From sequence record NC_027356.1: a stretch of 64,000 bases of DNA. One strand, 5' to 3'. Each line of letters opens with the position of its first letter. The first letter of the stretch is position 1. This document shows, in pieces, positions 1 to 64,000 of the stretch. Both the position numbers and the translations under genes were made by a program. The notes under the pieces were generated by a model that was not told the origin of the DNA, made no database searches, and saw only the letters and a program-made list of their open reading frames with translations. The stretch is from Escherichia phage DT57C.

Positions 1-70
1 GCTCACCGCCGGAGGCGAAAATACTTAGTCTGCTAACCGCCACCCCCCGTTACTATTACTCTGCTAACTA

Positions 71-98
71 TTTCACCTTGCAACCATTTTAATTGCAA
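71..98. other. 10-bp perfect inverted repeat (caccttgcaa / ttgcaaggtg) immediately 3' of dmp; possible RNA hairpin
   Basis: Perfect complementarity read directly; no clear U-tract so terminator role uncertain. Confidence 0.3.
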
Positions 99-123
99 GG
101 TGAAACAAATTCAACTGTAATTA

Positions 124-858
124 TTACGCTACTTTTAATTTCTCAATATATTGTTGTGGGCTGCAACTATATTCTGCGCGCTCCTCCTCGGTCATACCTT
201 CCCAACATAATTGCAAGCGGTCGGCTAGGAACTGATAATCATTATCATCTTCAAGAGATTCATCAATAAAGGTTTCGCCGATCAATGTGACGCCTATTGA
301 TAGAATATCGTTAACGGCTTGCGCGTCCAGCGTTTTAAATCCATATGCCGCCGCCGCTGATAATACGCCTTTATGATCATCAATCATCGTGAAATCAGCG
401 TTCGGATATAGCTGTTTGAATAGCTCAAAATAATGGCTTTTATATATAGCGTCTTTACTGTGGTATATTTCGCTAACCTTATCAGCCGTAAAATATTTGT
501 GAAGTGTATCGCGGGAAAATACGCGGATATTGCTATTCCCACGCCCTCGCAGACCTTGTTTGCGCAAATAATAATAATCCGACTTACTCATCAGGCGAGC
601 GGTGCAAATAATGTTTAACGTGTTGGCGTCATTCATGCATTGGCGCATATAGGTAACGAGCGGCAAAAGCGTATCCTGCATTATTAACTCATGTTTGCAC
701 GCTTCATTTTTATACTTATTTAAATCTAAATCGCCTTCAATATCAAAGCAAGGCGCTACACGGTGGGCGGAGTTAATGATCGTGCCGTCCAGATCCCAAA
801 TCATTACGCGGGAAATATGCGGGTAATTGCGGGAAATATTCTTTTTATCTTGATTCAT
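124..858 (-). CDS. dmp: 5'-deoxyribonucleotidase (HAD-superfamily phosphatase), T5 dmp-like
   Basis: 244-aa ORF; N-terminal HAD motif WDLDGTI; context upstream of A1-like gene as in T5 pre-early region. Confidence 0.75.
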   Translation of the reverse strand: MNQDKKNISRNYPHISRVMIWDLDGTIINSAHRVAPCFDIEGDLDLNKYKNEACKHELIMQDTLLPLVTYMRQCMNDANTLNIICTARLMSKSDYYYLRKQGLRGRGNSNIRVFSRDTLHKYFTADKVSEIYHSKDAIYKSHYFELFKQLYPNADFTMIDDHKGVLSAAAAYGFKTLDAQAVNDILSIGVTLIGETFIDESLEDDNDYQFLADRLQLCWEGMTEEERAEYSCSPQQYIEKLKVA

Positions 859-898
859 TTTGTTACGTTCTCCATTAAAGGGATTAAGTTAATTTAAT

Positions 899-921
899 CC
901 AGCCCATACAGTGGGCTGGAG
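899..921 (-). other. Perfect 8-bp stem hairpin (ccagccca tacag tgggctgg) between 133-aa ORF and dmp
   Basis: Inverted repeat read directly; could be attenuator or processing site; lacks strong U-tract. Confidence 0.35.
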
Positions 922-932
922 TATTTCAGTCA

Positions 933-1334
933 TTAAAATACCAGACCATAAGCCAAAGCATCAGCGATAACAGTAATATCCTCGCCAGATACACCGGAAC
1001 GAATACCGGCGCATGTAAATACCTTCGCGCTCATTAACTGATCATCAAGACAAGCGGGGCAAGGCGCGACAACTGCGAAAGCTAAACCAGCTTTTGCGGC
1101 GTCAATAATAGTCGTTTCTTGTTTCATCGTATCAATGTAAACGCCTTTCGCCTTGATGCGGCTAGATAGCTTGCCCGTGGTGTAGGCGAAAGTAGTGATC
1201 TGTAGCGCCTCATTAAATTCGATTAAGTCATCAACAACGTGCCCCGCCTCGACGTGATAGCGCTCACCGGTAGAATAAACTAGGACGATTGCAGACTGCG
1301 CGCGATCGAATGGGATACGGTTGTAAGTAGTCAT
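933..1334 (-). CDS. Pre-early hypothetical protein (possibly A2-like)
   Basis: 133-aa ORF directly downstream of A1-like gene on same strand; assignment to A2 by position/size only. Confidence 0.45.
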   Translation of the reverse strand: MTTYNRIPFDRAQSAIVLVYSTGERYHVEAGHVVDDLIEFNEALQITTFAYTTGKLSSRIKAKGVYIDTMKQETTIIDAAKAGLAFAVVAPCPACLDDQLMSAKVFTCAGIRSGVSGEDITVIADALAYGLVF

Positions 1335-1403
1335 GCGTATAACTCCAATTAATTTAATAAACTTTTATGGCGGCGGTATATTTCGCCCGCCCGCCTGATT
1401 TAT

Positions 1404-3068
1404 TTACGCGAAAAATTTGCCGTTTTTAAAGTCGATTAACGTGCGCTGCCCGTTTGCATATGTAATTACATGCGTTTGCGTCCAGCTTGATGCGCCGACG
1501 TTGTAGCCCATATCGAGGCTGCCCGATACGCCAGCAGTATATACGCCGCCGTAAATGCTGGCGGTATGGGTGTGCCCCGTGTTTAATTTGCCCAACTTTT
1601 TAAATTGCTTCGGATTGCCGCGGCTCCCGTTGATGCCGTTGTGACCGTGTACGCCGCACTCAATGCCTGCAATCTTGAATGATTGATCAGTCGTTAGGAA
1701 TATGGCGTTAAACTCACAGCCTGCAACCTTGCGCAGCGCATAATCCAGCACGTTGAAAGTATCGTCATTTTCTGCAATAGCTCCATAGATCGCGGCGTTG
1801 AGGCGGTGATATAGCTCTGCGTTTGCTGGATCGTCTTTAATGTTAGCGTTGCGATCATCCAGCCAACGGGATAACGCCAGATCGTGGTTTGACTCAACAA
1901 TGATTGTTTGCGAGAAATCGCGCTCCATTGATTCCAATACACGCCCCGTGTCGATAAGATCATCTAAAACCTTATCACGTCCGGCGGCGTACTGTTTTGC
2001 TAGGAATACGCCAGATGCGCGATTGTGGTGGTTGCGTGATGTAAAGTCATGCACATCATGCACGAACTGATATTTAGGTTTAAGAATATCAAGCAAACTA
2101 TTTTCGCCCGCCCATGACGCTTCAGCACACGCCTTATCTAATTTTTCAGCGTGCACGTCGCCATACTGTAAACCTAAAACATGCCCCGATGTTTCATAAC
2201 ATCCGGCGGGAGTGGCGCAAATATTCAAATCATAAAAAACGCCGGTTTCATCCATCGTCTCAAGCTGGCGAACAAAAAATGCCCCGTCCTCGTCAAACTC
2301 GACAATCAGCGCGCCAAAGTTATGTAACGCTTCGGCCTTTTGCCCTGCTTTCTGCTGAATGTAGTTTTTTAGCGTTGCCGCTCCCGTTGAGTACATACGG
2401 CGCACTACTTCACCTTTGAGCGCTGGAACGCTTTCTGCGGTGATTTTAGCTGCTCCAATTGCCAAACCTTCAAGATCAAGCGCTGTTGCAGTCTCAGCGA
2501 ATCCAGAAAGCGGGTAGTCTGCCGTTGGCAAAACATTAATCTCAGCCATGAAAGCAAAGCGGCGACTATTTAAAAACACGTTTTTATTACAGATATATTT
2601 ATCAAAAGCGGAATCATATTTGATCCCGTCCGCACCTTCTCCATTCTGGAATCCTTTTTTGTTATAAATGAACTTGCTAACCAGCAAATCAGCGCCGATA
2701 AATTGGGCGTAATGTTCAAGTGAGGCTAAAAAGTTTTTATGCGGGAACGTGTTGTTCTGGATTGATGTTATAATGAAGCGTTTGCCCTGCTTTACTTCCC
2801 ACTGTTCAACCGTGCTAGAAATAATTCCCGCCGCCTCTGGGCGCTCGTCGTTTTTAACGGCTTTTGATGCTTTCGCCTCTTTTGGTTTCGCTGGTTTGTT
2901 TGCTTCCAGCCAATCACAAATTGCGGTCGAATGTTTTGCCGTATCGTACACCGCTTTTGATATATCGTCGCAGACTTCCAATCTAGTAGCGCGCAGACGT
3001 TTACCGTAAAAATTAAAATCAGCGGCCAGCTTCAGGATAACGGTTTGTTTTTCTGCGGAAATAACCAT
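1404..3068 (-). CDS. A1: A1-like pre-early protein, calcineurin-like metallophosphoesterase
   Basis: 554-aa ORF; phosphoesterase-type motifs (GVHGHNG, NTGHTHTAS); size and position match T5 A1. Confidence 0.7.
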   Translation of the reverse strand: MVISAEKQTVILKLAADFNFYGKRLRATRLEVCDDISKAVYDTAKHSTAICDWLEANKPAKPKEAKASKAVKNDERPEAAGIISSTVEQWEVKQGKRFIITSIQNNTFPHKNFLASLEHYAQFIGADLLVSKFIYNKKGFQNGEGADGIKYDSAFDKYICNKNVFLNSRRFAFMAEINVLPTADYPLSGFAETATALDLEGLAIGAAKITAESVPALKGEVVRRMYSTGAATLKNYIQQKAGQKAEALHNFGALIVEFDEDGAFFVRQLETMDETGVFYDLNICATPAGCYETSGHVLGLQYGDVHAEKLDKACAEASWAGENSLLDILKPKYQFVHDVHDFTSRNHHNRASGVFLAKQYAAGRDKVLDDLIDTGRVLESMERDFSQTIIVESNHDLALSRWLDDRNANIKDDPANAELYHRLNAAIYGAIAENDDTFNVLDYALRKVAGCEFNAIFLTTDQSFKIAGIECGVHGHNGINGSRGNPKQFKKLGKLNTGHTHTASIYGGVYTAGVSGSLDMGYNVGASSWTQTHVITYANGQRTLIDFKNGKFFA

Positions 3069-3165
3069 AATATTAAAACTCCATTAAAGGGATTAAGAAC
3101 GTTTGTTATTGGCAAATATTGCCAAATATAACGCTGCTTATTAACAGCGTTATAATTTGCAATAC

Positions 3166-3411
3166 TTAACTGATCGGCATCAGGCTAGAACTAACACCAC
3201 AAACAACGGCGGTAATAAAACAAAATAAGCCTAAACGCTTTGCTAACTTTGATTTGCGTTTAAAGTAATATGAATCCAGATCATTCTGGAAATAAGCGAA
3301 CAATAATGAGGCCGCTACAATAAATAAACCTAGAATTAACGATTCAGTGGGATAAAAGATCATTTTAATAATTCCAGTTAAAGGGAAATTATAGTGGGGA
3401 ATATTCCCCAC
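3166..3411 (-). CDS. Small membrane protein (2 predicted TM helices)
   Basis: 81-aa ORF, hydrophobic segments; RBS GGAG 8 nt upstream of ATG. Confidence 0.5.
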   Translation of the reverse strand: MGNIPHYNFPLTGIIKMIFYPTESLILGLFIVAASLLFAYFQNDLDSYYFKRKSKLAKRLGLFCFITAVVCGVSSSLMPIS

Positions 3412-3420
3412 TAATTAAAT

Positions 3421-3837
3421 TTATTCACCTGCGGATTGTTTTACTTCATCTGCTACGCCTAGTAATTGCGCTACGGCGTCCAGCGTTTCTAATTTTGCGC
3501 TTTCCAGACTTGCCAGATCGTCGGCGTCTTTGATAATGCCGGAATCAATGGCATGTTTAGCAATAACGCGCACATAATGCGCCTTGCGGATTGAACTACC
3601 GCCGCCAACTTTGCGCGGTTTATCGCTTTTCTGATACGCTTTTGCGCTGGTCAATTTTGAGCGAACAGACACAGGGGAAGTAGCGCCCACTGTTTTGGCG
3701 ATCTCTTTCAGGCCGTCGCTGTTTGCGAACTCTAAACCGTTTTCATTGATTAATTGCTGATACATAGAAACGGCTTTTTGGGTATTTTCTTCATTCCATG
3801 CAAATTTTGCGGATTTTTCGGTTTTAACGTTAGTCAT
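3421..3837 (-). CDS. Hypothetical pre-early protein
   Basis: 138-aa ORF; conserved initiation region tggagtttataccATG shared with ORF 3938-4189. Confidence 0.55.
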   Translation of the reverse strand: MTNVKTEKSAKFAWNEENTQKAVSMYQQLINENGLEFANSDGLKEIAKTVGATSPVSVRSKLTSAKAYQKSDKPRKVGGGSSIRKAHYVRVIAKHAIDSGIIKDADDLASLESAKLETLDAVAQLLGVADEVKQSAGE

Positions 3838-3937
3838 GGTATAAACTCCAATTAATTTAATTTAAGGGATAAGATTAACATAATGTTAATCGTTATATTT
3901 CCCCAATAGTTCGGGGAAATATAAAGTTAACACTAAA

Positions 3938-4189
3938 CTATGCTACAGCTTCCAATTTTTCGTTACGTTGAACAACTTTTACAACGTCGCCAGATTTAAC
4001 GCGAACACTAAAAACGGTTTTTCCGTTGTTGCTACGTTCCGTTTCTGCATATACTGCATCAATTACATCGAACGGCATGAGCGCCGCGCCTTTGATGCGT
4101 TCGGCCTTTCCGGTTGCCTCGTCTGTTTTAGTAACGAAAGGGATGAAAACGGATTGACCAATTTTTGGCGCGGTGATAGCGTTTTTCAT
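3938..4189 (-). CDS. Hypothetical pre-early protein
   Basis: 83-aa ORF; same conserved RBS/start context as neighbour. Confidence 0.5.
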   Translation of the reverse strand: MKNAITAPKIGQSVFIPFVTKTDEATGKAERIKGAALMPFDVIDAVYAETERSNNGKTVFSVRVKSGDVVKVVQRNEKLEAVA

Positions 4190-4422
4190 GGTATAAACTC
4201 CAGTTATTTGATGGATTGTTCCGCATTACCTGCTAAAAAATAATAACAGGTAATAAGAAAAAATCCGCTCACCGTTAAAATCAATTTAAGGAACTCCACA
4301 CAGGCCGCTATATCCCGTTAGGGGGCGGGGCACATTATGGCAAGTACCGGCCGTCAAATTTTACCAAGTTATCGCTCTTGTTGAATCGGGTACATTTTAA
4401 AGCCTATCGGCTAGGGCGTCAA

Positions 4423-4593
4423 ATTATTTTTCGTTTTCTTTTAAATTAGAATTCTCCCAACTGAATTGCATCTCGCAAAATATTTTCCCATCTTTATGAT
4501 GGTAAGCGATCTCGCTCCCGTGGTTAGCACAGAAAGCGATCACTGCCTCAGCTTGTTCTACCGTGATATTGTTGGCCGTTTCTTTGATTTTCA
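4423..4593 (-). CDS. Small hypothetical protein (~56 aa), not in ORF track (below size cut-off)
   Basis: Read by eye: AAGGAGACGACGAT-ATG; translation MKIKETANNITVEQAEAVIAFCANHGSEIAYHHKDGKIFCEMQFSWENSNLKENEK; coordinates approximate. Confidence 0.3.
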
Positions 4594-5220
4594 TATCGTC
4601 GTCTCCTTATAAGGTTAATAAGTTTGCCGCCGATGGGCTTTAAAATGCACCTGATTTTTAAAGAGCGCGGCGGTAAACTTTCCGCCGTGTAGTTCGTCAT
4701 TGCCGCCCTACGAGATAAATAATAGGGAATACCCAAAAAAGGTGCAACCTTAATTTTGTAAAGAAATGTAAAGAAAGCAAATACCCGCACCGCGTCCGGC
4801 GATCGCCCAAGTTTAAAGGAAACAGGCGCGCGGATACCATAAAACCGAGCTGATTGGCAAGTAATTTTTTCATTTTTATTTGCCTTGCCCTACTTGACAA
4901 AACTTAAAAAGCTCGTGGTGACGATAAACGGGCTATCCCTTTATGATGGGATACCTGAAAAATTTACCGCGTTGTAGGACGTTTTAGGCCGCTTATCTTC
5001 GATTTAACAAATATTTAACAAAAGCAAAATTGAAAAATAGTTTGAGAAGGTATTGACTTTTTAAAATCAAGACTAAACGAGTTATTTTAAAAAATTAATT
5101 AATTGACTTTTATTTGTTGTTGTGTAGTAGAAAGATAGCAGACTAATAATTGCTAGAATGATAATCATGCTGGTGATTGTAACAGACTGAACTATTAGCA
5201 GACTACTGATCCCGGAAAAT

Positions 5221-5260
5221 CTCATTAGCCAACTAACTATCTCATTAGCCAACTAACTAT
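5221..5260. repeat. Direct repeat 2 x 20 bp (ctcattagccaactaactat)
   Basis: Identical tandem copies read directly. Confidence 0.8.
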
Positions 5261-5265
5261 TTCAT

Positions 5266-5450
5266 AAGTTATAATAACTATAAAAATAATCACCGTTAAA
5301 ATAATCACTATAAAAATAATCACCATTAAAATAATAACTATAGAAATAATCACCATTATAATAATCACCATTAAAATAATCACTATAAAAATAATCACCA
5401 TTAAAATAATCACTATAAAAATAATCACCATTATTATAATCACTATAAGA
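5266..5450. repeat. AT-rich tandem repeat block (units ~12/24 bp, aataatcac[ct]a[t]taaaa)
   Basis: ~8 reiterations visible; explains spurious I/V-rich ORF 5237-5443. Confidence 0.8.
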
Positions 5451-5486
5451 AACTATCGGCTTAAGTGAGAACCACTATCATTTAAG

Positions 5487-5568
5487 TTATCCACAACGTT
5501 ATCCACAGCACAAAATGATTTGACACGATAGGCGGCGATATAAAGATTTATCCACAGACTTATCCACA
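5487..5568 (+). promoter_or_regulatory. Cluster of four DnaA boxes (TTATCCACA) in direct orientation
   Basis: Exact 9-mers at 5487, 5499, 5548, 5560; followed by LexA-like half-site ctgtatatttatccag (5579-5594). Confidence 0.6.
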
Positions 5569-5872
5569 GGTTATCCTACTGTATATTTATCCAGGGTAAA
5601 AAGATAGTGTTTACAACTGCAATCAATTTTGAGCGGCCTAAAACGCTTTCTAACGAGCTGATCGCTGTAGGGTAATATTAAAGTAAAGCCTTTACCCGTC
5701 GGCCTAGAGGCTTCGCCGTGTTTTGCTCTTTACTGCACCGCTGCGCGGTTAGCATAAAACTAGGTGTTAGGCAAGAAAAATAAAAAGTAAAGTAAACGTT
5801 GCCCCTAGAAAGAAAATAATTTTACCGGTAACATCGAAAGCGGGTAATAATTAACCTAATGTAAAGTTTTGT

Positions 5873-5902
5873 AAGGCCCGCCATAATCAGCGGCCTTTTT
5901 TG
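5873..5902 (+). terminator. Rho-independent terminator-like hairpin with T6 tract
   Basis: aaggcccgcc...gcggcc stem followed by tttttt. Confidence 0.45.
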
Positions 5903-5965
5903 TTATACTGCCCTTACACCGTTTAAGGACGGTTAAAAATTTCCCGAAAAATTTGGAGGCTTAAA

Positions 5966-6145
5966 ATGGTTATTTTTCGATCTATTCTGGCGGGTATCTT
6001 GGGCGCTATTTTAACTCTATTTGCTACCGCTTACGGTATTCAAGATTCTTATTGCGGTTTAGTAAATACTAAACCTATGGTTATTATTGGCGCGGGTATC
6101 GCTGTTTTTTCTTATTTGCTGGGCTGCATGAATAAAGGAGAATAA
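5966..6145 (+). CDS. Small membrane protein (~59 aa), first gene of small plus-strand operon
   Basis: GGAGG RBS then ATG; hydrophobic translation MVIFRSILAGILGAILTLFATAYG...; not in ORF track (size). Confidence 0.35.
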   Translation: MVIFRSILAGILGAILTLFATAYGIQDSYCGLVNTKPMVIIGAGIAVFSYLLGCMNKGE

Positions 6146-6147
6146 AA

Positions 6148-6360
6148 ATGATCCGCAACGTTTCTCTTGCTCGTTCCAAAGGTTTTAAGCTGGTGGATGT
6201 AAACACGTTCGAGCGTCCTGGTTGTAAAATCGAATATATAGCGCGGAATAAAAACGCTTTCCGCGTTACAGAAAAGAGATTCGATAAACGCGGCAACGTG
6301 ATAGCTGAAACGGTTAAATATTTTGCCACCTTTTACGCGGCCTTTCGTGGGGTATTATGA
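6148..6360 (+). CDS. Hypothetical protein
   Basis: 70-aa ORF; AGGAG RBS; translationally coupled to neighbours. Confidence 0.45.
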   Translation: MIRNVSLARSKGFKLVDVNTFERPGCKIEYIARNKNAFRVTEKRFDKRGNVIAETVKYFATFYAAFRGVL

Positions 6361-6483
6361 AGAGCGTTGTTATTGTTATCCTTGCAATGGTTGGCGGTTT
6401 TACCACCACCTTGTTTAGAAATGATCCTCTTTTGCTAGGGATCTTTATGCTTTTATCTGGTTATCTGATCGGGAGGTTATAAA
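6358..6483 (+). CDS. Small membrane protein (~41 aa)
   Basis: ATG overlaps upstream stop (ATGA); hydrophobic; by-eye call. Confidence 0.25.
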
Positions 6484-6828
6484 ATGGTGATTTATGAAGG
6501 TGATCGCCTTGTTGCTGATTGCCGTCCGGCATTGTTAGCAAACTACTTAAACCAGCTTTCGCCAGTATATAAAGGCGTTATAAATATTTATGAAGGCGGG
6601 GCGCATTATAAGATTAATGCGGTCGTTGCCCGTGAACTAGCGTTTCAATTTTTAACCTTTTCATCTTGCAATATTCAGGTCATGGGTGAGGCGTTAATTG
6701 CAGAAAATGAAGATGATTTTATTAATATCTTTCGCAAGATATGCACCGAGCGCCTGATAATGAAAGGGGCATATATTCAATCCACTGCGGATAGTATTGA
6801 AACGGCTTTTCGAAAGGTGGCACAATGA
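6484..6828 (+). CDS. Hypothetical protein
   Basis: 114-aa ORF; GGAGG RBS 6 nt upstream. Confidence 0.5.
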   Translation: MVIYEGDRLVADCRPALLANYLNQLSPVYKGVINIYEGGAHYKINAVVARELAFQFLTFSSCNIQVMGEALIAENEDDFINIFRKICTERLIMKGAYIQSTADSIETAFRKVAQ

Positions 6829-6952
6829 AGCTATATATTTTCGCGGGTAATGTTGAGGCTGCAAATGATTCCGCTGGTGGCGATAGCGTTCGCCATTATT
6901 GGCAAAATTATATTTACTAGGCGTAATGATCACGGGGCACAACTATCAGGGA

Positions 6953-6979
6953 GTGCCCCTGATTCTCAAATGAGAATGA
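6953..6979 (+). terminator. Hairpin (ggggcac...gtgcccc) at end of small operon
   Basis: 7-bp GC stem read directly; weak U-tract. Confidence 0.3.
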
Positions 6980-7182
6980 TTCTCATTTGACCGCGCCCGC
7001 GATGGTTAGCACACTAATGATTAGGGTGTTACGTGTCGCCTTGTGTGATCGTTAGCGGGCTAACTAATTTTCAAGCCTCCTCCAGATTTGCCCTTGTTTT
7101 AGTATCCCCATCAAAATAAAACGCGTTAGAAAGCGATTCAGGGCGTTTTAGGCCTATATTAGAATTATCCACTGCGTAGGAA

Positions 7183-7202
7183 TACTGTATATTTATACAG
7201 TA
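7183..7202. promoter_or_regulatory. LexA (SOS) box-like palindrome TACTGTATATTTATACAGTA
   Basis: CTGT-N8-ACAG with AT-rich spacer, matches E. coli LexA consensus at nearly all positions. Confidence 0.5.
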
Positions 7203-7211
7203 GAATAACCT

Positions 7212-7292
7212 GGGGATAAGTCGGTGGATAACGCTTCAAAATGGCTAGAATTTTGTCAAGGCAAATCGTGCTGTTGATAAGTCTGTGGATAA
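7212..7292 (-). promoter_or_regulatory. DnaA-box cluster in inverse orientation (TGTGGATAA and variants)
   Basis: Perfect box at 7284-7292, 1-mismatch box at 7224-7232, partial ttatc-core boxes nearby. Confidence 0.5.
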
Positions 7293-7309
7293 CTTAAATA
7301 ACAGTGTTT

Positions 7310-7590
7310 CTCACTTCCGTTTTTAAATGCGAATCATTATCATTTGCATTCCACTTCTTAAATGAGAATCATTTCACTTCTTGAATAGTTCTCATTCCCT
7401 TTCTTAAATGAGAATCATTTCACTTCTTGAATAGTTCTCATTTCACTTCTTGAATAGTTCTCATTCCACTTCTTAAATGAGAATCATTCCACTTCTTAAA
7501 TGAGAATCATTCCACCTCTTAAATGAGAATGATTATCATTCGCATTCCACTTCTTAAATGCGAATGATAATCATTCTCATTCGCATTCCG
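7310..7590. repeat. Tandem array of ~22-bp repeats (cacttctt[a/g]aat[g]agaatcatt), ~10 units, flanked by palindromes
   Basis: Repeats read directly; iteron-like organisation next to DnaA boxes. Confidence 0.8.
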
Positions 7591-7594
7591 GCGA

Positions 7595-7612
7595 GCAGGG
7601 CAATTGCCCTGC
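7595..7612. repeat. Perfect 18-bp palindrome GCAGGGCAATTGCCCTGC
   Basis: Self-complementary sequence read directly. Confidence 0.8.
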
Positions 7613-7617
7613 GCTTA

Positions 7618-8361
7618 TGTGCAAATCCGACAATTGCTCCAAGGGTTACGCGAGGGCATGTATGTGCAAATCCGACCCATTTTTTGGTAGTGTGCAAATC
7701 CGACCCCAAAAATTTATAAATTCGTGAGAGTGACAAATCTGTCTCCCAAAAACTCCAGCAATCACGAACTGCGTTCGAATCCTGTGGGGTATGTGCAAAT
7801 CCGACACGGTTTTTCTAGGATTAAGATGTGCGAATCCGATGAAATTTTTGTGACTTCGATGAGAGGGTGTGTGATTGTATAGGTTTGAGGAGAAGATGAG
7901 AGAGCGAGAAAAATTTTGGGGCTAGAAGTGTATGGGCGCAGGATTGGTGCGGAGCACCTGATTTGCGGGGGTTTTGGGGGATAGTGGAGATAATTTGGGG
8001 AAATTTGAGATAGGTGCAGAAAAAGTAAAATTTTATTAGCTAAAGGGGGCAATATAGCTTGACAATTGAAAATTCTTGTGGCTCTAAAAACTCAGGCAAT
8101 CATGGGCCTTCGGCCCGAAATAATGCTGCTATTTTCAGGAGATTATATGTTCCTAAAAACTTAGGCGTTTGTGCAAATCCGACCATAAATTTCTAGAAAC
8201 ACAATGTGCAAATCCGACAGTAATTCCTGGAAATGTGTTTTCAAAAAATGTCTCCTAGAAATAACCGCCCTCCCTATAACCGCCCTCCCTATAACCGGCC
8301 TAGGTATGTAACGTTGGAGGGAAACTGCCCTAGAATATGTGCAAATCCGATTAATATTTTT
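7618..8361 (+). repeat. Dispersed array of 8 copies of 13-mer TGTGCAAATCCGA(C/T), most followed by N4-6 and a T-run; interleaved CCTAGAA motifs
   Basis: Copies at ~7618, 7663, 7692, 7792, 7827 (variant), 8169, 8206, 8347; a ninth inside CDS at ~10394. Confidence 0.75.
8261..8300. repeat. Direct repeat ataaccgccctccct x2 (+ partial third)
   Basis: Read directly. Confidence 0.7.
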
Positions 8362-8725
8362 GTGTGATCCCTAGAATTTGTGCTTATCAATTTCCTAGAA
8401 ACTTAGGAGTCTGCTAGAAAGTGTTGAGCCATCCTAGCAGATGAGCGGCAACCGGTGTATCATCTTGAACACAGATATTGCCTTTAAATTTTTATCAGTT
8501 ATTTAAAAGTAAATAGTCCCCCATTTCATGTGAGATTCCTCGTGGGGCGCGTGAGTATTACGGAAGACTTAGTAATTAGATCTATACTCGTGCTGTCGCA
8601 ACGTATAGACGTAATACTAAGTGTAATAATCATCGCCCCTAGAGTTCAAAACAAGAGTTGTTTTTAATCTATGAGATTATTATAACATGTTTGGGTATGA
8701 GAATGCAAGAACTTTTTGTTAACGT

Positions 8726-9082
8726 TTATACTTCCTCCTCGAGATTGGTATTAGGATCGTAAATTTTCTTGGCTCCTGTATTTAATAGGAATCGCTCTGC
8801 AAGTAGTGGGTGAATATCAAAGAACTCTGTGCATCCTTCGAATCCCTTTAAATTACAGCGGTATTTCTTAAAGTAGATATGAGCAGCGGCTTCTAGATCT
8901 CTAGGATTATGGGTTTCATAAATCCCATACACGTATAAATCGTCAAAACCACGATAAACTATATTATCTAAGTTTAGTGTTTGAATCCTATTATGTGGAT
9001 TCACACTGATACCGATCTTTGTTCTTTTAGGGATCTTCGTCAGATCCCTATTTGCAAGAATATATGCTTTATATAGTGACAT
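8726..9082 (-). CDS. Hypothetical protein; possible GIY-YIG/T5orf172-like motif (YKAYIL...KIGIS)
   Basis: 118-aa ORF; weak motif resemblance only. Confidence 0.45.
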   Translation of the reverse strand: MSLYKAYILANRDLTKIPKRTKIGISVNPHNRIQTLNLDNIVYRGFDDLYVYGIYETHNPRDLEAAAHIYFKKYRCNLKGFEGCTEFFDIHPLLAERFLLNTGAKKIYDPNTNLEEEV

Positions 9083-9809
9083 TCTTTCTAGCCTTTAGAT
9101 AGATTCCTTTAGATGCTAGATAGATATATGTAGCAAGGAATGAAGATGTAGATCCTGTTTCTTCAAGAGTAATAGATCCTTTTGCATAACGCTTAGTTCT
9201 AGGAGCCTGGTTAAGCACAAGTGCAGTGAGACTACCTAATCCTAGCGCATCCATTAAACGTTTGAAGGAGTCCTTTTCATCGTGGATAGCATATAGAATG
9301 TAATCTTCCGCTGTAGTTAGTTCTATATCGCGATGATGTGCCACTGCAATCCGTGCTACTACAGCTCCAATCGTTCTATAAATATCTTCAAACGTAATGC
9401 TAGTTTCAAAAGCTAATGCTGGAAGATGATCGAACTTACATTTCTTAGGCGGAATAAGAAGTTGTTCAGGATAAGCTTCTAGTGCCTGACGAACGTTTGC
9501 TTCTGGGTATGTTGGCAAAGGTTCATCTATAATAACATGTAAGAAATTAGCTCTGTGTCCTTTAGCAGTTGGATCTAAAGACTTCAATACTTTGTTCATA
9601 TCTACGTATGAATACGCTAGATCTGCTTGTGGGGCATTAATATCAAACTTAATCTTCTTACCCTCCCATTTAGCAGGGAACATCTCACAAACAAACATTA
9701 CTGCATGTTTAACCTCTGGCTCCAGCTCTGATAGACATTTGTGATCTGCTGTTACTGCTAGAGCGAGAATATTCTTAAATTTATTAGCTTCTTCAATCAT
9801 ATATCCCAT
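9069..9809 (-). CDS. Hypothetical protein
   Basis: 246-aa ORF, co-oriented, overlapping stop/start with neighbours. Confidence 0.55.
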   Translation of the reverse strand: MGYMIEEANKFKNILALAVTADHKCLSELEPEVKHAVMFVCEMFPAKWEGKKIKFDINAPQADLAYSYVDMNKVLKSLDPTAKGHRANFLHVIIDEPLPTYPEANVRQALEAYPEQLLIPPKKCKFDHLPALAFETSITFEDIYRTIGAVVARIAVAHHRDIELTTAEDYILYAIHDEKDSFKRLMDALGLGSLTALVLNQAPRTKRYAKGSITLEETGSTSSFLATYIYLASKGIYLKARKNVTI

Positions 9810-10138
9810 GCCTGCTGACTATTATCACTAACTTGTGTCTTTTTCTCTCTTCGTGGTTTAAAAGTTCCTGTAGTATTACTTTTACTAGGTTCTAATTTAT
9901 ACCACAGCATTCCTAGCTGGTTAACCATATGAGCAACATTTCTAGGGGTCAATGGCGGTAGGGATTCACAGTTTGATATCTCCCTTAATATATTAAATAG
10001 TTCTGCCTCTTTAGCTTTATTGTTTACTACCACCACGTACTCTAATGTTTCTACCTCAGAATCCTCATCCTTATAGTAGAGGCTAAGAGTAATTAAATTC
10101 TCCCCAGCAGGGGCTATTTTTGTTTTACCAAATATCAT
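9797..10138 (-). CDS. Hypothetical protein
   Basis: 113-aa ORF in operon context. Confidence 0.5.
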   Translation of the reverse strand: MIFGKTKIAPAGENLITLSLYYKDEDSEVETLEYVVVVNNKAKEAELFNILREISNCESLPPLTPRNVAHMVNQLGMLWYKLEPSKSNTTGTFKPRREKKTQVSDNSQQAWDI

Positions 10139-10734
10139 TAACTACCTCTCTTATCTTCGTTAAGAGCAGCTCCTAGTGCTTCCATAATTGCATCTTCTAT
10201 ACTTCCATGCTTACTAGGATTGCTTAAGTGAATAGTATATGAGTTCCTAGAAACTCCAGAGTCCACAGGTGCTGCGCTTTTCCTATCAGACTCAAAAGCT
10301 TCTTGGGTATGTTTCAACTGTACAGAAGGCCCATAGTCTTCCCCAACTCGATAGGACTGATTAGACGACAGCGTACCACCGCAGGGAACATTGTGCAAAT
10401 CCGATGGATTATTTAATAGTGCAATACCACCTCTTGGCCACGAGTCACTAACATGAGTACTAGGACGGTTAACCTCAGTCTTCACGAGTTTATAACCAGC
10501 ATCTATTAATGCATTAATAAGGTTATCAGCTGGAATGCGAGCCTTGCCAAAAATCTCACGAGCGTTGTTGAGCCTACCTTCAAAACCTTTACATGCTCTA
10601 ATATTAGTGTGTGCAAAGGTTAGCTTCATAGATTTGAATTGTACAGTAGCAGTTAAATCTTTAAAGCTATAATCCCACGTATTCAGTTCATGATCTGGTA
10701 CTACTTGAATAGATTGCTGTGCATATAAAGTCAT
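10138..10734 (-). CDS. Hypothetical protein
   Basis: 198-aa ORF; contains one copy of the 13-mer motif. Confidence 0.55.
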   Translation of the reverse strand: MTLYAQQSIQVVPDHELNTWDYSFKDLTATVQFKSMKLTFAHTNIRACKGFEGRLNNAREIFGKARIPADNLINALIDAGYKLVKTEVNRPSTHVSDSWPRGGIALLNNPSDLHNVPCGGTLSSNQSYRVGEDYGPSVQLKHTQEAFESDRKSAAPVDSGVSRNSYTIHLSNPSKHGSIEDAIMEALGAALNEDKRGS

Positions 10735-10919
10735 TATTTATTCTCCAGTTTGTCTAACAGCTTATGAGCTGCTAGATTATATTGTTTAAGCTCACGGTTA
10801 AGAATCTCATTCTCACTATTTAATTCTAAATTCTTAGTATTGAGGCGGCTGCACACAATTATCAAGCCTAGGATGGTTAAGAGTGAGCCACCTAGTAATA
10901 CAAGAAGTAATGTTCCCAT
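10734..10919 (-). CDS. Small membrane protein
   Basis: 61-aa ORF with N-terminal TM segment. Confidence 0.45.
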   Translation of the reverse strand: MGTLLLVLLGGSLLTILGLIIVCSRLNTKNLELNSENEILNRELKQYNLAAHKLLDKLENK

Positions 10920-11152
10920 TATTTGATTCCCATGTAACGTTTGAGATATACGATAAAGTCTTCCGCTTTATGTTCTAGGCTACCTTGAGCCACGAATAAC
11001 TTGAGAGCTTCACGCTGTTGTTTGAGATTAGTAACTTCGCTACGCAACTTCACGTTATCGTCAATAACCTGATTGGCTTCACGAGTCTTATGCACAGCAG
11101 TGCTAATAGCAAATACTAATGCAATTGCTAAGATAATTAATATATATTCCAT
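10919..11152 (-). CDS. Small membrane protein
   Basis: 77-aa ORF with N-terminal TM segment. Confidence 0.45.
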   Translation of the reverse strand: MEYILIILAIALVFAISTAVHKTREANQVIDDNVKLRSEVTNLKQQREALKLFVAQGSLEHKAEDFIVYLKRYMGIK

Positions 11153-11442
11153 TAGTTACTCCAAATTAACATCCAACTCTTATCAAGGTTAGATGCTCTA
11201 TTAATTAATTCGCCCATAGAAATGTTATTGTTGCCTATGGCTTCTTGTACAAACTCTTTACCGAAATCATCTACTAGGTATTCTGTATCATTTATAATAA
11301 TCTTGTAGAGAGCTGGGACTAAAGGATGTTGATGATTAAGAGGACTCTCGTTAACAATTATCTCATTCCTTCCCCACGTCGTCTTGAACATTTTGTGGGA
11401 GAGTAGAGCTAAGTGGTTTGACCATACAATATAGCTACTCAC
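11152..11442 (-). CDS. Hypothetical protein
   Basis: 96-aa ORF. Confidence 0.45.
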   Translation of the reverse strand: MSSYIVWSNHLALLSHKMFKTTWGRNEIIVNESPLNHQHPLVPALYKIIINDTEYLVDDFGKEFVQEAIGNNNISMGELINRASNLDKSWMLIWSN

Positions 11443-11983
11443 TACTTATCTCCATTCTTAACTTTGAGAACTTATTATACCAAACTATATGATTATCGTC
11501 AATTACAAATTTATGATAACATGCTGGTACGGTATAAGTTCCATAATCCGTGACACGCTGCACAACCTTGTGTGCACACAGTCGACATCCATGCCCTTCT
11601 AAATGAGATCTAGCAGTCTGCCAGTAATAACCATCGTGGTCTGGACAATAGATCTCAACTTGCTGTTGCATTGTTTTATAGTTTACACGCTCATACCCAA
11701 AGAAAGCCCCATGAGCTGCAATGGCTTTCTTGATAAATATAAGGTTTAGTGCTTCTTGTTGAAAGTCGGGGTGTAGCTGCTTAATCTTAGTTCTATTAAT
11801 AGACCCATCCGATTTGATGAACCTATTTATTGGAAAGTTATTAGCTTCCTCGATTAATAATTCATTTACTTTCTCTCTCATATTATATGCTCTCACAACT
11901 AAGGTGGAAACATTCGTAAGCATCCCCAGTAAACTCTTTACCCTGTAATAAACACTTAGCCTGGTCTTCTGGTACTCCAACAT
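11435..11983 (-). CDS. Hypothetical Cys/His-rich protein (possible Zn-binding); true start may be internal Met (~11881)
   Basis: 182-aa ORF; 5' end overlaps ORF 11883-12086 so an internal start is likely. Confidence 0.45.
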   Translation of the reverse strand: MLEYQKTRLSVYYRVKSLLGMLTNVSTLVVRAYNMREKVNELLIEEANNFPINRFIKSDGSINRTKIKQLHPDFQQEALNLIFIKKAIAAHGAFFGYERVNYKTMQQQVEIYCPDHDGYYWQTARSHLEGHGCRLCAHKVVQRVTDYGTYTVPACYHKFVIDDNHIVWYNKFSKLRMEISSE

Positions 11984-12086
11984 CTAATAATTGTTGTTTA
12001 CTTGGCTTTTCAGCAAATACCTTTACAAAATACTCACCATCCTGATTATATTCATTTATACCTCTAGTAAGGACATATACTTGCAT
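11883..12086 (-). CDS. Hypothetical protein
   Basis: 67-aa ORF. Confidence 0.4.
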   Translation of the reverse strand: MQVYVLTRGINEYNQDGEYFVKVFAEKPSKQQLLDVGVPEDQAKCLLQGKEFTGDAYECFHLSCESI

Positions 12087-12109
12087 TTGAAGTTCCTTGA
12101 AAACATAAA

Positions 12110-12135
12110 AGGCCAGAACAATTAAGTCCTGGCCT
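12110..12135 (-). terminator. Hairpin (aggccag...ctggcct) between ORFs
   Basis: 7-bp GC-rich stem; T-rich flank on minus strand. Confidence 0.4.
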
Positions 12136-12142
12136 CCTAAAA

Positions 12143-12580
12143 TTAATGAAGTTGTTTACCACTTCTTAACATAGTGGCCGTTTCCATAAGACCTAGCGTA
12201 GTATCACGCTTATTGATCTGTTTACCAAGTTCATCAGTACGTTTACTGATGTAAGCATTAATAGCCATATTCATAGCTGTAGCGAGATCTTCTTTGGTTA
12301 TCTCTTCATCATCTAAAGCTAGGTTAGCCAAAGAATCAAATGTGCTAGAGAGTCCTACAAGATCTGAGGTTTCTCCAGCCAAAATAGGATTAATATTATC
12401 TACTGTTACTTCTAGCATGGAGTTAACAATATCTTCACCGTCTATTAGACCAAATTCAATATTACTCTCCCACTCCTTCATCTGTTCCAGCAATGGATTT
12501 TTCTTTTCTGTCATGATAGAGGTTTCCTGTGTCAGTTGGTAAGAAGGATGATTGTGTCTTAGGAGGATGTTGCTTAGCAA
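12143..12580 (-). CDS. Hypothetical acidic protein (start probably internal)
   Basis: 145-aa ORF overlapping upstream ORF. Confidence 0.45.
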   Translation of the reverse strand: MLSNILLRHNHPSYQLTQETSIMTEKKNPLLEQMKEWESNIEFGLIDGEDIVNSMLEVTVDNINPILAGETSDLVGLSSTFDSLANLALDDEEITKEDLATAMNMAINAYISKRTDELGKQINKRDTTLGLMETATMLRSGKQLH

Positions 12581-12923
12581 TCCAGTTAAGAATCAGCACG
12601 CGACTAGGAACAATATCGGTATTATACCAAAAATCGTGAACCCATTGACGAGCATCTTCAAACTTACCAAATTTATACGCTTTCTTAAACAATTCAAATC
12701 CAAAACAATCTGGTGTAAAGTCTACTTCGCGATATTGAACTACTTTAGAGCCAGTTAGGTCTTGGATCGCTGCATTAATTTCTGTATGTGAGAATTTTGT
12801 TTCATGAAACTTATTAAAGAATCGGTAGTTGAAGCGTCCGTTCGTTTCGACAAATAACTGGATGAAGAGATCGTTAAATTGGTTATCAAACCAGTAATTC
12901 TGTAGTTGTTGTAGTGCTGTCAT
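12462..12923 (-). CDS. Hypothetical protein
   Basis: 153-aa ORF. Confidence 0.5.
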   Translation of the reverse strand: MTALQQLQNYWFDNQFNDLFIQLFVETNGRFNYRFFNKFHETKFSHTEINAAIQDLTGSKVVQYREVDFTPDCFGFELFKKAYKFGKFEDARQWVHDFWYNTDIVPSRVLILNWIAKQHPPKTQSSFLPTDTGNLYHDRKEKSIAGTDEGVGE

Positions 12924-13120
12924 TTACGAACCCCGTTAATTGCCACAATGATGCCTTCGTACATAAAAGGAAGTAACCCAGAAGTATAGAATATATTTTC
13001 CGTTATTCCTAGATGTCGAAAAAGTATATTAAATAATGCTGTTAGAAATACAATCTGAGGAAGTAATACAAAATACTCAGTTACAATCTTTGGTGCTTGA
13101 TAAACAAGACGTTTTATCAT
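12920..13120 (-). CDS. Small membrane protein
   Basis: 66-aa hydrophobic ORF. Confidence 0.4.
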   Translation of the reverse strand: MIKRLVYQAPKIVTEYFVLLPQIVFLTALFNILFRHLGITENIFYTSGLLPFMYEGIIVAINGVRK

Positions 13121-13219
13121 TGTTTTTAAGTCTCCTTATTACTTTGGCCTGCTCCACAATAATGAAAACTGCGAGCACTAATAGTGCTATTAGCCCCGCA
13201 GTAATTGGTACTAAATCAA

Positions 13220-13564
13220 TCATGGGAGACGCCATACGTAATTAGCTGTCTGTAGAACTTCGGAAACATCATCATGTTGCATCACTACAGACGTTGGAGA
13301 GTAACTATCCGCCAGTTCTGTACGAACCATCTCACGTTCTTCTCCAGTATCAATATTTTTAACAATCACTTTCATACTAAGAGGTGTTAATGCAGAAAGT
13401 GGTTTCCAAGAATCCTCAAGTTCAACCCCTACCTTTTTCTCGATTAACATGAGAACTTCTAGTGTATCATCTGGAATACTAATATTATTATTTACAAACT
13501 GTAACAGCTCATGCAAAGTATTTAACTCATTGAAATTAAGTTTCATCTTTAATAATATCCTCAA
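13220..13564 (-). CDS. Hypothetical protein
   Basis: 114-aa ORF. Confidence 0.5.
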   Translation of the reverse strand: MRILLKMKLNFNELNTLHELLQFVNNNISIPDDTLEVLMLIEKKVGVELEDSWKPLSALTPLSMKVIVKNIDTGEEREMVRTELADSYSPTSVVMQHDDVSEVLQTANYVWRLP

Positions 13565-13781
13565 TCATATCACAGGACTGTTGCAATTCGTCAGCAATGC
13601 GCTTAACATCGGTCTTCGTCACTTTACCAATTAACATCACCAGTAACATAGAAAGTATAATAAGTGGTACTGGGATAACAAATAATGCTACCTTAGCTAT
13701 ATTCTTTGGTGTCCAAGTGCGGTACTTAGTAACTAGAACTCCCACCACGACTAGATAAAATGCTAGAATAAACATTATCAT
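13536..13781 (-). CDS. Small membrane protein
   Basis: 81-aa ORF, two hydrophobic segments. Confidence 0.45.
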   Translation of the reverse strand: MIMFILAFYLVVVGVLVTKYRTWTPKNIAKVALFVIPVPLIILSMLLVMLIGKVTKTDVKRIADELQQSCDMIEDIIKDET

Positions 13782-14059
13782 TTTTTAATCTCCGTGATTA
13801 TCTGTGTACGCATTACTTTAGCAGGTAATTTATTATTCCCAACTATTGCTTCTATATTATTTAATTTTTCTTTAAGAATATCCGAGCGTCTTTGTGCTAT
13901 TTCAATATCTTGTTCTTGCTCTATTAACCGGTGGTGTAGTCCATCATTAGTAATAAGCATACTTTCCATGTTTTTCCGTGCGTTTACAATCCCAATAACT
14001 CCACCAATCGCTACTAGCGTAGTAAGGACCAGTAACCCAATAAGAATTTCAATCAACAT
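13778..14059 (-). CDS. Small membrane protein
   Basis: 93-aa ORF with N-terminal TM. Confidence 0.45.
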   Translation of the reverse strand: MLIEILIGLLVLTTLVAIGGVIGIVNARKNMESMLITNDGLHHRLIEQEQDIEIAQRRSDILKEKLNNIEAIVGNNKLPAKVMRTQIITEIKK

Positions 14060-14081
14060 TAATTATATACTCCCCTAGCCC

Positions 14082-14351
14082 TTATTTCTTACCTTTCAGT
14101 TGCTTAACTTCACGCTCAAAAGATGCTGCACGACGTTCGGCGGTTGCCTGATGCTCTTTAGCAAAACGTGCTTCTTGTTTTGCAAGGTTGAATGCCATAG
14201 CGTTCTTATTAAGAGAATCGTACATCTTTTTCATTGCTGGGATGGACATTTTCATCAGTTGCCCCTCAAATCCTTGCATATCGAGGAGAATTGCCAGAAC
14301 GTTAGCCATTTCATTTTTAGTCATGTTTTCCATTATAATTTCCTCTCTCAT
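14082..14351 (-). CDS. Hypothetical protein
   Basis: 89-aa ORF directly downstream of consensus early promoter. Confidence 0.55.
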   Translation of the reverse strand: MREEIIMENMTKNEMANVLAILLDMQGFEGQLMKMSIPAMKKMYDSLNKNAMAFNLAKQEARFAKEHQATAERRAASFEREVKQLKGKK

Positions 14352-14364
14352 TAATTTATGAACT

Positions 14365-14393
14365 TATTATACAGAATTTTGAGGTTTAAAGCA
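14365..14393 (-). promoter_or_regulatory. Sigma70-type early promoter (TTGCTT-17-TATAAT)
   Basis: -10 at 14365-14370 and -35 at 14388-14393 (plus-strand coords), AT-rich upstream, conserved downstream aaattaatgagagagg RBS region. Confidence 0.6.
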
Positions 14394-14411
14394 ACTGAAT
14401 TTTTTAATTAC

Positions 14412-14840
14412 TTACCAATCGTTAACGAAACCTGAGAACTCAGAAGTTAATACTTGTTCAAATTTCTCTGCAATTTCAGGATGATCTTTGCAGATCAGCT
14501 CAATACATGCTTCTGGAGTCATTCCTTCATCTTCAGGATCACCATAATACTTGTCCCAAAGATCATCAGGGATGATGTGCTCTGCCAAATCTTGGAAATA
14601 GACTGCCTGATAACGTGGGGCTTCTTCAGCAAAGAGTTCTTCGATCTCTTCATCTGCCTCACCTTTGTAATCTGCCATTAATAGGGCATCAGTTGCGTAA
14701 CACTCCCAAACCATCAAGCGTTCAGAAATAGGATTAGACTTATCCTGAACGTAAGACTGAAACAGGGTTCGGAAAGTTGCCTTAACTTGTTCAAATTTAT
14801 CTGCTGCTGCGAAAACTAGAGCTTTATCAACTTTGTTCAT
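14412..14840 (-). CDS. Hypothetical acidic protein
   Basis: 142-aa ORF. Confidence 0.55.
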   Translation of the reverse strand: MNKVDKALVFAAADKFEQVKATFRTLFQSYVQDKSNPISERLMVWECYATDALLMADYKGEADEEIEELFAEEAPRYQAVYFQDLAEHIIPDDLWDKYYGDPEDEGMTPEACIELICKDHPEIAEKFEQVLTSEFSGFVNDW

Positions 14841-14870
14841 TTTTATTCCTTCTCATCAATTTATAAAGTA

Positions 14871-14899
14871 ATTATACAGAAACTTAGGCATTTTAGCAA
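14871..14899 (-). promoter_or_regulatory. Sigma70-type early promoter (TTGCTA-17-TATAAT)
   Basis: -10 14871-14876, -35 14894-14899. Confidence 0.6.
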
Positions 14900-15007
14900 A
14901 TAAAACTTTTAATTAAAATGCCTAGTCCTGTACCAACAGCAATACAAATGATTATAAGTATTGCTACTGCTTGTATGATTCGTTTAATAATAACCTCAGC
15001 TATACAC

Positions 15008-15529
15008 TTAGACATTTAACATCCAGCTAGTTTTATCCTGAGAAGTATACTTACCACTCATGATGTCTTCCAGGCGTACTGGTGATTTTGCATACTCTAC
15101 ACAAACGTTAATATAACGAGGGTCTCCCATTAACTCAAAATGGGTATGCCCGTGTAAGTTCTTCTTGCCCCTTAGCTCTCCTGGATGTACTGGAGCGTGG
15201 GAAAGCCAAAAGTTTTTATACTTAACTAGGGATTGTACATTATCTACAATTCCCACTAAGTCTTTGAAAGATAACCCTTCTCGTTCTAAGTCGTGGTTCC
15301 CCAAAACTAATGTAGTTCTAACATTGCTAAAGAGTTTTTCGAACTTCTCCAAACCATTTCTAGATACAAATGCATCTCCTAAAATATAAAATACTGTACG
15401 CTTATCTTTCATGGATGTAATAGTATCCATGATAAATTCATCATGCTCTTCCATAGTAGAGAAGATTGGTCTGAATTTAGTAATATTTGCATGTCCTAAA
15501 TGGAGATCACTCCAAAAGCAGACTTTCAT
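15008..15529 (-). CDS. Calcineurin-like metallophosphoesterase
   Basis: 173-aa ORF; motifs DLHLGH, GDAF, GNHD, GHTH. Confidence 0.6.
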   Translation of the reverse strand: MKVCFWSDLHLGHANITKFRPIFSTMEEHDEFIMDTITSMKDKRTVFYILGDAFVSRNGLEKFEKLFSNVRTTLVLGNHDLEREGLSFKDLVGIVDNVQSLVKYKNFWLSHAPVHPGELRGKKNLHGHTHFELMGDPRYINVCVEYAKSPVRLEDIMSGKYTSQDKTSWMLNV

Positions 15530-16404
15530 TAAAGAATCCTCTGTATGCCACAGCTATCTTCTCGAAGCGTGGTAAATGTTGTGATTTTGCCAGTTTCATC
15601 ATTAACTTGCGCAACCGTCAACTGCCCGTTGAAGACACCGCCAGTATCTAGGTAAACACGATTCTGGTATAAAATAGGGTAAGGTACTCCAGTATGCCCA
15701 TGAAACACAAAGTCTACTCCATTAACTGGAGGTACTTCTACCATGTATTTTTCTTTAAATCCTGCATAACGCTGGAAGTACGGGTGTTCCTCACTATTTT
15801 TGGACAAATGGAAGCCTATTTCTTGTATTACATCTCGATCCCATAAGTATGGTTCAACATGGTATTCAGGATGGTCATGTGGGTCTTCCTTAGCTGCTTC
15901 TACTTGTGCAATAAGGCTATCCCATACTGGGGTTTCTACTTCGTTACCGCATTCTTTGTACGTAAAAGGTACACCACCATGAACAACACCATATTTCTTG
16001 CCACGATGCAGCACAGTCAGAAATACTGGAAGTTTTTCAGCCATGTCTTCGGCAATATTTTTAATGGTATCTGTATCTAGTTCATTCATAGCCCACATAC
16101 CACCGTTATACATCCAGTTAGTCCAATCTCCTCCAATCATAAACTGGTCGTGGTTTCCACGAACGCTACAGAAACGTGGATTATACAGGAATTTGGCTAA
16201 AACTTGCAGATTCTGTGTGCCTCGATCAATTAAATCTCCCACGCATACAACGCAATCTTTCTTGCCGTTATAGCCAGCTAATTGTAGTGCATCTTCTAGC
16301 AAATCGTTGCATCCATGAATATCACCAACAAAGAATAAGTTAACATCATCAGGTACTACTAGTGTTTTATGTACATTAAATTCTTTTTTCATAATTATTC
16401 CCAA
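15529..16404 (-). CDS. Serine/threonine protein phosphatase (PPP family)
   Basis: 291-aa ORF; GDIHG, GDLIDRG, GNHD motifs. Confidence 0.7.
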   Translation of the reverse strand: MGIIMKKEFNVHKTLVVPDDVNLFFVGDIHGCNDLLEDALQLAGYNGKKDCVVCVGDLIDRGTQNLQVLAKFLYNPRFCSVRGNHDQFMIGGDWTNWMYNGGMWAMNELDTDTIKNIAEDMAEKLPVFLTVLHRGKKYGVVHGGVPFTYKECGNEVETPVWDSLIAQVEAAKEDPHDHPEYHVEPYLWDRDVIQEIGFHLSKNSEEHPYFQRYAGFKEKYMVEVPPVNGVDFVFHGHTGVPYPILYQNRVYLDTGGVFNGQLTVAQVNDETGKITTFTTLREDSCGIQRIL

Positions 16405-16640
16405 ATAACATTTAAAATAGTTGTACCATAGTTATTAGATAGTTTGAGAGTATAACCCTCTTTATAAATGGCTTTCATAGCTTCATAACTAATTTCATCA
16501 CGGTTAAACTGCACATAAGAACCACCAATCTCCACAGAAGAAACTATTCTCTTTTTAACATACTTATATGGTTTCTTTCTACTCTTGAGAAGAGTAGCTC
16601 TATTAACCCTAGCTAAATGTTTTGCTTGTTCCGCTAACAT
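16395..16640 (-). CDS. Hypothetical protein
   Basis: 81-aa ORF downstream of early promoter. Confidence 0.5.
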   Translation of the reverse strand: MLAEQAKHLARVNRATLLKSRKKPYKYVKKRIVSSVEIGGSYVQFNRDEISYEAMKAIYKEGYTLKLSNNYGTTILNVIWE

Positions 16641-16667
16641 TTAATCCTCCTATCAATTTATATAAGT

Positions 16668-16696
16668 ATTATACCAAAATTTTTAGCTGAAAGCAA
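16668..16696 (-). promoter_or_regulatory. Sigma70-type early promoter
   Basis: -10 16668-16673, -35 16691-16696 (TTGCTT). Confidence 0.6.
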
Positions 16697-16705
16697 GTAA
16701 AATAA

Positions 16706-16731
16706 AAGCCTGATCCGCTAAGATCAGGCTT
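16706..16731 (-). terminator. Rho-independent terminator (aagcctgatc...gatcaggctt)
   Basis: 10-bp stem, T-rich tail on minus strand. Confidence 0.55.
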
Positions 16732-16737
16732 GATTTA

Positions 16738-17028
16738 TTAATCTTCTGGATTATCATCCAGGAAATTTTTAATGGCTTCGTGCATAGTTTCCTTACGAAG
16801 CTGACGTCCAATCAAAATATGATTAGCTTCTATTCGACCATTAGGTAAGCGATCTGCCAGAACTACTACAGGTACTTGGCGCACACCAAATTTCTGCATT
16901 AATTCTGCATTATCAGTCTCTTTATGGACTTCCAAATTATAGTCATTGACTACTTTATCAAATACTGGCTCAAACATTTTGCAAGGATTGCAAGTGGAAC
17001 CTTTTAATAGATATACTAATTTACTCAT
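16738..17028 (-). CDS. Thioredoxin/glutaredoxin-like redoxin
   Basis: 96-aa ORF; CNPC active-site motif. Confidence 0.55.
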   Translation of the reverse strand: MSKLVYLLKGSTCNPCKMFEPVFDKVVNDYNLEVHKETDNAELMQKFGVRQVPVVVLADRLPNGRIEANHILIGRQLRKETMHEAIKNFLDDNPED

Positions 17029-17452
17029 AGTTATTAATGGCCTCTAAGAAGTTTTTCATAGTTTTTACTGTTGCGGTGCTCAGATCAAGATTTACACCCA
17101 AACACTCGGTTAGTGCTTCCTGATAAGGAGCCTTTAATCTGCCTTCCGGGACTTCTACCTTTTTATATTCTTTATTTTTGACCTTTTTAATCATAGTCTC
17201 TAGTACAAGAAGTGGTAATTTAGCACCTTCAATATCAGTACCCAAAAGTTCAGTTAAAATTTTATTAAGATCAAGACGAGTTAACTTTTTGCCCTTAGAC
17301 ATAGATGCACCTACCTTTGTACCAATAGATTTTTCCGCTTTCTTTTCGAGCTTTTTGTACTCAGGAGAGTCATGATCACGGAGTGCAATGTTTAGCTCGT
17401 AATGTGGTATATGAAAATGTTCAGCCATTTGAGTGTAGAAACGATCAGACAT
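17021..17452 (-). CDS. Hypothetical protein
   Basis: 143-aa ORF. Confidence 0.5.
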   Translation of the reverse strand: MSDRFYTQMAEHFHIPHYELNIALRDHDSPEYKKLEKKAEKSIGTKVGASMSKGKKLTRLDLNKILTELLGTDIEGAKLPLLVLETMIKKVKNKEYKKVEVPEGRLKAPYQEALTECLGVNLDLSTATVKTMKNFLEAINNYE

Positions 17453-17485
17453 AATATATACCTCTCTTAACTAATTTATGTATAT

Positions 17486-17514
17486 ATTATATAATAACTA
17501 GGACTAAAAGTCAA
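17486..17514 (-). promoter_or_regulatory. Sigma70-type early promoter (TTGACT-17-TATAAT)
   Basis: -10 17486-17491, -35 17509-17514. Confidence 0.5.
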
Positions 17515-17527
17515 CTACTTTTTTATC

Positions 17528-17944
17528 TTAATCTACTGTATGTATACATCTTTTCCTAACTAGATACATAGTTATTGGGTAAATTGAGTACATAAGTATC
17601 GGGGAGAAAAGGGTGAAATATGCTGTAACTCCCCCAGCTAACATCAAAGGTATTAATGCTAGAGTAAGGGCCATAAGAATCATACCGAATGAAACAGCCA
17701 AAGCTATGGATATAGGATTCTCTAGTTCCACCCATAACCAACAATATTTCGAATCTCTGTGGCAATTGCATTTACAAACGCCGAATGAACCCATAATTAT
17801 ATACTCTAGTCCGTGAATAACCTTTATTAATAAGCTATTTCGGGTAGTTAATGCAATGATAGTAAAGACTACCATTAAAACGAATACTACTAGACTTATT
17901 TTCCAGATGCCTAGCAGCATCATAGTGAATATTTCTGCAAACAT
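17528..17944 (-). CDS. Integral membrane protein
   Basis: 138-aa ORF with several hydrophobic helices. Confidence 0.45.
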   Translation of the reverse strand: MFAEIFTMMLLGIWKISLVVFVLMVVFTIIALTTRNSLLIKVIHGLEYIIMGSFGVCKCNCHRDSKYCWLWVELENPISIALAVSFGMILMALTLALIPLMLAGGVTAYFTLFSPILMYSIYPITMYLVRKRCIHTVD

Positions 17945-18024
17945 GGCTTTCTCCTATCTTCAAGAAAAAATTATTAAAGCCCCCTTTGACTAAAGAGCGG
18001 GAATATTCCCGCCTAAGTTATTAA

Positions 18025-18438
18025 TTAAACTAGTTCGACATGACCGCCATCATAGGTACCACGTTTTATTTCGTCGTGATAGTCTCCTGAAGCATTCCAA
18101 TCAGCACCAAAACGAAGTTTAATGCCTAGTTCTTTACCAGCTTGTTCAAAAGCCTTTTTAATTGCCCAAAATGCTTCTAAGTCATTCCAATCAATTTTGC
18201 CATTAATATATGGAGCAAAATCGATAGCATCCCCGGTAATATGTTTGCTTTTACTAGGATCTTTTAGAAATGAAGTACCATTAGCAATGTTCTGGGCACT
18301 TTGTGCTACTGTACGAATACCTTGCACGATTGTGAAATCATATGGAGATAATTCTAAAGCCCTACGAGCTACTTTTTGTAGTTCAGGCTTAACGGTTGCT
18401 AATTGTTTTTCGCTATTTTTACCAAATTTAAAACTCAT
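18025..18438 (-). CDS. Endolysin, Zn-dependent L-alanyl-D-glutamate peptidase (EndoT5-like)
   Basis: 137-aa ORF; N-terminus MSFKFGKNSEKQL and size match T5 endolysin as recalled; overlaps upstream holin-like gene. Confidence 0.75.
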   Translation of the reverse strand: MSFKFGKNSEKQLATVKPELQKVARRALELSPYDFTIVQGIRTVAQSAQNIANGTSFLKDPSKSKHITGDAIDFAPYINGKIDWNDLEAFWAIKKAFEQAGKELGIKLRFGADWNASGDYHDEIKRGTYDGGHVELV

Positions 18439-19118
18439 ATTGACCTACCTAAAGATCTCTGTTGTGGGGAACAGAGCTTTGCTAAATATTCCTTGAACTG
18501 TTCAGAATCAGCTGTATCTACCGGATTATCTTTCCAAGCAATACCAATGTACCCAGCATAGATATTTTTTAGATTGAAGTATGGACAAGTGTATATGTAC
18601 TTAAAAGTAACGTTTTTAAACGCTGGTATATTTAACCCCATATATTTATTTACTCTTACCCTTAAATCCGATACGTAGTTAAAGCCCTCTAAATGACGTC
18701 TATATAATTCAGACGTTTTATTTACCGCTTTATCGGCCAAGTCAGCCCTATCTAATTGCGCATTACTTTCCCATGCAATAATATTGGAATAATCATTGAT
18801 AGCATCTGGTTTATACTTGACTACAAAAACAGCATCTGCACCCGTCTGAGAGAAGAGAACCATGCTCTTTTCCCTCGCCACATTAGGGAAGTTATCTATC
18901 CTCTGGGTTTGTAAATCTTGTAAAACTGCAGACGTGGAAAAAGTCTTTAAGAATGACATCACTTCACTGGTATGACTAACAAATAAGAAAATAATGACAG
19001 CAACTAAGATAGTTAGCAGACGTTTAAGAAGCGATGCTGGGTCTTTCGCTTCTTGGAGCAGTACTGTTAATAATTGTAAGAACTTTTCCAATTTGTAACC
19101 TCCTCTAACCATTACCAT
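18435..19118 (-). CDS. Putative holin / membrane protein upstream of endolysin
   Basis: 227-aa ORF with TM segment, position immediately 5' of endolysin. Confidence 0.5.
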   Translation of the reverse strand: MVMVRGGYKLEKFLQLLTVLLQEAKDPASLLKRLLTILVAVIIFLFVSHTSEVMSFLKTFSTSAVLQDLQTQRIDNFPNVAREKSMVLFSQTGADAVFVVKYKPDAINDYSNIIAWESNAQLDRADLADKAVNKTSELYRRHLEGFNYVSDLRVRVNKYMGLNIPAFKNVTFKYIYTCPYFNLKNIYAGYIGIAWKDNPVDTADSEQFKEYLAKLCSPQQRSLGRSI

Positions 19119-19248
19119 TATACTAATTTTGGAGGAAAATTACAATGTGTTTTTAAAGATTTTCTTTGGAGCACAAAATTATGTCGTTGTCAAGAAGAAT
19201 TTTAGATAAAAGAAAAGCCAGAGTCGTTAAACCCTGGCTTAAAATTAC

Positions 19249-19848
19249 TTACTCTTCGTTGTGCTCCTCGGATTGAGGTAACTGAGCTTTATTATATTGC
19301 TCAGATCGATATTTTGCCAAGATTTCAATACGCTTATGGATTTCCTCGCTATCTAGATAGATGTTTTTGTTGTCTTTTACCATCTCGTCGATTTCATCTA
19401 TTGAGAAGAACGGATAGTAGACATCTAGCATCATATCTTCTACGAACTTATTGTAAGATTCATAGGCTTTCTTGATTTCTTGACCTTTCTCACAGAACCC
19501 GCCAGAGAACGTGTGTCCCATTAGTGTAGCATGTGGATGTACTACCCATCCATGACAAGATAAGAAAATTGTGCAGTAAGCAGAAGCACTAGGACCAATC
19601 AGGTGTCCTATAACTGTTCCACGGCAATTAGCAATTAAGTTAGATAACTGTGCAGCGGTATCAACATAGCCACCAGGGCCATTAATCATCAGATTAATTT
19701 CGTCGTCCTCATTTGCCTGCATAAGTACCATTGATAAATCACGGTATTCATCCGGCGGACCTAGTTCTTCATCAAAGAAAAAGGTATACTCGTTAGATTG
19801 GCGAATGGAGTGAAACAGGTTAGTCTTTTCTTCTTTTTTATTAGTCAT
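19249..19848 (-). CDS. ClpP-like serine peptidase (S14 family)
   Basis: 199-aa ORF; GPSASA Ser-nucleophile-like motif and overall ClpP-like pattern. Confidence 0.45.
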   Translation of the reverse strand: MTNKKEEKTNLFHSIRQSNEYTFFFDEELGPPDEYRDLSMVLMQANEDDEINLMINGPGGYVDTAAQLSNLIANCRGTVIGHLIGPSASAYCTIFLSCHGWVVHPHATLMGHTFSGGFCEKGQEIKKAYESYNKFVEDMMLDVYYPFFSIDEIDEMVKDNKNIYLDSEEIHKRIEILAKYRSEQYNKAQLPQSEEHNEE

Positions 19849-19860
19849 AGCAATCCTTGA

Positions 19861-20613
19861 TTATCCAACTAGTGGTTCTAGCTCTAAGTCACAGAAGTTA
19901 TATACTTCTAGTTTAAGGTTATTGATACCATTGAATTTATTAACTAATTCGTGAGTAATATATTTTGCAGGAATACCACTTTCAGATGAATGATCTGATT
20001 TAATAGTGAACTTCTGCTCAGCGGGCACTATATTTACTAGTAAAGAATCCATATCTAAATGGTTCGTTTCTCTGAGTAACTCTCCTTCATTGGGGAATCT
20101 CACATCTGTTACTACGGCGACATCTGGGTCATCTTTAGCGATGGATTGCTCCAGAATTATAAGCCAAATGCGTTCATGTACCAGCTGCCTTCCTAGCTCT
20201 GTTCCTACGAGCTGTAACATTTTTCTTGGAGAAATAAATAAACTATAAAGTCCGTCTTCTTTATTCTCTGAGATAAGTTGTTGAGGATTAAGATATTTTT
20301 TCTCAAAAATCGGCCAAACGTACGAGAAGTCTTCAAACTTATCAATACCGTATTTAGACCATACATCTCTAGCTCGCTCCAATTGAGATTGTGTGATCGT
20401 AAACCATTGGTCAATCTCTTTTCCTCTGCGCTCTCCTAGAAACTCTGGAGTTACACCGAGGATTACGGATGCAAGTTCATAAACGGGCTTAGCAAAACTA
20501 TAACGACGGGGTAAACACGTTGGATACATATCATTACACCAGTCGATAATTAATTTTGCAACAGTGTCTTTTCCAGAACCAGCCCCGCCATGTAAACCTA
20601 CTAATACTGACAT
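19861..20613 (-). CDS. Deoxynucleoside monophosphate kinase
   Basis: 250-aa ORF; P-loop GGAGSGKDT at N-terminus. Confidence 0.6.
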   Translation of the reverse strand: MSVLVGLHGGAGSGKDTVAKLIIDWCNDMYPTCLPRRYSFAKPVYELASVILGVTPEFLGERRGKEIDQWFTITQSQLERARDVWSKYGIDKFEDFSYVWPIFEKKYLNPQQLISENKEDGLYSLFISPRKMLQLVGTELGRQLVHERIWLIILEQSIAKDDPDVAVVTDVRFPNEGELLRETNHLDMDSLLVNIVPAEQKFTIKSDHSSESGIPAKYITHELVNKFNGINNLKLEVYNFCDLELEPLVG

Positions 20614-20966
20614 TAATCTTTCCTATTGTTAATTGGTGGATAGTAAACTAAGCAACGTTTTTCTTGTAAATCTTGGCGGTAGAAGCAAACCATACTAGTT
20701 AATCGTGAGATATATGAATATTCTGCCTCCCGGCATTTTGCTAACATATTCCAATCTTTATAGGGTACAACAACTACTACGCCATCTTCGCCATTTGTAG
20801 CTAATTTCTTTTCGAATTTGAAATCAAAGCTACAAGGCTGAAGTCCTTTAGGCCAATCTACGTGAGCTGTTGGTAGCTCATGTGACGGCTCTGGTACTAC
20901 CGTTTCTGCACAGCCTGTGATTGTGATTGCGGCTGCGAGCAGTATTCCACGCTTCCAGAAAGACAT
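20613..20966 (-). CDS. Lipoprotein; candidate o-spanin
   Basis: 117-aa ORF; signal peptide with lipobox ITGC; 5' end overlaps preceding TM/coiled-coil ORF. Confidence 0.4.
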   Translation of the reverse strand: MSFWKRGILLAAAITITGCAETVVPEPSHELPTAHVDWPKGLQPCSFDFKFEKKLATNGEDGVVVVVPYKDWNMLAKCREAEYSYISRLTSMVCFYRQDLQEKRCLVYYPPINNRKD

Positions 20967-21340
20967 GCTAATCTCTCCTCAAATTCTTTACTCTGCTTTT
21001 TAGCAATTAATGTAACCAATCCAGGCTTTGCAGCGATAATATCTTGACGACTAAGTGCTTTATCAAGCTGACTAATTTTCTTGTCTAGATCTGCTTGCGA
21101 AACATTATTCATAGTGAAATACTGATTCATTCTAGTCTCACGAAGTTCACTCTCAGCCCTCACATTATTAAGGGAGGTTTCTAGAGTAGAGATCTTTTTA
21201 GTAGCTACTGCAAGATCACCTGATAGAGTCTCAACCTTATTAAGTAAGTGATAAGCACCGAATCCGATGCCTATCGCTAGACCTGCTCCCAGGATAAACC
21301 ATTTACCTTGCCATAGAGAACTAATAAAGTTTTTTATCAT
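20897..21340 (-). CDS. N-terminal TM + coiled-coil protein; candidate i-spanin
   Basis: 147-aa ORF; architecture and overlap with lipoprotein gene typical of spanin pairs. Confidence 0.4.
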   Translation of the reverse strand: MIKNFISSLWQGKWFILGAGLAIGIGFGAYHLLNKVETLSGDLAVATKKISTLETSLNNVRAESELRETRMNQYFTMNNVSQADLDKKISQLDKALSRQDIIAAKPGLVTLIAKKQSKEFEERLACLSGSVEYCSQPQSQSQAVQKR

Positions 21341-22017
21341 CTTTTCATATTCCTAAAAGAAGTAACAGTATCAAATCCATGTGCTGCTAGGCGGTCTTTA
21401 TCTGATACAGTAATCATATCAGGCTCACCAGTACCTAGTACTCCCCAAATATACTGTTCTATAACCTGATGTAAACGGTATAGGTTAGGTTCCACACTCT
21501 GCCACGGAATACCTGATAGGTGTAGACGCGGATTAGTTATAACCTTGAAGTATTTATTGTTATCTTTATCATTTGGAACTAATGAATCTAGAATCGCTAA
21601 CGGTACTCTTATCTCAGATAATGCTTCTTTAGCTTTCGGGGTAACTTCCTCTTGCCATGCTAGGATAGACTCTTTTGGCTTCTCCCTATTTATGTCTAGT
21701 AAAGAAAATCCTGCTGACCATCCATTCTCCTCCAGAATTTCTAATGCTTCATCCAGACTGAAGGTTTTTACTTGGGTATCCAGTACATCAATGTGGTATA
21801 ACCAGTAAATCTCTCCAGCTAGGAAGAAAGGCAAAATTTTAAAGTAGCCAATCTTTCCCTCAATACGAGCGACCATACGTTCCTGCATGATCATATAGTT
21901 GCCATCATCTGGGGCTTTTATTGTTAGCTCTTCAGTTTTACGCTCCCAAACACGATCTGAGTCAAATAAACTGTTCTGCAAATCATACACATCTGCAAAT
22001 TTAGAAATGATTCTCAT
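21337..22017 (-). CDS. Hypothetical protein
   Basis: 226-aa ORF directly downstream of early promoter. Confidence 0.55.
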   Translation of the reverse strand: MRIISKFADVYDLQNSLFDSDRVWERKTEELTIKAPDDGNYMIMQERMVARIEGKIGYFKILPFFLAGEIYWLYHIDVLDTQVKTFSLDEALEILEENGWSAGFSLLDINREKPKESILAWQEEVTPKAKEALSEIRVPLAILDSLVPNDKDNNKYFKVITNPRLHLSGIPWQSVEPNLYRLHQVIEQYIWGVLGTGEPDMITVSDKDRLAAHGFDTVTSFRNMKR

Positions 22018-22048
22018 ATTTAATCCTCTTGCCTCAATCTATGAATAT

Positions 22049-22077
22049 ATTATACAAAAGTTTGGGCATCTATGCAA
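22049..22077 (-). promoter_or_regulatory. Sigma70-type early promoter (TTGCAT-17-TATAAT)
   Basis: -10 22049-22054, -35 22072-22077. Confidence 0.55.
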
Positions 22078-22098
22078 CTAAAATTTTATCACAAAAAT

Positions 22099-22127
22099 AG
22101 CCCAGTCGCAAAAGTGCAAGCTGGGCT
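22099..22127 (-). terminator. Rho-independent terminator (agcccag...ctgggct)
   Basis: 7-bp stem, T-rich tail on minus strand. Confidence 0.5.
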
Positions 22128-22171
22128 TTGTCATTATTTGCTTTTGCTAGTAAGTTGACTTAGAGTCAATC

Positions 22172-22552
22172 TTATGTAATATTAGTTTCTCTAGCTTTGC
22201 GTAGTACCCCTGCATTTCTCCATAATTTGATATTAGCAACTGTTTCTTTATACGGAGCAATAGTAGAACCAATTGGGCCAGCAATTAATAACCCCAAGAA
22301 CCCTATAATACGTAGGTAGAATAAACATTCTTTGGCTGTCAGTTTCTCTATTGCCTTTTTCTGTTTTTCATCCTTAAATTCACGTTCCTGATCATCAATA
22401 CGAAGGTGTTTAATGAACCATTCAGCAGAATATTCATCTAAGTGTCTAAGTATGGCTACTGCATACCCAGCACCAATTAAAAACCAGGTGGTAATAAGAA
22501 TTAATACTATAGTCATATCATCTCCAGTTAGGGCTAGCAGCCACCTCACCAC
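22172..22552 (-). CDS. Membrane protein
   Basis: 126-aa ORF with TM helices. Confidence 0.5.
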   Translation of the reverse strand: MVRWLLALTGDDMTIVLILITTWFLIGAGYAVAILRHLDEYSAEWFIKHLRIDDQEREFKDEKQKKAIEKLTAKECLFYLRIIGFLGLLIAGPIGSTIAPYKETVANIKLWRNAGVLRKARETNIT

Positions 22553-22626
22553 TCACCGCACTAAGGGGCACGACTCCCTTATCCGTAACAGTTGCAGGTG
22601 ACGCAACTCGGTCCTACGCGAGTTCT

Positions 22627-22911
22627 TTACTTCCCAAAGTATTTAGCTTTGAGTTGTTTCATCTTGCGGGTTTTACGATAGAATCCGTAGAGAGCTACTG
22701 GCCCCAATAATGTGTCAATTATAATAAACATCGCTAGGGCGATCTTGTATCCCTTTTCCGCACCAAAGAAGATTAAGGTATCTGGGGAAGTTCGCCACAG
22801 ATGCTCTAATAATACAGCCTTGTTTTTCGAGAAGAACACATCGTCAACACAGCTGTAAATCGCAACGACTGCACCAATGACGAACCAAAGAGCAAATGGA
22901 GAGATAATCAT
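22627..22911 (-). CDS. Membrane protein
   Basis: 94-aa ORF with TM helices. Confidence 0.45.
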   Translation of the reverse strand: MIISPFALWFVIGAVVAIYSCVDDVFFSKNKAVLLEHLWRTSPDTLIFFGAEKGYKIALAMFIIIDTLLGPVALYGFYRKTRKMKQLKAKYFGK

Positions 22912-23064
22912 CTCAGATCCTTTTCATTAATTAGAATATCAGTAAACAGAGGGGCAAATTCTAAACTCATAGTAGGTCCAAATGTTTTCATAACTACAGA
23001 GTAATCATGCCATCTTTAATTTCTAGATCATATATCAGCAATTCTTTTAACCTTTCTTGTGTAA

Positions 23065-23472
23065 TCATTCTTCCACCTCAATATCACAATCGTAACGACA
23101 AGTAAAAGAACTAGAGCTATTAGTACGTTGAGTAGTTATCTCACCACGTTTGCTAACAGTAACAGCCGGAGTAGAGAAGTTTTTGTTAGTATATATCTCT
23201 ACTTTACCATTACGTTCTTTAACATCACGAACTTTACCATATTCGGTAATAATGCCGTTCTGTTGTATCCTAACACTACCGTTTTTCATAAAAACTTTGG
23301 TAGATGCTAGAGAACCGAAACTAACTGCGGAGATCATCAGTGCAATAATAAACTTATTCATCTTCATCCCCCCCACTACAATCACGACATACATCATAAT
23401 CGTTGAAGGAATGTTCGTGAGCTTCACACCACCAGGAGCAGGAATCACAGAGGAATATTTCTGTTTTCTCAA
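23065..23472 (-). CDS. Secreted/periplasmic protein (signal peptide after internal Met)
   Basis: 135-aa ORF; MNKFIIALMISAVSFGSLAST signal-like segment. Confidence 0.45.
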   Translation of the reverse strand: MRKQKYSSVIPAPGGVKLTNIPSTIMMYVVIVVGGMKMNKFIIALMISAVSFGSLASTKVFMKNGSVRIQQNGIITEYGKVRDVKERNGKVEIYTNKNFSTPAVTVSKRGEITTQRTNSSSSFTCRYDCDIEVEE

Positions 23473-23635
23473 GTGCTTGACCTAAAAGATCATCAGCTTC
23501 ATCAGCAGTAATCTTCAATCCACATACATCTGCCACACGTTCTTTGATTAAGCGACCTGCTTCATGGTAAGACATACAGGTTCCAACAACACTATGCTCG
23601 ACAACGTGAATAGCACAGTCTAGACGATTTTTCAT
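23354..23635 (-). CDS. Cys-rich acidic protein (putative Zn-binding)
   Basis: 93-aa ORF; CxxC-type Cys pairs; downstream of early promoter. Confidence 0.5.
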   Translation of the reverse strand: MKNRLDCAIHVVEHSVVGTCMSYHEAGRLIKERVADVCGLKITADEADDLLGQALEKTEIFLCDSCSWWCEAHEHSFNDYDVCRDCSGGDEDE

Positions 23636-23664
23636 TTCAAACCCCTCTCATCAATTTATATAAA

Positions 23665-23693
23665 TATTATAACAAGAAAAGAGAGGTTTAGCA
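23665..23693 (-). promoter_or_regulatory. Sigma70-type early promoter (TTGCTA-17-TATAAT)
   Basis: -10 23665-23670, -35 23688-23693. Confidence 0.6.
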
Positions 23694-23711
23694 AATGAAT
23701 TATTTCAGAAG

Positions 23712-24059
23712 TTAATCATATGCCCACCATAACCCACGCTTACGCATGTCATGATCGCGATTATAGTCGTAATTTTCTGGATCTTTCATCACGCGGTGGA
23801 GTTCTTGACGATTCCCTTGACGAACCATTTTATTAGAATGCCACTTAACATTCTTACTAACAGAATTCCAGTTATAACCATCCTTTTTCTCATTACGAAT
23901 GGTTGCTTCTTCCATTTCCTGTTCTACCACATCCCAGGATTTAGCATAAGTAACACGAATCCAGCAGCCACTTGCTTTGAGGAAAGTATATCCCTGGGTG
24001 TAATTAGCTTTAGACTTCCACCACTGATCACCAGATTGTTTGCGATAAGTACGGCTCAT
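23712..24059 (-). CDS. Hypothetical Trp-rich protein
   Basis: 115-aa ORF. Confidence 0.5.
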   Translation of the reverse strand: MSRTYRKQSGDQWWKSKANYTQGYTFLKASGCWIRVTYAKSWDVVEQEMEEATIRNEKKDGYNWNSVSKNVKWHSNKMVRQGNRQELHRVMKDPENYDYNRDHDMRKRGLWWAYD

Positions 24060-24138
24060 ATTACCTCCATTAAGTCTTTTGAATTAACCTAATGTGGATG
24101 AATTTTATTATACATAAATTATTTACCTGTATACAGAA

Positions 24139-24172
24139 AAACCCCAGACTACTTATTCAATAGCTGGGGTTT
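24139..24172 (-). terminator. Rho-independent terminator (aaaccccag...ctggggttt)
   Basis: GC stem with T-rich tail on minus strand. Confidence 0.5.
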
Positions 24173-24180
24173 GTTATTAA

Positions 24181-24495
24181 TCACAGATCGGGGTACTTAT
24201 CTTCTAAACAGTCCGAGCTAATATATTCTTCGAGTCCTACAAAGCCATCAAATTCATCATTTGAAATATCCGTAATCAGTGCTTCCATTTTCCTAATTTC
24301 CGAGGTTTTCATGCCTGCTTTACTATTCTTAAAGTATTTGCGAGGATTCCCGCACATCCAACAAGAACAGATGCAAGGAGTAGTAGCGATAATACCTAAC
24401 CGCGTAGGACTTTCTTCATGAGGGAAGACTGTCCAATACTTCTTGCGGTTGTTCTTTACACGTTGCCGGTGATGACGTCTTAATGCTCGATCCAC
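24181..24495 (-). CDS. Cys-rich basic protein
   Basis: 104-aa ORF. Confidence 0.45.
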   Translation of the reverse strand: MDRALRRHHRQRVKNNRKKYWTVFPHEESPTRLGIIATTPCICSCWMCGNPRKYFKNSKAGMKTSEIRKMEALITDISNDEFDGFVGLEEYISSDCLEDKYPDL

Positions 24496-24576
24496 ACATT
24501 TCTCCTAAAACTTGGGAGATAAATGGAGTTTGCTCGACTACCTTACGTAGTTCGTAGAAACCGTATCCAAGCCCCA

Positions 24577-25020
24577 TTACATCGCCTGAGTAAATGTACG
24601 ACTAATAACATCGTTCTGCTGTTCACGCGTCAGTGCGTTAAAACGTACAGCGTACCCTGAAACACGGATAGTTAATTGAGGGTATTTTTCAGGATGTTTC
24701 TGTGCATCCAAAAGCTGATCACGACTTAACACATTGACATTTAGGTGTTGACCCCCTTCAATTTGAGGGGCGACTTCCACCTTGACTTCACGAAAGGATT
24801 CAGAGTCAAAGTGAGGTGTGATACCTTCTAGATCTTCAACTAGAACTTTCTGCTTAAGTTCGCCATCTTTAGAGTACAGTTGAATAATCTGATTATTATG
24901 AACAATATTAATCACGCCAGATTTAAGATTTTGATATGCTTTCATTAGCTCTCCTGTTTGGTAGTTAGTATTGGATTTGAACCACTGTAGTCGCTCCGTA
25001 TGAAGGAGGTGCATAACCAC
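24577..25020 (-). CDS. Autonomous glycyl radical cofactor (GrcA/YfiD-like)
   Basis: 147-aa ORF; C-terminus [29 protein letters not shown] closely matches the glycyl-radical domain of E. coli GrcA/PflB as recalled. Confidence 0.8.
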
Positions 25021-25220
25021 TATGCCAACTAACTATTATGTTTTACTAGACTAAGTAAGTATTCTTTATACTCTTTAGACCAGCTAGCTTTTTTAAACTT
25101 TCCTGGACGCATAGTCTTAATTCCTAGATTTGGTACTCCGGGAGGGATTTAACCCTGATCTCTCGGTTATCCGCCGAGTGCTTTGGATCGCTAAGCTACC
25201 GAAGCATTAAAATATTTACA

Positions 25221-25511
25221 TCACACACTGTCTAAGTAAGAAGTATAATGGAATTTAGTTTCTCCAGTCTTATCTACTTCTACCTCAGTTCGTGGTACTT
25301 GACGAACCACACCATGAATCATCTTATAGCGAATGCCTTTAGCTGGTTCATGATCTTTTGGAAATACTTGTTTAACCGTTACTACTTTATATCCTTCACG
25401 CGGTGTTAACACTACTACTTGATCCCCCTCTTTGATTTTCCAAGAGGGTGGAAATTCATAGGTGTATCTTTGGCCACCAATTTGTAATACTACAGAAAGA
25501 TAACGTTTCAT
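25221..25511 (-). CDS. Hypothetical protein
   Basis: 96-aa ORF directly downstream of early promoter. Confidence 0.5.
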   Translation of the reverse strand: MKRYLSVVLQIGGQRYTYEFPPSWKIKEGDQVVVLTPREGYKVVTVKQVFPKDHEPAKGIRYKMIHGVVRQVPRTEVEVDKTGETKFHYTSYLDSV

Positions 25512-25541
25512 TTGGTTTCCCTCTCATTAATTTATATAAAT

Positions 25542-25570
25542 ATTATAGCAATAAATAAGAGAGAAAGCAA
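25542..25570 (-). promoter_or_regulatory. Sigma70-type early promoter
   Basis: -10 25542-25547, -35 25565-25570 (TTGCTT). Confidence 0.6.
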
Positions 25571-25585
25571 ATGAATTTTTAAATT

Positions 25586-25660
25586 TGGTGCGGGATACGA
25601 GAGTCGAACTCGTGTCTACTGGTTGGAAGCCAGTTATTCTAGCCGCTGAACTAATCACGC
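25586..25660 (-). tRNA. tRNA, probable tRNA-Gly (anticodon UCC)
   Basis: By-eye cloverleaf: T-arm ACGAG-TTCGACT-CTCGT, acceptor with 1 mismatch, 3' CCA encoded. Confidence 0.45.
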
Positions 25661-25671
25661 ATTAATTTGGC

Positions 25672-25749
25672 TGGCAGGGGATATTGGATTTGAACCAATG
25701 ATCTCGACTTCAAATGCCGTAGCTTTAGGCCAAGCTAAGCTAATCCCCA
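25672..25749 (-). tRNA. tRNA, probable tRNA-Gln (anticodon UUG)
   Basis: T-loop TTCAAAT, U8, U33; 1:72 U-U mismatch. Confidence 0.45.
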
Positions 25750-25755
25750 ATTGTT

Positions 25756-25831
25756 TGGCAGAAGGTAGTGGATTTGAACCACTGATCAGGATTTCAGAGA
25801 CCCCGGCCTTAACCGACTTGGCTCAGGTTCT
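25756..25831 (-). tRNA. tRNA-like, possibly tRNA-Gln (CUG); acceptor stem imperfect
   Basis: Good T-arm and anticodon arm (CU-CUG-AA), two C-C mismatches in acceptor; overlaps 3' end of ORF 25786-25995. Confidence 0.3.
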
Positions 25832-25995
25832 TCAAGGCGCTTACCTTCATGATCTACTCGAATGACTCCGCATCCTTCGCAAACCACAACTGCACCATAA
25901 CCTTCTTTGACTTCGGCTTCTGTAATTAGACCAGATAAGTCACCAGTATCTCTGCCCCACATATCAATGGAGCATTGTTTGCAGAAATCAGCCAT
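25786..25995 (-). CDS. Small Zn-ribbon protein (CxxC...CxxC)
   Basis: 69-aa ORF; two CxxC pairs; C-terminal codons overlap tRNA-like sequence. Confidence 0.4.
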   Translation of the reverse strand: MADFCKQCSIDMWGRDTGDLSGLITEAEVKEGYGAVVVCEGCGVIRVDHEGKRLEEPEPSRLRPGSLKS

Positions 25996-25997
25996 AA

Positions 25998-26225
25998 TTA
26001 ATCCTTATTACAAGTGGTAGAGAGGATGGTACGATCGGAGATCCAACCGCCAGTGTAAGCACCATTGACTTTATATTCAGTCAAAGTACCGTGACCACGA
26101 ATAGCGAAAACTGTTAGGGTTTTCGTGCCCCCATAACCATCTTTAACAGTTACGGTACAATCTAATGATGTGCCGATAGTGCAGCCAGCTAAAGTCAGAG
26201 CAGCAATCAATACTAAGTATTTCAT
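25998..26225 (-). CDS. Small lipoprotein
   Basis: 75-aa ORF; signal peptide with lipobox LAGC. Confidence 0.45.
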   Translation of the reverse strand: MKYLVLIAALTLAGCTIGTSLDCTVTVKDGYGGTKTLTVFAIRGHGTLTEYKVNGAYTGGWISDRTILSTTCNKD

Positions 26226-26248
26226 GTTGTTATCCTTGTTAAGTTAAT

Positions 26249-26323
26249 TGGTGCATCCTCAGGGAATCGAACCCCAATCGTAAAGTTCGTGGCTTTACAT
26301 TCTTTCCATTGAAATAAGGACGC
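26249..26323 (-). tRNA. tRNA, probable tRNA-Arg (anticodon ACG)
   Basis: Acceptor 7/7 (with G-U), T-loop TTCGATT, anticodon loop CC-ACG-AA, CCA encoded. Confidence 0.5.
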
Positions 26324-26329
26324 AATATT

Positions 26330-26406
26330 TGGGGTGGCTAGTGGAATTCGAATCCACATAGGCCTGATTCACAATCAGGATCATTAACCAATTATGATAT
26401 AGCCAC
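26330..26406 (-). tRNA. tRNA, probable tRNA-His (anticodon GUG)
   Basis: Perfect acceptor GTGGCTA/TAGCCAC, T-loop TTCGAAT, anticodon loop TT-GTG-AA. Confidence 0.55.
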
Positions 26407-26630
26407 AATTGAAAACTCGCAGGGTTAGCGAAACCATCCTCAATTAGCATGTTCTAGAATACTAATCAAGTTATCTACTATTGCACGCAGCTCAAGACGA
26501 GTACGAATTTTCAATTGTGGCGGCTCTCAGAAACTCTTCTACTCTAGTCTTAGCAGCTTACTCCCGAACGCATGTCGGGGAAGTCTTACCAAGAGCATCA
26601 AATAGCACCGTTACACTTTGAGCCATTATT

Positions 26631-26725
26631 TGGAGGTAGGTAAGGGGATCGAACCCTTACACCGTATCACTACGATCAACCGATTTCAAGTCGGAGTCCA
26701 GCGCCAGCCGTTGGATTGACTTACC
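26631..26725 (-). tRNA. Long tRNA, probable tRNA-Ser (anticodon UGA)
   Basis: T-arm AAGGG-TTCGATC-CCCTT, long variable region, anticodon loop CU-UGA-AA. Confidence 0.4.
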
Positions 26726-26737
26726 ATATAAGTTGTT

Positions 26738-26829
26738 TGGCGGAAGAGGAGAGATTTGAACTCTCAAGCCGTTTTACCAGTCAGCCACTTTCCAAGCGGT
26801 TTTCGTCGCCAATTCGATTTGCTCTTCCA
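26738..26829 (-). tRNA. Long tRNA, probable tRNA-Ser (anticodon GGA)
   Basis: Perfect acceptor GGAAGAG/CTCTTCC, T-arm GAGAG-TTCAAAT-CTCTC, long variable arm. Confidence 0.5.
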
Positions 26830-26940
26830 ATAATAAGATGATGCCTCTATCACGCCAGGCAGTTACGCCTCGCTGGGATTCGAACCCATTAAAACAGCTC
26901 AACCGAGATAGTAGGTTTAATTTACTCTGACCATCAAATT

Positions 26941-27017
26941 TGGTGCGTGACAAGGGATTCGAACCCTCAAAACCCGACTTCTAGGGACGGTATGTATGCC
27001 AATTCCATCAATCACGC
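26941..27017 (-). tRNA. tRNA (anticodon uncertain, possibly UAG)
   Basis: Acceptor GCGTGAT/GTCACGC, T-loop TTCGAAT, CCA encoded. Confidence 0.45.
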
Positions 27018-27022
27018 GTATT

Positions 27023-27096
27023 TGGTGGAGAAAGAGGGAGTTGAACCCTCGTCTTCTGCGTGCAAAGCAGATGTTCTACCATTAAACTATATCCCC
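27023..27096 (-). tRNA. tRNA, probable tRNA-Ala (anticodon UGC)
   Basis: Perfect anticodon stem TCTGC/GCAGA with loop TT-TGC-AC, T-loop TTCAACT. Confidence 0.5.
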
Positions 27097-27334
27097 AAAT
27101 TCTTTAGTTTACTAAGGCTATTAGCTCGGCGTAACTATAGCACCTTCGCTTCGAGCGGAAGGAACTACGTCATCTCGCAAACCCGATACACTATTCAGTT
27201 GCCGCTGAATCTAGTGGACTAATCTAGAACCTCTCCCGAGTCATAGGGATCGTGCTTTTTGGCAGCCAGTCCTAGGTCGAGCTAATACCTTAGTGAACTA
27301 TGATGAGGATTTCTCCCCATCAATTTATATAAAT

Positions 27335-27363
27335 ATTATAACAAGAAATTAAGCATTAAGCAA
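27335..27363 (-). promoter_or_regulatory. Sigma70-type early promoter driving an ORF-free stretch
   Basis: -10 27335-27340, -35 27358-27363; downstream minus-strand sequence has only a 12-codon ORF. Confidence 0.55.
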
Positions 27364-27383
27364 ATGAGTTTTTTCTTGAAATT

Positions 27384-27460
27384 GGTAGCGGGTTCCAGTA
27401 CTGCCCTGGACTTACTTAGCTTATGAGACTAAGAAGAACTCTATGCCTTCCACCCGCAAT
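27384..27460 (-). tRNA. tRNA-like, possibly CAU anticodon (Met/Ile2); non-canonical T-loop
   Basis: Anticodon loop CU-CAU-AA with stem TTAGT/GCTAA; T-loop GGCAGTA atypical. Confidence 0.35.
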
Positions 27461-27463
27461 TAT

Positions 27464-27540
27464 TTGGTCAGTGCGGCAGGACTCGAACCTGCGACCCGCA
27501 TCATCCGAGGGTCCCACGCTACCAACTGCGCTACACACTG
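27464..27540 (-). tRNA. tRNA (anticodon not resolved)
   Basis: Acceptor CAGTGTG/CGCACTG, T-arm GCAGG-TTCGAGT-CCTGC, D-loop AGTTGGTA, CCA encoded. Confidence 0.45.
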
Positions 27541-27548
27541 AAATTTTA

Positions 27549-27896
27549 TTAGTTTAACCGTAAAGTATTATCTACTTCACCATTAATTGTTCGGCATTCC
27601 TCTGGGATTGCTGGGGTGGCCTTGTATTCCCACCACTCAGCACCATCATATTCCCCACGTTCTAGCCAAGTTCCATCGGCAAACCATATATTACCATAAA
27701 GTAATTGTCCACCGTACCCAGAATCATATTCAAAGTCTAGGTTATTAAGAAAATCCTCAATATCTTCTTCTGTATAACCTAAAGGTAGTACCCAAACTTT
27801 TTTATCCCCATAATACCCGAATTCTATTTTAATACACTTAACTTCAGAATTAATATTTTTTAAGGCGAGTAACAGCTCTTCTTTAGCATTACGCAT
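27549..27896 (-). CDS. Hypothetical acidic protein
   Basis: 115-aa ORF. Confidence 0.5.
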   Translation of the reverse strand: MRNAKEELLLALKNINSEVKCIKIEFGYYGDKKVWVLPLGYTEEDIEDFLNNLDFEYDSGYGGQLLYGNIWFADGTWLERGEYDGAEWWEYKATPAIPEECRTINGEVDNTLRLN

Positions 27897-27921
27897 AGTA
27901 TATTCTCATACTGAGTTAATT

Positions 27922-27996
27922 TGGCGCGACCGATGGGATTTGAACCCACATTCCCCGTGACAGGGGAGTACCATTACCAAGCCAGCCCCTGTCGCA
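27922..27996 (-). tRNA. tRNA (anticodon not resolved)
   Basis: Acceptor GCGACAG/CGGTCGC (1 mismatch), T-arm GTGGG-TTCAAAT-CCCAT, CCA encoded. Confidence 0.45.
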
Positions 27997-28004
27997 TAAT
28001 TCAT

Positions 28005-28190
28005 TTACTCATATTTGAGTTTTTCAATAGCTGCATTAAGTTCTTTTAGAGCTTCACGACGTTCTACCTGACCTTGAAGTTCTTCAAGAAGTTCCGCTTT
28101 CAGAGTCTCAATAATTTTACCACGAACCTTGATATTATTAATCAGATTATCACGATCAGCTTCTAGTCGAGCAATTGCATGAGTTGTCAT
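28005..28190 (-). CDS. Small coiled-coil protein
   Basis: 61-aa ORF. Confidence 0.4.
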   Translation of the reverse strand: MTTHAIARLEADRDNLINNIKVRGKIIETLKAELLEELQGQVERREALKELNAAIEKLKYE

Positions 28191-28292
28191 ATCTATTTCC
28201 TCAGTTATTAATGAAAATGGTATCTGTGGCTGAATTCGATGTCAGCAATGATAGCTGGTTGGCTACCGGTTTACTTAACTCTACACAGAATT

Positions 28293-28372
28293 TGGCGGGC
28301 CGTGTAGGATTCGAACCACCAACCCCGAAGGGCACGGATTTACAGACCGCTGCAATAGCCATTCTGCCAACG
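28293..28372 (-). tRNA. tRNA-like element (possible tRNA-Tyr-like anticodon loop CU-GUA-AA); stems imperfect
   Basis: T-loop TTCGAAT and variable-arm hairpin CCC-TTCG-GGG present, but acceptor/T stems do not pair cleanly. Confidence 0.25.
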
Positions 28373-28448
28373 ATGTATATTTAAAAGTATTCAAATACTT
28401 GTTTAAACACTTTTAAATATGTTTCCAACTTAGATAACTATTATATCT

Positions 28449-28487
28449 AGTTTTAAGGCACTGAGCAAGTCAGATTTTGAAGAATTT
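28449..28487. other. 10-bp perfect inverted repeat (cactgagcaa...ttgctcagtg) in promoter-proximal leader
   Basis: Read directly; lies between promoter at 28572-28601 and the tRNA-like element. Confidence 0.6.
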
Positions 28488-28571
28488 GCTCAGTGCTATA
28501 TTAGTTAGTCGAACTTAGGAGTAACAATTAAAGAGAATGGGAGTTCGAAAACTTCATCAATTTATATAACT

Positions 28572-28601
28572 ATTATATCAGAAATTTAAAGCAAAAGGCA
28601 A
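28572..28601 (-). promoter_or_regulatory. Sigma70-type early promoter (TTGCCT-18-TATAAT)
   Basis: -10 28572-28577, -35 28596-28601. Confidence 0.45.
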
Positions 28602-28631
28602 GTACTTTTTTAAAAATTCTGTTTGGAGGAG

Positions 28632-28838
28632 CTAAACTCCAGATTCTTCAGCCAAGTCTAGACTAATAAGAGTTATAGCCATAATTGCCGCACCGTGTTC
28701 TTTTTCTCCGGTGTTTTTAGCAGAGTCTATAATACCCTTAATCTGTTCGTAATAACTTTTTACTTCTTGTTCAATGCCGGCCTCGGCTATCATGCCTTTA
28801 GTCATGAGTCGTTGCATGGTAATTTCACGGTTAGCCAT
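28632..28838 (-). CDS. Hypothetical protein
   Basis: 68-aa ORF. Confidence 0.45.
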   Translation of the reverse strand: MANREITMQRLMTKGMIAEAGIEQEVKSYYEQIKGIIDSAKNTGEKEHGAAIMAITLISLDLAEESGV

Positions 28839-29013
28839 GATGTTTCTCCAGTTTCATCTTTAATAGTTTACAAATGAAGTCAATATCTTCATCCGTGCCT
28901 AGATCTCTATCTTCAAGAGTTGCCTTGAAGTTTTTAGTCAACTCCATAAGGATGACTTCCCTAGAACGACGTGTTGGCGGAGGTGGATGTCTATACATCT
29001 TATTTCCTTAATT

Positions 29014-29088
29014 TGGTGGGTCGGAGGAGAATCTAACTCCTACTCGTTAGCTTATGAGGCCACCGCTTTAACTTTAAGCTACCGACCC
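29014..29088 (-). tRNA. tRNA, probable CAU anticodon (Met or Ile2)
   Basis: Perfect acceptor GGGTCGG/CCGACCC, T-arm AGGAG-TTAGATT-CTCCT, loop CU-CAU-AA. Confidence 0.5.
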
Positions 29089-29094
29089 TATGTT

Positions 29095-29183
29095 TGGCGG
29101 AAGAAGCGGGAATCGAACCCACAAGGCTATATTTCAAACCGACAGATTAGCAATCTGCTGCAATACCGTTATGCTATTCTTCC
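29095..29183 (-). tRNA. Long tRNA, probable tRNA-Ser (anticodon GCU)
   Basis: Perfect acceptor GGAAGAA/TTCTTCC, T-arm GTGGG-TTCGATT-CCCGC, loop TT-GCT-AA, long variable arm. Confidence 0.5.
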
Positions 29184-29204
29184 GAATTTATAAGATATAT
29201 TATA

Positions 29205-29741
29205 TTAGAAATTTAGCTTCATAGCAAGAAAATTTTTCAAGTTTTCGGTAGACATCTCATCCACATCTACAGGAGAAACAAACCCATCTAATTGTCTAGC
29301 AAATTTTTCACCGGCAGGATCATTATCCCCAACAGCTACCAATTTAAAAGGTAGTAATTTCAATTGCTTTAACAACGCTTTTCCGGGGGAAGAACCCAAC
29401 ATTGCTAGGGCAGGATAACCAGCATTATGTAATGCTACAGCCTTAAATACAGATTCAGCAATCAATACTACTTTTTCATCCCCATTGAGAGTTTCTAGCC
29501 CCCATACACACTGTGTGGTAGAATAAGTAAAATATCTAGCTTCAGAGGGGCACTTACCATGACCTTTTGGAGCAGAAGGATTATAAATCTGATAGCCTCT
29601 CAGCATCCCAGAGAAGTCGTACAATGGGACTGTTAGCCATCCCTCCGGGCTTAACCAGCAATGATATTTATCTGTATCAAACCCTCTGGATAAGAGATGT
29701 TCTGTTAGTTCATCAACAGTCATATTAGATTCCTCTCTCAA
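29205..29741 (-). CDS. Hypothetical protein with TOPRIM-like motifs
   Basis: 178-aa ORF; LIAESVFKA and VAVGDNDPAG resemble TOPRIM E / DxD motifs. Confidence 0.4.
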   Translation of the reverse strand: MREESNMTVDELTEHLLSRGFDTDKYHCWLSPEGWLTVPLYDFSGMLRGYQIYNPSAPKGHGKCPSEARYFTYSTTQCVWGLETLNGDEKVVLIAESVFKAVALHNAGYPALAMLGSSPGKALLKQLKLLPFKLVAVGDNDPAGEKFARQLDGFVSPVDVDEMSTENLKNFLAMKLNF

Positions 29742-29761
29742 ATTATAAATATATTATACAG

Positions 29762-29790
29762 AGAATTTAGCATTCAAGCAATTGAATTTT
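29762..29790 (-). promoter_or_regulatory. Sigma70-type early promoter
   Basis: -10 29762-29767, -35 29785-29790 (TTGCTT). Confidence 0.6.
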
Positions 29791-29867
29791 TAAACTTTTT
29801 AGTGGAAAATCTCAAGACATTTAATGGCAGCACGTTGTTGCTGTAATAAGAGTATATGGTTCTAAAG

Positions 29868-29910
29868 AACCAAACAATAAAGCCCTGCGCTCTCCAGGGA
29901 ACGCAGGGCT
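29868..29910 (-). terminator. Rho-independent terminator (agccctgcg...cgcagggct)
   Basis: 9-bp stem followed on minus strand by T-rich tract. Confidence 0.55.
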
Positions 29911-29934
29911 TACTTCAGAGATTACATGCGGGTG

Positions 29935-30882
29935 TTATTTGTTACGCATGTCCATGATCATCTGGCCATCGTAACCAGTTCCCACAACTGTTTGCGGTAC
30001 ACCACCTTGATACTTCTGAGCACGAATCATTTCAACTTCTAGTTGTTTCCAACGAATCATCTCAGGAGTAATGGTACGTTGCAGAGCGGCGTTAGCCTCA
30101 GCTTCTTTCTTAGCTGCGTACAGTTTAGCATCTGCATCACGTTCGTTTGCAATAGCTTGGTTGTTACGAGCTTCACGATCTGCTTCTGCTTGTTTAACCT
30201 TCTGCTGTGCTTCTTGTTCAACACGAGCCAACTCAGCTTTCGCAGCATTAACTTGTTCTTCACGAACTTTGGTATTCTGTACCTGTTCCATGATTACAGG
30301 CGGCAAAGTAATATCCTGAAGGAACACTTGCTTAACTGTGTAACCATAAGGGCGTGCATACTCTTCAACTTCCTGTTGAATTGCAGTTTGTAATTGAGCC
30401 TGAATTTTAGCATCAAACAAATCTTGTGCTTTAGGAACAGACTTGCCGAACTCACGAATAGTAGACAGTAATTTTTCAGTTACATATTTGTCTAACGCTT
30501 GATCCTGAGTACCTGCATTAATACGGTTAATCGGTGCCTTAGAACCATCAAATTGTAACATAACAGTCAGGTCAACAGTGGATTTAAACTTATCCTGACT
30601 AGGAACCTGAAGTTTATCTAATTTTACAGCAATATCTTTTGTACTAAAAGTATCGAAAGATGCAAAGGGGTTTACAAGATGGAAGCCAGGTAATACTGGG
30701 TTAGGATCTACTTTACCAAGAAATGTTTGGGTTTTAACCGTACCATCGGAAACAATAGTATATGAATTAAAAGCTAGGATTAAACCTGCTAAACCAACTA
30801 CAGCACCAATACCCCAACGTTTAATAGTGCGCATTACTTTTTGCTCAGAAGTCAGTTCTTTCATATTTTTAGTATTAAACAT
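29935..30882 (-). CDS. SPFH/band-7 family membrane protein (HflC/prohibitin-like)
   Basis: 315-aa ORF; N-terminal TM helix, long Ala/Glu/Gln-rich coiled-coil C-terminus typical of SPFH proteins. Confidence 0.55.
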   Translation of the reverse strand: MFNTKNMKELTSEQKVMRTIKRWGIGAVVGLAGLILAFNSYTIVSDGTVKTQTFLGKVDPNPVLPGFHLVNPFASFDTFSTKDIAVKLDKLQVPSQDKFKSTVDLTVMLQFDGSKAPINRINAGTQDQALDKYVTEKLLSTIREFGKSVPKAQDLFDAKIQAQLQTAIQQEVEEYARPYGYTVKQVFLQDITLPPVIMEQVQNTKVREEQVNAAKAELARVEQEAQQKVKQAEADREARNNQAIANERDADAKLYAAKKEAEANAALQRTITPEMIRWKQLEVEMIRAQKYQGGVPQTVVGTGYDGQMIMDMRNK

Positions 30883-30916
30883 GTATTTCCTTTGTTTTAG
30901 TTACAGTTAATAAAAT

Positions 30917-30991
30917 TGGCCGAGGTGACAGGATTCGAACCTGCATAAAGGAATTTAGAAGACTCCTGCCTCTCCCTTAGACTACACCCCG
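30917..30991 (-). tRNA. tRNA, probable tRNA-Arg (anticodon UCU)
   Basis: Acceptor CGGGGTG/CACCTCG, T-arm GCAGG-TTCGAAT-CCTGT, loop CU-UCU-AA. Confidence 0.5.
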
Positions 30992-31492
30992 TTTAAGTAT
31001 TTTTAAGAACTCTCGTAAAAACTCTTAAAAATACAGACGATACCGGGAGAGTCATAAGTCTCACTCATTAAGTATTTCAAGACAAAATACAGTAACGTCT
31101 ATTATTTTCCAGTTTAAGTCAAGGTGACTTAGTGGTTATGCCCTGCGGTATACTGAGGACTCGGTTAGGCTAGGGTCATGACTCCCCGCTTTTTGCTGCT
31201 ACTCAACAGGAATTATCGCGAATTACCTGTGCTATTGTGCACCATTAGTGGCATCTCTCATGCCAGCATTTCCCACTTTGTGGATAGTTTGAAAAACTAC
31301 TCCGATATGGAGGGAGAACTTCACTATCCTAGAATACCTTCTAAAGTTCTTCTTTAGCCTGGACATAGTTAAATCGTAATAAAACTATTCAGCAGACTGG
31401 TTGATTAGCCTGGAACCAACTACCGCGTGGTTTAGGCAGTGCGCAACTAACCTCGGAAGCTTTTACGTTAAAAGCACCAGTTATCCAGCTCT

Positions 31493-31562
31493 TACCGATC
31501 GTAGGATTCGAACCTACATCTTCCACCAGTTACGGCTTGATAATACCGTTTATACTAGATCG
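31493..31562 (-). tRNA. tRNA-like (anticodon not resolved; no encoded CCA)
   Basis: Perfect T-arm GTAGG-TTCGAAT-CCTAC and acceptor GCCGATC/GATCGGT. Confidence 0.35.
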
Positions 31563-31640
31563 GCAGTGTTACTACATAAGTGATTTCCACACCCCACCAT
31601 CAATAAATTAGGGAAGAATTACTCTCTAATTTATGAATAT

Positions 31641-31669
31641 ATTATACAGAATTTATAAGCATTTAGCAA
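31641..31669 (-). promoter_or_regulatory. Sigma70-type early promoter (TTGCTA-17-TATAAT)
   Basis: -10 31641-31646, -35 31664-31669; transcribes toward tRNA-like gene and ORF-free 31000-31490. Confidence 0.55.
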
Positions 31670-31677
31670 ATGAATTT

Positions 31678-32112
31678 TTAGAAAAATTCACTAGCAATCA
31701 GAGCGGCTGTTTTACCATCATAACGCCCTGGAAACTCTGCCTTAATAGTTTTCATTAAGAGAGCTTTGGTAATACCTGGGTTTAGCTTAACCAATTCTGC
31801 AAAATATTTACGAATTTCGGTTTCAGTCAGTTGACTTGGCTGATACTCTTGCAGCATGAAATAAAGCAGTTGCTCGTAGTCTACATCAGTAGGAACTTTC
31901 GTACCAACTTTAATAGCACGCTGCTTTGCAGTTTCTAGAGCTTTAATCTGGGCTTTCAGATAAGCTACGAACTCGGTTCGAGTAACAACGTCTTTATTAA
32001 TGCGTTGCAAGTCACCAATCATAGTCTGGAGATTGATTGCCCGCTCTTTGTCACCGTGGATACGTGCTAGACTAAGCAGTCCACGAAGGGTCATTAGAAT
32101 ATTTTCACCCAT
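31678..32112 (-). CDS. Hypothetical protein
   Basis: 144-aa ORF; start overlaps stop of upstream small ORF. Confidence 0.5.
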   Translation of the reverse strand: MGENILMTLRGLLSLARIHGDKERAINLQTMIGDLQRINKDVVTRTEFVAYLKAQIKALETAKQRAIKVGTKVPTDVDYEQLLYFMLQEYQPSQLTETEIRKYFAELVKLNPGITKALLMKTIKAEFPGRYDGKTAALIASEFF

Positions 32113-32282
32113 TATTTCATCCCCAATGCTTGGTTGAAAGATTGTTCTGTCATAACTGCTGAGACTTTGGCGAAATCAAACTTTTTAGGGTTCGTAGTGA
32201 TCTCAGCAACGTTGGAAGTTTTAACAGTTTTCGTAGTACGAATACCGCGAGTGTTAACACCAATAATTACAACTGATTTCAT
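32112..32282 (-). CDS. Small hypothetical protein (~56 aa), not in ORF track
   Basis: By-eye: GGAAGCGAAAT-ATG context; MKSVVIIGVNTRGIRTTKTVKTSNVAEITTNPKKFDFAKVSAVMTEQSFNQALGMK; downstream of promoter. Confidence 0.35.
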   Translation of the reverse strand: MKSVVIIGVNTRGIRTTKTVKTSNVAEITTNPKKFDFAKVSAVMTEQSFNQALGMK

Positions 32283-32313
32283 ATTTCGCTTCCTCTCATT
32301 AATTTATGAAAGT

Positions 32314-32342
32314 ATTATACAGAAGTTTAAGTATTTAAGCAA
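32314..32342 (-). promoter_or_regulatory. Sigma70-type early promoter
   Basis: -10 32314-32319, -35 32337-32342 (TTGCTT). Confidence 0.6.
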
Positions 32343-32350
32343 ATAAATTT

Positions 32351-32818
32351 TTAAGTTTTAGTGACAGCAGGCTTATAAAATGTATGTCCCTTAATCTTGG
32401 TTGTTTTCTTAAACTTCTTTGTCCAGTATGGTTTATCTTTACCACTATGGAAGTATAAGGCCCCATGTGTAGGATCTTGTGGTAAATCAACGTAGTATAT
32501 CACTCTAGCTAAATTCTTGGCGGTTTGCCAAGCCTCATCGGTTTTATCAACTTTTGGTCTCTTAGATACCCAAGAGAACTGGTTAGACTGATATACTACT
32601 TTACAGTAGGAATCTGGGAATTTACCGGAGTTTACACGGTTTTTAGTAACGTGTGCAATCGCCGTCATTCCCTTTATGCCCTCACCACGACTTTCGAAAT
32701 AGATATTTTTAGCAATGCAATCTATTTCTTTTGCATCGTGCGATGCTTGACTACTAAAGCTGAAGGTAAGGGCAGCTACTAAAAGCAAAGCTGCCTTCAT
32801 TCTTTTTACTCCTGCCAA
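32351..32818 (-). CDS. Cell wall hydrolase (SleB/CwlJ-like) with signal peptide
   Basis: 155-aa ORF; signal peptide, motif CIAKNIYFESRGEG. Confidence 0.55.
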   Translation of the reverse strand: MAGVKRMKAALLLVAALTFSFSSQASHDAKEIDCIAKNIYFESRGEGIKGMTAIAHVTKNRVNSGKFPDSYCKVVYQSNQFSWVSKRPKVDKTDEAWQTAKNLARVIYYVDLPQDPTHGALYFHSGKDKPYWTKKFKKTTKIKGHTFYKPAVTKT

Positions 32819-33123
32819 TCGTATTCAATACGATTGGGGTTTTCTTTGTATCCCAAGTCAAGCAAATCATTACGCATAGTTTGCTTAGCTACGGGATTCG
32901 AGGTTACTAGTACCACTTTCTTTGGTCTCTGCCCAAATTCTAAGAGTAAACGAAGAATTTGATAACCTTCCATACCATCTACAGCCAAATCGTTGTCGAA
33001 ATAAACAAAATGGCCAGTGGTATCAGTCTTATTCAGAAACTCAACAGCGGCTTCTGGGGTTCGAATGATAATGTCCATTCCGTGAAGATTACGCACATCA
33101 TCAATCAAAATATGAAAAGTCAT
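32806..33123 (-). CDS. Hypothetical protein
   Basis: 105-aa ORF downstream of promoter. Confidence 0.5.
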   Translation of the reverse strand: MTFHILIDDVRNLHGMDIIIRTPEAAVEFLNKTDTTGHFVYFDNDLAVDGMEGYQILRLLLEFGQRPKKVVLVTSNPVAKQTMRNDLLDLGYKENPNRIEYDWQE

Positions 33124-33153
33124 AATAGCCTCGTTTCATCAATTTAAAAATAT

Positions 33154-33182
33154 ATTATACAGAGAACTTAATAAATTAGCAA
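33154..33182 (-). promoter_or_regulatory. Sigma70-type early promoter (TTGCTA-17-TATAAT)
   Basis: -10 33154-33159, -35 33177-33182. Confidence 0.6.
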
Positions 33183-33565
33183 ATACATTTTTAAATTGTG
33201 AAACTAGTAAACCGATAAACAGCCTAGGGGCGCCACAGGCCATATCTTACGAGCCATGTACCTTTGATCTAGGGTTTGAATCATCAACGAATACTTTGCA
33301 TCTTTTAGCTTTAGAAGTTTAGAAGTTTGAGTTCTTTAAACTTTTCAGCTTTCATACTTAAATGTTGATCTTTGAAGTTGTGTCGGTAATATCAACGACT
33401 CTTTGTTTTTACGTGTCAGATTAAATGTCCGATGTAATAAACATAATCTCCAATAGATTATACTTTATAGTATGGTCAGCGGTCTTATTTAACCTCGTAT
33501 TTCAACCGCTGCTGCGAGGTAAGATGCTTGGGCTTTCGTCTACCGATTTACTAGCTTTTAAATTA

Positions 33566-34204
33566 TTACTCTACTTCAATGAAAGTAGAGGCGTTAGACT
33601 CGGACAGAACAAAGTCAACATTAGTTGCAAAGTCCTGATATTCCTCGTCATGTTGTTTAATCAGCTTCTCCAGTTCCAGCGGATCAATCAAGAATGGGGT
33701 ATTCTTGAGTTCCAACAGGTTGAGCTGCATTTTAACTTCATCTTCGGAAGTTTTCTTATCGCGGGTAGCCATGCTATCCTGCAAACGCTCATATTTAGCA
33801 TCAAACTGTGCTTTCTGCGTATTAAACTTAACCGTAGCGGCATGGAACTGCTTACGCATATTAGCCAGCAACTGAGCTTTAAGCTCCATAGAACGCTTAG
33901 CTTCAATTGCTTCTGCAACAGTCATTTTACGAGAGCCAATCTCAACGATTGTTTCCGCATTGCTCTTAATCAATGCTGCTTTGATACGATCACGCTGGGA
34001 CATCATATCCAGCAGAGACTGGAAATCTGTCTTAATACGATTAGACAGATCTTCTACTTCGATTGCAGCGCCAACTACAACCTTATTTTTATCCTTACCT
34101 TCACCAACAGCGATCAGAAGCTGTTGTTCAGTAGCTTTACGGATTTTAGCTTCCAGAGATTTGATGGTTGCCAGAGCACGAGTTTTAGAGATACGAGCGG
34201 GCAT
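33566..34204 (-). CDS. Hypothetical coiled-coil protein (host-optimal codon usage)
   Basis: 212-aa ORF; codons dominated by ctg/cgt/gct/ggt; plus-strand 265-aa ORF on opposite strand judged antisense artefact. Confidence 0.6.
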   Translation of the reverse strand: MPARISKTRALATIKSLEAKIRKATEQQLLIAVGEGKDKNKVVVGAAIEVEDLSNRIKTDFQSLLDMMSQRDRIKAALIKSNAETIVEIGSRKMTVAEAIEAKRSMELKAQLLANMRKQFHAATVKFNTQKAQFDAKYERLQDSMATRDKKTSEDEVKMQLNLLELKNTPFLIDPLELEKLIKQHDEEYQDFATNVDFVLSESNASTFIEVE

Positions 34205-34256
34205 TGTTTATTCCTTACATGAAGTTTAAGATTTGAATTTGTTTAAAGTTGGTCTA

Positions 34257-34439
34257 TTACAGACCCATTGCCAGTAAGGTACGCAGAACAGTATCTTTAC
34301 TGTTATCAATTTTAGGATTAACACGATTTAGCAGATCAAAGATTTTCTGGACACCTGATTGACGTTCAGCCATACGACGGATACCCAGATTACGAGTAGC
34401 TTTCTTACCATTTTTACGGACATTTTTAGATACTGGCAT
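34257..34439 (-). CDS. Small basic protein
   Basis: 60-aa ORF downstream of promoter. Confidence 0.45.
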   Translation of the reverse strand: MPVSKNVRKNGKKATRNLGIRRMAERQSGVQKIFDLLNRVNPKIDNSKDTVLRTLLAMGL

Positions 34440-34467
34440 ATTTGTTTTCCTTTTGTTGTTTTCTCAA

Positions 34468-34511
34468 ATTTATGAATATATTATACAGAATTTATGAATA
34501 TATTATACAGA
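34468..34511. repeat. Tandem duplication of 22-bp promoter -10 region (tttatgaatatattatacagaa x2)
   Basis: Identical tandem copies read directly. Confidence 0.8.
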
Positions 34512-34530
34512 ATTTTGGAGCCGGAAGCAA
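34502..34530 (-). promoter_or_regulatory. Sigma70-type early promoter
   Basis: -10 34502-34507 (second copy), -35 34525-34530 (TTGCTT). Confidence 0.55.
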
Positions 34531-34531
34531 A

Positions 34532-35233
34532 TCAAATTTTCATTTTTTCGATCATAGCTGCAACACAATAGCTCTCAACTAAGGCATCGAATGCTGGGTC
34601 GTGCTTAACCGGATATATCCCGTAACGAATGGTGTCCATCTTCTCCATCTTGGCTTTTGCCCAGCTAATACCTTCGGTCTCTAGAGCCTTATAACTGTAT
34701 CCAGCTTGCATCCAGAGATTACGAAGAGATCGAACATTACCCAAATTCCAGAATTTCCACGGAACTATTTCTTCATTGGTTCCAGCATGGAAAGTGTTTG
34801 CAGAGTAGATAGTCATATCAAACTCTGGGCCATTGCCGTAATATAAAGCATTTTCGCCTAGAGCCAACTCCATAATATTTTGGGTCATAGAGAAGGCAGC
34901 ATGGTTAGAGCCGAGCTTATTAGTACAGTGATGTTTACCATCTCGAAAAGCAATCAGCTTTGGATTATGCTCATTCATAGCTTCCATAATGTGGAGAGCA
35001 GACGGACTATTTTTAGCTTGATCCATCCAGAATGCTAGAGTAGATGCCGTAACTTTAGCTCCAGAATTAAGCTGGTCTTGCACATCCAAAGTAACAAACA
35101 CTAGATCAGGGTCTTTATCAATTCCATGCATAGCCACAAAAGCGAAGGAAGGCATTGCGATATGAGTAGTACCACAATCTCCTGGAGTTCCTAGAGATTC
35201 AATATCTAACATACCAAATGGTTTTACTTTCAT
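34532..35233 (-). CDS. Putative 3'-5' exonuclease (DEDDh/DnaQ-like)
   Basis: 233-aa ORF; MLDIESLG (Exo I-like), HDPAFD (Exo III-like H-x4-D). Confidence 0.4.
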   Translation of the reverse strand: MKVKPFGMLDIESLGTPGDCGTTHIAMPSFAFVAMHGIDKDPDLVFVTLDVQDQLNSGAKVTASTLAFWMDQAKNSPSALHIMEAMNEHNPKLIAFRDGKHHCTNKLGSNHAAFSMTQNIMELALGENALYYGNGPEFDMTIYSANTFHAGTNEEIVPWKFWNLGNVRSLRNLWMQAGYSYKALETEGISWAKAKMEKMDTIRYGIYPVKHDPAFDALVESYCVAAMIEKMKI

Positions 35234-35261
35234 AACTTATCCTTTATTGTGTAGAAAACTA

Positions 35262-35498
35262 TTAAAGAGCTGTCTCTTTAATAGACTCCCACTTCTTGGG
35301 GTCTTTAAAACCAGGAAGCATATCTTCACTAACATCCCAGTTTTCTTCCGTAGAAAAGTCTGGCCATTCATTCCAGTTACCTTCCAGCTCTTCATACCAG
35401 GTATCCATTACCTCGCGATTAGAAAGTCGTGTATAGTCTCTAGCGGACTTATGAGTGCTAGCACGGTTAAAATCATTCTTTGCTACAAAATTACGCAT
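35262..35498 (-). CDS. Hypothetical acidic protein
   Basis: 78-aa ORF. Confidence 0.45.
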   Translation of the reverse strand: MRNFVAKNDFNRASTHKSARDYTRLSNREVMDTWYEELEGNWNEWPDFSTEENWDVSEDMLPGFKDPKKWESIKETAL

Positions 35499-35514
35499 AG
35501 TTTCTCCAAAAATA

Positions 35515-35532
35515 TGAGGGGCTTTCGCCCCT
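35515..35532 (-). terminator. Rho-independent terminator (gaggggc tttc gcccctc)
   Basis: 7-bp GC stem, tetraloop, T-rich tail on minus strand. Confidence 0.55.
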
Positions 35533-35540
35533 CTTATCTA

Positions 35541-36056
35541 TTACTTCGCTTTACGTTTACGAGCTGGTTTAGCAGATTTACGAGCAGAATCACCCGTAAA
35601 TTTAATACCCACACCATAGCACAGAGCACGAACGTTATCTTTGCTATATTCTACGCCGAAGATATTTGGCTTAACAGAACCAAACTGGCCACGAGTATCA
35701 CGCAGTACATCTGCCGTTGGTTTACGCTTCTGGTTAACTGCTTTTTCGTAATCTTTCATGGCCATGCCATTACGAGGGAACAATTCAGCTCCAGCATTGA
35801 AACTCAGTGTTACTGGAACAGATTTGTGACCGTAACCCTGTACATAGGTTACGAGGCGGACTACAGAACGAGTAGCATTCTTAGCCTTCGGCTTTTGACG
35901 AATCGGAGCCGGACGATTCAGTGCCTGTGCAGCTTGAGCATCAGTAGGATGCTTGCGCAGGTGGCGTTCCAGACGAGCTTTGCGGTTAGCCTCAGTCTGT
36001 GGGAAAGTTTTAACTGCCGGAGCTGCTTGAGTTTTTGCGTTTTTCTGCTTAGCCAT
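35541..36056 (-). CDS. Basic hypothetical protein (host-optimal codon usage)
   Basis: 171-aa ORF; plus-strand 280-aa ORF opposite judged antisense artefact. Confidence 0.55.
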   Translation of the reverse strand: MAKQKNAKTQAAPAVKTFPQTEANRKARLERHLRKHPTDAQAAQALNRPAPIRQKPKAKNATRSVVRLVTYVQGYGHKSVPVTLSFNAGAELFPRNGMAMKDYEKAVNQKRKPTADVLRDTRGQFGSVKPNIFGVEYSKDNVRALCYGVGIKFTGDSARKSAKPARKRKAK

Positions 36057-36094
36057 TATTTGTTTTCCTTTTTGTTTATCAATTTATGAAGTAT

Positions 36095-36123
36095 ATTATA
36101 CGAGAATTTGAAGCGTTCAGCAA
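36095..36123 (-). promoter_or_regulatory. Sigma70-type early promoter (TTGCTG-17-TATAAT)
   Basis: -10 36095-36100, -35 36118-36123. Confidence 0.55.
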
Positions 36124-36139
36124 ATGAATTTTTTAAAAA

Positions 36140-36418
36140 TTATCTGCCAACCATCTTAGCTTGTTCGGCATCTGAGACATATTGATACGCTCCTTTATTA
36201 TACGCTGGAGCAGTACACATTTTCTTACGCTCAATCTCTTCTTGAGCTTTTCTTTCGCGTTCAGCTAATTCTTCATCCAGATAAACTAAACGTTGTTCTG
36301 GAGGAGGTGGAAGACGTGTTTCTGGCTCACCAATATTAGCCTTTCTTATTTGACGAGGTGATTGTGCACGTTTTCTCAACGGTTTAAATCCTAATGAATT
36401 TGAGTTATAAATTCGCAT
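36140..36418 (-). CDS. Hypothetical protein
   Basis: 92-aa ORF. Confidence 0.5.
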   Translation of the reverse strand: MRIYNSNSLGFKPLRKRAQSPRQIRKANIGEPETRLPPPPEQRLVYLDEELAERERKAQEEIERKKMCTAPAYNKGAYQYVSDAEQAKMVGR

Positions 36419-36445
36419 AAAGCCCTCCTCACTTTCAATACGAAT

Positions 36446-36474
36446 ATTATACTAAATTAGAGGGCTTTAAGCAA
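36446..36474 (-). promoter_or_regulatory. Sigma70-type early promoter enclosed by 8-bp inverted repeat (aagccctc...gagggctt)
   Basis: -10 36446-36451, -35 36469-36474. Confidence 0.55.
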
Positions 36475-36494
36475 CTGAATTTTTAAATTATTTA

Positions 36495-36971
36495 TTACAT
36501 CTCCGCAAGTTCTTGCTCAGTAATAACTGTATTACACAGTGCATCTACAGCTTCATTACCACTAATACCAGAATGTCCTTTAACCTTAATAAAGGTAGGA
36601 TTAGTATTGTGAAAGTTGATATACTGCTGTGTTAATTTAAATGCTTCCTGCCAAAGTTCTAGATTAAGAGGAACCTCACCATCTGCTTTCTTCCAGCCTT
36701 TCCTTTGCCAAGAAAACATCCAGCTTTCCATGCCATTTTTGCAATAAGCAGAGTCAGTATAGATAACAATTGGTCTATTATCCTTTTTAACGGACCAACG
36801 TAGAGCTTCTACAATAGCTGTGAGTTCCATCTCATTATTTGTAGTTTTAGGACTATAGCCAGATTTAGAGCCTAGACGATCGTCATTATCATCATAGACA
36901 ATAAAACCCCAAGCACCGGGACCTGGGTTGGACTTACAAGCACCATCTGTGTAAATGTGGAAAACCGACAT
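36495..36971 (-). CDS. rnh: Ribonuclease H (RNase HI)
   Basis: Motif DGACKSNPGPGAWG; start set at ATG 36971 (GGAG RBS) rather than upstream TTG of track ORF 36495-36983. Confidence 0.75.
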   Translation of the reverse strand: MSVFHIYTDGACKSNPGPGAWGFIVYDDNDDRLGSKSGYSPKTTNNEMELTAIVEALRWSVKKDNRPIVIYTDSAYCKNGMESWMFSWQRKGWKKADGEVPLNLELWQEAFKLTQQYINFHNTNPTFIKVKGHSGISGNEAVDALCNTVITEQELAEM

Positions 36972-37032
36972 TATTTGCTCCAATTAATAGTTACCCAATA
37001 GCCTTCACGCTAATTACGATCAAGTAAAATAT

Positions 37033-37062
37033 ATTATATTTGAAATTATACCTAATAAGCAA
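37033..37062 (-). promoter_or_regulatory. Sigma70-type promoter embedded in ~20-bp inverted repeat
   Basis: -35 TTGCTT (37057-37062), -10 TATAAT (37033-37038); flanking IR atattatatttgaaattatac / gtataatttcaaatataat. Confidence 0.45.
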
Positions 37063-37080
37063 GTATAATTTCAAATATAA

Positions 37081-37096
37081 TAGCCCCGAAGGGCTA
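37081..37096 (-). terminator. Rho-independent terminator (tagccc cgaa gggcta)
   Basis: Hairpin after thyA stop with T-rich tail on minus strand. Confidence 0.5.
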
Positions 37097-37102
37097 TTTA
37101 AG

Positions 37103-37942
37103 TTAAGAGGACATTTTAGCTTTAAGAGCTGGATGAGGATCGTACCCCTCTAAGTGGAATGACCAGGCTGCTGTATTATTTTCTAATAAGTCGTAAAGAT
37201 CTACAAATTCTGGCATTACTAGAGTTGGTAAAGAACGAGGTTTACGTTTTACCTGTTCTTCTACCTGTTCCATGTGGTCATTATAGATATGAGTATCACC
37301 GCCACTAAAGATAAGATAACGAGGTTTTAATCCTGTCAGTTTTGCTAATATATGCGTTAATAAAGCATAACTAGCGATATTGAAAGGTAAACCGAGGAAA
37401 CAATCCACAGAGCGTTGTGTCCATTTAAGATCTAAGTACCCATCATTACTTACATAGCACTGGAAGCCGTAGTGACAGGGTGGTAATGCCATTTTATCAA
37501 GTTCAGCTACGTTCCATGCAGAAACTAGATGTCTGCGGCCATGTGGATTATTCTTGAGTCCTTCAATAAGTTCTAGAATCTGATCTCGCCCACCAAAGTT
37601 ACGCCACTGTTTACCATATACTGGTCCTAGATTACCATTATCATATCCCATACTTATAGCTTGGTCTTCATAATTTGGAGTCCAGATGGTCCACTGTCCT
37701 TCGTCACGACCAAATGTGAATACACGTAGATCATGAAGATTTGTGGAACCAGACAAGAACCATAAAAGTTCTCCAACTACCGATTTCCAAGCTAGACGTT
37801 TAGTAGTTACAGCCGGGAACCCGTCACGTAGATCGAACTTAGCATAGGAATCAAAAATTGAAACTGTGCCTGTTCCTGTACGGTCATTACGGGGTTCACC
37901 TAGTAAAATTACATCTGTCAAAATTTTTAAGTATTGTTGCAT
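37103..37942 (-). CDS. thyA: Thymidylate synthase
   Basis: 279-aa ORF; active-site motif LPPCHYGFQCYV. Confidence 0.8.
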   Translation of the reverse strand: MQQYLKILTDVILLGEPRNDRTGTGTVSIFDSYAKFDLRDGFPAVTTKRLAWKSVVGELLWFLSGSTNLHDLRVFTFGRDEGQWTIWTPNYEDQAISMGYDNGNLGPVYGKQWRNFGGRDQILELIEGLKNNPHGRRHLVSAWNVAELDKMALPPCHYGFQCYVSNDGYLDLKWTQRSVDCFLGLPFNIASYALLTHILAKLTGLKPRYLIFSGGDTHIYNDHMEQVEEQVKRKPRSLPTLVMPEFVDLYDLLENNTAAWSFHLEGYDPHPALKAKMSS

Positions 37943-38475
37943 TAATAAGTAACCAATTCCTGTACAAATCGCAGGCTGTTATCACTGTTTGCGCCAGTTG
38001 CGTAAACTAATCGAGTAGATTCATAGTTGTAATCTAGAATCGTATTATCCAGATGTACATCTGCCTCTAGCTTCTGTTCGCTAAAGATTGTAGATACAAA
38101 AGCACTTTCTATATGCCCATGTTGGTACATCTCTAGAAGAAGATTAGCTCCGCCTAGAACTACTGTTTGCTGATCTTTTAAGAACGTGGGCAATGTATCC
38201 CCAATCTTAGAAATTGGGGTGTAAATATCATGTGTAATATCGTCTGGCAATGGACGATCAGCACGAATAAATAGGTCAGAAGTTCCAATCATACGTTCCC
38301 TAACGGCGTATGGAAGAGCTAAATAAGTACCAGCACCAATAATAATATTATTAGGATTTAGTACATCTAATTGTGAATAAAAAGCACCTAGTTCTTCTTT
38401 AAAAGAACCCCAGGGAAGCTTACCTCGGAGGCCGAACTCCCCATTCGGCCCAACTGCATACATTGCTGTAATCAC
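37942..38475 (-). CDS. frd: Dihydrofolate reductase
   Basis: 177-aa ORF; size, position next to thyA, DHFR-like N-terminus. Confidence 0.6.
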   Translation of the reverse strand: MITAMYAVGPNGEFGLRGKLPWGSFKEELGAFYSQLDVLNPNNIIIGAGTYLALPYAVRERMIGTSDLFIRADRPLPDDITHDIYTPISKIGDTLPTFLKDQQTVVLGGANLLLEMYQHGHIESAFVSTIFSEQKLEADVHLDNTILDYNYESTRLVYATGANSDNSLRFVQELVTY

Positions 38476-39617
38476 AGGAAATCTCCAAATTCATTGCCCA
38501 GATCTTTCAGAGTATCAGTAGAAGTCTCAGTTACCTGACCTACACGATAGGCTGCACCAATCTGGATTTCTTGTGGAGCAGGCTGTAGAGAAGTAGTATC
38601 CAACCAGTTCATGATCCACGGAATAGGGTTTTTAGTGATTACTGGTAAGTGACTAGGCCATTCTACGCCAATGTGCATAAACGCGTTGCGTCCTACAAAG
38701 TACAGGTACTCTTCTAACAGTTCTGCATTCAAACCAATCAGGCTACGACCGTTGAAAATGAAATGACCCCATTCAATTTCAGTTTTCAGAGTTTTCAGGA
38801 GCTGTGCTGGTGCTTTAGCCACTGCTTCATCTACCAGATCTTTGTCAAACTGCTGGAACATAATCTGGATGATTGTTTTAGACATCTGAGTATGTAAGGC
38901 TTCATCTTTAGCAATCAATTGCAGATTTTTAGCAATACCTTGCAGAATATCGTTCTCTGCTAACGCAAAGGTACATGCAAAGGATGCGTAAAACTGCATT
39001 GCTTCCAGACCGTAGATTGCAAAATAAGCATCTAACAGTTTAGCCTGAGTTTCACGCTTAACTTCAGGGAACTCAGTTTCTGGATACGTATTGTCACCAC
39101 GATGATCACGTACTGCGATGAAATACTGACCTAACTGGTACAGTTCATCAAACAGTTCAACAGAATCTGCGATACGTGCGAATGCTTCTTGGTTTTTGGT
39201 TACAGAATCAATAAATTCTGCTGGATCAGTCAGCACATTACGAATAATATTACTATATGCACGGCTATGCAGATCTTCGAAGTAGCTCCACTGCTTGAGC
39301 ATACCTTCCAATTCTGGACGGCTTACCAGCGGCATAATAGCTGCTTCAGGCGCTCGACTGATAAAGGAATCAGTTTGAGTCTGCCATGCTAAGTTCAGGA
39401 GTGTGATTTCCTGAATTTCACGTGGGAGATTGGGCCATTGTTTCTTATCGGCTTCTAAACTGATTTCTGTCTCAGTCCAAAATTGAGAGCGAGCTAATAA
39501 CGCCAGCCTTTCCAGCTCTGGATGGGCTACTCGTACATAATCTGCGATACCTAGAGAATCACCGAGAAATAGATCTTTATTGGTATGATCCCAGTTTAAG
39601 TTAAGTAAAGTTGTCAT
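38472..39617 (-). CDS. nrdB: Ribonucleotide reductase class Ia small subunit
   Basis: 381-aa ORF downstream of nrdA; ferritin-like pattern. Confidence 0.7.
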   Translation of the reverse strand: MTTLLNLNWDHTNKDLFLGDSLGIADYVRVAHPELERLALLARSQFWTETEISLEADKKQWPNLPREIQEITLLNLAWQTQTDSFISRAPEAAIMPLVSRPELEGMLKQWSYFEDLHSRAYSNIIRNVLTDPAEFIDSVTKNQEAFARIADSVELFDELYQLGQYFIAVRDHRGDNTYPETEFPEVKRETQAKLLDAYFAIYGLEAMQFYASFACTFALAENDILQGIAKNLQLIAKDEALHTQMSKTIIQIMFQQFDKDLVDEAVAKAPAQLLKTLKTEIEWGHFIFNGRSLIGLNAELLEEYLYFVGRNAFMHIGVEWPSHLPVITKNPIPWIMNWLDTTSLQPAPQEIQIGAAYRVGQVTETSTDTLKDLGNEFGDFL

Positions 39618-39625
39618 TAGTTCTC

Positions 39626-40141
39626 CTATTTATCTGTGTTTCTAAGTAGTGTTGGATCTTTGGTTATAGAGAGGATTAAAGAATCTCGATACTCTATCGC
39701 CTCTTCTAGAGTTGGAAGAGTTTTCACGTATTCTTTTCCGTTAATGGATTTTCTAACTTGAAATCCAGACCCTTTCTTCCGAATATTCTTAGTACCCAAT
39801 ATATTGTTTTTACTGGTTTTTCTATTTTGACTATTTAACTGCCAGTCTGCTTCTCTTAGATTAGTCCACTTATAGTTTAGTGGATCTCCATCTATATGGT
39901 CAACCATAACTTTGGGTAAGTTTCCTGTCATGTACAGAAAAGCAATATTTTGTGCAGGGTACTTCTTACCCTTGATTTGTATTACTAAGTCTTTTCGGTT
40001 AGGATCTACTGAGTGTGGTTTTAAACAACCAGCAGGTAGTCCTCTTACTTTATTGTGTACTTCTTGGTTATTTAACCAAGTAAATGTTCCTTCATCTGGA
40101 TTATACTCCAGAATCCTTTTTAATTCATCTTGTGTTATCAA
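39626..40141 (-). CDS. HNH homing endonuclease (AP2-like C-terminal domain), TTG start
   Basis: 171-aa ORF between nrdA and nrdB; HIDGDPLNY HNH-like motif; own promoter and AAGGAG RBS. Confidence 0.6.
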   Translation of the reverse strand: MITQDELKRILEYNPDEGTFTWLNNQEVHNKVRGLPAGCLKPHSVDPNRKDLVIQIKGKKYPAQNIAFLYMTGNLPKVMVDHIDGDPLNYKWTNLREADWQLNSQNRKTSKNNILGTKNIRKKGSGFQVRKSINGKEYVKTLPTLEEAIEYRDSLILSITKDPTLLRNTDK

Positions 40142-40167
40142 AACTAATCTCCTTAACTAATAGAGAT

Positions 40168-40196
40168 ATTATAGCAAATCAGATAGCGATTAGCAA
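40168..40196 (-). promoter_or_regulatory. Consensus sigma70 promoter for HNH endonuclease gene (TTGCTA-17-TATAAT)
   Basis: -10 40168-40173, -35 40191-40196. Confidence 0.6.
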
Positions 40197-40213
40197 GTAA
40201 AATTTCAAAGAAA

Positions 40214-40243
40214 AAGGAGACCCGAAGATCTCCTTGTTTTTAT
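40214..40243. terminator. Hairpin terminator (aaggaga cccgaag tctcctt) with T-runs on both sides
   Basis: 7-bp stem; candidate bidirectional terminator after nrdA. Confidence 0.5.
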
Positions 40244-42573
40244 TAAATAGTACAACCGCCTGATGCACAACCGGCTGCTTCTTCACCAGCCCCACCACCA
40301 TTTGCAGTGTTGAAGTTAGCATAATACCAAGTTTTCCACCCGTATTTAACAGCAGTCATGAAATCACGAACTACTACTGGGCCAGGAATAATTTCATTCT
40401 CAAACTTGGTGTAGTCATAGTACATATTCGTACTGATAGACTGACTGAAGAATTTCTGCATAGTTGCTACCCATTTGATCCATTCAATACGATCCACATC
40501 GTAAGCCAGTTTATAGCTCATGAGAGTATCCCAATCAGTTGCACCTGGAGCGATTGCAATTACTTTATTCACTGCACTACCCTTAATAGATACAATCTTA
40601 CGGGGTGGTTCAATAGAGTTAGTAACCCCTAACAGAACGGAAGAACTTTCTCCTGGCATCTGAGCAGTCAGAACAGAGTTACGCATACCGTATTTCAGAA
40701 TATCTGCACGCAGAGATTCCCAATCCATTTCTAGACCTACTGATACCAGCTCATCAACAGTTTTCTTGTACGTGTCGATTACCAGAGTTCCTTTGGATGG
40801 TTTAGTACGATTAAACCATTCACATGCACCTTGCTCTTTGGCTAGACGTACAGAGGCTTTATGCAGGAAGTAAGACAGTTTTTCAGCTTCACGATGAATC
40901 CAGTTACGTGCTTCAACGCCTTCATAAGCCAAACCTTCCGCCGCCATTGCACCTGCTGCGTTCATCAGACCAATACCAACGTTACGACGTTTCTTAGCTG
41001 TATATTCCATAGTTGGGAACGGATAATCCTGAATTTCAATAATTGTATCAACGAATTTCAGGAGGATGTAGCAAGTTTTTTCCCACTCAGCCAGAGATTC
41101 CATGCGTCCAAGTACAACACCACCTAAGTTACACAGAGATACTTCACCAATATCCTCCGGCTTCATTTGATCAAGTTGTTCTTTTGTTTTATACAGCTCT
41201 GTAATGTGGTGGAATGGGCGTGTAGGCTGATTAATTTCAAGGCATAAATTACTCATACGGATTGGATCAAGGAAGTTACCGTGACGATTAGATTCCCCGA
41301 TGTGGTGCGCATACATACGTCCTGTTTCCATTCTGATACGTAGCCAAGTATCTAGGATTTCTTTTGCAGAGACTTTAGGAGCTGCTGGAACTGTTTTTCC
41401 TTCATGGTCGATCTTTGTAAGAGATGCCACACGTTTCTCCGCTGCCACATAGATTTCTTCAAATTTAGCCTCGTCATCACTATAAAACGCTTCATGAACT
41501 TCTGGAGCATAGAAGTATGACATTAGCGTAATATCTTCATTTTTCAGATAACGTTTTAACAAAAGATTATTAAAGTTCAGAGAATAATCCATCTTATCGA
41601 TTTTATTCTCGTCTGTAGCACGTTGCTGCTTAACCTGCATCAATTGGATGATTTCAGGGTCAAAGTAAGGATAGGATACAGTAGCAGAACCACCACGAGT
41701 TTGCTGAGTATTAGCCTTTACTGATCGGTCAATGTGTCGATAATATGGCAGTTTTCCGGAATGCGGGAATGCCCCGTTTCGCACCGGATCAGCAATTGAT
41801 CGGCTTTCAAGATGATACCCGATTCCCGCTCTGGCTGCAACCATTTTGAAGACGATGTGTTCGGCTGTGTCGATTGAATCCAATGTGTCAGTGGAATCAA
41901 CGAGGCAACAACTAGCAAATCCACGGTCACTAGAGCGCAAGCCAACCAATGGCGGCGTAGGAACGTTGATCTTGTGGAGCGACATTGCATTGTAGAGATC
42001 GATTGCATCTAGAATTGTCCAATTAGGTTGAGATAACATCGCCATTGCCATACCCATATAGGCAAATTGCGGGGTTTCGTAAATTTCGCCAGTTGCGATA
42101 TTACGACGGGAATACTTATCAAAGAATTGTTTCAGTCCTCCACTAGTGAAAAGACGGTCGCGATCATGGTCGATAACCTGATTCAGAGCTTCAAATTGCT
42201 CATCGGTAATCCATGCACTCATGTCTTCCCATGCACCTACACTAACCATATGATCGTGGAAGAAGCGTAGGGAAGGTGGTTCGAAGGAATCATAAAGACG
42301 TTTACGCATCTGCGCAAGACGTAATTCCTTTGCGGGCACGTCGTATGCTGGGTTATCTTTGATAAGACTTTCAGCAGCTTTAATTAACGCATCCATCAGA
42401 GTATCGGAATCTACAACCCCTTTAGGTAGAGTTTTTTGAGCAGCCATAGTAATGGCTGACCAACTTACATCAACTGTTTTGCAACCATACTCTGCCCAAC
42501 CATTGAGTTTTTCAGGAGCAAAGTCTTCTACAGTACCGTCACGTTTAATTACTTTTTCAATGCGATGGCTCAT
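40243..42573 (-). CDS. nrdA: Ribonucleotide reductase class Ia large subunit
   Basis: Motifs incl. SNLCLEINQPTRP; start moved to ATG at 42573 (MSHRIEK..., AAGGAAA RBS) from track ORF 40243-42678. Confidence 0.8.
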   Translation of the reverse strand: MSHRIEKVIKRDGTVEDFAPEKLNGWAEYGCKTVDVSWSAITMAAQKTLPKGVVDSDTLMDALIKAAESLIKDNPAYDVPAKELRLAQMRKRLYDSFEPPSLRFFHDHMVSVGAWEDMSAWITDEQFEALNQVIDHDRDRLFTSGGLKQFFDKYSRRNIATGEIYETPQFAYMGMAMAMLSQPNWTILDAIDLYNAMSLHKINVPTPPLVGLRSSDRGFASCCLVDSTDTLDSIDTAEHIVFKMVAARAGIGYHLESRSIADPVRNGAFPHSGKLPYYRHIDRSVKANTQQTRGGSATVSYPYFDPEIIQLMQVKQQRATDENKIDKMDYSLNFNNLLLKRYLKNEDITLMSYFYAPEVHEAFYSDDEAKFEEIYVAAEKRVASLTKIDHEGKTVPAAPKVSAKEILDTWLRIRMETGRMYAHHIGESNRHGNFLDPIRMSNLCLEINQPTRPFHHITELYKTKEQLDQMKPEDIGEVSLCNLGGVVLGRMESLAEWEKTCYILLKFVDTIIEIQDYPFPTMEYTAKKRRNVGIGLMNAAGAMAAEGLAYEGVEARNWIHREAEKLSYFLHKASVRLAKEQGACEWFNRTKPSKGTLVIDTYKKTVDELVSVGLEMDWESLRADILKYGMRNSVLTAQMPGESSSVLLGVTNSIEPPRKIVSIKGSAVNKVIAIAPGATDWDTLMSYKLAYDVDRIEWIKWVATMQKFFSQSISTNMYYDYTKFENEIIPGPVVVRDFMTAVKYGWKTWYYANFNTANGGGAGEEAAGCASGGCTI

Positions 42574-42611
42574 TTGGTTTTCCTTTTTATGGTTATCAGA
42601 ATTTAGGAAAT

Positions 42612-42640
42612 AGTTTACTTTATTCTCAGTCATTTGGCAA
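42612..42640 (-). promoter_or_regulatory. Putative promoter for nrdA (TTGCCA-17-TAAACT)
   Basis: By-eye match; weaker -10. Confidence 0.35.
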
Positions 42641-42660
42641 ATAAAATTTTCTGATAGAAA

Positions 42661-42689
42661 AGGCCTGGGTATTTTCATACCCAGGCCTT
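42661..42689 (-). terminator. Rho-independent terminator (aggcctgggta...tacccaggcct)
   Basis: 11-bp perfect stem, T-rich tail on minus strand. Confidence 0.6.
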
Positions 42690-42717
42690 CTGTGTTGTCA
42701 GTCTAGTTTTTGGCCAC

Positions 42718-42915
42718 TTAAGTTCTCAGCAGAATATCTATTGAGGTACTTAGTTCATTATAATTGAAGGGCCGATTTGGATTTGAGGTTACAATTTTCC
42801 ACGCTAGGGTAGTCTTAGGACTATCTTCCCCTTCCTTACGTGTAATCATATTAGCAGCACTCAATGAGGTATGATGAATTTTAGTTTTTCGGCGTAGATG
42901 TACAACGTTTCCCAT
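42718..42915 (-). CDS. Hypothetical protein (start at internal Met of track ORF 42718-42984)
   Basis: ATG overlaps phoH stop; ~65 aa. Confidence 0.35.
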   Translation of the reverse strand: MGNVVHLRRKTKIHHTSLSAANMITRKEGEDSPKTTLAWKIVTSNPNRPFNYNELSTSIDILLRT

Positions 42916-42916
42916 A

Positions 42917-43678
42917 CTACACCTTCCCCATGTCTTTAAAAATATCGTAGAATGCTTTAGACTCAGCAGAACGAACGTTATCAATCAATTCGATCATTGA
43001 GAATGGGGCATTTTCATACTTCTCATAAACTTCCATAAGAAGTGCTAGACCTGAGTCACCTTTAATGTCTTTTTGGGCTATATCTCCACAGATAATTAAA
43101 CGGCAGTCTTGTCCTACACGAGTTAGGAGACAAACCATTGCCTCAACGGAAATATTCTGAGCTTCATCGACAATTACATAGGAGTTGTTGAAAGTTCTGC
43201 CACGAGCATGTTCTATAGCCAAAAATTTAATTTTCTGACGTTCGACATATCCCTTATAGGCGTGATCACCGATGGCCCATTTCATACCATCAGCTATTGG
43301 CTCCAACCAAGGCTCTAGCTTTTCTGCTAGATCACCAGGAAGCATACCAAGAGACTTACCTAGAGGTTCATTAGGACGGACGAGAATCACTTGCTCAATA
43401 TCTGAGTGAATGTCTACGAGTTCCTGAGCTGCAAGAACGGACGGAATAAAGGTTTTGCCAGTACCTGGCTCACCGATACCCACAGTCACTGTGTTGTTCT
43501 TGATCATATTGATATATGATTTTTGCTCGCGGTTTTTACCTACTAGGGATTTAGCAACTGGGTTGACGTAATCATTAGAAAAATCAGCCTGAATTACGTT
43601 ACTCTCATATTTGTTGCCACGCTTTCTTGAACCATTGCGGTTCTCTCTTTTTTGACGTGCTTTTCCCATAAATAACAC
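42917..43678 (-). CDS. phoH: PhoH-like ATPase
   Basis: 253-aa ORF; Walker A GEPGTGKTF. Confidence 0.75.
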   Translation of the reverse strand: MLFMGKARQKRENRNGSRKRGNKYESNVIQADFSNDYVNPVAKSLVGKNREQKSYINMIKNNTVTVGIGEPGTGKTFIPSVLAAQELVDIHSDIEQVILVRPNEPLGKSLGMLPGDLAEKLEPWLEPIADGMKWAIGDHAYKGYVERQKIKFLAIEHARGRTFNNSYVIVDEAQNISVEAMVCLLTRVGQDCRLIICGDIAQKDIKGDSGLALLMEVYEKYENAPFSMIELIDNVRSAESKAFYDIFKDMGKV

Positions 43679-43744
43679 TCCTATAGTGTACTTTGCTTCT
43701 AACAGAGGATCAACAAAAGATCTTGTTTATCAACTTACAAATAT

Positions 43745-43773
43745 ATTATACCAGTATATACAGTAAAAAGCAA
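43745..43773 (-). promoter_or_regulatory. Sigma70 promoter for phoH operon (TTGCTT-17-TATAAT)
   Basis: -10 43745-43750, -35 43768-43773. Confidence 0.55.
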
Positions 43774-43818
43774 CTACAATTTTAAATAAGCCTATGATAT
43801 TGCATTTAAATAAAAAAT

Positions 43819-43847
43819 TTGCTTGCTTATAAAGGTAAAAGTATGAT
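43819..43847 (+). promoter_or_regulatory. Sigma70 promoter (TTGCTT-17-TATGAT), rightward
   Basis: Read directly in divergent intergenic region. Confidence 0.45.
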
Positions 43848-43910
43848 ACTAGATAATCATTTATTTATACGCGAAATATTACAGTATTAGATGGCGAAAG
43901 AAAAATTTAA

Positions 43911-43939
43911 TTGACATAGTGGGTAATATTTAGTATAAT
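43911..43939 (+). promoter_or_regulatory. Consensus sigma70 promoter (TTGACA-17-TATAAT), rightward, upstream of nrdD
   Basis: Perfect -35 and -10 hexamers with 17-bp spacer. Confidence 0.65.
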
Positions 43940-44073
43940 AAGTGTAAAAATTCTGAGGAGAAAACTAATCCACAGTAACTACTGTAAAGAGTAGAACTGT
44001 CAGTACAGAAGTTTTAACGGGGGTATAGAGGTCCTCGGTACTGTAGCTACAAAATTTATAGAGGAAATAATTA

Positions 44074-45900
44074 ATGACAGAGAATGAATTAATTGAGAAT
44101 TGCAAAGGTCTGCTCACTCTAACTGCGGATAAAGACTTACAACATAATAATGCTAATAAGCCTAGTGAGATGTTCCATACTCAAAGAGACTTATTGGCCG
44201 GAGAAATCAACAAGTATCTAGTATCGCAGGAATTACCCAAACATCTATTAGACGCCCATAATCTAGGTAAGATACACATTCATGATATGGATTACAGAGC
44301 GCAGGGGTACACTAACTGTTGCTTAGTAGACCTTGGTGGCATGCTGAAGAATGGTACTAAAATTGGTAATGCAAATATTGAAACTCCTAAATCCATAACT
44401 ACTGCGTGTGCAATCACTGCTCAGATTATTGCCCAAGTATCTGGTGCTCAGTATGGTGGCACTTCTATTGATCGTATCGATGAGGTTCTAGCACCATATG
44501 TCAGAAAGTCTTACAATAAACACCTGGGTCGTGGTCTACGTTGGCTCAAGGATGAAAGAAAAGCTGCTGTGTACGCTACTGAGCTTACTGAAAAAGAGTG
44601 TTATGATGCATTCCAAGCCCTAGAGTATGAAACTAATTCATTATTTAACTCTAACGGACAGACTCCTTTTGTTACGCTTGGCTTTGGGCTAGGACAGGGG
44701 TGGGAGGAAAGGATGATTCAGAAAGCCATCCTCCAAAACCGTATTAAAGGTTTAGGTGCTGCTGAGTCAACCCCTATCTTCCCTAAACTAGTATTCTCAG
44801 TTAAAGAAGGATTAAATAAAAATCCAGGCGATCCTAACTACGATATAAAACAGCTAGCACTTGAGTGTTCTGCTACCCGTATGTACCCGGACTATTTAAG
44901 TTACGAGAAAGTTGTAGCTGTTACTGGTGATTTTAAAGCCCCTATGGGTTGTCGTAGTTTTTTATCTGCCATCCCCTCTGGAGAAACCGCAGGGCGTAAT
45001 AATTTAGGTGTTGTGTCTATCAATCTACCTATGGTTGCTGCTGAGGCAGATGGAGTTTTTGAAGATTTCTGGGATATTCTAGACAAATATGTGGATGAGG
45101 CTTTTGAAGCGCATGACTTCTTCTTAAACAGACTGAAGAAAGTTAAGGCTAAACAAGCCCCTATTCTTTATATGCACGGTGGTTTTGGTGTGCGTTTAGA
45201 TGGGGAAGAGTATGTATGGCCTATTTTTGAAGGTAGATCTTCTGTATCTCTTGGGTACATTGGGGTCTATGAGATGTGCCAAATAATGTTTAGTCTACCA
45301 CAAACTCATAGGGACTGTATTGAATTTACAGAGGAAGTTCTCACTCACCTAAAAAATCGTTGCGAAGTTAAAGCTAATGAGACTAATCTTGGGTTTAGCT
45401 TGTATGCTACTCCTAGTGAGTCTCTATGTAATCGCTTTAATAAACTACTGGAACGTAGATTCCCAGAGTATTCTTGGTTAACAGATAAAGGCTATCTTAC
45501 TAATAGTCACCATTTGGACGTAAGAGAGAAGGTAGCTCCAGATACTAAATTTGAGTATGAAGCTCATTTCACCAAAATAGCTAATGGTGGTAATATATCA
45601 TTTGTGGAACTACCACAAATGAAAAAGTTCCATAAAGCTCTTGAATACGTAGTAGATAAGGGACTAGAATGTAGCCATTATATTGGTGTTAATATACCGA
45701 TTGATGAGTGCTTCAACTGTGGGTATATGGGTGAATCTGTTGCCTCTGAACGTGGGTTTGTATGTCCGAGTTGTGGATCTGAAGAAATAGAGGTTACACG
45801 TAGGGTTTGCGGGTACCTGGGGTCCCCGGGCAGTAGGCCTTTCAATTCTGGGAAACAAAAAGAAGTGCTTGGTAGAGTAAAACACTTAAATCTTAAGTAA
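44074..45900 (+). CDS. nrdD: Anaerobic ribonucleoside-triphosphate reductase
   Basis: 608-aa ORF; C-terminal Zn-ribbon CxxC...CxxC and glycyl-radical motif RVCGYLGS. Confidence 0.8.
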   Translation: MTENELIENCKGLLTLTADKDLQHNNANKPSEMFHTQRDLLAGEINKYLVSQELPKHLLDAHNLGKIHIHDMDYRAQGYTNCCLVDLGGMLKNGTKIGNANIETPKSITTACAITAQIIAQVSGAQYGGTSIDRIDEVLAPYVRKSYNKHLGRGLRWLKDERKAAVYATELTEKECYDAFQALEYETNSLFNSNGQTPFVTLGFGLGQGWEERMIQKAILQNRIKGLGAAESTPIFPKLVFSVKEGLNKNPGDPNYDIKQLALECSATRMYPDYLSYEKVVAVTGDFKAPMGCRSFLSAIPSGETAGRNNLGVVSINLPMVAAEADGVFEDFWDILDKYVDEAFEAHDFFLNRLKKVKAKQAPILYMHGGFGVRLDGEEYVWPIFEGRSSVSLGYIGVYEMCQIMFSLPQTHRDCIEFTEEVLTHLKNRCEVKANETNLGFSLYATPSESLCNRFNKLLERRFPEYSWLTDKGYLTNSHHLDVREKVAPDTKFEYEAHFTKIANGGNISFVELPQMKKFHKALEYVVDKGLECSHYIGVNIPIDECFNCGYMGESVASERGFVCPSCGSEEIEVTRRVCGYLGSPGSRPFNSGKQKEVLGRVKHLNLK

Positions 45901-45909
45901 GCTAATCAG

Positions 45910-45940
45910 CCAGGTTGCTAGTCGACCTGGCTTTTATTTT
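45910..45940 (+). terminator. Rho-independent terminator after nrdD
   Basis: ccaggt...acctgg hairpin followed by cttttatttt. Confidence 0.5.
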
Positions 45941-45942
45941 AT

Positions 45943-45971
45943 TTGCTTTCAGCCAAAAATTTATATATAAT
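45943..45971 (+). promoter_or_regulatory. Sigma70-type promoter (TTGCTT-17-TATAAT)
   Basis: Followed by aaatttgagaggag RBS region and ATG at 46000. Confidence 0.6.
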
Positions 45972-45999
45972 AGATTTGTAAATTTGAGAGGAGAAAGCT

Positions 46000-46212
46000 A
46001 TGAGGATTCATAAGGTAGATAAAGATCGTATCTATTTTGTTATGGACTCCGGAGCATATGGATCTATTCTAAGAGAAGATGTTACTAAATTTTGCTTAGT
46101 AAATACTTGGATGGATAAGGAGAAGATTGACCCTAGATCAGGCATATGCTTATCGGAACCAGCTCTTTTAATTGCAAATGCAGAAATTGAATTGTTTGAG
46201 GACATAGAATGA
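46000..46212 (+). CDS. Hypothetical protein
   Basis: 70-aa ORF with GAGGAG RBS. Confidence 0.5.
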   Translation: MRIHKVDKDRIYFVMDSGAYGSILREDVTKFCLVNTWMDKEKIDPRSGICLSEPALLIANAEIELFEDIE

Positions 46213-46439
46213 AAAACGTAAAACACCTTAAATATCGTTTAATCTATAACGGACGTATGGAAACTGAAGAGCTAGCTCAATTAGCTATTAACTCTAATGA
46301 GGTTATGGTGCGTGCGCTAGCAATTGAAAAGTTGCGGGCTTCTTATGAAAGTCATATTATGGAACTAGAGGAGAAACTTTATGGACTTCTCGAAGCCGAA
46401 GCTAGAAGCAATCCAGAGGACAGGCCTACTAAGCAATAG
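46209..46439 (+). CDS. Hypothetical protein
   Basis: 76-aa ORF, ATGA overlap with upstream gene. Confidence 0.5.
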   Translation: MKNVKHLKYRLIYNGRMETEELAQLAINSNEVMVRALAIEKLRASYESHIMELEEKLYGLLEAEARSNPEDRPTKQ

Positions 46440-46492
46440 AAGGTATGTATATGGGGAGTAATTTTACCTCAAAACATTATCGAAGGATTTAA

Positions 46493-46765
46493 GTGAGGGA
46501 TTGTACAGTGTTTTTGACTGGTAATACCAGTCAAGATATGATTATTGTGGTTGGTTGCTCTAACCAAGTAATTAACTTCTACTGGGAATTATTCCCTGTT
46601 CTTAACCGTACTGCTGCGAAACTTATGGTAGTTAACTACTATGATGTATCAGTATCCAACGGTAGAACTGGAATAAATCTTCAAGATTTAAGAGCTGTTA
46701 GCTATATGCTAGAATTTAGTCCAGATCTTGAAATGTGTAAAGCCCTACAACAATTTAAGGTGTAA
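46493..46765 (+). CDS. Hypothetical protein (start codon uncertain, GTG or internal ATG)
   Basis: 90-aa ORF. Confidence 0.4.
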   Translation: MRDCTVFLTGNTSQDMIIVVGCSNQVINFYWELFPVLNRTAAKLMVVNYYDVSVSNGRTGINLQDLRAVSYMLEFSPDLEMCKALQQFKV

Positions 46766-46767
46766 AT

Positions 46768-47196
46768 ATGTTTAATAATGTATTCTCTAAAGAAGCTAAC
46801 CCAATATTGGTTAATTTTTGGCGTACTCTTCCAGACAACCTGTACAATGAGGCTATTAATGCTCTGAAAATATGGTGTGAGAATAATGAAATCTCCTTTG
46901 CTTTTAAGGGTGAGATTGAAGAAGCTCCCTGTATTGGTTTAATTGTGCAGGTAGAGGATGATCTGGAAGAGATTGTCGGATGGAAAGAGTTGGATGAAAT
47001 GGGATTGGTTTTTGCATTAAACTATAAGCTGTTTATGCCTAATAAACACCGTATTGTTGTTAATTATAAAACCAGTGAATCTCCGGGCTTTCAAGTTAAT
47101 GAACATTACGGTTGGTCTTACTCACCGGAAGAAGTAAATGATGGTATCCAAAGACTTCGTCGTTTTGGTTATCAAATTCCGGGTTTAACCGCCTAA
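46768..47196 (+). CDS. Hypothetical protein, paralog of 47206-47598
   Basis: 142-aa ORF; shared blocks (C[IV]G..., W.EL..MGL[IV].ALN..LF.P) with neighbour. Confidence 0.55.
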   Translation: MFNNVFSKEANPILVNFWRTLPDNLYNEAINALKIWCENNEISFAFKGEIEEAPCIGLIVQVEDDLEEIVGWKELDEMGLVFALNYKLFMPNKHRIVVNYKTSESPGFQVNEHYGWSYSPEEVNDGIQRLRRFGYQIPGLTA

Positions 47197-47205
47197 GGGG
47201 GCACA

Positions 47206-47598
47206 ATGGAACAAGTATATTGGCGTCAGATTGATCCTAGTTTGGTGAAGCGTGCGGAGAAGCTGCTACAACGTTGGTTGGGGGTAAGACAAGCCTCCTT
47301 CACTTTTCCGGAGCAGCAAATAGACGATCCCTGTGTTGGTGTTTTCCTATCAGGCTACGCTAGGGAAGTGGAATTGGATTGGAATGAATTGTCTGCTATG
47401 GGTTTAATTGTTGCACTAAATTTCTCTTTGTTCCATCCACGTGGCTTGGCCATAAGTCGTGTGCCTGATGACGGTTGTTCGCCCCATCTTTTACAGGTGG
47501 AAGATGATATTTGGGAGTACCCTCCAGATATTCTCAAAGAAGCTAAAGAACAATTAAATCGTGTTGGGATTTATGTTCTAGGCCTGAATGATGAATGA
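47206..47598 (+). CDS. Hypothetical protein, paralog of 46768-47196
   Basis: 130-aa ORF. Confidence 0.55.
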   Translation: MEQVYWRQIDPSLVKRAEKLLQRWLGVRQASFTFPEQQIDDPCVGVFLSGYAREVELDWNELSAMGLIVALNFSLFHPRGLAISRVPDDGCSPHLLQVEDDIWEYPPDILKEAKEQLNRVGIYVLGLNDE

Positions 47599-47619
47599 TT
47601 TTTATTAGCTGAACTCTAA

Positions 47620-47648
47620 TTACCGAGTCATTTTGGCTCGGTTTTCTC
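47620..47648 (+). terminator. Terminator-like hairpin (ccgag...ctcgg) with T-run
   Basis: Read directly after 47598 stop. Confidence 0.4.
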
Positions 47649-47689
47649 TATGTTCAAAGACACTGGTAGCAGCCCCTGGAAAAATTTAC

Positions 47690-47718
47690 TTGCTTGATGC
47701 TCAAAATCTTGATATAAT
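47690..47718 (+). promoter_or_regulatory. Sigma70-type promoter (TTGCTT-17-TATAAT) followed by ~600 nt without ORF
   Basis: Exact hexamers with 17-bp spacer; no start codon/ORF until ~48315. Confidence 0.55.
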
Positions 47719-48314
47719 ATTTATATTGAATTGAGAGACATTAGTAAAAATTGATTTTGCTAATTTTTCTTAGTGAAGCTGACAAGGGATTTACGGCGAG
47801 AGGAATCGATGACCCGTAAATAGCTGCATAAGGTACGTTGCTAGAGCTTTACGAAAAAGTTTTTTCTTGTTTACAATCCGCGATACGGAACAGTTAGGCT
47901 GCCCCATTAAGGGTTGTTTTAACTGTTACGTGTTAGTTTTTAAACAAATAGTTAATAGAATACTTAGCGATCTACACCCCGTAGGAACCCTGGTAAGGCC
48001 TCGAAGCAACCTAGTGTGAGGTGGTTGTGAAGTGAGACGGGAAGAGTGAAAAACTCTGAGAAGTGATGACGTAAGGTATACTGCATCTAGTATGAGCTAG
48101 TACATGAAGCATTAGGTGAGCAAATCTGGCTTAGCGGCCATCCTCAAGGATTTGTGCGGTATAGTGAAGCGGCAGTGTAGCGTGAAAGTGGAAGTTGCCA
48201 CCCCACTTCAGTATTTGCGATTAATTTGTTGAGAAATTGACAGTAACAGTTGTTCTATTCTTTCTGAATAGTCCTAAAGAAAACTTATTTCATTTCCAAC
48301 ACAGGAGTATTGTT

Positions 48315-51104
48315 GTGTTTTCAATCCTACAAGGTCATGCAGGATTTCATCGCGATTTAGCCACAGGCAATTGGCGAGAAGTTAAAGCAGAAGATTATCT
48401 TTTTGCTAAAAGATTTTCCTCAAAGCATCCTGAAGGTAAACCAGCTTCAATGCCCTTCAAGTTTGATGTAATTGATGAAGTTGATCCTCAAACCCTAGTA
48501 GAAATGCTCCCTCTTATGAGACGTTTAACGTCTGATCCTCATATCGTTGCGGTACGAGGTCGATGTCTTGCACCTAAAAATAATGTGCGGCGTAAGAAGG
48601 GCAACTTTAATGTATCTAATCCTAGTAGTATTATTGCTATGGACGTGGATGGTATTGTAGATACAGGTGGTTGTAACAAGTTTGATCTTGTTGGCATGGC
48701 TCGTCATATTATTAGGATGTTAAATAGTATTAGTGAGGATATGTTTCCTCTTGATGCAGGGTTTATTGCTCATGCATCGTCTTCGGCTGGGCTAAAACCA
48801 GGTATCCGAATGCACTTAATACTAGAATCTAATGTTAAAGTAACTCAGGGTCAAATCAAGTTCTTATTTACATCTATCAACGAAAGTAGTAGACAAAAGT
48901 ATGGCTTTGATATTGCCGACTTAGCTTATTACTCTTCCGTACAGCTCCATTACTTTGCAGATCCTTTATTTACCGATGGTATAGTTGATCCGTTTAAAGC
49001 GGAGGGTGCTTCACGTCTGGTATTTGTTAAAGGCTCAAAAGTAAATTTACCTAATAATCTAGTTGACTATGAAACAACTAGAGGGGAGTTTAAAGAGGAA
49101 TTCTATTCTTTACTCGACCAAATTAAAGGTAAAAAAGCTGCTTCTGATAAAGTAGAGGAAACTATCAGTGAGCTAGAAGAGGCTGATGATGGGGTATACT
49201 TACGTATTATTCCAAAGCTATATCACCGAGCGTTAGAGGATGGGGTAGATTTTGGTTGGCTAGAAAAAGAAATCCGCCCAGCTTTATCAGAATATATTGC
49301 AACTAAAGATAATAGCCGTAATATTCAAGACTACTTTAACAACGGTCGAAAACAGGCTCTGAAAGCATTTGTTAATAATTCTAAACGTGATATACCCGAT
49401 GTTTTAAAAGGTATTCCGCTTAAAAAGCTAGAAACTAATTCACTAGAGACCGACAACTTCTTGAAATTAAATACTGTACCACCAGAAGGCTATATGACTT
49501 TTGTAAAAGCAAGTCTAGGTACAGGTAAAACCACGGCTGTTGTGCGTTGGTTAGATTCAGGAGTTATTAAAGGTAATTTCTTAGCAATTACCAACACTAG
49601 AGCACTGGTATCTTCAAATGCTAAGAAATTTAGTGCAGGACAATACGATAAGTCTGTAGATATGCTTAATTTTAAGCGTGGTGCTATTGACCGTATGTCC
49701 ACAACCATTCACTCTTTGCATAAGTTTAAGAGTTTTATTGGTCAAATTGATGCAATCTTTATAGACGAATGTGATGCAGTAATGAATGACCTATTATTCG
49801 CCCCCGTTGTTAAACAACGTCGTGAGTGTATTCAGGTTCTTCGTGATATTCTTGCAACTGCAAAAATCATTATACTATCCGATGGTGACATTAGTTCTGA
49901 GACGATTGAAGCATATGGTTCTTTGATTGAGTTCGATAAACCAGTTGCATTCTATAATCACCACCGTAAAATGCTGTCAAAAGCTCATGCTTATGAGTTC
50001 CCTGATGAGTCCAGTATTTGGGTTGCACTTCAGACCTCTCTAGAGATGGGTGAGAAATCTATTCTAGTATCTGATTGTGGCCCAGATGAGCTGAATGAGA
50101 AGGGTATGGCACTACGTCGTAATACTGGTGCATTAGTTAAAGAAATCCATTCAAACTCCACTTCAGATGTGGATATTCGACGTATTCTGGATTATACAAC
50201 TAATGAGCTAATTGATCAACAAATTGATTGCTTATTATGTAGTCCATCCGTAACGAGTGGAGTTGACTTTAACTATTTTGATAACGTATTTGTTATTACT
50301 AGAACCAGTAATCAGGCGCCAAACATGCGTTTCCAAGCAATCAGGCGCGACCGTGGTGCTCAGAATATCTATTATTTTATTGATAAATCCACTAGTGGAT
50401 TCTCTGCAGGTTCTGAACAATATAATATTGATGAAGGTTGGCTGGAGTTAGCGCAGCAATTATATGCACGTCGCAGGGAGCTGGAATCTAGAAACTATAC
50501 TAGTACTTTACGTTATTACTTGCTTGATCAAGGTGCAACTATTGATATTTTCAGTGAAAGCTGGGGAACTATTGAAGGTGCTGGTAAAGAATACACAGAA
50601 GAGCGAATCAAAGCTATTCTGCACTCAACTCCTGATTATTGTGCTCCACGTCATGCGGATGCGTATGAGGCTAAACTACTTATTGTTCGCTATTATCATC
50701 TTGAGTCTATTAAAGATGTAACAGTTGAGCATGTTGAACAATATATCAAAGATAAGCCGAATGATCGAGCTGCATTCTTCCATAAGATGCACGAGATGTT
50801 CTGGGAAGATATTAAGAAGTGTTCAAATGTGACCATTAAACCATTCATAGAAGCTCTGAAAGGTAAGAAGAAAGATTTCTTCCTTAAAACGGGTCAGAGT
50901 GCTAACCCAAAATATGCTAGAATGTATCTTGGTATGATGGGTATTGGTAAAGATATGAACACGGAGAATATCGTAGACTGGTACAGAACCTATTGTAAAA
51001 TCGAGTGTATGCCAATTCCTTTCAAATTTATGACAGAGGAAGAGAAGGCTATGGCAGAAGAAGCAATGTCAGAGCTAGGTGCTAGAAATGACAGTGAAGA
51101 ATAA
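48315..51104 (+). CDS. Large P-loop ATPase / helicase-like protein (possible replication initiator)
   Basis: Track ORF 48237-51104; start proposed at GTG 48315 (AGGAG RBS 7 nt upstream); Walker A GTGKTT, Walker B-like IFIDECD. Confidence 0.5.
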   Translation: MFSILQGHAGFHRDLATGNWREVKAEDYLFAKRFSSKHPEGKPASMPFKFDVIDEVDPQTLVEMLPLMRRLTSDPHIVAVRGRCLAPKNNVRRKKGNFNVSNPSSIIAMDVDGIVDTGGCNKFDLVGMARHIIRMLNSISEDMFPLDAGFIAHASSSAGLKPGIRMHLILESNVKVTQGQIKFLFTSINESSRQKYGFDIADLAYYSSVQLHYFADPLFTDGIVDPFKAEGASRLVFVKGSKVNLPNNLVDYETTRGEFKEEFYSLLDQIKGKKAASDKVEETISELEEADDGVYLRIIPKLYHRALEDGVDFGWLEKEIRPALSEYIATKDNSRNIQDYFNNGRKQALKAFVNNSKRDIPDVLKGIPLKKLETNSLETDNFLKLNTVPPEGYMTFVKASLGTGKTTAVVRWLDSGVIKGNFLAITNTRALVSSNAKKFSAGQYDKSVDMLNFKRGAIDRMSTTIHSLHKFKSFIGQIDAIFIDECDAVMNDLLFAPVVKQRRECIQVLRDILATAKIIILSDGDISSETIEAYGSLIEFDKPVAFYNHHRKMLSKAHAYEFPDESSIWVALQTSLEMGEKSILVSDCGPDELNEKGMALRRNTGALVKEIHSNSTSDVDIRRILDYTTNELIDQQIDCLLCSPSVTSGVDFNYFDNVFVITRTSNQAPNMRFQAIRRDRGAQNIYYFIDKSTSGFSAGSEQYNIDEGWLELAQQLYARRRELESRNYTSTLRYYLLDQGATIDIFSESWGTIEGAGKEYTEERIKAILHSTPDYCAPRHADAYEAKLLIVRYYHLESIKDVTVEHVEQYIKDKPNDRAAFFHKMHEMFWEDIKKCSNVTIKPFIEALKGKKKDFFLKTGQSANPKYARMYLGMMGIGKDMNTENIVDWYRTYCKIECMPIPFKFMTEEEKAMAEEAMSELGARNDSEE

Positions 51105-51330
51105 AAAATGGGAAACAAGGAAGTTTCCAGTAAAAGAACGTAAAGTTCCTGTTTACGATACTTCGGAAAAGCTATGTAGGGTGGTACCACCTAGATTAGC
51201 TGGCATCCCTAACATATCCGAGTGGTTACTTAAACAACGGAGGACTAGCGTATCCCTTCGCATAGGGTTTGAGTTAGATAAAGTATATGCTGAACTTTCT
51301 TCTTTGCTCAAAGAATCATAAAAAATTTAT

Positions 51331-51359
51331 TTGCTTTCAGGAAAATTTTTCTGTATAAT
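51331..51359 (+). promoter_or_regulatory. Strong early promoter resembling T5 PN25 as recalled (TTGCTT-17-TATAAT with A-rich upstream element)
   Basis: Sequence tcataaaaaatttatttgctttcaggaaaatttttctgtataatagattcataaatttgagagaggag read directly; identity to PN25 is from memory, not a search. Confidence 0.65.
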
Positions 51360-51390
51360 AGATTCATAAATTTGAGAGAGGAGTTTAAAT

Positions 51391-52095
51391 ATGGCTGGTT
51401 CTCGCAGAAAGAAACATATCCATGAAATCCCGGATGAAGTCTTTAAAAAGGTTATAGAGCATCTGGAGAACGGTGGTACTAAGAAAGCAGCATGTGAAAT
51501 GCTCGGCGTATCATCCAATCCGACTATGGAAAGGATGATAGAAGAGTGGCAAGATCGCCAAATTCAAGTTGCCGAGATGAAGAAAAAGAAACGTGGCACA
51601 CTCATTGAAGGCATCGAGTTAGCTAACGTTATTGAACAGTATTTATCTGGTGATTCTTTTGAAGAGATTGCCGATCGTAATTACCGCTCTGTAGCAATGG
51701 TTAAATCTGTTCTGGAACGATATGGTGCTCTACTTCGTTTAAACGATATTGTAGACCCGTTGAATCCACCAATTATTCCTGATGATGCTGTAGCAGAAGA
51801 ATTTGAAGTAGGTGAGCTAGTTTGGGTTCCTGGATACCAGTGTATCGGTGAAATCAAAAAAGCAATGGATAATCCTGTTGGTTGTTACCGTGTATGGCTT
51901 CTATCAGAAGGCAAACAACAGAACGTTCATTATATGAATTACGAGCTGGCTTCTGTTAAACATCTGGAAAAGCTAGGGGTTGACGTAAAATCTCTGGGGT
52001 ATAAATGGTCCCGGGAAGAAGTTATCACACTGATTAACGAAGCTGTTAAGGCTGCCTTGAAACTTGATAAAGAAAAAGGAAAACGCCGTGAGTAA
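51391..52095 (+). CDS. Hypothetical early protein
   Basis: 234-aa ORF immediately downstream of PN25-like promoter with GAGAGGAG RBS. Confidence 0.6.
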   Translation: MAGSRRKKHIHEIPDEVFKKVIEHLENGGTKKAACEMLGVSSNPTMERMIEEWQDRQIQVAEMKKKKRGTLIEGIELANVIEQYLSGDSFEEIADRNYRSVAMVKSVLERYGALLRLNDIVDPLNPPIIPDDAVAEEFEVGELVWVPGYQCIGEIKKAMDNPVGCYRVWLLSEGKQQNVHYMNYELASVKHLEKLGVDVKSLGYKWSREEVITLINEAVKAALKLDKEKGKRRE

Positions 52096-52339
52096 ACTAA
52101 CTGATTTGCTTAAAGATGGGGAAGTAAAAACACTATATCGTAGAAGCTGGGATAACGATAATAACGGCTTAGTGTTACTAACTTTAGATGCTGACTCGGA
52201 TGTAGTTACTCAACATACTTGGGTAGCCGGTAACTATCCATATAGTGAGATTGTTTCATTAACAGTATGCGAAGCTGTTGCAGACGATTGGGAGATTGCC
52301 AGCATTGATGATATGCTCGCTGTTGGCCTGGTGGAGTAA
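52088..52339 (+). CDS. Hypothetical protein (GTG start overlapping upstream stop)
   Basis: Track ORF 52064-52339; AAGGA RBS 7 nt upstream of GTG. Confidence 0.4.
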   Translation: MSKLTDLLKDGEVKTLYRRSWDNDNNGLVLLTLDADSDVVTQHTWVAGNYPYSEIVSLTVCEAVADDWEIASIDDMLAVGLVE

Positions 52340-52356
52340 CTACTTAAAAATTTCAG

Positions 52357-52385
52357 TTGCTTAATCCTACAATTCTTGATATAAT
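52357..52385 (+). promoter_or_regulatory. Sigma70-type promoter (TTGCTT-17-TATAAT)
   Basis: Read directly. Confidence 0.6.
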
Positions 52386-52442
52386 ATTCTCATAGTTTGA
52401 AAGAACTATTCTGTTTAATTCTTAATTAAGGAAATATAAAAT

Positions 52443-52853
52443 ATGACTACTCCAACTCAGTGGACTGATGAACTGTTCGAAAAAATGTCTTCCGAATACG
52501 TTGCTCGTATGGAGCAATTCCCAGAGGATGAACGTCCGAGTGTTAGCATGGAAATTGTTAGTGAAATTGCCCAGGAAAATGGTGTAACTCCGAACGGTTT
52601 TCGTATGAAGCTGACTAAAGCAGGTTTGTATATTAAGAAAGCTGCTGGCTCTGCTTCTAAATCTAGTGCATCTACTGGAGAAAAAGCTTCCGGTGGTTCT
52701 CGTACCTCCAAAGCCCAGGCTCATGCCGACCTTCGTTCAGCGTTCTCTGATGCTGGCTTAGCACCAGATTTTCTGGATGATGCAATTATCGACAAACTGA
52801 CCGGTAAAGCGGCTGCTCATCTGGCAGAAGCAATCCGAGCTATCACTAAGTAA
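52443..52853 (+). CDS. Hypothetical protein (host-optimal codon usage)
   Basis: 136-aa ORF; antisense track ORFs 52422-52724 and 52457-52711 rejected. Confidence 0.6.
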   Translation: MTTPTQWTDELFEKMSSEYVARMEQFPEDERPSVSMEIVSEIAQENGVTPNGFRMKLTKAGLYIKKAAGSASKSSASTGEKASGGSRTSKAQAHADLRSAFSDAGLAPDFLDDAIIDKLTGKAAAHLAEAIRAITK

Positions 52854-52867
52854 TAGGGAGATTATAC

Positions 52868-53155
52868 ATGAATAAACAAGAAATTATCTCCGCATGTGAA
52901 GCCCATAATGAGTTCTACCTTCATTATGAGAAACTACGCCAAAAGGGTACTACATACCTTCAGGGTACTATGGATTTTTCTGATAAGTACCTAAGTAAAC
53001 GTTTTGCTCAGGAGCGTATCCGTCAACCAAAAGATGACGAAATTCTAGTGTTTAGTCGCACTAATGACAGCTTCCGATTTATTCCTGTTGCGAAAGTTCG
53101 TCGCATTACGAGCCTTCAGTCAGAGTTAGATCGTGCTTCTCCAGTAGGCCGATAA
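52868..53155 (+). CDS. Hypothetical protein
   Basis: 95-aa ORF with GGGAG RBS. Confidence 0.5.
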   Translation: MNKQEIISACEAHNEFYLHYEKLRQKGTTYLQGTMDFSDKYLSKRFAQERIRQPKDDEILVFSRTNDSFRFIPVAKVRRITSLQSELDRASPVGR

Positions 53156-53164
53156 GAAACCAAT

Positions 53165-53188
53165 TAGCCCCTATATGGGGCTTTTTGT
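53165..53188 (+). terminator. Rho-independent terminator (agcccc tatat ggggct ttttt)
   Basis: Read directly. Confidence 0.6.
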
Positions 53189-53205
53189 GTATTTGAGAAA
53201 CGTAA

Positions 53206-53514
53206 ATGAGCGATCAGGTAAACCAAAACTATGAAGGACACGTTGATGATCAGTCAATCCTTCTATGGGAAAAAGAAGGGGAACAAGTAAGATTGACAGT
53301 ATCTGAATTTCGTGGGAATCTATACATGGGAATTAGGTATTGGCTCCAGGATATTACTGGAGAATGGTTTCCAACGAAATCCGGCTTCTCTTTTCCGTAC
53401 ACTCTAGAAACTACTTCGCAGCTATTCTATGCTTTTACGCAAATCCTTAGTGAATCTGAGGTTTTACATGAAGTACAGAAACGAGCTGAAGAACTCAAAG
53501 CCAAGAATGCCTAG
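53206..53514 (+). CDS. Hypothetical protein
   Basis: 102-aa ORF. Confidence 0.5.
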   Translation: MSDQVNQNYEGHVDDQSILLWEKEGEQVRLTVSEFRGNLYMGIRYWLQDITGEWFPTKSGFSFPYTLETTSQLFYAFTQILSESEVLHEVQKRAEELKAKNA

Positions 53515-53528
53515 TTCTTGGCTTTTTC
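53500..53528 (+). terminator. Rho-independent terminator (gccaagaa...ttcttggc ttttt)
   Basis: 8-bp stem plus T-run, overlaps 3' end of CDS. Confidence 0.55.
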
Positions 53529-53541
53529 TTTATAAATGTAT

Positions 53542-53570
53542 TTGCTTTCAACTCAGTTTTGATATATAAT
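53542..53570 (+). promoter_or_regulatory. Sigma70-type promoter (TTGCTT-17-TATAAT)
   Basis: Read directly. Confidence 0.6.
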
Positions 53571-53599
53571 ATTTATATAAATTAATGAGAGGATCAATC

Positions 53600-53800
53600 A
53601 TGGCAATGACAGTAACACTTCCCAAGATTCAAGCAAAACTTAATCTGCTTTCCACAGCACGCATTAATTATCAAGATAACATAGGCACAGTAAATCAAAA
53701 GGCGTACAAAGATGCGTTTCTGAAAGAATCTGCTGATTTGATGGATATGGTTACACAATATAATAAAGAACTCAAGATGGAAATCGCCGATGATGAATAA
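53600..53800 (+). CDS. Small hypothetical protein (start at ATG 53600)
   Basis: Track ORF 53585-53800; GAGAGGA RBS favours internal ATG. Confidence 0.45.
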   Translation: MAMTVTLPKIQAKLNLLSTARINYQDNIGTVNQKAYKDAFLKESADLMDMVTQYNKELKMEIADDE

Positions 53801-54764
53801 TGTAAAAGGCTTTATTAAGCGTTGTCAAGAAGCATATTATCAAGGCATGTCTTTAATCTCTGATGAAGAATATGATCGCCTAGTAAAACGCTTCCCGTTA
53901 GAGGAAGAGATCGGGCCTAAGGGTGATATTCCACATCTGTACCGTATGTATTCTTTACAGAAAGTTTATTATAATCGTGGAGATAAACCCCCATTTAACC
54001 CATTAGGTCAAGTAGAAACTGATAAGTTAGATGGTTGTGCAATTTCCTTATTATATATTAATGGCGAATTTGTTCAAGCATTAACTCGTGGTAACGGTAT
54101 TCTAGGTAATGATGTCACAAGCAACGTAAGATTGCTGAACATCCCTAAAAAGATTTCTCAAAAAGTACCTACTCAAATCACTGGTGAAGTTCTAATTACA
54201 AAAGAAGTAGAAAATAAACGTAACTTTGCCTCTGGTGCTATTAACCTCAAAGATAGTGATGATTTCGTACAGCGTATCGGGGAAGGTGGTTTAATCTTCG
54301 TTGCATACGGTATCCAGTGTTCTGCTGAATCTGTAGGTATTACAGAAGCGTATTTAAAAGATATGCTTTGGCTAGAGAATGAGAACTTCTTAACAGTTGT
54401 TAATGTACGTTCCTTCTTTAAATGGATTCCAACGGACGGTAAAGTTGTTCGTATTAATGATAACAACAAATTCTTCCGTGAAGGCTGGACTAATAAATTT
54501 CCTCGCGGTGCATTTGCTATTAAAGAGGATGAAGAAGGTGAGACTACAACTCTTACTAAAGTTGAATGGAATGTAGGGGCTTCTGGTAAAGTAACTCCAG
54601 TCGGTTATTTTGAACCAGTAATTATTGATGATGCTACAATTGTTAAAGCGACTCTTAATAACGTTGATTATATTAACTCTCTCGATCTAGAGATCGGTTG
54701 CCAGATTCGAGTGATTCGTGCTGGTGGTGTAATCCCGTGCATAGTAGAGCGAGTTTACGATTAA
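53790..54764 (+). CDS. lig: NAD-dependent DNA ligase, N-terminal (adenylation/OB) part
   Basis: 324-aa ORF; adenylation motif KLDG (ETDKLDGCAISL). Confidence 0.7.
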   Translation: MMNNVKGFIKRCQEAYYQGMSLISDEEYDRLVKRFPLEEEIGPKGDIPHLYRMYSLQKVYYNRGDKPPFNPLGQVETDKLDGCAISLLYINGEFVQALTRGNGILGNDVTSNVRLLNIPKKISQKVPTQITGEVLITKEVENKRNFASGAINLKDSDDFVQRIGEGGLIFVAYGIQCSAESVGITEAYLKDMLWLENENFLTVVNVRSFFKWIPTDGKVVRINDNNKFFREGWTNKFPRGAFAIKEDEEGETTTLTKVEWNVGASGKVTPVGYFEPVIIDDATIVKATLNNVDYINSLDLEIGCQIRVIRAGGVIPCIVERVYD

Positions 54765-54907
54765 TACATAACCCTTTGCTACCCCTCTACCATATCGGAA
54801 TTATAAAGTGGTTATTGACATTTTCGCCGCTTAGGTATATACTATTATCATTCAGTTGAGGGATAGAAAGTTATGGCGAGGGTAAGCAAAGTTAGTTAAA
54901 ATTGTAG

Positions 54908-54936
54908 TTGCTAAATGCTTAAATACTTGCTATAAT
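54908..54936 (+). promoter_or_regulatory. Sigma70-type promoter (TTGCTA-17-TATAAT) between the two ligase ORFs
   Basis: Read directly. Confidence 0.55.
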
Positions 54937-54966
54937 ATTTATATAAATTGATAAGGAAGAAATTTG

Positions 54967-55746
54967 ATGAAAATCGAAATTCCAACACAATGTCCCTCTT
55001 GTGGTTCTAAGCTAGATCTTGTCAACGGACAATTATTCTGTCGTAATAAGTCCAACTGTCCAGCGCAATCAAGTAAGTTAATTGAGAACTTCTGTTCAAA
55101 AATGAAGTTAAAGGGCTTTGGCCCGAAAACTATTGAGAAGCTGGAGCTGACGAAGATTTCAGAACTATTTTACCTAACCGAAGAAGATTTGGTTAGAGCC
55201 GTGGGTAGCAAGGTTGCCGCTAAGTTAATTAGCGAATTAAATACTAAAGTTCGCGGAGACATTGACTTTGGTTCAGTTCTCGGTTCTTTAGGAATCCCTC
55301 TAATTGGAGAGGTTGCAGCAAAGAAATTATCCCAAAATTGCACTAGCTTCCACGATGTGAAGGCTGACGGCAAGGCTGGAGAAAACTATAAAGCCTGGCT
55401 AAATTCCCCACAAGGCAAGGATGTTATCGAATTACCGTGGAAATTCTCAAATGGTATTAAAGGTGCTAAAGCTGACATCATCATTACAGATGAATTAGTT
55501 GCCCCGCCAAATGGAATCACGGTGTGTATTACCGGATCTTTGCAAGATTTTGCAAATCGAACGGATGCAACAAACTATCTAGAAGGTCTAGGGTATACTG
55601 TTAAAAAATCAGTTACCAAAGACGTTAAATACCTCATCTGTGAGGATGAATCTAAGCGTTCTTCCTCATCTTATAAGAAAGCCGAAACGAATGGGATAGA
55701 AATCCTGTCGATTAAAGAACTATTGGAGAAAAATAATAATGTCTAA
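54967..55746 (+). CDS. lig: NAD-dependent DNA ligase, C-terminal (Zn-finger/HhH/BRCT) part
   Basis: Cys4 Zn finger CPSCGSKL...CRNKSNC; ATG 54967 with AGGAAG RBS. Confidence 0.65.
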   Translation: MKIEIPTQCPSCGSKLDLVNGQLFCRNKSNCPAQSSKLIENFCSKMKLKGFGPKTIEKLELTKISELFYLTEEDLVRAVGSKVAAKLISELNTKVRGDIDFGSVLGSLGIPLIGEVAAKKLSQNCTSFHDVKADGKAGENYKAWLNSPQGKDVIELPWKFSNGIKGAKADIIITDELVAPPNGITVCITGSLQDFANRTDATNYLEGLGYTVKKSVTKDVKYLICEDESKRSSSSYKKAETNGIEILSIKELLEKNNNV

Positions 55747-56506
55747 ACTGAACTGGAACGTAGAAGGTGTAACCGAGTCTCTGAAAGCAAAAGCCACTGC
55801 TCTGGGTGTTGCTGTAATCTCTCAAGAACAAGTAGCTGCTATCGCTGCTGAACTGGCTGCTGAAACTGGCAAAGACGTTACCGCTCGCTCTGTTGGCTCT
55901 AAGCTGCGTAAAGAAGGTTTCGAAGTACAGAAAGCTAACGAAGTACAGAAATCCCCGTGGACTCCTGAGCAGGAAGCTGAACTGGTTGATTTCCTGAACT
56001 CTCATGCTGGTCAGTATACTTATGCTGAAATCGCTGCTGCTGTAGCTGGTGGTCAGTTCGGTGCTAAACAGGTACAGGGTAAGATCCTGAGTCTGGAAAT
56101 GACCGCCTCTGTTAAACCAACTGAAAAAGCTGCTGCTGTTCGTTCCTTCACTCCGGATGAAGAAACTGATTTTGTTAATCAGGTTGTTGCTGGTGCTACT
56201 ATTGAAGCTATCGCTGCCCACTTCGGTCGCAATATTAAGCAGATCCGTGGTAAAGCTCTGAGTCTGCTTCGTGAAGGTCGTATCGCCGCTATGCCGGTAC
56301 AGGAAACTTCAAGTGCTAAAACTCGTGAAGATCTGCTAGAAGGTCTGGATCTGGCTAACATGACTGTTGCTGAGATCGCTGAGAAAACTGGTAAGTCTGA
56401 GCGCGGTGTTAAATCTATGCTGTCTCGTCGTGGTCTGGTTGCTAAGGACTATGATGGTGCCGCTAAGCGTGCTAAACTGGATGCAAAAGCTGCGGCTGCT
56501 GAATAA
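55739..56506 (+). CDS. Abundant early protein with host-optimal codons (possibly D5-like DNA-binding protein)
   Basis: 255-aa ORF; Ala-rich; codon usage ctg/gct/ggt/cgt; strong terminator downstream. Confidence 0.4.
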   Translation: MSKLNWNVEGVTESLKAKATALGVAVISQEQVAAIAAELAAETGKDVTARSVGSKLRKEGFEVQKANEVQKSPWTPEQEAELVDFLNSHAGQYTYAEIAAAVAGGQFGAKQVQGKILSLEMTASVKPTEKAAAVRSFTPDEETDFVNQVVAGATIEAIAAHFGRNIKQIRGKALSLLREGRIAAMPVQETSSAKTREDLLEGLDLANMTVAEIAEKTGKSERGVKSMLSRRGLVAKDYDGAAKRAKLDAKAAAAE

Positions 56507-56523
56507 TCTGGTAAATTAAACCT

Positions 56524-56557
56524 AAGGGGAGGGGGCTATGCTCCTTCCCCTTTTTGC
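56524..56557 (+). terminator. Strong rho-independent terminator (aaggggagg...cctccttcccc ttttt)
   Basis: GC-rich stem plus T5. Confidence 0.6.
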
Positions 56558-56588
56558 ATTTAGAAGGCACGAAAGCGTGCAAAGGAGA

Positions 56589-58061
56589 ATGACCTTGTTT
56601 AACGTGCAAGCTGTAGTGTTGAAGATGCTTCTAGCTTCCGAACAGAAGCAAATAGCATTGGAAACATTCTCAAAACTGCATAAAGATCATTTTAATGACG
56701 CTTTCTCCTCAATTTACCAAGCCGTCCAGAATTATTATAAAAAGTATAACACAATGCCGTCCATTGACGCACTGATGCTTGAGGCTAATAGGAACGCCCG
56801 CCTTTCTCAAGCTCTAGTCGTTTTAGCTAACACTCAAATTCCAGAAGTTAGCATGGAACAGGCACTTGAAGTCCTAGAGGCCGAGTATACACAGGATTTA
56901 TTCCTGAAGCTTCTAGAAACAGACGTGCTTCAAGATTTAACAATGCTGGATCAGGGAGAAATTCTTAACCGAGTTGCCTCCCTTCACTTAAAATTAGAAG
57001 AGAAAGTAACGAATACTGGAAAAGTATTCAACGCAGATAACATGCGTATTTTCCAGAGAGAAGAAGATACCAAACTGAACTTAATCGCTCTTGGTATTTG
57101 TAATGAGTTCGACGCTCAAATTGGTTTAGCTCGCACAGAAACGTTACTGCTTGGTGGTTGGCGTGGTACTGGTAAATCCATTATCTGTTCAAACATACAG
57201 GTTCAGCAATATTTGAATGGAGATATTGCTCCATACTTCTCAATTGAGATGAAAGAACATGAAGTATTTAGACGTAATCTAGCTATGTTAGCTGGTGTAT
57301 CAGCACTAGCAATGCGTAATAATACTCTAGAAGGTGCAGCTCTGTTGAGATTAGCCAGAACTAGAGCTAGGATGTTTAACGGTGGTGAAGAGCTTTTCGA
57401 TAACTTCGTTAAACAGTATACAATGGCTAAGATGTGTGATTTCTACGATATGGAAAGTAAGCTAATAGAAGGGTATGAGCTACATACTCCTATGATTATT
57501 GTTTATGATCCTGAGCTGTCTATTACAACAGTTGACGTAGAATTAAATAAATTAGTTGCTAGATATGGGGATAAAGTTACAGTAGCTTTACTAGACTATA
57601 TTAACCAAACCCGACTTCCAGACTCTAAAACCATTGATATGTATGACTGGAAAGAACAGATGGTTGTTAGCTCGTCTTTCAAATCTATCTGCCAGAAACA
57701 TAACGTGGCTGGTGTAGCTCCTTACCAGATCGATCAAGATGGTAGAACACGTATGTCGAAGGGGATTCTTGATTCCGCAGACATGGCTGCTAATCTTAAT
57801 GCTGCAAAAGCTGATAATGGTCAAGGTGCTATTATGTTTGACTTCGTTAAGACTCGGTCTTCTGATAGCGTGAAGTTTATGCCTAAAATGAACTGGGAAA
57901 CCCTGCGGATGGATAACACTACCAACCTAGCAATGGAAGATATATCTCAAATGGAAGCTGAGTTCGTTATCCCTATTGAGAAGGATAAGCCGGCTCAATC
58001 TAAACGTGCTAAGAAAGACAAAGCTGAAAATTCAACAGGTGAACAGGCCAGCGATATATGA
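56589..58061 (+). CDS. Replicative helicase-like ATPase (DnaB/RecA-fold)
   Basis: Track ORF 56538-58061 begins inside the terminator; start moved to ATG 56589 (AAGGAG RBS); Walker A GGWRGTGKS. Confidence 0.5.
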   Translation: MTLFNVQAVVLKMLLASEQKQIALETFSKLHKDHFNDAFSSIYQAVQNYYKKYNTMPSIDALMLEANRNARLSQALVVLANTQIPEVSMEQALEVLEAEYTQDLFLKLLETDVLQDLTMLDQGEILNRVASLHLKLEEKVTNTGKVFNADNMRIFQREEDTKLNLIALGICNEFDAQIGLARTETLLLGGWRGTGKSIICSNIQVQQYLNGDIAPYFSIEMKEHEVFRRNLAMLAGVSALAMRNNTLEGAALLRLARTRARMFNGGEELFDNFVKQYTMAKMCDFYDMESKLIEGYELHTPMIIVYDPELSITTVDVELNKLVARYGDKVTVALLDYINQTRLPDSKTIDMYDWKEQMVVSSSFKSICQKHNVAGVAPYQIDQDGRTRMSKGILDSADMAANLNAAKADNGQGAIMFDFVKTRSSDSVKFMPKMNWETLRMDNTTNLAMEDISQMEAEFVIPIEKDKPAQSKRAKKDKAENSTGEQASDI

Positions 58062-58948
58062 GTAGAATAACAGAACTACTTGATCTGAAAGGCATTGAGT
58101 ATAAAGACACAGGTGGGGACATCCTCATCTGTTGTCTCAACCCAGATCATGACGATAAACACCCAAGTTTGCGTATTGACCCTGAAACAGGTATTATGCA
58201 CTGCTTGAGTTGTGGCTTCGGTAAAGGTATACCGAGCATTTACCATTATTTTAATGAGACTCAGTACCGACAGTCCCCAAGACTATCCCAAGTACGTAAA
58301 AAGATTTCAGAGATTAGAAATGGATCTACAAATCTTGCAATCCCAGAATCTGCTTTTCTTTTTGAAGGTGATTTCCGGGGTATCAGTTCTAAGACCTTAA
58401 AGAAATATTTTGCTTTCCAACACCAAGAGGACTGGGAGGGCAGAATTGTATTCCCAATCACAGATGCTGTTGGACGCAATATCCTATTTTTGGGTCGTTC
58501 TATAAACAGTTCTGCCCCTCCTAAATACTTAGTAAAACCAAAACAAGTTTCACCACCAATTTTCCCTGTACGATATAATACTCCAGTTCTTATTCTAGTT
58601 GAAGGCATCTTTGATATGCTGAAGCTAGAGGATAATGGTATAGACTATGCTTCCTGCTGCTTTGGTACACATCAGTTTACTTCTGATAACATTGCAGATA
58701 AGTTCAGTCCTTATATTATTGCCGGCGTAAAAGTTGTTGTTATCTTACTAGATAATGATGCTTCTGGTAATAAAGCTGCACAAGCACTGGCCAAGCTAAT
58801 TCGTACAAAAACACGTTTAACACCTGTAGTTGCTAACTTTCTTCTGCCTGAAGGTAAAGACCCTGGTGACTTAAATAAAGAAGAAGTCGATACGTTAGCA
58901 AAACGTATTGAAATTTTAGTTGCTGAATCACTTAAAGATTTGGTATAA
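58058..58948 (+). CDS. DNA primase (Zn-ribbon + TOPRIM)
   Basis: 296-aa ORF; CCLNPDHDDKHPSL...CLSCGF Zn-ribbon; TOPRIM-like VEGIFD and LDNDASG. Confidence 0.65.
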   Translation: MSRITELLDLKGIEYKDTGGDILICCLNPDHDDKHPSLRIDPETGIMHCLSCGFGKGIPSIYHYFNETQYRQSPRLSQVRKKISEIRNGSTNLAIPESAFLFEGDFRGISSKTLKKYFAFQHQEDWEGRIVFPITDAVGRNILFLGRSINSSAPPKYLVKPKQVSPPIFPVRYNTPVLILVEGIFDMLKLEDNGIDYASCCFGTHQFTSDNIADKFSPYIIAGVKVVVILLDNDASGNKAAQALAKLIRTKTRLTPVVANFLLPEGKDPGDLNKEEVDTLAKRIEILVAESLKDLV

Positions 58949-59010
58949 TATATTGGTAAGTTAGAGAAGAAACACTGAAGTTATACTTACTTACCAAGAG
59001 GAGATTAAAT

Positions 59011-61578
59011 TTGAAAATCGCAGTAGTTGATAAAGCTCTAAACAACACTCGTTACGATAAACATTTCCAGCTATACGGCGAGGAAGTTGATGTATTCCAT
59101 ATGTGTAACGAGAAGTTGTCCGGTCGTTTGCTCAAAAAGCATATTACTATCGGGACCCCGGAAAACCCATTTGACCCGAATGATTATGATTTTGTTATAC
59201 TGGTAGGTGCCGAACCTTTCCTGTACTTTGCGGGTAAGAAAGGTATTGGTGATTATACTGGTAAACGTGTAGAGTATAATGGATATGCTAACTGGATTGC
59301 TAGTATCAGCCCAGCCCAGCTACACTTTAAACCTGAAATGAAACCAGTTTTTGATGCAACAGTAGAGAATATCCACGATATTATCAATGGTCGTGAGAAG
59401 ATTGCAAAAGCTGGTGATTACCGTCCTATTACTGACCCTGACAAGGCAGAAGAATATATCAAGATGGTGTATAATATGGTTATCGGACCTGTCGCATTCG
59501 ACTCCGAAACCTCAGCACTATACTGTCGAGATGGTTATCTGCTTGGTGTTTCTATGTCTCACCAAGAGTATCAGGGTGTATATATCGATTCTGATTGTCT
59601 CACAGAAGTTGCAGTATATTATCTCCAGAAAATTCTGGATAGTGAAAACCATACTATTGTTTTTCACAACTTGAAGTTTGATATGCACTTTTATAAGTAC
59701 CATCTGGGACTTACTTTTGATAAAGCACATAAAGAACACAGGCTCCATGATACCATGTTGCAGCATTATGTTCTAGATGAACGTCGTGGTACTCATGGCT
59801 TGAAATCTCTAGCAATGAAGTATACCGATATGGGTGACTATGACTTCGAACTAGATAAGTTCAAAGATGATTACTGCAAAGCACATAAAATCAAGAAAGA
59901 AGATTTCACCTATGATTTGATTCCATTTGATATTATGTGGCCTTACGCTGCAAAGGATACAGATGCTACCCTACGTTTACACAACTTCTTTTTACCAAAA
60001 ATTGAGAAGAATGAAAAACTTTGCAGTCTGTATTACGATGTTCTAATGCCTGGTTGTGTATTCCTACAGCGTGTCGAAGATCGTGGCGCACCTATCTCTA
60101 TTGATCGTTTGAAAGAAGCTCAGTATCAATTGACTCATAATTTGAATAAAGCCCGTGAGAAACTGTACACTTATCCAGAAGTTAAACAGCTAGAACAAGA
60201 TCAGAATGAAGCATTTAACCCGAACTCTGTTAAACAACTTCGTGTTCTTCTATTCGATTATGTTGGTTTGACTCCAACTGGTAAGTTAACGGATACTGGT
60301 GCAGATTCTACAAACGCAGAAGCTCTGAATGAACTGGCAACCCAGCATCCGATTGCTAAAACTCTTCTAGAGATTCGTAAGCTGACTAAGCTGATCTCTA
60401 CTTATGTTGAGAAGATTCTACTGAGTATTGATGCAGATGGTTGCATTCGTACTGGTTTCCATGAACATATGACTACTTCTGGTCGTCTGAGTTCTTCTGG
60501 TAAACTGAACCTGCAACAGTTACCACGTGATGAATCTATCATTAAGGGTTGTGTAGTTGCACCACCTGGATACCGTGTAATCGCATGGGACTTAACAACT
60601 GCGGAAGTTTATTATGCTGCTGTTCTATCTGGTGATAGAAATATGCAACAAGTATTTATTAATATGAGAAATGAACCTGATAAATACCCTGACTTCCACT
60701 CTAACATCGCTCACATGGTATTTAAATTGCAATGTGAACCTCGTGATGTTAAAAAGTTATTCCCAGCTCTGCGTCAAGCAGCTAAGGCAATTACCTTTGG
60801 TATTTTGTACGGTTCTGGCCCGGCTAAAGTAGCACATTCTGTTAACGAAGCATTGCTAGAACAAGCAGCCAAAACTGGGGAACCATTTGTTGAATGTACT
60901 GTTGCAGATGCTAAAGAGTACATTGAGACTTACTTTGGTCAATTCCCACAGCTTAAGCGTTGGATTGATAAGTGCCACGATCAGATCAAGAATCATGGAT
61001 TTATCTATAGTCACTTTGGTCGTAAACGTCGTCTGCATAATATCCACTCCGAAGACCGTGGTGTTCAGGGTGAAGAAATCCGTTCTGGATTTAACGCAAT
61101 CATTCAGTCTGCTTCTTCTGATAGTCTCCTTTTAGGTGCTGTAGATGCAGATAATGAGATCATTTCTCTTGGCCTAGAACAAGAGATGAAGATTGTTATG
61201 CTGGTTCATGACTCCGTAGTTGCTATTGTTCGTGAAGACTTGATTGATCAATACAATGAAATCCTGATTCGTAATATTCAGAAAGACCGTGGTATCAGTA
61301 TTCCTGGCTGTCCGATTGGTATTGATTCAGATTCTGAAGCTGGAGGTTCTCGTGACTATTCTTGTGGTAAGATGAAGAAACAGCACCCATCAATCGCTTG
61401 TATTGATGATGACGAATATACTCGTTACGTTAAAGAAATGCTTCTTGATTCTGAATTCGAGTATAAGAAATTAGCTGCAATGGATAAAGAGCATCCAGAC
61501 CACAGCAAGTACAAGGATGATAAGTTTATTGCTGTATGTAAAGATCTGGATAACGTGAAAAGGGTTCTCGGTGCTTAA
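59011..61578 (+). CDS. DNA polymerase, family A, with 3'-5' exonuclease domain (T5-type, TTG start)
   Basis: 855-aa ORF; Pol A motifs (RLSSSGKLNLQQLPR, KAITFGILYG, VHDSVV); size matches T5 DNA polymerase as recalled. Confidence 0.85.
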   Translation: MKIAVVDKALNNTRYDKHFQLYGEEVDVFHMCNEKLSGRLLKKHITIGTPENPFDPNDYDFVILVGAEPFLYFAGKKGIGDYTGKRVEYNGYANWIASISPAQLHFKPEMKPVFDATVENIHDIINGREKIAKAGDYRPITDPDKAEEYIKMVYNMVIGPVAFDSETSALYCRDGYLLGVSMSHQEYQGVYIDSDCLTEVAVYYLQKILDSENHTIVFHNLKFDMHFYKYHLGLTFDKAHKEHRLHDTMLQHYVLDERRGTHGLKSLAMKYTDMGDYDFELDKFKDDYCKAHKIKKEDFTYDLIPFDIMWPYAAKDTDATLRLHNFFLPKIEKNEKLCSLYYDVLMPGCVFLQRVEDRGAPISIDRLKEAQYQLTHNLNKAREKLYTYPEVKQLEQDQNEAFNPNSVKQLRVLLFDYVGLTPTGKLTDTGADSTNAEALNELATQHPIAKTLLEIRKLTKLISTYVEKILLSIDADGCIRTGFHEHMTTSGRLSSSGKLNLQQLPRDESIIKGCVVAPPGYRVIAWDLTTAEVYYAAVLSGDRNMQQVFINMRNEPDKYPDFHSNIAHMVFKLQCEPRDVKKLFPALRQAAKAITFGILYGSGPAKVAHSVNEALLEQAAKTGEPFVECTVADAKEYIETYFGQFPQLKRWIDKCHDQIKNHGFIYSHFGRKRRLHNIHSEDRGVQGEEIRSGFNAIIQSASSDSLLLGAVDADNEIISLGLEQEMKIVMLVHDSVVAIVREDLIDQYNEILIRNIQKDRGISIPGCPIGIDSDSEAGGSRDYSCGKMKKQHPSIACIDDDEYTRYVKEMLLDSEFEYKKLAAMDKEHPDHSKYKDDKFIAVCKDLDNVKRVLGA

Positions 61579-62068
61579 TTTCAAATTGCCCGTCTATGCG
61601 TTACGGGCGTTTGTATCAATTGAGCAAGAAGGTGATTATTCCGTAATTACAACAAGATATAATAAATATGTGCTAGATAACAGGAAGTTGCCTGGCACGT
61701 TTTCTCAACGTAGGCTTATTCTATTTGAGAAACGGAAAGAATTACCATATAAGCTCTATCCTATTAGAGGTAGAATATCAATGTTGTCTCAATTAGTTGG
61801 GTCAAAGCGTAACCAATTTGTAGATTCTGATGGAAATCTTATTAATTGGAAGAAAACTACGTTCTATGATGTTGTCACCTCTAAAGTTTTGCATTCAGCT
61901 AGAATTTACAATGGAAAATACCAATGCTATGTGGCTAAAGTCCCTTATCCATTTGTATTATCCTATGTTCCAGCTTATATAAGCTATATTCTGGTAAATA
62001 ATAGCCCTGTTATTTATCAAGTCCATCAAGAGGAGCCTGAAATTCCTAGACTTAGAATAAAATTATGA
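61571..62068 (+). CDS. Hypothetical protein
   Basis: 165-aa ORF overlapping pol stop. Confidence 0.45.
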   Translation: MLNFKLPVYALRAFVSIEQEGDYSVITTRYNKYVLDNRKLPGTFSQRRLILFEKRKELPYKLYPIRGRISMLSQLVGSKRNQFVDSDGNLINWKKTTFYDVVTSKVLHSARIYNGKYQCYVAKVPYPFVLSYVPAYISYILVNNSPVIYQVHQEEPEIPRLRIKL

Positions 62069-63417
62069 AGGTTGTTATATCTAATAAAGCCTATTTCAAG
62101 CCCGATGATGAACTTTGGGATTATTGTAGTAAGCAAACCACTTACCACATAGAGACAATGACTAGTAAATACCCTATTATGTATAAGAATAGTGGTGTTG
62201 TTGCCAAAGAGATTAAGTGGATTCCTATTACACGTCTGGATTTACTAGATGCTAAAGGAATAAAATACGAATTAGTTGATAAACGCACGTTAGCTCCGGT
62301 AGATATACCAAAACCGTCGTTTAAACTGCGTGAAGAAGATCAGCTTCCAATATATGAAGAATGCGATGATACCTGCATTATTAATGGTAAGCCTGGGTTT
62401 GGTAAAACTATCCTAGCCCTTGCACTTGCGTATAAATTTGGCCAGAAAACTTTGGTAATCTGTACGAATACATCCATTCGTGAAATGTGGGCAGCAGAAG
62501 TTCGTAAATGGTTTGGGTTTGAACCGGGCATCATAGGTTCTGGGAAATACAATATCGATCCACCAATTGTAGTCAGTAATATTCAAACAGTGAATAAACA
62601 TGCGAATAATCTTTCTAAAGTATTCGGTACTGTTATAGTTGATGAAGTTCACCATTGTGTGGCTACAACTTTCACTAACTTCCTAGAAATATCATGTGCT
62701 CGCTATAAAATTGGACTATCTGGTACGTTAAAACGTAAGGATGGCTTGCAAGTTATGTTCAAAGATTTCTTTGGATATAAAATATTTAGCCCGCCGGTTA
62801 ATAATACTGTTGCACCTACAATCCATAGGTACTCCGTACCAGTTGAATTGTCTGGAAACCAAAACGTACCGTGGGCATTACGTGCTAACGATGTGTATAA
62901 CCACCCTGAATATCGAGGAGCTATTATAAACCTAGCACATTTATATGTGAATATGGGACATAAAGTACTCATTGTAAGTGATAGAACAGAGTTAATCCAA
63001 ACAGTACTAGAAGCTCTTACGCAGCGGGGTGTCACAACATATGAAATTATAGGGGCAACCCACTTAGATGACCGATTAAAAATTCAGGAAGATATAGCAA
63101 AAGGTGGGCCTTGTGTACTTGCAGCAGCTCAAAGTATCTTCTCTGAGGGTATTTCCCTTAATGAGCTATCTTGTTTAATAATGGGAAGCCTCATTAATAA
63201 TGAATCTCTCATTGAACAGCTTGCAGGCCGTGTTCAACGTATTGTCGAGGGTAAACTCGACCCTATTGTTGTAGATCTAATTATGAAGGGTGGCACTGGG
63301 CTAAGACAGGCTTCTGGACGTATGGCAGTATATCGTAACAACGGGTGGAAAACTATTACTATGACTCCAGAGAAAGCAGTTCAATTAGCTAAAATTGCAT
63401 TTGGCAACAGCTCATAA
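62065..63417 (+). CDS. SF2 DNA helicase (DEAH-type)
   Basis: 450-aa ORF; Walker A GKPGFGKT, Walker B VDEVHH. Confidence 0.65.
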   Translation: MKVVISNKAYFKPDDELWDYCSKQTTYHIETMTSKYPIMYKNSGVVAKEIKWIPITRLDLLDAKGIKYELVDKRTLAPVDIPKPSFKLREEDQLPIYEECDDTCIINGKPGFGKTILALALAYKFGQKTLVICTNTSIREMWAAEVRKWFGFEPGIIGSGKYNIDPPIVVSNIQTVNKHANNLSKVFGTVIVDEVHHCVATTFTNFLEISCARYKIGLSGTLKRKDGLQVMFKDFFGYKIFSPPVNNTVAPTIHRYSVPVELSGNQNVPWALRANDVYNHPEYRGAIINLAHLYVNMGHKVLIVSDRTELIQTVLEALTQRGVTTYEIIGATHLDDRLKIQEDIAKGGPCVLAAAQSIFSEGISLNELSCLIMGSLINNESLIEQLAGRVQRIVEGKLDPIVVDLIMKGGTGLRQASGRMAVYRNNGWKTITMTPEKAVQLAKIAFGNSS

Positions 63418-63429
63418 ATGATGTATAAT
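63401..63429 (+). promoter_or_regulatory. Sigma70-type promoter (TTGGCA-17-TATAAT)
   Basis: Read directly; followed by small hairpin tttcgga...tccgaa. Confidence 0.45.
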
Positions 63430-63500
63430 ATATACATAAATTTGAGAGAGAAAGTTTCGGATTGATAAGAAAGTCCGAAGCAGAAAAATAAAAATTTTAG

Positions 63501-63530
63501 TTGCTAAATTCTCTCGAAATCTAGTATAAT
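63501..63530 (+). promoter_or_regulatory. Sigma70-type promoter (TTGCTA-18-TATAAT)
   Basis: Read directly. Confidence 0.5.
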
Positions 63531-63637
63531 ATATACATAAATTCGAGGAGAAAACAAAAATTAAATTCTTCGATTATGAAAGGCTATATTTACTAGCTAG
63601 AGGAAATTCCGACCTAATTATTAAGCTATTCAAAAGA

Positions 63638-63922
63638 ATGCTTACAGAGCCTGATGCTCACCAATTATTGGTCGGTTCCTCATTCATTTTGAATGAATCA
63701 ACAATAGTTGATAATCCAAATAAATTGTCTAATAGACAACTGGCAGAATATCTAGGAATTTTAAGTCTACGAAATTATGCCGAATACAAGTTTACAAACG
63801 ATCCTAGTTTGGACATACAATATGTTCCAGTATGGATACCACGTTTAGTAATCGACACTAACCCACTAATCGCAATTAACAAATCGAAATTAATCTTTAA
63901 AGAGGAAATAAAATATGGCTAA
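63638..63922 (+). CDS. Hypothetical protein (weak start context)
   Basis: 94-aa ORF; no clear RBS. Confidence 0.3.
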   Translation: MLTEPDAHQLLVGSSFILNESTIVDNPNKLSNRQLAEYLGILSLRNYAEYKFTNDPSLDIQYVPVWIPRLVIDTNPLIAINKSKLIFKEEIKYG

Positions 63923-64000
63923 GTCTTGGGGCGAAACTACTGGCGGTTCTAACGATAAAATCGAATTCCTGAAGTTCAACAACGGTATCACTCGTGTTCG
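63916..64000 (+). CDS. Hypothetical protein, 5' partial (continues beyond window)
   Basis: AGAGGAAA RBS then ATG; MAKSWGETTGGSNDKIEFLKFNNGITRV... Confidence 0.45.

What the first reader, a model, noticed from the sequence alone, without database searches (positions are those of the whole stretch)
29935..30882. SPFH/band-7 (HflC/prohibitin-like) membrane protein embedded in the tRNA region
A 315-aa single-pass membrane protein with a long coiled-coil is flanked by tRNA genes and has its own terminator. SPFH proteins organise membrane microdomains and regulate FtsH-type proteases in bacteria; in a phage this could modulate host membrane proteolysis or superinfection exclusion.
Basis: partly seen in the sequence, partly recalled or inferred. 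Interest (0 to 1): 0.5.

Follow-up and report, generated by a model that had tools for sequence, protein, structure and literature searches.

The report
Phage T5-type SPFH membrane scaffold gene
This is a real, already-annotated gene (ortholog of phage T5 gene T5.080) for an inner-membrane protein of the stomatin/prohibitin/HflC (SPFH) family; many unrelated virulent phages carry it, it is dispensable in the laboratory, and nobody yet knows what it does for the phage.

Summary
Window 29935..30882 (minus strand) encodes a 315-aa protein with one N-terminal transmembrane helix, a Pfam Band_7/SPFH domain (E=2e-17), a 76-residue helix and a conserved tail. A strong hairpin terminator follows it, and tRNA-Arg(UCU) ends 34 nt upstream. 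The predicted structure matches full-length erlin, prohibitin, HflK/C, stomatin and QmcA cage subunits (Foldseek E down to 3e-14).

The window is 99.8% identical to phage DT571/2, and the gene is the ortholog of T5.080. Several GenBank records already call it SPFH/Band 7, and its T4-like homologs were listed as SPFH in 2006.

What this work adds:
- The RefSeq/PHROG label "lipoprotein" is wrong, because the protein has no cysteine.
- The gene is a single-gene cassette shared at 75-80% amino-acid identity among T5-like, T4-like, 7-11-like and other virulent phages.
- It is under strong purifying selection (dN/dS 0.02-0.09), yet it scored "Not Fit" in a T5 knock-down screen and is naturally missing from NG_S8 and BF23.
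- It is single-copy with no NfeD partner, and charge bias predicts a periplasmic dome.
- It abuts the anti-retron gene rad.

Function remains inferred: probably a homo-oligomeric membrane cage. The identification is ordinary, and the biology is modestly interesting.

The parts
29935..30882 (-). CDS for the 315-aa SPFH/Band 7 protein (ortholog of T5.080, PhiSP15 ORF78, DT571/2 gp126). The stop codon is at 29935-29937.
   Evidence: ORF listed. Pfam Band_7 64.2 bits. PHROG_200 at 5.6e-87. 100% identical to the DT571/2 protein and 99% to PhiSP15 ORF78.
30757..30813 (-). Codons for the single N-terminal transmembrane segment (about residues 24-42). It is preceded by a K/R-rich N-terminus (residues 1-23: 6 K/R against 2 D/E).
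   Evidence: Hydropathy maximum 1.8-1.9 at residues 25-44. AlphaFold2 helix at 12-39. Positive-inside bias holds in 26 of 29 family members.
30307..30762 (-). SPFH alpha/beta domain (residues 41-192), including the invariant VPSQDK motif (residues 93-98).
   Evidence: Pfam match covers residues 52-225. Model strands and helices span 41-192. Invariant columns from alignment A1. Foldseek hits to stomatin SPFH crystal structures.
30073..30300 (-). Long helix (residues 195-270), equivalent to the CC1 wall helix of SPFH cages.
   Evidence: Continuous helix in the model with pLDDT 75-89. Aligns with the helical region of QmcA and prohibitin-2.
30013..30066 (-). Second helix (residues 273-290), containing the conserved TITPEMIRWK motif. 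It is equivalent to CC2.
   Evidence: Model. T270, T272 and L281 are invariant and W278 is nearly invariant.
29938..30012 (-). C-terminal tail (residues 291-315), disordered in the monomer model but conserved (Y291, G293, P296, T298, G301, D311, R313 at 90% or more). It is a candidate oligomer-cap or partner-binding segment.
   Evidence: pLDDT below 50. Conservation. The proposed role is inference by analogy with SPFH cage caps.
30888..30892 (-). Shine-Dalgarno sequence AAGGA, 5 nt upstream of the ATG.
   Evidence: Read directly from the sequence.
30917..30991 (-). tRNA-Arg(UCU), ending 34 nt upstream of the SPFH start codon with no promoter-like site in between. It is probably co-transcribed with the SPFH gene.
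   Evidence: ARAGORN. Rfam tRNA 49.3 bits. Promoter scan. Same arrangement annotated in T5.
30992..31627 (-). Leader region annotated in DT571/2 and T5 as 'RNAX, stable RNA with unknown functions'. It contains a tRNA-like element at 31493..31564.
   Evidence: Annotation transferred from NC_047749 (offset 24999). Rfam tRNA 39 bits. ARAGORN calls it tRNA-Ser(act).
31641..31669 (-). Sigma-70-type promoter-like site (TTGCTA, 17-nt spacer, TATAAT), at the position of T5 early promoter P16-17. It is the likely start of the RNAX, tRNA-Arg, SPFH transcription unit.
   Evidence: Promoter scan scoring 10 of 12. T5 annotates promoter P16-17 at the equivalent place. The scan alone is not above shuffle expectation, so the assignment rests on the T5 annotation.
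29870..29911 (-). Intrinsic-terminator-like hairpin (13-bp stem, 8 G-C pairs, 6-nt loop) followed by TTATTGTTT, 23 nt after the stop codon.
   Evidence: Terminator scan. Folding energy -26.7 kcal/mol, z=-3.3. Conserved in T5 and NG_S8.

Best explanation
SHOWN. The gene encodes a single-copy inner-membrane protein of the SPFH (stomatin/prohibitin/flotillin/HflK-C) superfamily. Its layout is an N-terminal TM helix, an SPFH domain, a long helix, a second helix and a conserved tail. It sits in an early-type transcription unit (sigma-70 promoter, RNAX, tRNA-Arg, SPFH gene, terminator) in the tRNA/accessory region of a T5-like phage, next to the anti-retron gene rad. It is an accessory gene: dispensable in the laboratory and lost in some relatives, yet under strong purifying selection. 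It has moved as a single-gene cassette between unrelated virulent phages.

INFERRED. Like every structurally characterised full-length SPFH protein, it most likely homo-oligomerises through its long helices and C-terminal tail into a ring or dome anchored by its TM helices. Charge bias predicts N-in/C-out, so the dome would sit on the periplasmic face of the host inner membrane, as in HflK/C, prohibitin and erlin. It would enclose a patch of membrane. The most likely benefit is to keep the infected cell's inner membrane and its enclosed client proteins functional or insulated during the infection cycle. This would be a conditionally useful membrane-homeostasis device. The client is unknown.
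For: Identity and fold:
- Pfam Band_7 E=2e-17.
- Family profile against the PDB: PHB2 2e-14, QmcA 2e-13, HflC 5e-12.
- AlphaFold2 model with pLDDT 75 and the canonical element order.
- Foldseek full-length matches to erlin, prohibitin, HflK/C, stomatin, QmcA and flotillin cage subunits.

Homo-oligomer expected:
- No second SPFH gene in the window and one place per phage record.
- The tail is disordered in the monomer model yet conserved.

Periplasmic orientation:
- K+R count is 3.3 on the N-side of the TM against 1.3 on the C-side, in 26 of 29 homologs.

Transcription unit:
-.

Accessory but functional:
- T5.080 scored 'Not Fit' in the CRISPRi-ART screen (PMC11879866, supplementary file 16).
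- NG_S8 keeps only the last 42 codons.
- The gene is absent from BF23 (PMC12752171).
- dN/dS is 0.016-0.085.

Cassette transfer:
- 75-80% amino-acid identity between T5-like, T4-like, 7-11-like and a 153-kb phage.
- In a 5-kb stretch of the 153-kb phage, only this gene matches other phages.

Accessory/counter-defence neighbourhood:
- The downstream ORF is 94% identical to PhiSP15 ORF75 = Rad.
Against: - No oligomer was predicted or observed here; cage formation is by analogy only.
- Orientation rests on the positive-inside rule alone. QmcA, the second-best sequence match, faces the cytoplasm.
- No client, partner or phenotype is known. Knock-down has no fitness effect in standard conditions.
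- No partner gene is conserved across backbones.
- The 'membrane homeostasis' benefit is the least specific of the possible roles and has no direct evidence.
Confidence: 0.55

Rival explanations
1. HflK/C mimic. The phage cage traps or shields the host FtsH protease in the inner membrane and so changes the turnover of host or phage membrane proteins.
For: HflK/C-FtsH structures are among the top fold matches (7vhq, 7wi3, 9cz2). HflC matches the family profile at 5e-12. The predicted periplasmic orientation equals that of HflK/C.
Against: There is no NCBIfam HflK/HflC match. The protein is no closer to HflC than to prohibitin or QmcA. It is a single gene, not a K/C pair. The chromosomal relatives have no ftsH or hfl genes nearby. 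No virulent-phage process is known to depend on FtsH (own knowledge).
Confidence: 0.12
2. Lysis-timing device. The periplasm-facing cage corrals or insulates lysis proteins (holin, antiholin or a secreted wall hydrolase) and so tunes when lysis occurs.
For: The only neighbour family shared across unrelated backbones is a signal-peptide SleB-like cell-wall hydrolase (PF07486). It lies within 0.4-2 kb in T5-likes, in a 153-kb phage and a 24-kb contig, and in 90-kb 7-11-like phages. In enterobacterial T4-likes the gene lies two genes after the RI antiholin (PF24205).
Against: The linkage is partial. The hydrolase is absent near the T4-like, 85-, 45- and 78-kb phage copies and near all chromosomal copies. 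NG_S8 keeps the hydrolase but lost the SPFH gene. In Aeromonas T4-likes rI is about 3 kb away on the other side. All these regions are hypervariable accessory regions. T5.083 itself is also 'Not Fit'.
Confidence: 0.12
3. Counter-defence or protection against membrane-targeting abortive-infection effectors. The scaffold stabilises the membrane against pore-forming defence effectors.
For: The gene abuts rad and the tRNA 'Anti-Defense Island' of T5-like phages (10.1101/2023.03.15.532788). It shows a typical accessory-gene pattern: dispensable in a defence-poor lab host, patchy presence, and horizontal spread among virulent phages.
Against: The anti-retron paper does not mention it or attribute any activity to it. 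In PhiSP15 it lies beyond rad and ORF76-77, so possibly outside the 8-kb deletion. It has no PADLOC or anti-defence family match. No mechanism is known by which an SPFH cage blocks an effector.
Confidence: 0.1
4. Superinfection exclusion. The periplasmic assembly blocks DNA entry by later-arriving phages.
For: The protein is early-expressed, membrane-located and predicted to face the periplasm. The same tRNA region of DT571/2 carries a Cor-like exclusion gene.
Against: There is no similarity to known exclusion proteins (Imm, Sp, Llp, Cor). No SPFH protein is known to do this. Related genes are kept as ordinary chromosomal genes in Morganella, Providencia and methylotrophs, which argues for a general cell-biological role.
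Confidence: 0.07
5. The database labels are right: it is a lipoprotein (RefSeq/PHROG_200 name) or a membrane protease (note in the DT571/2 record).
For: PHROG_200 is named 'lipoprotein'. RefSeq uses that product name. There is a weak hit to phrog_11227 'protease' at E=0.0011, in the coiled-coil region.
Against: The protein has no cysteine at all, so no lipobox is possible, and most homologs also have none. The only Pfam domain is Band_7, with no peptidase domain. The 'protease' wording probably comes from the old family name 'membrane protease subunits, stomatin/prohibitin homologs' (own knowledge).
Confidence: 0.01

Closest known systems
T5.080 of Escherichia phage T5 (YP_006908) and the PHROG_200 family, including RB43ORF139c, 44RRORF098c and Aeh1ORF064c of T4-like phages
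   Same: It is the same gene. It is 99% identical to T5 and PhiSP15 ORF78, 100% to DT571/2, and 75-80% to enterobacterial T4-like homologs. In T5-likes it has the same position after tRNA-Arg and RNAX.
   Different: Nothing material differs. In this window (as in DT571/2) the three plus-strand genes T5.077-079 and T5's second terminator hairpin are missing, so the gene directly abuts rad.
Prohibitin (PHB1/PHB2) complex of mitochondria
   Same: It is the best profile match (PHB2 2e-14) and a top fold match. The protein has the same length class (about 270-315 aa) and the same order of elements (N-terminal anchor, SPFH domain, long helix, C-terminal segment). The predicted orientation is equivalent: the matrix and intermembrane-space sides correspond to the cytoplasm and periplasm.
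   Different: Sequence identity is only about 15-25%. Prohibitin is a PHB1/PHB2 hetero-oligomer, whereas here there is one gene. No m-AAA-type partner is implied.
E. coli HflK/HflC-FtsH complex
   Same: It shares the SPFH fold, a single N-terminal TM helix, a predicted periplasmic dome, and the long helical wall region.
   Different: It is not an ortholog: there is no NCBIfam hit and HflC matches only at 5e-12 with two partial stretches. It lacks the HflK/HflC gene pair. HflK/C are larger (334-419 aa). FtsH binding is untested.
E. coli QmcA-YbbJ (SPFH-NfeD pair)
   Same: It is the best single-sequence PDB hit (8z5g, 1.8e-6, residues 42-266) and a homo-oligomeric cage made from one SPFH gene.
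   Different: There is no NfeD partner gene next to the phage gene or next to its chromosomal relatives. QmcA faces the cytoplasm (own knowledge), whereas charge bias here predicts the periplasm.
Stand-alone chromosomal SPFH genes of Morganella/Providencia and of methylotrophic or marine Gammaproteobacteria
   Same: They belong to the same subfamily: 57-62% identity for Morganellaceae and 33-41% for the methylotrophs. They share the same length, the VPSQDK motif and single-gene organisation.
   Different: They lie in ordinary chromosomal contexts: after a quinone oxidoreductase and before a microcin-export locus in Morganella, and between folC and an FAD oxidoreductase in Methylophagaceae. In a rough NJ tree the Morganellaceae copies nest inside the phage clade.

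Membership tests
SPFH / Band 7 superfamily (Pfam PF01145) | Match to the Band_7 profile above the curated gathering score | tested here: met
   64.2 bits against a cut-off of 23.6, E=2e-17, residues 52-225. All ten distant relatives tested also match.
SPFH / Band 7 superfamily (Pfam PF01145) | SPFH alpha/beta fold followed by long C-terminal helices | tested here: met
   AlphaFold2 model with pLDDT 75. Foldseek probability 1.00 to erlin, prohibitin, HflK/C, stomatin, QmcA, flotillin and the major vault protein.
SPFH / Band 7 superfamily (Pfam PF01145) | Membrane anchoring at the N-terminus | tested here: met
   One hydrophobic segment at about residues 24-44, with a model helix at 12-39.
SPFH / Band 7 superfamily (Pfam PF01145) | Assembly into a large ring or cage oligomer | not testable with these tools
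   Only monomer prediction was available. The inference rests on analogy and on the conserved tail that is disordered in the monomer model.
HflK/HflC modulators of FtsH | Orthology to HflK or HflC (NCBIfam equivalog models) | tested here: not met
   No NCBIfam family matched at E<=0.1. HflC is only the third-ranked family by profile.
HflK/HflC modulators of FtsH | Two paralogous subunits encoded together | tested here: not met
   Only a self-hit in tblastn against the window. One place per phage record.
HflK/HflC modulators of FtsH | Type II topology with the SPFH domain in the periplasm | tested here: inconclusive
   The positive-inside rule favours N-in/C-out in 26 of 29 homologs. No experimental or dedicated topology predictor was used.
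HflK/HflC modulators of FtsH | Physical enclosure or binding of FtsH | not testable with these tools
   This needs co-purification or a structure.
Prohibitin family | Closest sequence-profile relationship and prohibitin-like architecture | tested here: inconclusive
   PHB2 is the best profile hit (2e-14), but QmcA (2e-13) and HflC (5e-12) are nearly equal. The clade is a separate subfamily.
Stomatin/QmcA-type SPFH-NfeD operons | Adjacent NfeD-family partner gene | tested here: not met
   The neighbours are tRNA-Arg/RNAX, a YqeY-like protein, DUF7616 and Rad(Toprim). None was seen next to the chromosomal relatives either (by inspection).
Bacterial lipoprotein (RefSeq and PHROG_200 label) | Lipobox with an invariant cysteine after the signal peptide | tested here: not met
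   The protein has zero cysteines, and 26 of 29 homologs also have none.
PHROG_200 (phage protein family) | Full-length match to the family profile | tested here: met
   E=5.6e-87, residues 5-314.
Known anti-phage defence or anti-defence proteins | Match to a PADLOC model | tested here: not met
   No PADLOC hit at E<=0.1.

The most novel reading that the evidence does not exclude
The phage protein builds a virus-encoded SPFH nanocompartment on the periplasmic face of the host inner membrane, with a specific client. Candidate clients are FtsH, a holin/antiholin, the co-occurring secreted SleB-like hydrolase, or a membrane-acting defence effector. It would then act as a conditionally essential lysis-timing or counter-defence device. 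Such a role would explain why a gene that is dispensable in the lab is so strongly conserved and so often exchanged between unrelated virulent phages.
Probability: 0.25. Interest if true: 0.65.

Novelty: already known. Interest (0 to 1): 0.3.

Why it matters
SPFH cages (HflK/C, prohibitin, erlin, stomatin, flotillin) have only recently been understood structurally as membrane-enclosing domes. Why viruses encode them is still unanswered: a 2026 paper says the reason "remains unclear" (PMC13239085).

This clade is a good entry point for four reasons. It is in the model phage T5. It is single-gene. It is under strong purifying selection yet non-essential in the lab. It has been exchanged between at least six unrelated lineages of virulent phages.

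On the practical side, the analysis shows that the widely propagated product name "lipoprotein" is wrong and should read "SPFH domain-containing membrane protein". As a finding from the scan, however, it rediscovers an annotated gene.

Tried and rejected
- NCBIfam and PADLOC scans of the protein gave nothing.
- A full-text search for 'T5.080' found no paper. Searches for phage-encoded SPFH function found only genome-description papers that call the role unknown.
- The search for related loci with the divergent alignment A3 failed because no stretch was conserved enough. It was repeated with A1.
- The afdb50 fold library was not available.
- An all-vs-all neighbour comparison across 14 phage and 6 chromosomal loci was run to find a conserved partner gene. 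Apart from T4-like internal synteny and antisense shadow ORFs, it gave only the partially linked SleB-like hydrolase. No NfeD, FtsH, holin or protease partner was found.
- A prophage origin for the Morganella and Methylophagaceae copies was rejected, because the flanks are housekeeping genes.
- The 'lipoprotein' and 'membrane protease' labels were rejected.
- A decaying passenger gene was rejected on dN/dS.
- Recent import into T5-likes was not supported by composition: GC is 0.396 against 0.391 for the window.
- The anti-retron paper does not say whether its 8-kb island deletion reaches this gene.
Full report
WHERE WE ARE. The 3.2-kb stretch around the finding is 99.8% identical to Escherichia phage DT571/2 (Tequintavirus, Demerecviridae) and 93-95% identical to many other T5-like phages. 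In T5 itself it is T5.080, and in PhiSP15 it is ORF78 at 99% identity.

THE OBSERVATION. The ORF at 29935..30882 (minus strand, 315 aa) exists as stated. An AAGGA Shine-Dalgarno sequence lies 5 nt before the ATG. tRNA-Arg(UCU) at 30917..30991 ends 34 nt upstream, with no promoter-like site in between. Twenty-three nucleotides after the stop codon there is a 13-bp, G+C-rich hairpin followed by TTATTGTTT. It folds at -26.7 kcal/mol, z=-3.3 against shuffles.

The downstream neighbour is not a tRNA. It is a 178-aa Toprim ORF at 29205..29741 with its own promoter-like site, and the next tRNAs (29014..29183) lie beyond it.

In T5 the annotated elements are early promoter P16-17, then RNAX ('stable RNA with unknown functions'), tRNA-Arg, T5.080 and a terminator. 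The window has a TTGCTA-17-TATAAT site at the P16-17 position, 31669..31641. So the gene is most simply read as the only protein-coding part of an early transcription unit that it shares with a tRNA and RNAX. Co-transcription is inferred, not shown.

WHAT THE PROTEIN IS. The only significant Pfam family is Band_7/SPFH (PF01145, E=2e-17, 64.2 bits against a cut-off of 23.6). PHROGs places it full-length in phrog_200 (E=5.6e-87). As a single sequence it hits E. coli QmcA (1.8e-6) and human prohibitin-2 (7.5e-5) in the PDB. A profile built from 31 family members gives prohibitin-2 2e-14, QmcA 2e-13, prohibitin-1 4e-12, HflC 5e-12 and stomatin about 1e-5.

An AlphaFold2 model built on a 29-sequence alignment (mean pLDDT 75) has these elements:
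- helix 12-39, the membrane anchor;
- an alpha/beta domain at 41-192;
- one continuous helix at 195-270;
- a second helix at 273-290;
- a low-confidence tail at 291-315.

Foldseek against the PDB returns only SPFH cage subunits at the top, aligned over about 270-320 columns: erlin1/2 3e-14, prohibitin 4.5e-13, HflK/C 5e-12, stomatin, QmcA 2.6e-10, flotillin and the major vault protein.

The protein has no cysteine, so the 'lipoprotein' label propagated from PHROG_200 into RefSeq cannot be right. It has no peptidase domain either, so 'membrane protease' is also a misnomer.

WHICH SPFH PROTEIN IT IS NOT. No NCBIfam model matches, including those for HflK, HflC and the other named bacterial SPFH proteins. 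No PADLOC defence model matches. The gene is single-copy in the window and occurs at one place per phage record, unlike the HflK/HflC or PHB1/PHB2 pairs. No NfeD-type partner lies beside it: the upstream genes are a YqeY-like protein and DUF7616, and the downstream gene is a Toprim protein. None of 5,426 complete E. coli genomes has a DNA match at blastn sensitivity, so the host has no close homolog and E. coli prophages do not carry the gene.

DISTRIBUTION AND EVOLUTION. tblastn finds the protein in 740 of 50,697 phage records:
- T5-like phages at 90-100% identity;
- enterobacterial T4-like phages (RB43, Miller, Lw1, Miro, GAP161, Karam- and Slopekviruses) at 74-80%;
- Proteus phages and 7-11-like phages at 72-76%;
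- Aeromonas T4-likes at about 60%;
- Vibrio and other phages at about 23-34%.

IMG/VR adds a 153-kb phage (77%) and contigs of 85, 45 and 78 kb (54%, 48% and 35%). In a 5-kb stretch of the 153-kb phage, only the SPFH gene itself matches other phages, at about 75% DNA identity to T4-likes and to an 84-kb siphovirus. The gene has therefore moved as a single cassette.

An exhaustive HMMER scan of 1.84 billion representatives gives only 962 relatives at E<=1e-3 and 36 at E<=1e-30. This is a narrow clade of a very large superfamily.

In GTDB species representatives the relatives fall into two groups. Chromosomal genes of Morganella and Providencia are 57-59% identical. Genes of methylotrophic and marine Gammaproteobacteria, plus a few others, are 31-41% identical. 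Their contexts are housekeeping genes, not prophages, and contain no ftsH, hfl or nfeD genes.

In a rough NJ tree the phage copies form one clade with the Morganellaceae genes nested inside it, and the methylotroph genes form the sister group. This suggests a gammaproteobacterial origin and a later phage-to-Morganellaceae transfer. The tree is crude and this is a suggestion only.

IS IT FUNCTIONAL AND IS IT NEEDED? dN/dS against other T5-like orthologs is 0.016-0.085, with dS between 0.2 and 1.0. Against a T4-like homolog it is 0.07. That is strong purifying selection. The gene's GC content equals that of the window.

Three lines show it is dispensable. In the genome-wide CRISPRi-ART knock-down screen of T5, T5.080 is 'Not Fit' (PMC11879866, supplementary file 16). 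The Epseptimavirus NG_S8 retains only the last 42 codons. BF23 lacks the gene (PMC12752171). It is thus a conserved accessory gene whose benefit is not visible under standard laboratory conditions.

CONTEXT CLUES. I compared all ORFs within 6 kb of the gene in 14 phage loci (at least 8 backbones) and 6 chromosomal loci. Apart from synteny within T4-likes and antisense shadow ORFs, only one neighbour family crosses backbones. It is a small SleB-like cell-wall hydrolase (PF07486), which carries an N-terminal signal-peptide-like segment in the T5-like and 153-kb/24-kb versions. It is found in these places:
- 1.5-2 kb upstream in T5-likes (T5.083; window 32351..32818);
- 0.4 kb downstream in the 153-kb phage and the 24-kb contig;
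- 0.7-1 kb downstream in two 90-kb 7-11-like phages.

It is absent near all other copies, and NG_S8 keeps it without the SPFH gene.

In the T4-like phage Miro the order is RI antiholin (PF24205), DUF5856, SPFH, then a NadR-like enzyme. In Aeromonas T4-likes the same rI pair lies about 3 kb away on the other side. These two loose associations with periplasm-acting lysis proteins are a lead, not evidence.

Separately, the downstream ORF in this window is 94% identical to PhiSP15 ORF75. That ORF is Rad, the anti-retron nuclease of the spontaneously deletable 8-kb 'Anti-Defense Island' in the T5 tRNA region (10.1101/2023.03.15.532788). The SPFH gene lies just past it. That paper does not mention the SPFH gene.

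MECHANISM (INFERENCE). Every full-length SPFH protein with a solved structure forms a ring or dome that encloses a patch of membrane. The phage protein has all the corresponding elements, at similar lengths. Its tail is poorly modelled in the monomer but has seven positions conserved at 90% or more, as expected for a segment that orders only in an oligomer or with a partner.

The N-terminus carries on average 3.3 K/R in the 15 residues before the TM helix, against 1.3 after it, in 26 of 29 homologs. This predicts an N-in/C-out topology, meaning a periplasmic dome as in HflK/C, prohibitin and erlin, and not a cytoplasmic one as in QmcA.

My best reading is a homo-oligomeric, periplasm-facing cage made early in infection that insulates or stabilises part of the inner membrane. 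Which client it encloses cannot be decided here. Candidates are FtsH, lysis proteins, a defence effector, or none.

PRIOR KNOWLEDGE AND NOVELTY.
- SPFH Pfam hits for RB43ORF139c, 44RRORF098c and Aeh1ORF064c were tabulated in 2006 (PMC1524935).
- The T5 record already notes similarity of T5.080 to the latter two.
- Several T5-like records call the gene 'SPFH domain / Band 7 family protein'.
- BFVD shows SPFH folds in Vibrio, Rhizobium and Streptomyces phages and in many giant viruses.
- Papers from 2025-2026 still state that the function is unknown (PMC12752171, PMC13239085).

The finding is therefore an already known, correctly recognised gene. The open question is its role.

VERDICT. The functional speculation is untested. 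Novelty is 'already known', and interest is modest at 0.3.

Noticed in passing
window 29880..29911 (minus strand); T5 NC_005859 39746/39747: The hairpin after the SPFH gene contains GA^GCGC in its 3' arm. By my position counting on the alignment, this is exactly where the T5 record annotates a 'major DNA single-chain interruption' (consensus Pu^GCGC). The gene's terminator hairpin and one of the classic T5 nick sites therefore coincide.
   Followed up: partly
window about 29865..29880, compared with T5 39678..39720 (L002 9679..9721): T5's annotated 'efficient bidirectional rho-independent terminator' is a second hairpin that is missing from the window (a 51-nt gap in alignment A2). The three plus-strand genes T5.077-079 are absent too, so here the SPFH gene directly abuts the rad homolog.
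   Followed up: partly
window 29205..29741 (minus strand): This 178-aa Toprim-only protein (T5.076 ortholog, RefSeq label 'DNA primase') is 94% identical to PhiSP15 ORF75 = Rad, the anti-retron protein that degrades retron ncRNA. It also hits a PADLOC DRT 'RTasDnaG-like' model (1e-6) and was 'Semi-Fit' in the T5 CRISPRi-ART screen.
   Followed up: yes
window 30992..31627, especially 31493..31564 (minus strand): The region annotated in T5 and DT571/2 as RNAX, 'stable RNA with unknown functions', contains an element that passes the Rfam tRNA gathering score (39 bits). ARAGORN calls it tRNA-Ser with the unusual anticodon ACT. It is not annotated as a tRNA in the reference records.
   Followed up: partly
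window 32351..32818 (minus strand): A SleB-like cell-wall hydrolase (PF07486, T5.083 ortholog) has a signal-peptide-like N-terminus (MKAALLLVAALTFSFSSQASH). It lies in the early/accessory region and is distinct from the canonical T5 endolysin. It is the only neighbour family that recurs near the SPFH gene in unrelated phage backbones, and it scored 'Not Fit' in T5.
   Followed up: partly
window 32806..33123 (minus strand): The T5.084 ortholog matches Pfam cREC_REC, the 'cyclic-phosphate processing receiver domain' (E=9e-15). This domain is linked to RNA repair and processing systems, and here it sits at the edge of the tRNA region.
   Followed up: no
window 31678..32112 and 32112..32282 (minus strand): The T5.081 ortholog has only a weak, sub-threshold YqeY/GatB-like match (E=5e-4), so the RefSeq name 'tRNA amidotransferase' is thinly supported. 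T5.082 is DUF7616.
   Followed up: no
L007-L019 (Morganella and Providencia chromosomes), e.g. L018 5968..6939: Thirteen Morganella and Providencia species representatives carry a chromosomal copy (57-59% identical) in a non-prophage context. In a rough NJ tree these copies nest inside the phage clade, which suggests phage-to-host capture and domestication.
   Followed up: partly
L006 (Flagellimonas marina contig, 178,077 bp); P0028 ('Klebsiella pneumoniae plasmid', 174 kb); P0057 (Enterobacter asburiae, 177 kb): Several 'bacterial' or 'plasmid' records that carry a 73-79% identical copy are contigs of 174-178 kb. They are most likely T4-like phage genomes mislabelled as, or contaminating, bacterial assemblies.
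   Followed up: no
window 29014..29088 and 27465..27540 (minus strand): ARAGORN labels differ from the curated annotation. The CAU-anticodon 'tRNA-Met' at 29014 is annotated tRNA-Ile(CAU) (Ile2) in DT571/2 and T5. tRNA-Pro is called cgg here but UGG in the DT571/2 record.
   Followed up: no
window about 26010..26237 (DT571/2 gp132, from the L001 annotation): The same tRNA region carries a small gene annotated as a Cor-like superinfection-exclusion protein ('low homology'). This shows that membrane and exclusion-type accessory genes cluster among the tRNAs.
   Followed up: no

Follow-up and report, generated by a model that had tools for sequence, protein, structure and literature searches.

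What is encoded in the roughly 490 nt that lie between a consensus promoter and the tRNA-Arg(UCU) gene of a T5-like phage and that hold no credible open reading frame? T5 is a classical model phage, and the window analysed here, a stretch of 64,000 nt from Escherichia phage DT57C (NC_027356.1), comes from one of its relatives, with 99.5% identity to Escherichia phage DT571/2. An earlier note, made from the letters alone, had proposed that the interval might encode a stable RNA other than a tRNA, transcribed from the upstream promoter, and all elements that it named were recovered within 1-3 nt of its coordinates. The locus is framed by the following features:

31678-32112, minus strand: T5.081, a YqeY/GatB-C-terminal-like protein, upstream neighbour outside the RNA
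31641-31669, minus strand: promoter TTGCTA-17-TATAAT, sigma-70-type, aligning with P16-17 annotated in T5 and BF23
30917-30991, minus strand: tRNA-Arg(UCU) with encoded CCA, detected by ARAGORN and Rfam

The promoter was found by a minus-strand scan with 10 of 12 consensus matches and is equivalent to the early promoter P16-17 conserved in T5, BF23, SE3 and Klebsiella phage Riker. The interval (30992-31491, minus strand) extends to the tRNA-Arg(UCU) gene and is GC-balanced (41% vs 39% for the window), both as previously described. It falls within the rnaX features of the GenBank records of T5 (AY543070), BF23 (AJ604530) and DT571/2 (KM979355), which the depositors labelled "rnaX: stable RNA with unknown functions", and its identity to the annotated rnaX at 100% coverage is 99.6% for DT571/2, 97.8% for BF23 and 92.4% for T5. 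It also occupies the position of rnaX, flanked by P16-17 and tRNA-Arg(UCU), with T5.081 on the upstream and T5.080 on the downstream side, and the proposal of a non-tRNA stable RNA agrees with this annotation. Leaving its mode of action aside, we consider it highly probable that the interval belongs to a real, structured non-coding RNA and that this RNA is the annotated rnaX, here called RNAX. Since RNAX has been annotated in public records for about twenty years, its discovery is not new; what this analysis adds is the domain model. The word "stable" is taken from the depositors' annotation. The annotated copies occupy the same locus as that of the window, and their records give neither structure nor function; our literature search on RNAX, the T5 stable RNAs and BF23 yielded no paper treating RNAX, its structure or its function, and RNAX is absent from Rfam. 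According to our model, RNAX would be a non-coding RNA of ~600 nt in T5-like phages (Demerecviridae), extending in the window from about 31598 to 30995 on the minus strand. Two differences distinguish the copies: a ~148-nt module between promoter and conserved leader, present in BF23 and most relatives, is absent in the window and DT571/2, and an 83-nt duplication near the conserved island I8 of T5 is absent in the window's copy.

The conservation among relatives that the note had suggested checking is extensive and accompanied by structural covariation. We found the interval conserved across 502 phage records, and Tequintavirus, Epseptimavirus, Sugarlandvirus, Erwinia phage KEY and Pectobacterium phage My1 have conserved islands in colinear order. 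Modules have been exchanged between phages, making the region a mosaic, and HNH ORFs are inserted at either side. A metagenome scan with the hairpin pattern was discarded, as 10 of the 16 matches arose by chance, mostly within apparent protein-coding sequence (e.g., methyltransferase-like ORFs).

The suspected lack of a credible ORF held up as well: none exceeds 60 aa, and none retains its position or length among relatives. That the interval encodes one or several small proteins, an assumption made in some automatic annotations of relatives, could draw on the hypothetical ORFs in several GenBank records and on the 44-60 aa ORFs in the window. We assign this explanation a negligible probability and rejected RNAX as protein-coding for want of a conserved ORF; the positions, strands and lengths of the ORFs differ between relatives, indels are not multiples of three, the conserved islands show no codon periodicity, and substitutions are compensatory for RNA pairing.

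The Rfam/Infernal scan proposed earlier was run, and neither it nor ARAGORN resolved the interval into standard tRNAs. ARAGORN detected no tRNA or tmRNA in positions 30992-31491, and no Rfam 15 family matched the interval at E<=10, also when it was scanned by itself. When the window, RNAX by itself and six relatives were scanned, at the gathering threshold and at E<=10, the tRNA-like element described below was the sole match; RNase P RNA, group I/II introns and self-cleaving ribozymes had no Rfam model match in RNAX at E<=10, and the ROOL, GOLLD and OLE covariance models had none in the window or the six relatives at the same threshold. It is therefore highly improbable that the models overlooked RNAX as a diverged representative of a known class (tmRNA, RNase P RNA, group I/II intron, ROOL, GOLLD or OLE), even if its size and its setting in a phage tRNA island recall ROOL and GOLLD. 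The CUUAAU island with its UAA, together with the tRNA-like and the pseudoknot-compatible module, is loosely reminiscent of tmRNA, a candidate that we dropped upon the negative ARAGORN and Rfam results: frames ending at the conserved UAA, read from the sequences, span 2-3 codons and are not conserved, and the tRNA-like part is a complete 5′-side cloverleaf rather than a split acceptor/T-arm domain.

By its covariation, RNAX is folded into separate domains, with the predicted order of a 5′ domain, a mosaic middle with a pseudoknot-compatible module, a five-way junction, a three-way junction and a terminal hairpin. The 5′ domain, derived from an RNAalifold prediction of 26 sequences and from pair counts, comprises:

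31566-31598, minus strand: conserved 5′ leader
31594-31597, minus strand: island I1 GUGG in the leader, 5′ strand of a long-range helix
31571-31584, minus strand: 5′ strand of the leader-trailer helix, in the leader
31492-31565, minus strand: tRNA-like cloverleaf (ARAGORN 'Ser-ACU'; Rfam tRNA, 39 bits)
31459-31491, minus strand: trailer region
31476-31489, minus strand: trailer strand of the leader-trailer helix
31459-31475, minus strand: hairpin GCUUU-UAACGUA-AAAGC, two-sided changes in 3 of 5 pairs
31426-31452, minus strand: hairpin 31435-31452 followed by island I4 AAACCAC

In this arrangement, the long-range GUGG/CCAC helix would enclose a cloverleaf seated on the 12-bp leader-trailer helix. 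The domain is closed by pairing of I1 with the CCAC of I4 (31427-31430), a helix with two-sided changes in 2 of 4 pairs (AUGG/CCAU in bobsandoy, ACGG/CCGU in My1), whereas the leader-trailer helix has them in 7 of 12. The equivalents of hairpin 31435-31452 are GGCAG/CUGCC in SB9 and GACAG/CUGUC in bobsandoy, read directly in alignment A1, and the leader also carries an invariant AACACU. Over the 35 pairs of the domain, 99.6% of the cells are paired, compared with 30-41% in slid controls, and 20 pairs show two-sided changes. None of 500 shuffles matched the observed value, a significance that is overstated because the sequences come from few independent lineages.

The cloverleaf had been described as a tRNA-like gene at 31493-31562, crossed by the transcript. 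The element itself was confirmed at 31492-31565 and exceeds the RF00005 gathering score (39 vs 29 bits). It did not prove to be a separate gene; enclosed by the covarying leader-trailer helix and the long-range GUGG/CCAC helix, it belongs to RNAX itself as one of its domains. Its acceptor stem and T-arm are conserved, its anticodon arm is hypervariable, enlarged in the Klebsiella phages, and called by ARAGORN as Ser-ACU, SeC-UCA, Pro-UGG, Leu-UAG or not at all depending on the lineage. A 3′ CCA, encoded in 13 of 13 real tRNA genes of the window, is replaced here by AGAG, and the combination of 7-nt loop, constant anticodon and encoded CCA that marks a true tRNA is lacking. Given the absent CCA and the freely evolving anticodon arm, the cloverleaf is, as judged from these sequence features, a structural domain and no decoding tRNA. 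Like the tRNA-like domain of tmRNA and the MALAT1 mascRNA, it is a tRNA-shaped element within a longer transcript, with acceptor stem and T-arm conserved and an anticodon region that does not decode. In contrast to both, the acceptor stem runs into the covarying leader-trailer helix, the 3′ side pairing with the leader, and there is neither an encoded CCA nor a tag frame; this continuation and the missing CCA make excision and aminoacylation of the cloverleaf doubtful.

Downstream of the 5′ domain follow the mosaic middle region and domain 2, the latter defined by RNAalifold and pair counts:

31282-31425, minus strand: mosaic middle region, with hairpins 31400-31420 and 31365-31388 and a 73-nt module at 31283-31355
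31132-31279, minus strand: domain 2, a five-way junction
31250-31264, minus strand: arm P-a of domain 2, followed by arm P-b
31206-31230, minus strand: arm P-c of domain 2
31216-31221, minus strand: palindrome UCGCGA in the P-c loop
31167-31190, minus strand: arm P-d of domain 2
31176-31183, minus strand: palindromic 8-nt P-d loop AGUCAUGA
31140-31160, minus strand: arm P-e of domain 2
31103-31129, minus strand: island I8, a predicted hairpin AGUCA-CCU-UGACU followed by conserved single-stranded UAAACUGGAAAAUA

The 73-nt module, common to Klebsiella phage Riker and Salmonella phage bobsandoy, consists of four helices and is compatible with an H-type pseudoknot. In the middle module, 99.6% of the cells are paired vs 39-54% in slid controls, and 3 pairs show two-sided changes; stem 1 of the pseudoknot shows GC-to-GU changes only and no two-sided change. 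Domain 2 is closed by the GUGG of I5 (31273-31276) and the CCAC of I7 (31132-31135), a helix that covaries in My1 (CACGG/CCGUG). Its 38 pairs are paired in 96.1% of the cells vs 32-45% in slid controls, with two-sided changes in 10. I8 is conserved in Tequintavirus, Epseptimavirus and the Klebsiella phages. Both strings cited earlier as examples of local complementarity lie in conserved islands, being complementary, on the plus strand, to CCACUAAGUCACC (I7/I8) and GGGGAGUCAUGACCC (the I6 hairpin).

Pairing with I6 would be an alternative to the I8 hairpin. A long-range I6:I8 pairing showed apparent covariation in My1, but a second My1-like phage (L096) and KEY gave no support; pairing of I6 with AUGACUCUCCC of the 3′ domain was rejected as a general feature, being window-specific and absent in SE3 and SB9.

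Taken over the whole of RNAX, compensatory changes sustain ~95 base pairs, helix covariation is well above shuffled and slid controls, and single-stranded islands are invariant across subfamilies. In the 5′ domain and the middle module, the minus strand is favoured by G-U pairs and by the alifold energy. Taken singly, the sequence gives a weak thermodynamic signal (z = -1.5). A de novo helix search across all column pairs was abandoned as too noisy, with many 4-bp chance helices. These observations bear on the explanation that the interval is non-functional debris, made up of decayed tRNA genes and the scars of HNH endonuclease mobile elements in a plastic tRNA region. The mosaic of swapped modules, the flanking HNH insertions and the tRNA-like character of the first module would fit such decay, as would the finding that the T5 tRNA region is a deletion hotspot and dispensable (T5 st0; PMC12483538). 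The maintained base pairs and invariant islands and the lack of any tRNA score within the interval even at E<=10 render it very improbable. The T5 st0 deletion fuses a truncated T5.081 straight to tRNA-Asp, with loss of RNAX; as T5 st0 is viable, RNAX is accessory and has no essential role. We propose that RNAX acts as an RNA, neither as mRNA nor as tRNA, and in an accessory function.

The mosaic modules prevented a global alignment of the 3′ half by MAFFT/RNAalifold, and we used sub-alignments (A1, A3, A5) and per-lineage folds instead. The features of the 3′ end are:

31035-31100, minus strand: 3′ domain, a three-way junction with outer helix 31090-31100 : 31035-31045 around two hairpins and the conserved CUUAAU island
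30997-31034, minus strand: terminal A/U-rich hairpin with UACG loop, 18 predicted pairs

Independent MFE folds share the architecture of the 3′ domain in the window/T5, SE3, Sugarland, Stitch, KEY and My1, the sequences of which are unrelated. Four representatives (L028, SB9, bobsandoy and Riker) differ in their MFE pairing, and the shared three-way junction therefore rests on the remaining representatives and manual inspection. The terminal hairpin is ~90% identical even in Pectobacterium phage My1 and occurs once in the window, with 0 occurrences expected by chance. It stops 5 nt short of tRNA-Arg and has no U-tract.

RNAX, tRNA-Arg(UCU) and the SPFH-family gene T5.080 would be transcribed as one unit by host RNA polymerase, starting at the near-consensus early promoter P16-17, and the sole terminator-like site of this unit is located at 29911-29880. 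RNase P, by cutting at the 5′ end of tRNA-Arg, would then probably generate the 3′ end of RNAX, an end that the 18-bp terminal hairpin probably shields. This shared unit raises the question of whether RNAX is no more than a processing cassette or a long 5′ leader with structure that controls in cis the maturation or yield of the tRNA-Arg(UCU) and T5.080 mRNA (e.g., through RNase III/RNase P entry sites) and has no function once cleaved. The close spacing of the terminal hairpin and tRNA-Arg would suit this role, and the leader-trailer helix and the 18-bp hairpin may resemble RNase III-type substrates. We nevertheless regard a cassette as unlikely, because SB9, bobsandoy, My1, KEY and the Klebsiella phages place 0.5-0.6 kb ORFs or several small genes between hairpin and tRNA-Arg and keep RNAX intact, because 600-890 nt with several covarying junction domains greatly exceed what tRNA processing needs, and because the window's other tRNAs have no such leader.

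The two palindromic apical loops of domain 2 suggest that RNAX might self-associate via kissing loops. The P-c loop reads UCGCGA, CGCGCG, CUCGAG, GUGCGCAC or CCGCGG depending on the lineage, a GC-rich palindrome that is kept despite the changed sequence, and the P-d loop is AGUCAUGA in nearly all lineages. KEY and L014 retain CGCG alone in P-c. In the My1-like phages, GUGCAC occurs in the hairpin taken as the P-c equivalent, and the GGUGCAC of My1 may instead match the P-b strand of the window; the equivalence of the loops in vaffelhjerte, the Klebsiella phages and the My1-like phages was assigned by position only. The per-loop shuffle probabilities of the palindromes are modest, ranging from 0.008 to 0.29. 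The HIV-1 DIS is a palindromic kissing-loop dimerisation site, and the phi29 pRNA multimerises by loop-loop contacts. The RNAX loops resemble them in holding 6-8 self-complementary nt and in keeping the palindrome as the sequence changes; for RNAX, dimerisation would be a prediction from the loop sequences, with modest statistical support.

Phage T4 encodes in its tRNA cluster the stable non-tRNA RNAs species 1 and 2 (rnaC, rnaD), which are co-transcribed with tRNAs and dispensable; in contrast to RNAX they are far smaller, at ~120-140 nt. Closer in context are ROOL and GOLLD, large 'ornate' RNAs of phages and prophages at tRNA islands, which are 600-900 nt in length and form homo-oligomers resolved by cryo-EM, with tRNAs sometimes embedded in the GOLLD linker (PMC12286853). 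As in ROOL, GOLLD and OLE, RNAX is phage-encoded, longer than 500 nt, located beside a tRNA island and endowed with a multi-junction covarying structure, and its palindromic loops could mediate the self-association seen as homo-oligomers in ROOL and GOLLD. However, RNAX matches neither covariance model (E<=10), has other conserved sequences and is known to date only from Demerecviridae that infect enterobacteria. RNAX thus resembles ROOL and GOLLD in context and is a member of neither family.

Our leading, still tentative, candidate for the mode of action is a stable RNA scaffold that would self-associate by the two palindromic loops and display the tRNA-like elbow; RNAX would then operate in the manner of ROOL and GOLLD, the 'ornate' RNAs of phages. 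Possible, and next in likelihood, is a tRNA-mimicking decoy or partner of a tRNA-binding factor, such as the YqeY-like neighbour, RNase P or a host defence nuclease. A more speculative proposal, which we hold to be rather improbable, is that RNAX adds a third class, so far uncatalogued, to the 'ornate' RNAs of phages, forming dimers or larger RNA-only complexes via P-c and P-d kissing loops and displaying an elbow that, in the course of T5 infection, could dock the YqeY-like neighbour, RNase P, ribosomes or defence nucleases that target tRNAs.

The neighbour in question, T5.081, matches PHROG 1460 ('tRNA amidotransferase') with E=8e-42 and Pfam YqeY with E=5e-4 (20.6 bits, under the cutoff of 27), and its homologue profile matches the YqeY structure PDB 1ng6 over nearly the full length (E=0.0096). 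It is located upstream of RNAX in four lineages and missing from the Klebsiella loci examined. From this weak YqeY homology and the synteny, T5.081 is a possible tRNA-binding partner of RNAX, to be taken as a lead only.

Recent work on PARIS and retron Eco7 reportedly showed that the tRNA region of T5 contains both tRNAs with an anti-defence role and triggers of defence, and this region also holds RNAX, large and strongly conserved in structure. T5.058, in the same region, is the trigger of DRT9 (PMC12483538); the DRT9 escaper mutations map to promoter P11 and T5.058 and were rejected as a link to RNAX (PMC12483538). The domain model points to the leader-trailer clamp of the tRNA-like domain, the two palindromic loops and the terminal hairpin as experimental targets, and T5 st0 is a natural RNAX deletion that provides a ready control. 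If RNAX self-assembles or sequesters tRNA-binding factors, a phenomenon of the ROOL/GOLLD type would reach a genetically tractable enterobacterial phage. Furthermore, the second gap that had been noticed in the window, at 26410-26630, matches two other annotated stable RNAs, rnaIII (~26408-26513) and rnaI (~26518-26624).

The ORF-free interval between the tRNA-like gene and tRNA-Arg(UCU), at 30992-31491 on the minus strand, coincides with the body of the annotated feature rnaX. The window belongs to a T5-like phage: over positions 30900-31700 it shares 99.5% identity with Escherichia phage DT571/2 (Tequintavirus), and 584 phage records hold similar sequence. GenBank records of DT571/2, BF23 and T5 carry, between the annotated promoter P16-17 and tRNA-Arg(UCU), a misc_RNA labeled 'rnaX: RNAX, stable RNA with unknown functions' (636, 784 and 719 nt, respectively). 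Judged from sequence comparison, the interval is very probably part of a ~600-nt minus-strand, multi-domain, structure-conserved RNA identical to annotated rnaX (RNAX hereafter), and the earlier note's proposal of a non-tRNA stable RNA agrees with this label, 'stable' being the wording of the records. As the element is annotated in reference genomes, RNAX itself was already known; new are the model of its domains, the CCA-less tRNA-like domain embedded in it and the palindromic loops, its structure being absent from Rfam and the accessible literature. That T5 has rnaX will not surprise a specialist; an uncatalogued, ornate 600-nt RNA in a tractable model phage is worth pursuing, and the analysis leads to testable hypotheses.

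Features of the RNAX region
31641-31669, minus strand: promoter-like site TTGCTA-17-TATAAT
~31598 to 30995, minus strand: RNAX
31492-31565: tRNA-like gene (ARAGORN 'Ser-ACU'; Rfam tRNA, 39 bits)
31283-31355: 73-nt middle module
31132-31279: domain 2
31035-31100: 3' domain
30917-30991: tRNA-Arg(UCU)

The promoter and both flanking genes were thus recovered where the earlier note had seen them, and its description of a GC-balanced interval with no credible ORF held (GC 41%; longest ORF ≤60 aa, with position, strand and length not kept in relatives). ARAGORN found no tRNA or tmRNA between the tRNA-like gene and tRNA-Arg(UCU), and Infernal found no Rfam family there at E≤10, also when 656 nt were searched alone. 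RNAX is neither coding nor a set of tRNAs, and it belongs to no Rfam 15 family. Single-sequence folding energy was only mildly better than that of shuffles (z = -1.5), and the case for RNAX therefore rests on comparative evidence, the structural conservation among relatives that the note had suggested checking. A weak promoter-like site within domain 2 (TGCACA-18-GATAAT, 31212-31241, minus strand, 9/12 matches) is probably a chance match, because the scan gave fewer sites than shuffles.

The 500-nt interval has matches in 502 phage records, with ~96% identity among Tequintavirus copies, 72-86% in some Epseptimavirus copies and only block-wise matches in other lineages. When RNAX was compared pairwise with its counterparts in Klebsiella phage Riker, Erwinia phage KEY and Pectobacterium phage My1 (the last from a different subfamily), short colinear islands emerged, parted by variable or swapped modules. 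The element as a whole measures from ~566 nt up to ~890 nt, the latter in Klebsiella phages.

Conserved islands of RNAX, in order
1: leader (conserved 5' part), GUGGGGUGUSGAAA...AACACU
2: tRNA-like element
3: AAGAGYUGGAUAACU
4: CUAAACCAC
5: AAGUGGGAAA
6: GGGAGUCAUGACC
7: AUAACCAC
8: AGUCACCUUGACUUAAACUGGAAGAUA
9: CUUAAU
10: terminal 38-nt hairpin, ~90% identity even in My1

Inserted ORFs, some annotated or recognizable as HNH endonucleases, occupy two fixed hotspots: one directly after the promoter, ahead of the leader (SE3, mar003J3, vaffelhjerte), the other directly after the terminal hairpin, ahead of tRNA-Arg (SB9, bobsandoy, My1, KEY, Klebsiella phages). None lies within RNAX across the eight loci compared, which suggests protection of the element as a unit. 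Between P16-17 and the leader, most relatives have an additional ~148-nt module (~14259-14421 of the BF23 locus), which is longer in Stitch (~930-1140 of its locus) and has no Rfam match; it is absent from the window (~31599-31633) and DT571/2, and is therefore dispensable for the core RNA. In T5, an 83-nt insertion within RNAX (~1585-1670 of its locus) duplicates the AGUCACCUUGAC-UAAACUGGAA island as a direct repeat.

For the 5' domain, RNAalifold on 26 distinct aligned sequences independently predicted four features: a long-range helix in which the first nucleotides, GUGG, pair with CCAC in the CUAAACCAC island; a 12-bp helix joining the leader to the stretch directly 3' of the tRNA-like element; the acceptor stem and T-arm of that element; and a hairpin that follows. 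In this alignment 99.6% of cells were paired, versus 30-41% with partners slid by 1-3 columns; two-sided changes occurred in 20/35 pairs, and none of 500 shuffles attained the observed values. GUGG/CCAC is replaced by AUGG/CCAU in bobsandoy and by ACGG/CCGU in My1, and in the leader-trailer helix 7/12 pairs covary. A larger RNA therefore encloses the tRNA-like element. No CCA is encoded after this element (AGAG follows), unlike the 13 real tRNA genes of the window, each of which has one, and its anticodon arm differs by lineage in sequence and length, ARAGORN calling Ser-ACU, SeC-UCA, Pro-UGG or Leu-UAG, with no call where the arm is expanded (Klebsiella phages). We conclude that it is a structural domain, not a decoding tRNA.

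The 73-nt middle module, common to the window, Riker and bobsandoy, was 99.6% paired (39-54% in slid controls) and fits an H-type pseudoknot plus two hairpins. Covariation is seen in the hairpin and in the second pseudoknot stem; in the first stem there are GC-to-GU changes only, so that the modeled pseudoknot is compatible with the data, not proven. Domain 2 forms a predicted five-way junction of 38 pairs closed by GUGG/CCAC (CACGG/CCGUG in My1), with 96.1% paired versus 32-45% in slid controls and two-sided changes in 10 pairs. The 3' domain, not alignable across lineages, was folded independently per lineage: in window/T5, SE3, Sugarland, Stitch, KEY and My1 the MFE fold had the same plan, an outer helix around two hairpins, directly followed by the terminal hairpin (18 predicted pairs), and L028, SB9, bobsandoy and Riker gave other 3'-domain pairings. 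In consensus folding, the 5' domain and middle module favored the minus strand and domain 2 was neutral; many conserved G-U pairs and the promoter and tRNA orientations also back this strand.

Arm P-c of domain 2 carries, in its apical loop, a GC-rich palindrome that varies in sequence by lineage.

Palindromes in the P-c loop
Window, SE3, SB9: UCGCGA
T5: CGCGCG
bobsandoy: CUCGAG
vaffelhjerte: GUGCGCAC
Klebsiella phages: CCGCGG
Two My1-like phages: GUGCAC; hairpin stem covaries too
KEY, L014: CGCG only

Per-loop probabilities from composition-preserving shuffles (0.29, 0.16, 0.07, 0.008, 0.11) make this signal suggestive, not conclusive. In the most divergent lineages the loops are equated by position only, and My1 GGUGCAC may instead be the counterpart of the window P-b strand. 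In arm P-d, the nearly invariant 8-nt loop AGUCAUGA includes the palindrome UCAUGA. A molecule with two self-complementary loops would be able to form dimers or higher assemblies.

RNAX would be transcribed from P16-17, with its 3' end formed by RNase P at tRNA-Arg; the terminal hairpin, which lacks a U-tract and is therefore not an intrinsic terminator, would stabilize it. That RNAX would be a purely cis-acting processing leader is quite improbable. ROOL and GOLLD, phage RNAs located at tRNA islands, assemble into RNA-only cages and sometimes have tRNAs in a linker (PMC12286853). RNAX resembles them in context and architecture and, by this analogy, may tentatively be viewed as a self-associating scaffold, the likeliest mode of action among those considered although less likely than not; next comes a tRNA-mimic decoy or partner of a tRNA-binding factor. 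Membership in either family was rejected because their models give no match.

Pattern scans of IMG/VR placed the element only in T5-like genomes (~105-123 kb), and a metagenome scan returned six T5-like contigs plus ten chance matches, most of the latter in apparent coding sequence. The hairpin pattern matched by chance within apparent methyltransferase-like ORFs at five metagenome loci, two of which read LREAKRVLK in the codons beneath, a caution for pattern-based scans. Among 185,579 bacterial and archaeal species genomes none matched the leader pattern, and a covariance model of the 5' domain found one copy per phage. In the viable deletion mutant T5 st0 (AY692264), tRNA-Asp comes directly after a truncated T5.081, the gene upstream of RNAX. 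The mutant thus lacks RNAX, tRNA-Arg and T5.080, which makes RNAX accessory under laboratory conditions. According to the DRT9 study (PMC12483538), deletions of 200-15,000 bp are tolerated in this tRNA-rich 'del-1' region, and its escaper mutations lie at P11 and T5.058, not RNAX.

T5.081 (31678-32112) weakly resembles YqeY and the GatB C-terminal domain (Pfam E=5e-4, below cutoff; PHROG 1460, 'tRNA amidotransferase'; profile match to PDB 1ng6, E=0.0096). It precedes RNAX in Tequintavirus, Epseptimavirus, KEY and My1; at the Klebsiella loci fetched it does not. In GatB, the tail domain contacts the D-loop of tRNA, which makes a T5.081-RNAX interaction a lead, not a result. T5.081 shares only 60% identity with T5 (580-1011 of its locus), versus 99% for T5.080, an SPFH/Band-7 protein on the other side of RNAX, a difference that suggests allelic replacement of T5.081 or diversifying selection on it.

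The second gap singled out earlier, 26410-26630, holds two annotated stable RNAs (96-97% identity to DT571/2 and BF23), neither with an Rfam family. A 96-aa ORF (25221-25511, minus strand) lies where DT571/2 annotates a homologue of T5.058, the phage trigger of DRT9 abortive infection (PMC12483538). Rfam also gave tRNA matches missed by ARAGORN.

Other annotated RNAs and tRNA matches of the tRNA region, all minus strand
~26408-26513: rnaIII
~26518-26624: rnaI
25134-25205: Rfam tRNA, 43.5 bits
26635-26725 and 26742-26828: weak tRNA-Sec-model matches (DT571/2: tRNA-Ser(UGA), tRNA-Ser(GGA))
27925-27995 and 28301-28372: sub-threshold tRNA matches (DT571/2: tRNA-Asp, rna3)

Follow-up and report, generated by a model that had tools for sequence, protein, structure and literature searches.

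A conserved, highly structured non-coding RNA element predicted upstream of the D2 helicase gene in a T5-like phage

Sequence comparison indicates that the stretch lying between a strong early promoter and the D2 helicase gene of Escherichia phage DT57C (NC_027356.1) holds a non-coding RNA element on the sense strand which is both conserved and extensively structured, and that the stretch is not an iteron-type origin of replication. The window, by which is meant the whole 64,000-nucleotide stretch of DNA that was analysed, is that of a T5-like phage (Tequintavirus), and the element represents a candidate new RNA family in the group of this classic model phage. Its most likely role, which we put forward tentatively and with somewhat less than even confidence, is that of a processed, cis-acting leader controlling expression of the replication-initiator helicase D2. 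The initial annotation had noted a strong promoter, a long non-coding stretch and a large gene following it, an observation which was confirmed, and had suggested three readings of the region, as long leader, small RNA or origin-associated transcript; the non-coding character, the strong promoter, the initiator-type helicase downstream and a fold on the sense strand all stand, while the origin part does not, there being no iterons and the skew minimum being located elsewhere. The signals that delimit the element are as follows.

47622..47648, + strand: intrinsic terminator (stem of 9 bp, then a T-run) that closes the upstream operon; T5 annotates an equivalent terminator and it is kept in the alignment
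47680..47718, + strand: T5 early-type promoter with A/T tract, recognised from sequence; the record of T5 carries a promoter feature at the corresponding position
47725, + strand: presumed transcription start (seventh nucleotide after the -10), placed by analogy
48303..48317, + strand: Shine-Dalgarno sequence AGGAG (48303-48307) and GTG start codon of D2 (48315-48317), from sequence; this is the CDS start in phage SP3
48315..51104, + strand: gene of the bipolar SF2 helicase D2, homologue of T5.108, by homology (PMC3632103)

The promoter was described initially as TTGCTT-17-TATAAT, and all of its parts were found (TTGCTT at 47690-47695, a 17-nt spacer and TATAAT at 47713-47718), together with an extended -10 TG at 47710-47711; it is present before D2 in all relatives examined. 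The site at 47690-47718 was not called by a generic sigma-70 scan, because TTGCTT agrees with TTGACA at just three of six positions. A regex scan for TTGNNN-16..18-TATAAT gave 39 sites in the window, approximately 35 of which are of the TTGCTx-17-TATAAT type and thus standard for T5 early promoters, and many TTGNNN-TATAAT sites share a downstream ...ATAAATTGA/GAGAGG... element. The TTGAGAG element described downstream of the promoter, with no start codon following it, was likewise correctly reported. Transcription presumably starts at 47725, in analogy with the T5 promoter PN25, which would place 590 nt between the start and the GTG codon at 48315. On the opposite strand no T5-type promoter was found by regex scan in the 47.6-48.3 kb interval, and a weak (9/12) minus-strand promoter site is located at 48423-48394.

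Within the leader only short ORFs are present, as had been claimed (20-73 aa, with position and strand varying between lineages), and a coding frame conserved in relatives, the finding on which the initial annotation would have been given up, was looked for in their leaders without any ORF conserved in frame, position or strand being found. The leader also has a higher GC content than neighbouring gaps, in agreement with the earlier description (40% for the leader and 42-44% for the core, versus 28-34% for the gaps at 43679-44073, 45901-46208 and 53515-53789). The view that the region merely comprises spacer or degraded gene remnants with chance structure, or else encodes small proteins, could appeal to the one to four short hypothetical proteins that some genome records annotate here, and to a modest thermodynamic z-score of -2.1 for the whole leader; it is nevertheless largely refuted and retains only a marginal probability, as the ORFs are unconserved, covariation is far above controls, and lineages with just 56-70% identity between their D2 proteins still share leader length, promoter and position of the motif.

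The predicted fold is supported by substitutions that preserve pairing. RNAalifold applied to 12 sequences from five type-A lineages predicted 65 pairs, 42 of which show compensatory changes. In the type-A alignment 92.5% of cells are paired as compared to 34-46% in slid-partner controls, the covariation score is 0.437 as compared to approximately 0.1 in controls (attained by none of 500 shuffles), and the Infernal-aligned sub-domain is 96.6% paired, figures that are to be read with the small number of independent lineages in mind and with the structures under test having come from these very alignments or been fitted to them. In-helix substitutions among type-B (T5-type) sequences nearly always keep pairing, and the same architecture was obtained from independent single-sequence folds of nine lineages. 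The division of leaders into types A and B followed a global MAFFT and RNAalifold analysis that included the most distant leaders, L031 and L066, and in which the alignment collapsed; a MAFFT alignment of the sub-domain misregistered the CUUAGCGG anchor, and an Infernal realignment was used instead. G.U pairs outnumber A.C mismatches (130 versus 10 cells, G.U/G.T accounting for 17% of pairs), which indicates that it is the sense strand that folds; the minimum free energy is -161.9 kcal/mol for the sense and -127.7 kcal/mol for the antisense strand, a difference of 34 kcal/mol, and this asymmetry agrees with the direction of transcription.

The covariation is equally compatible with RNA and with single-stranded DNA of the same strand, and D2 favours structured DNA substrates (PMC3632103), so that the hairpins might instead form in the unwound + DNA strand and signal the entry of primase or helicase, comparable to the ssi sites of plasmids that RepB' recognises. 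This we consider very improbable: long-range pairs spanning approximately 300 nt and the 17% of G.U/G.T pairs would be costly in DNA, the element begins a few bases past the transcription start with a first hairpin that uses the promoter-downstream element, and known ssi signals measure about 40-100 nt.

The fold is predicted to consist of the following parts.

47732..47772, + strand: P1, 5'-terminal extended hairpin with helices of about 6-7 and 10 bp separated by a 1-nt interruption, and a 5-nt loop, from single-sequence folds
47765..47861, + strand: optional branched stem module of 97 nt, bounded by TTTTTCTT direct repeats, from alignment
47873..47917, + strand: P2, conserved hairpin with GAUACGGAACAGUUAGGCUGCCCCAUU, 98% paired and nearly invariant in sequence
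47920..47953, + strand: 5' arm of P3, an AU-rich long-range helix, from inverted repeats and folding
47954..48218, + strand: branched 265-nt core (type-A allele) enclosed by P3, from alignment and covariance models
48120..48155, + strand: stem closing a loop with mini-hairpin GCU-UAGC-GGC, compensatory changes at eight of eight pairs, 100% paired
48186..48208, + strand: hairpin AAGUGG...CCACUU with conserved GUUGCCA loop, five of six pairs compensatory
48219..48252, + strand: 3' arm of P3, pairing over 10+11+11 bp with 47920..47953
48255..48271, + strand: 3' hairpin CUAUUC-UUUCU-GAAUAG without a U-run after it; no terminator called

The 5' arm of P1 is supplied by the GAGAGA of the promoter-downstream element, and the hairpin is found in all eight of eight lineages despite their different sequences (z-scores of -3.5 to -6.4). 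P3 amounts to 32 bp in the window, a length attained by none of 60 shuffles, and its equivalent in T5 to 19 bp by a strict helix-continuity metric, attained by 12 of 60 shuffles and hence not significant; comparable helices occur in nine lineages, a long AU-rich duplex surrounding 200-265 nt in every lineage. In the window P3 thus provides near-continuous double-stranded RNA of the extent that characterises an RNase III stalk (at least about 20 bp). Each of 42 unique leaders contains a single copy of the invariant CUUAGCGG loop motif, which is at 48130-48137 in the window and has the same context in all lineages. The stem of the 3' hairpin reads CUAUC/GAUAG, CUUUCC/GGAAAG or ACUAU/AUAGU in other lineages. 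The ribosome-binding site of D2 is sequestered by no conserved helix, being located either in A/U-rich sequence that is unpaired or in a local hairpin that is weak. Two further candidate pairings, GAAGUG with CACUUC and the 3' arm of P1 with AAGAAAA near the ribosome-binding site, were not conserved between lineages and were dropped. The hairpin to which the initial annotation drew attention is present (GGGATTTACGG at 47786-47796 and CCGTAAAT at 47814-47821) and falls inside the 97-nt module, which is absent from most relatives; the main point, namely an extensive conserved secondary structure that includes a long-range helix and an invariant loop, had been overlooked.

The module itself folds at -21.6 kcal/mol and was detected in 49 phage records, in single copy and at one site per record. 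The core exists as two sharply different sequence alleles that share their architecture and have near-identical flanks. Across the Demerecviridae a non-coding gap of 530 to approximately 1590 nt precedes D2 homologues. With the covariance models R1 and R2 the sub-domain was not recovered in full from type B, L031/L032 or L066, and nothing credible was returned from Vibrio or Aeromonas gaps; homology at the sequence level is therefore supported within type-A lineages only. Scans of metagenomes and, for Vibrio-type relatives, of IMG/VR added little or no diversity. An Rfam scan, which had been advised at the outset, matched the element to no family: with Rfam 15 only tRNAs in the window exceed the gathering threshold, the best match of the region (E=0.2) being far below it, and the loci of 10 relatives gave no matches at gathering or permissive thresholds. 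The literature searched for a T5 transcript map, non-coding RNA or leader does not describe the element, and contains no transcript, processing or expression data on the leader.

According to the reading that we prefer, transcription from about 47725 would yield the element as the 5' leader of the D2 mRNA. The AU-rich P3 helix of about 32 bp (47920-47953 with 48219-48252) would, given a geometry shared with the stalks from which rRNAs are cut out and with RNase III sites in leaders of phages and E. coli, be a substrate of host RNase III, cleavage of which would free the core of about 265 nt and leave a D2 message beginning just before the 3' hairpin; such cleavage could set the stability and translation of this message and with it the amount of D2, while the core, with its invariant CUUAGCGG loop, may be bound by a protein, possibly D2 itself, that modulates the cleavage step. 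Co-transcription with D2 is suggested by the conserved promoter and by the fact that terminator and promoter scans of T5-like phages revealed neither a terminator nor a second promoter between the fold and the D2 start, and a processed leader is in keeping with the long AU-rich stalk of each lineage and the family-wide linkage to D2. The position of the ribosome-binding site outside all conserved helices speaks against this reading, as do the lack of significance of the T5 helix under the strict metric and the small number of independent lineages. No riboswitch or attenuator expression platform was recognised, as no terminator precedes the start and the Shine-Dalgarno sequence is unsequestered.

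Features of certain relatives also speak against a leader tied to the message. In the relative L066 the structured region is followed by a perfect consensus promoter, 37 nt ahead of the ATG of D2, and Vibrio phages D51 and 70E34-1a have a terminator-like hairpin approximately 113 nt before D2 which is kept via compensatory changes; both features suggest that the RNA is capable of acting separately from the D2 message. The core, freed either through processing or, in certain clades, through a terminator of its own, might act in trans, for example as a ribonucleoprotein partner of D2 or by engaging a host factor as decoy or sponge, in which case its position before D2 would reflect co-inheritance of partners, as for HEARO/omega-RNA with IscB or retron non-coding RNA with reverse transcriptase. 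The geometry of a processing stalk around the core, an invariant loop within a fast-changing scaffold, a ribosome-binding site outside the fold, and two divergent core alleles, a pattern seen with specificity determinants or arms-race elements, would all suit such an RNA. We nevertheless judge it unlikely, since a small RNA gene delimited by a terminator is seen neither in the window nor in T5-like relatives, the terminator-like site being confined to the Vibrio D51 clade, since T5-like phages also have no second promoter, and since the covariance models found no credible match in the Vibrio and Aeromonas gaps. Furthermore, no RNA-binding domain was recognised in D2, the N-terminal 390 aa of which gave no Pfam, PHROG-function or PDB match; homology searches with this domain returned just two partial proteins, and an AlphaFold model of it was discarded (mean pLDDT 37.6). 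More specifically, and with still lower probability, the excised core could be a dedicated RNA partner of D2, a primer, R-loop former or RNA subunit, that directs or licenses initiation of replication.

It is also conceivable, if improbable, that the structured RNA forms a lasting hybrid with the template, in the vicinity of the RNA's 3' part or beyond it, and primes leading-strand synthesis, phage or host RNase H trimming the RNA and the exposed single-stranded DNA loading the adjacent, cis-acting D2. A strong promoter is located some 500-600 nt before the gene of an initiator-type helicase, often annotated 'replication origin binding protein', and the family-wide linkage of element and gene is as tight as is typical of origin-initiator modules; moreover, the T5 record shows that the phage carries its own RNase H. 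RNA II of ColE1 is of similar size and depends on its fold, and the leader too is a predicted structured transcript of approximately 500 nt with a promoter of its own. D2 requires single-stranded tails to begin unwinding, its amber mutants make no DNA, and the T5 origin has no definition at the sequence level (PMC3632103). The DNA itself argues against this proposal. An iteron or DnaA-type origin would display at least three repeated sites, and the leader contains just two-copy 9-10-mers; the purine-rich repeats noted initially do exist in this form, are weak, build no array and are mere parts of the folded RNA, while genuine repeat arrays, together with TTATCCACA boxes, are found at 5.2-7.6 kb of the window. 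Neither an AT-rich unwinding element nor a skew switch is present at the leader (GC content 40-44%, skew unchanged), the minimum of the cumulative GC skew being located, like the AT-rich trough (28-29% GC), at 43.6-44.1 kb, approximately 4 kb upstream. A promoter for antisense control was not found, and strong self-folding of an RNA does not in itself promote R-loops.

D2 is the sole candidate initiator of T5, and a folded RNA of about 500 nt directly before its gene offers a testable handle on the control of D2 or on the mechanism of initiation. The element persists across the family while the sequence of its core changes and is exchanged between lineages. Conserved structured RNAs of large size are rare, and a new family carried by widely used therapeutic and biocontrol phages (T5-like phages of Salmonella, E. 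coli and Klebsiella) merits curation, which would also end the spurious 'hypothetical protein' calls at the leader in many genome records. Should the core prove to be an RNA partner of D2, its two alleles would be determinants of replicon specificity, and initiation would be RNA-dependent in a manner undescribed for tailed phages.

Several known systems resemble the D2 leader in part. Herpesvirus oriS and oriL are brought to mind by their origin-binding protein UL9, of which D2 is the closest characterised relative; however, these origins consist of short DNA palindromes in which repeated UL9 boxes flank an AT spacer, and no such boxes were found in the D2 leader. ColE1 RNA II and T4 oriF/ori(uvsY) share with it a transcript of about 500-600 nt, a dedicated promoter and a place in a replication module, and for ColE1 the fold of the RNA is essential; unlike these origins, the D2 leader has no antisense RNA I-like unit, mapped RNA-DNA transition, unwinding element or skew signal, and its presumed transcript continues into a protein-coding gene. 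The operators of T4 gene 32, gene 43 and regA are similarly cis-acting RNAs leading a replication gene, with autoregulation as a possible common feature, but they are pseudoknots or hairpins of about 20-40 nt that overlap the ribosome-binding site, whereas the D2 element extends over approximately 500 nt and leaves that site unpaired. GOLLD, ROOL and HEARO/omega-RNA are alike in being large, with an elaborate conserved structure and a phage context, and HEARO is located directly upstream of its partner ORF as the D2 element is; the latter differs in having no Rfam match, an SF2 helicase as neighbour and hosts restricted to Demerecviridae. Finally, the RNase III leaders and stalks of E. coli rnc and pnp, lambda N, T7 early mRNA and rRNA likewise place a long imperfect untranslated helix between a strong promoter and the coding region, and the helix of rRNA operons surrounds a large structured RNA which is cut out. 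The sites in RNase III leaders are mostly local hairpins of about 40-80 nt, whereas P3, with its putative cleavage, spans approximately 300 nt and, unlike those leaders, encloses a conserved RNA of 200-265 nt.

The ~590 nt that separate the inferred transcription start at 47725 from the GTG start codon of D2, the bipolar SF2 helicase gene, constitute a conserved structured RNA. The promoter is as initially annotated, with TTGCTT at 47690, a 17-nt spacer and TATAAT at 47713, and additionally carries an extended -10 TG; about 35 T5-early-type promoters are present in the window, out of 39 scan sites of the form TTGNNN-16..18-TATAAT. The downstream element ...ATAAATTGA/GAGAGG... is common to many T5 early promoters, and elsewhere leads straight into a ribosome-binding site. 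The non-coding nature proposed for the region was upheld, as no ORF is conserved and the longest (20-73 aa) vary across 11 lineages in both position and strand, on which grounds a protein-coding region was rejected; the GC content is likewise elevated as described (40-44% as compared to 28-34% in other intergenic gaps). A 721-nt query (47600-48320) matched 540 phage records, the closest being Salmonella phage SP3 (Tequintavirus) at 97.5%; the window, in which a tRNA cluster is also present, derives from a T5-like phage. The T5 record has a promoter and a terminator annotated at the equivalent places, followed by ~470 nt without features.

Features of the leader locus (window coordinates)
47206-47598: DUF7415 gene, upstream border of the leader gap
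47622-47642: terminator of the DUF7415 gene, between this gene and the leader promoter
From ~3-8 nt after the inferred start: P1, 5'-terminal extended hairpin, found in 8/8 lineages (z -3.5 to -6.4) with unrelated sequences
47765-47861: optional module of 97 nt, between TTTTTCTT direct repeats
P2: small hairpin (GAUACGGAACAGUUAGGCUGCCCCAUU), nearly invariant
47920-47953 with 48219-48252: P3, long AU-rich helix (10+11+11 bp in the window) around 200-265 nt
47954-48218: core, branched, inside P3
48255-48271: 3' hairpin
3' of this hairpin: ~30 unpaired A/U-rich nt, then Shine-Dalgarno and start codon
48315-51104, plus strand: D2 gene, GTG start, 929 codons, downstream border of the gap

Directly upstream of the terminator, two DUF7415 paralogues lie side by side (46768-47196 and 47206-47598), each with two domain copies. 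Three T5-like sequences are labelled 'Listeria phage LM 4-11-1' (OR847565.1), 'Campylobacter phage C13' (MG065692.1) and a 'Klebsiella phage' (OQ031075.1); since they share 85-98% identity with Salmonella and E. coli T5-like phages in D2 or the leader, these host labels look doubtful.

Forty-two unique leaders, reaching from promoter to start codon, were gathered from IMG/VR, metagenomes and GenBank phages, and nine lineages folded one by one all displayed the same architecture. The motif UUAGCGG occurs exactly once in 42/42 leaders, ~300-350 nt from the inferred start when the insert is set aside, and always in a loop, the closing stem of which is lineage-specific in sequence. Covariation was assessed for type A, one of two core alleles, using 12 sequences from five lineages (window-type, Klebsiella-type L029, L063, Pectobacterium My1-type L064, and L080); with cells counting sequences rather than events, few lineages and structures derived from or fitted to the tested alignments, RNAalifold returned 65 pairs, with compensatory double changes in 42, and 92.5% of cells were paired as compared to 34-46% after partners had been shifted by 1-3 columns. 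The covariation score of 0.437 (controls, ~0.1) was reached by 0/500 shuffles. A 138-nt covariance model (window 48073-48210), built from five near-identical window-type sequences, hit the expected site in L080 (5e-12), L029 (3e-5), L063 (1e-4) and L064 (6e-3), the resulting alignment having 96.6% of cells paired, and in the stem around the CUUAGCGG loop 8/8 pairs show compensatory changes. The limits of these covariation data are offset by the single-lineage folds, which are independent. Within helices G.U cells outnumber A.C cells (130 vs 10) and folding of the sense strand is more favourable than that of the antisense strand by 34 kcal/mol, and therefore the folded molecule is the strand transcribed from the leader promoter. 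A weak match of R1, a covariance model built from the leader, at 56487-56602 (15.9 bits, E=0.03) covers a gene end and a terminator-like GC hairpin, and was judged a chance match.

The leader flanks (promoter, P1, P2, outer P3, 3' hairpin and ribosome-binding site) are nearly identical across Tequintavirus and Epseptimavirus, and between them the core takes two barely alignable forms (window 47954-48218 vs T5 locus L017 2110-2400). Type A is found in the window and SP3 and resembles the core of the far more distant phages L029, L063, L064 and L080, while type B is found in T5 and most Epseptimavirus; the window allele is closer to those of phages with a D2 protein of 67-73% identity than to that of T5. 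Two divergent alleles within near-identical flanks, that of the window being nearer to distant phages, point to a swapping of core modules bounded by the long-range helix P3. Type B retains the architecture of type A with 153 predicted pairs, and in-helix substitutions among its sub-lineages (6 compensatory pairs, 10 wobble switches, 2 broken cells) nearly always keep pairing; in type B (E=0.03-0.09), L032 and L066 the covariance models recovered just the CUUAGCGG stem-loop, at the expected positions. The 97-nt module was found in 49 T5-like phage records, once in each, and is an additional, optional stem and not a dispersed repeat. Locus alignments place it at the identical site in phages of both core alleles, suggesting that it may have spread by recombination, or been lost or gained via the flanking repeat. 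The hairpin noted in the initial annotation is real, but lies within this module, which most relatives lack.

A gap of 530-890 nt before D2 is kept in all relatives, and distant Demerecviridae (D2 25-34% identical) also have one, namely the Vibrio phages Brizo (712 nt), PG07 (636 nt) and D51 (~730 nt), and Aeromonas phage TS3 with ~1590 non-coding nt (L072 719-2308). The Vibrio and Aeromonas gaps fold extensively, and many differences between D51 and 70E34-1a (69% identical) preserve pairing; since there are two sequences per clade and the covariance models gave no match in these gaps, their homology to the window RNA is putative. The TS3 gap holds UUAGCGG-containing loops at several positions (1200, 1444 and 2019) and, by eye, a two-tier hairpin with a T-run after it, ~70-100 nt upstream of the D2 start, which the terminator scan did not call. 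In the PG07 gap before D2 (L071) a ~56-nt direct duplication (GACTATCACTTTGTAGCCTCAATCCTCGGATTGTGTGAGTCAGTTAACTTCTGTCG) was seen by eye at about 1936-1991 and 2047-2102.

The 929-codon gene at 48315 is a T5.108 homologue, termed 'replication origin binding protein' in many records, and is the counterpart of the T5 D2 bipolar helicase, which has been characterised biochemically. Its SF2 helicase core is UL9-like (Pfam Herpes_ori_bp, residues 394-533; NCBIfam CyRepA1, 393-708), with matches to solved UL9-type origin-binding proteins (E=4e-5). D2 has been proposed as the T5 replication initiator (PMC3632103), and D2 amber mutants lack DNA synthesis (earlier work cited in PMC3632103). For residues 1-390 (48315-49484) no Pfam or PDB family was matched; they include positions that are invariant or nearly so between T5 and the Vibrio and Aeromonas phages (D110-x-D112; S155, S157, G159 ... 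I164, R165, H167; A215-x-P217) and that, judged by sequence, resemble primase-polymerase (AEP) motifs. Some records label the protein 'DNA primase', and an AlphaFold model, with a pLDDT of 37.6, was of insufficient quality for the AEP question. A 5.8-billion-protein collection yielded just two partial homologues of this N-terminal domain, as compared to hundreds of phage genomes encoding it, and D2-family phage proteins seem largely absent from, or unreachable in, that index. The annotated D2 homologue of Vibrio phage D51 (L070, OZ196642.1) begins at 2636, seemingly 135 nt too far downstream, as the protein match and an AAGGAG-spacer-ATG with MFVILS... (window: MFSILQGH) both begin at 2501.

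In T5-like phages neither a terminator nor a second promoter was detected between the fold and D2, and no sequestration of the D2 ribosome-binding site was found in the folds; a classical riboswitch or attenuator design was therefore rejected. The conserved sense-strand fold lies near the promoter and runs into the D2 message without a physical break. Its ~32-bp P3 helix resembles an RNase III stalk in geometry; P3 of the window is longer than in 60/60 shuffles, while that of T5 is more interrupted and not significant by that metric alone. Cleavage in P3 would cut out the core and leave D2 mRNA with a new 5' end just before the 3' hairpin, and this new end would tune the D2 level, with feedback possible via a protein that binds the invariant loop. 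Excision of the core at P3 as an RNase III stalk, tuning D2 level and possibly involving feedback, is the reading that we tentatively prefer, albeit at somewhat less than an even chance. An excised RNA that acts in trans or as a partner of D2 appears rather unlikely, as does, to the same degree, a transcript that serves replication initiation as a primer or R-loop. An RNA acting alone is favoured by a perfect consensus promoter in L066, 37 nt before the D2 ATG and downstream of the structured region, and by a terminator-like hairpin before D2 in the Vibrio D51 clade that is kept through compensatory changes, and both rivals therefore keep real weight.

The origin association suggested for the leader was not supported by its sequence. 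No skew or composition mark was found there, both the AT trough and the minimum of the cumulative GC skew being located at 43.6-44.1 kb, where transcription direction switches. An iteron- or DnaA-box-type origin was rejected as the leader lacks repeat arrays; of the purine-rich repeats reported, two-copy 9-10-mers do exist, but nothing exceeds two copies. A 395-nt gap of 28% GC at the skew minimum (43679-44073) is flanked by divergent gene blocks and contains no direct repeats; a composition-marked origin, if anywhere in the window, would lie here rather than in the leader. In contrast to the leader, the left end of the window (5.2-7.6 kb) carries dense repeat arrays.

Repeats at the left end of the window
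5241-5495: tandem 15-mers (ATAATCACCATTAAA), ~12-15 copies
5487-5569 and 7210-7293: TTATCCACA motifs, DnaA-box-like, repeated and inverted
7347-7547: 23-nt repeats
7615-8360: TGTGCAAATCCGA repeats

The arrays at 5200-7600 probably correspond to a part of the T5 terminal repeat known from the literature, namely its large untranslated region with the injection stop signal.

Searches of the window, the region and the relatives' loci assigned the leader to no Rfam 15 family, no description of the element was found in the literature searched, and GenBank records are blank at the leader or show short hypothetical proteins. We would place it in a new RNA family, of the broad type 'long structured leader or processed non-coding RNA', and its size, family-wide tie to the initiator helicase and allele swapping are unusual.
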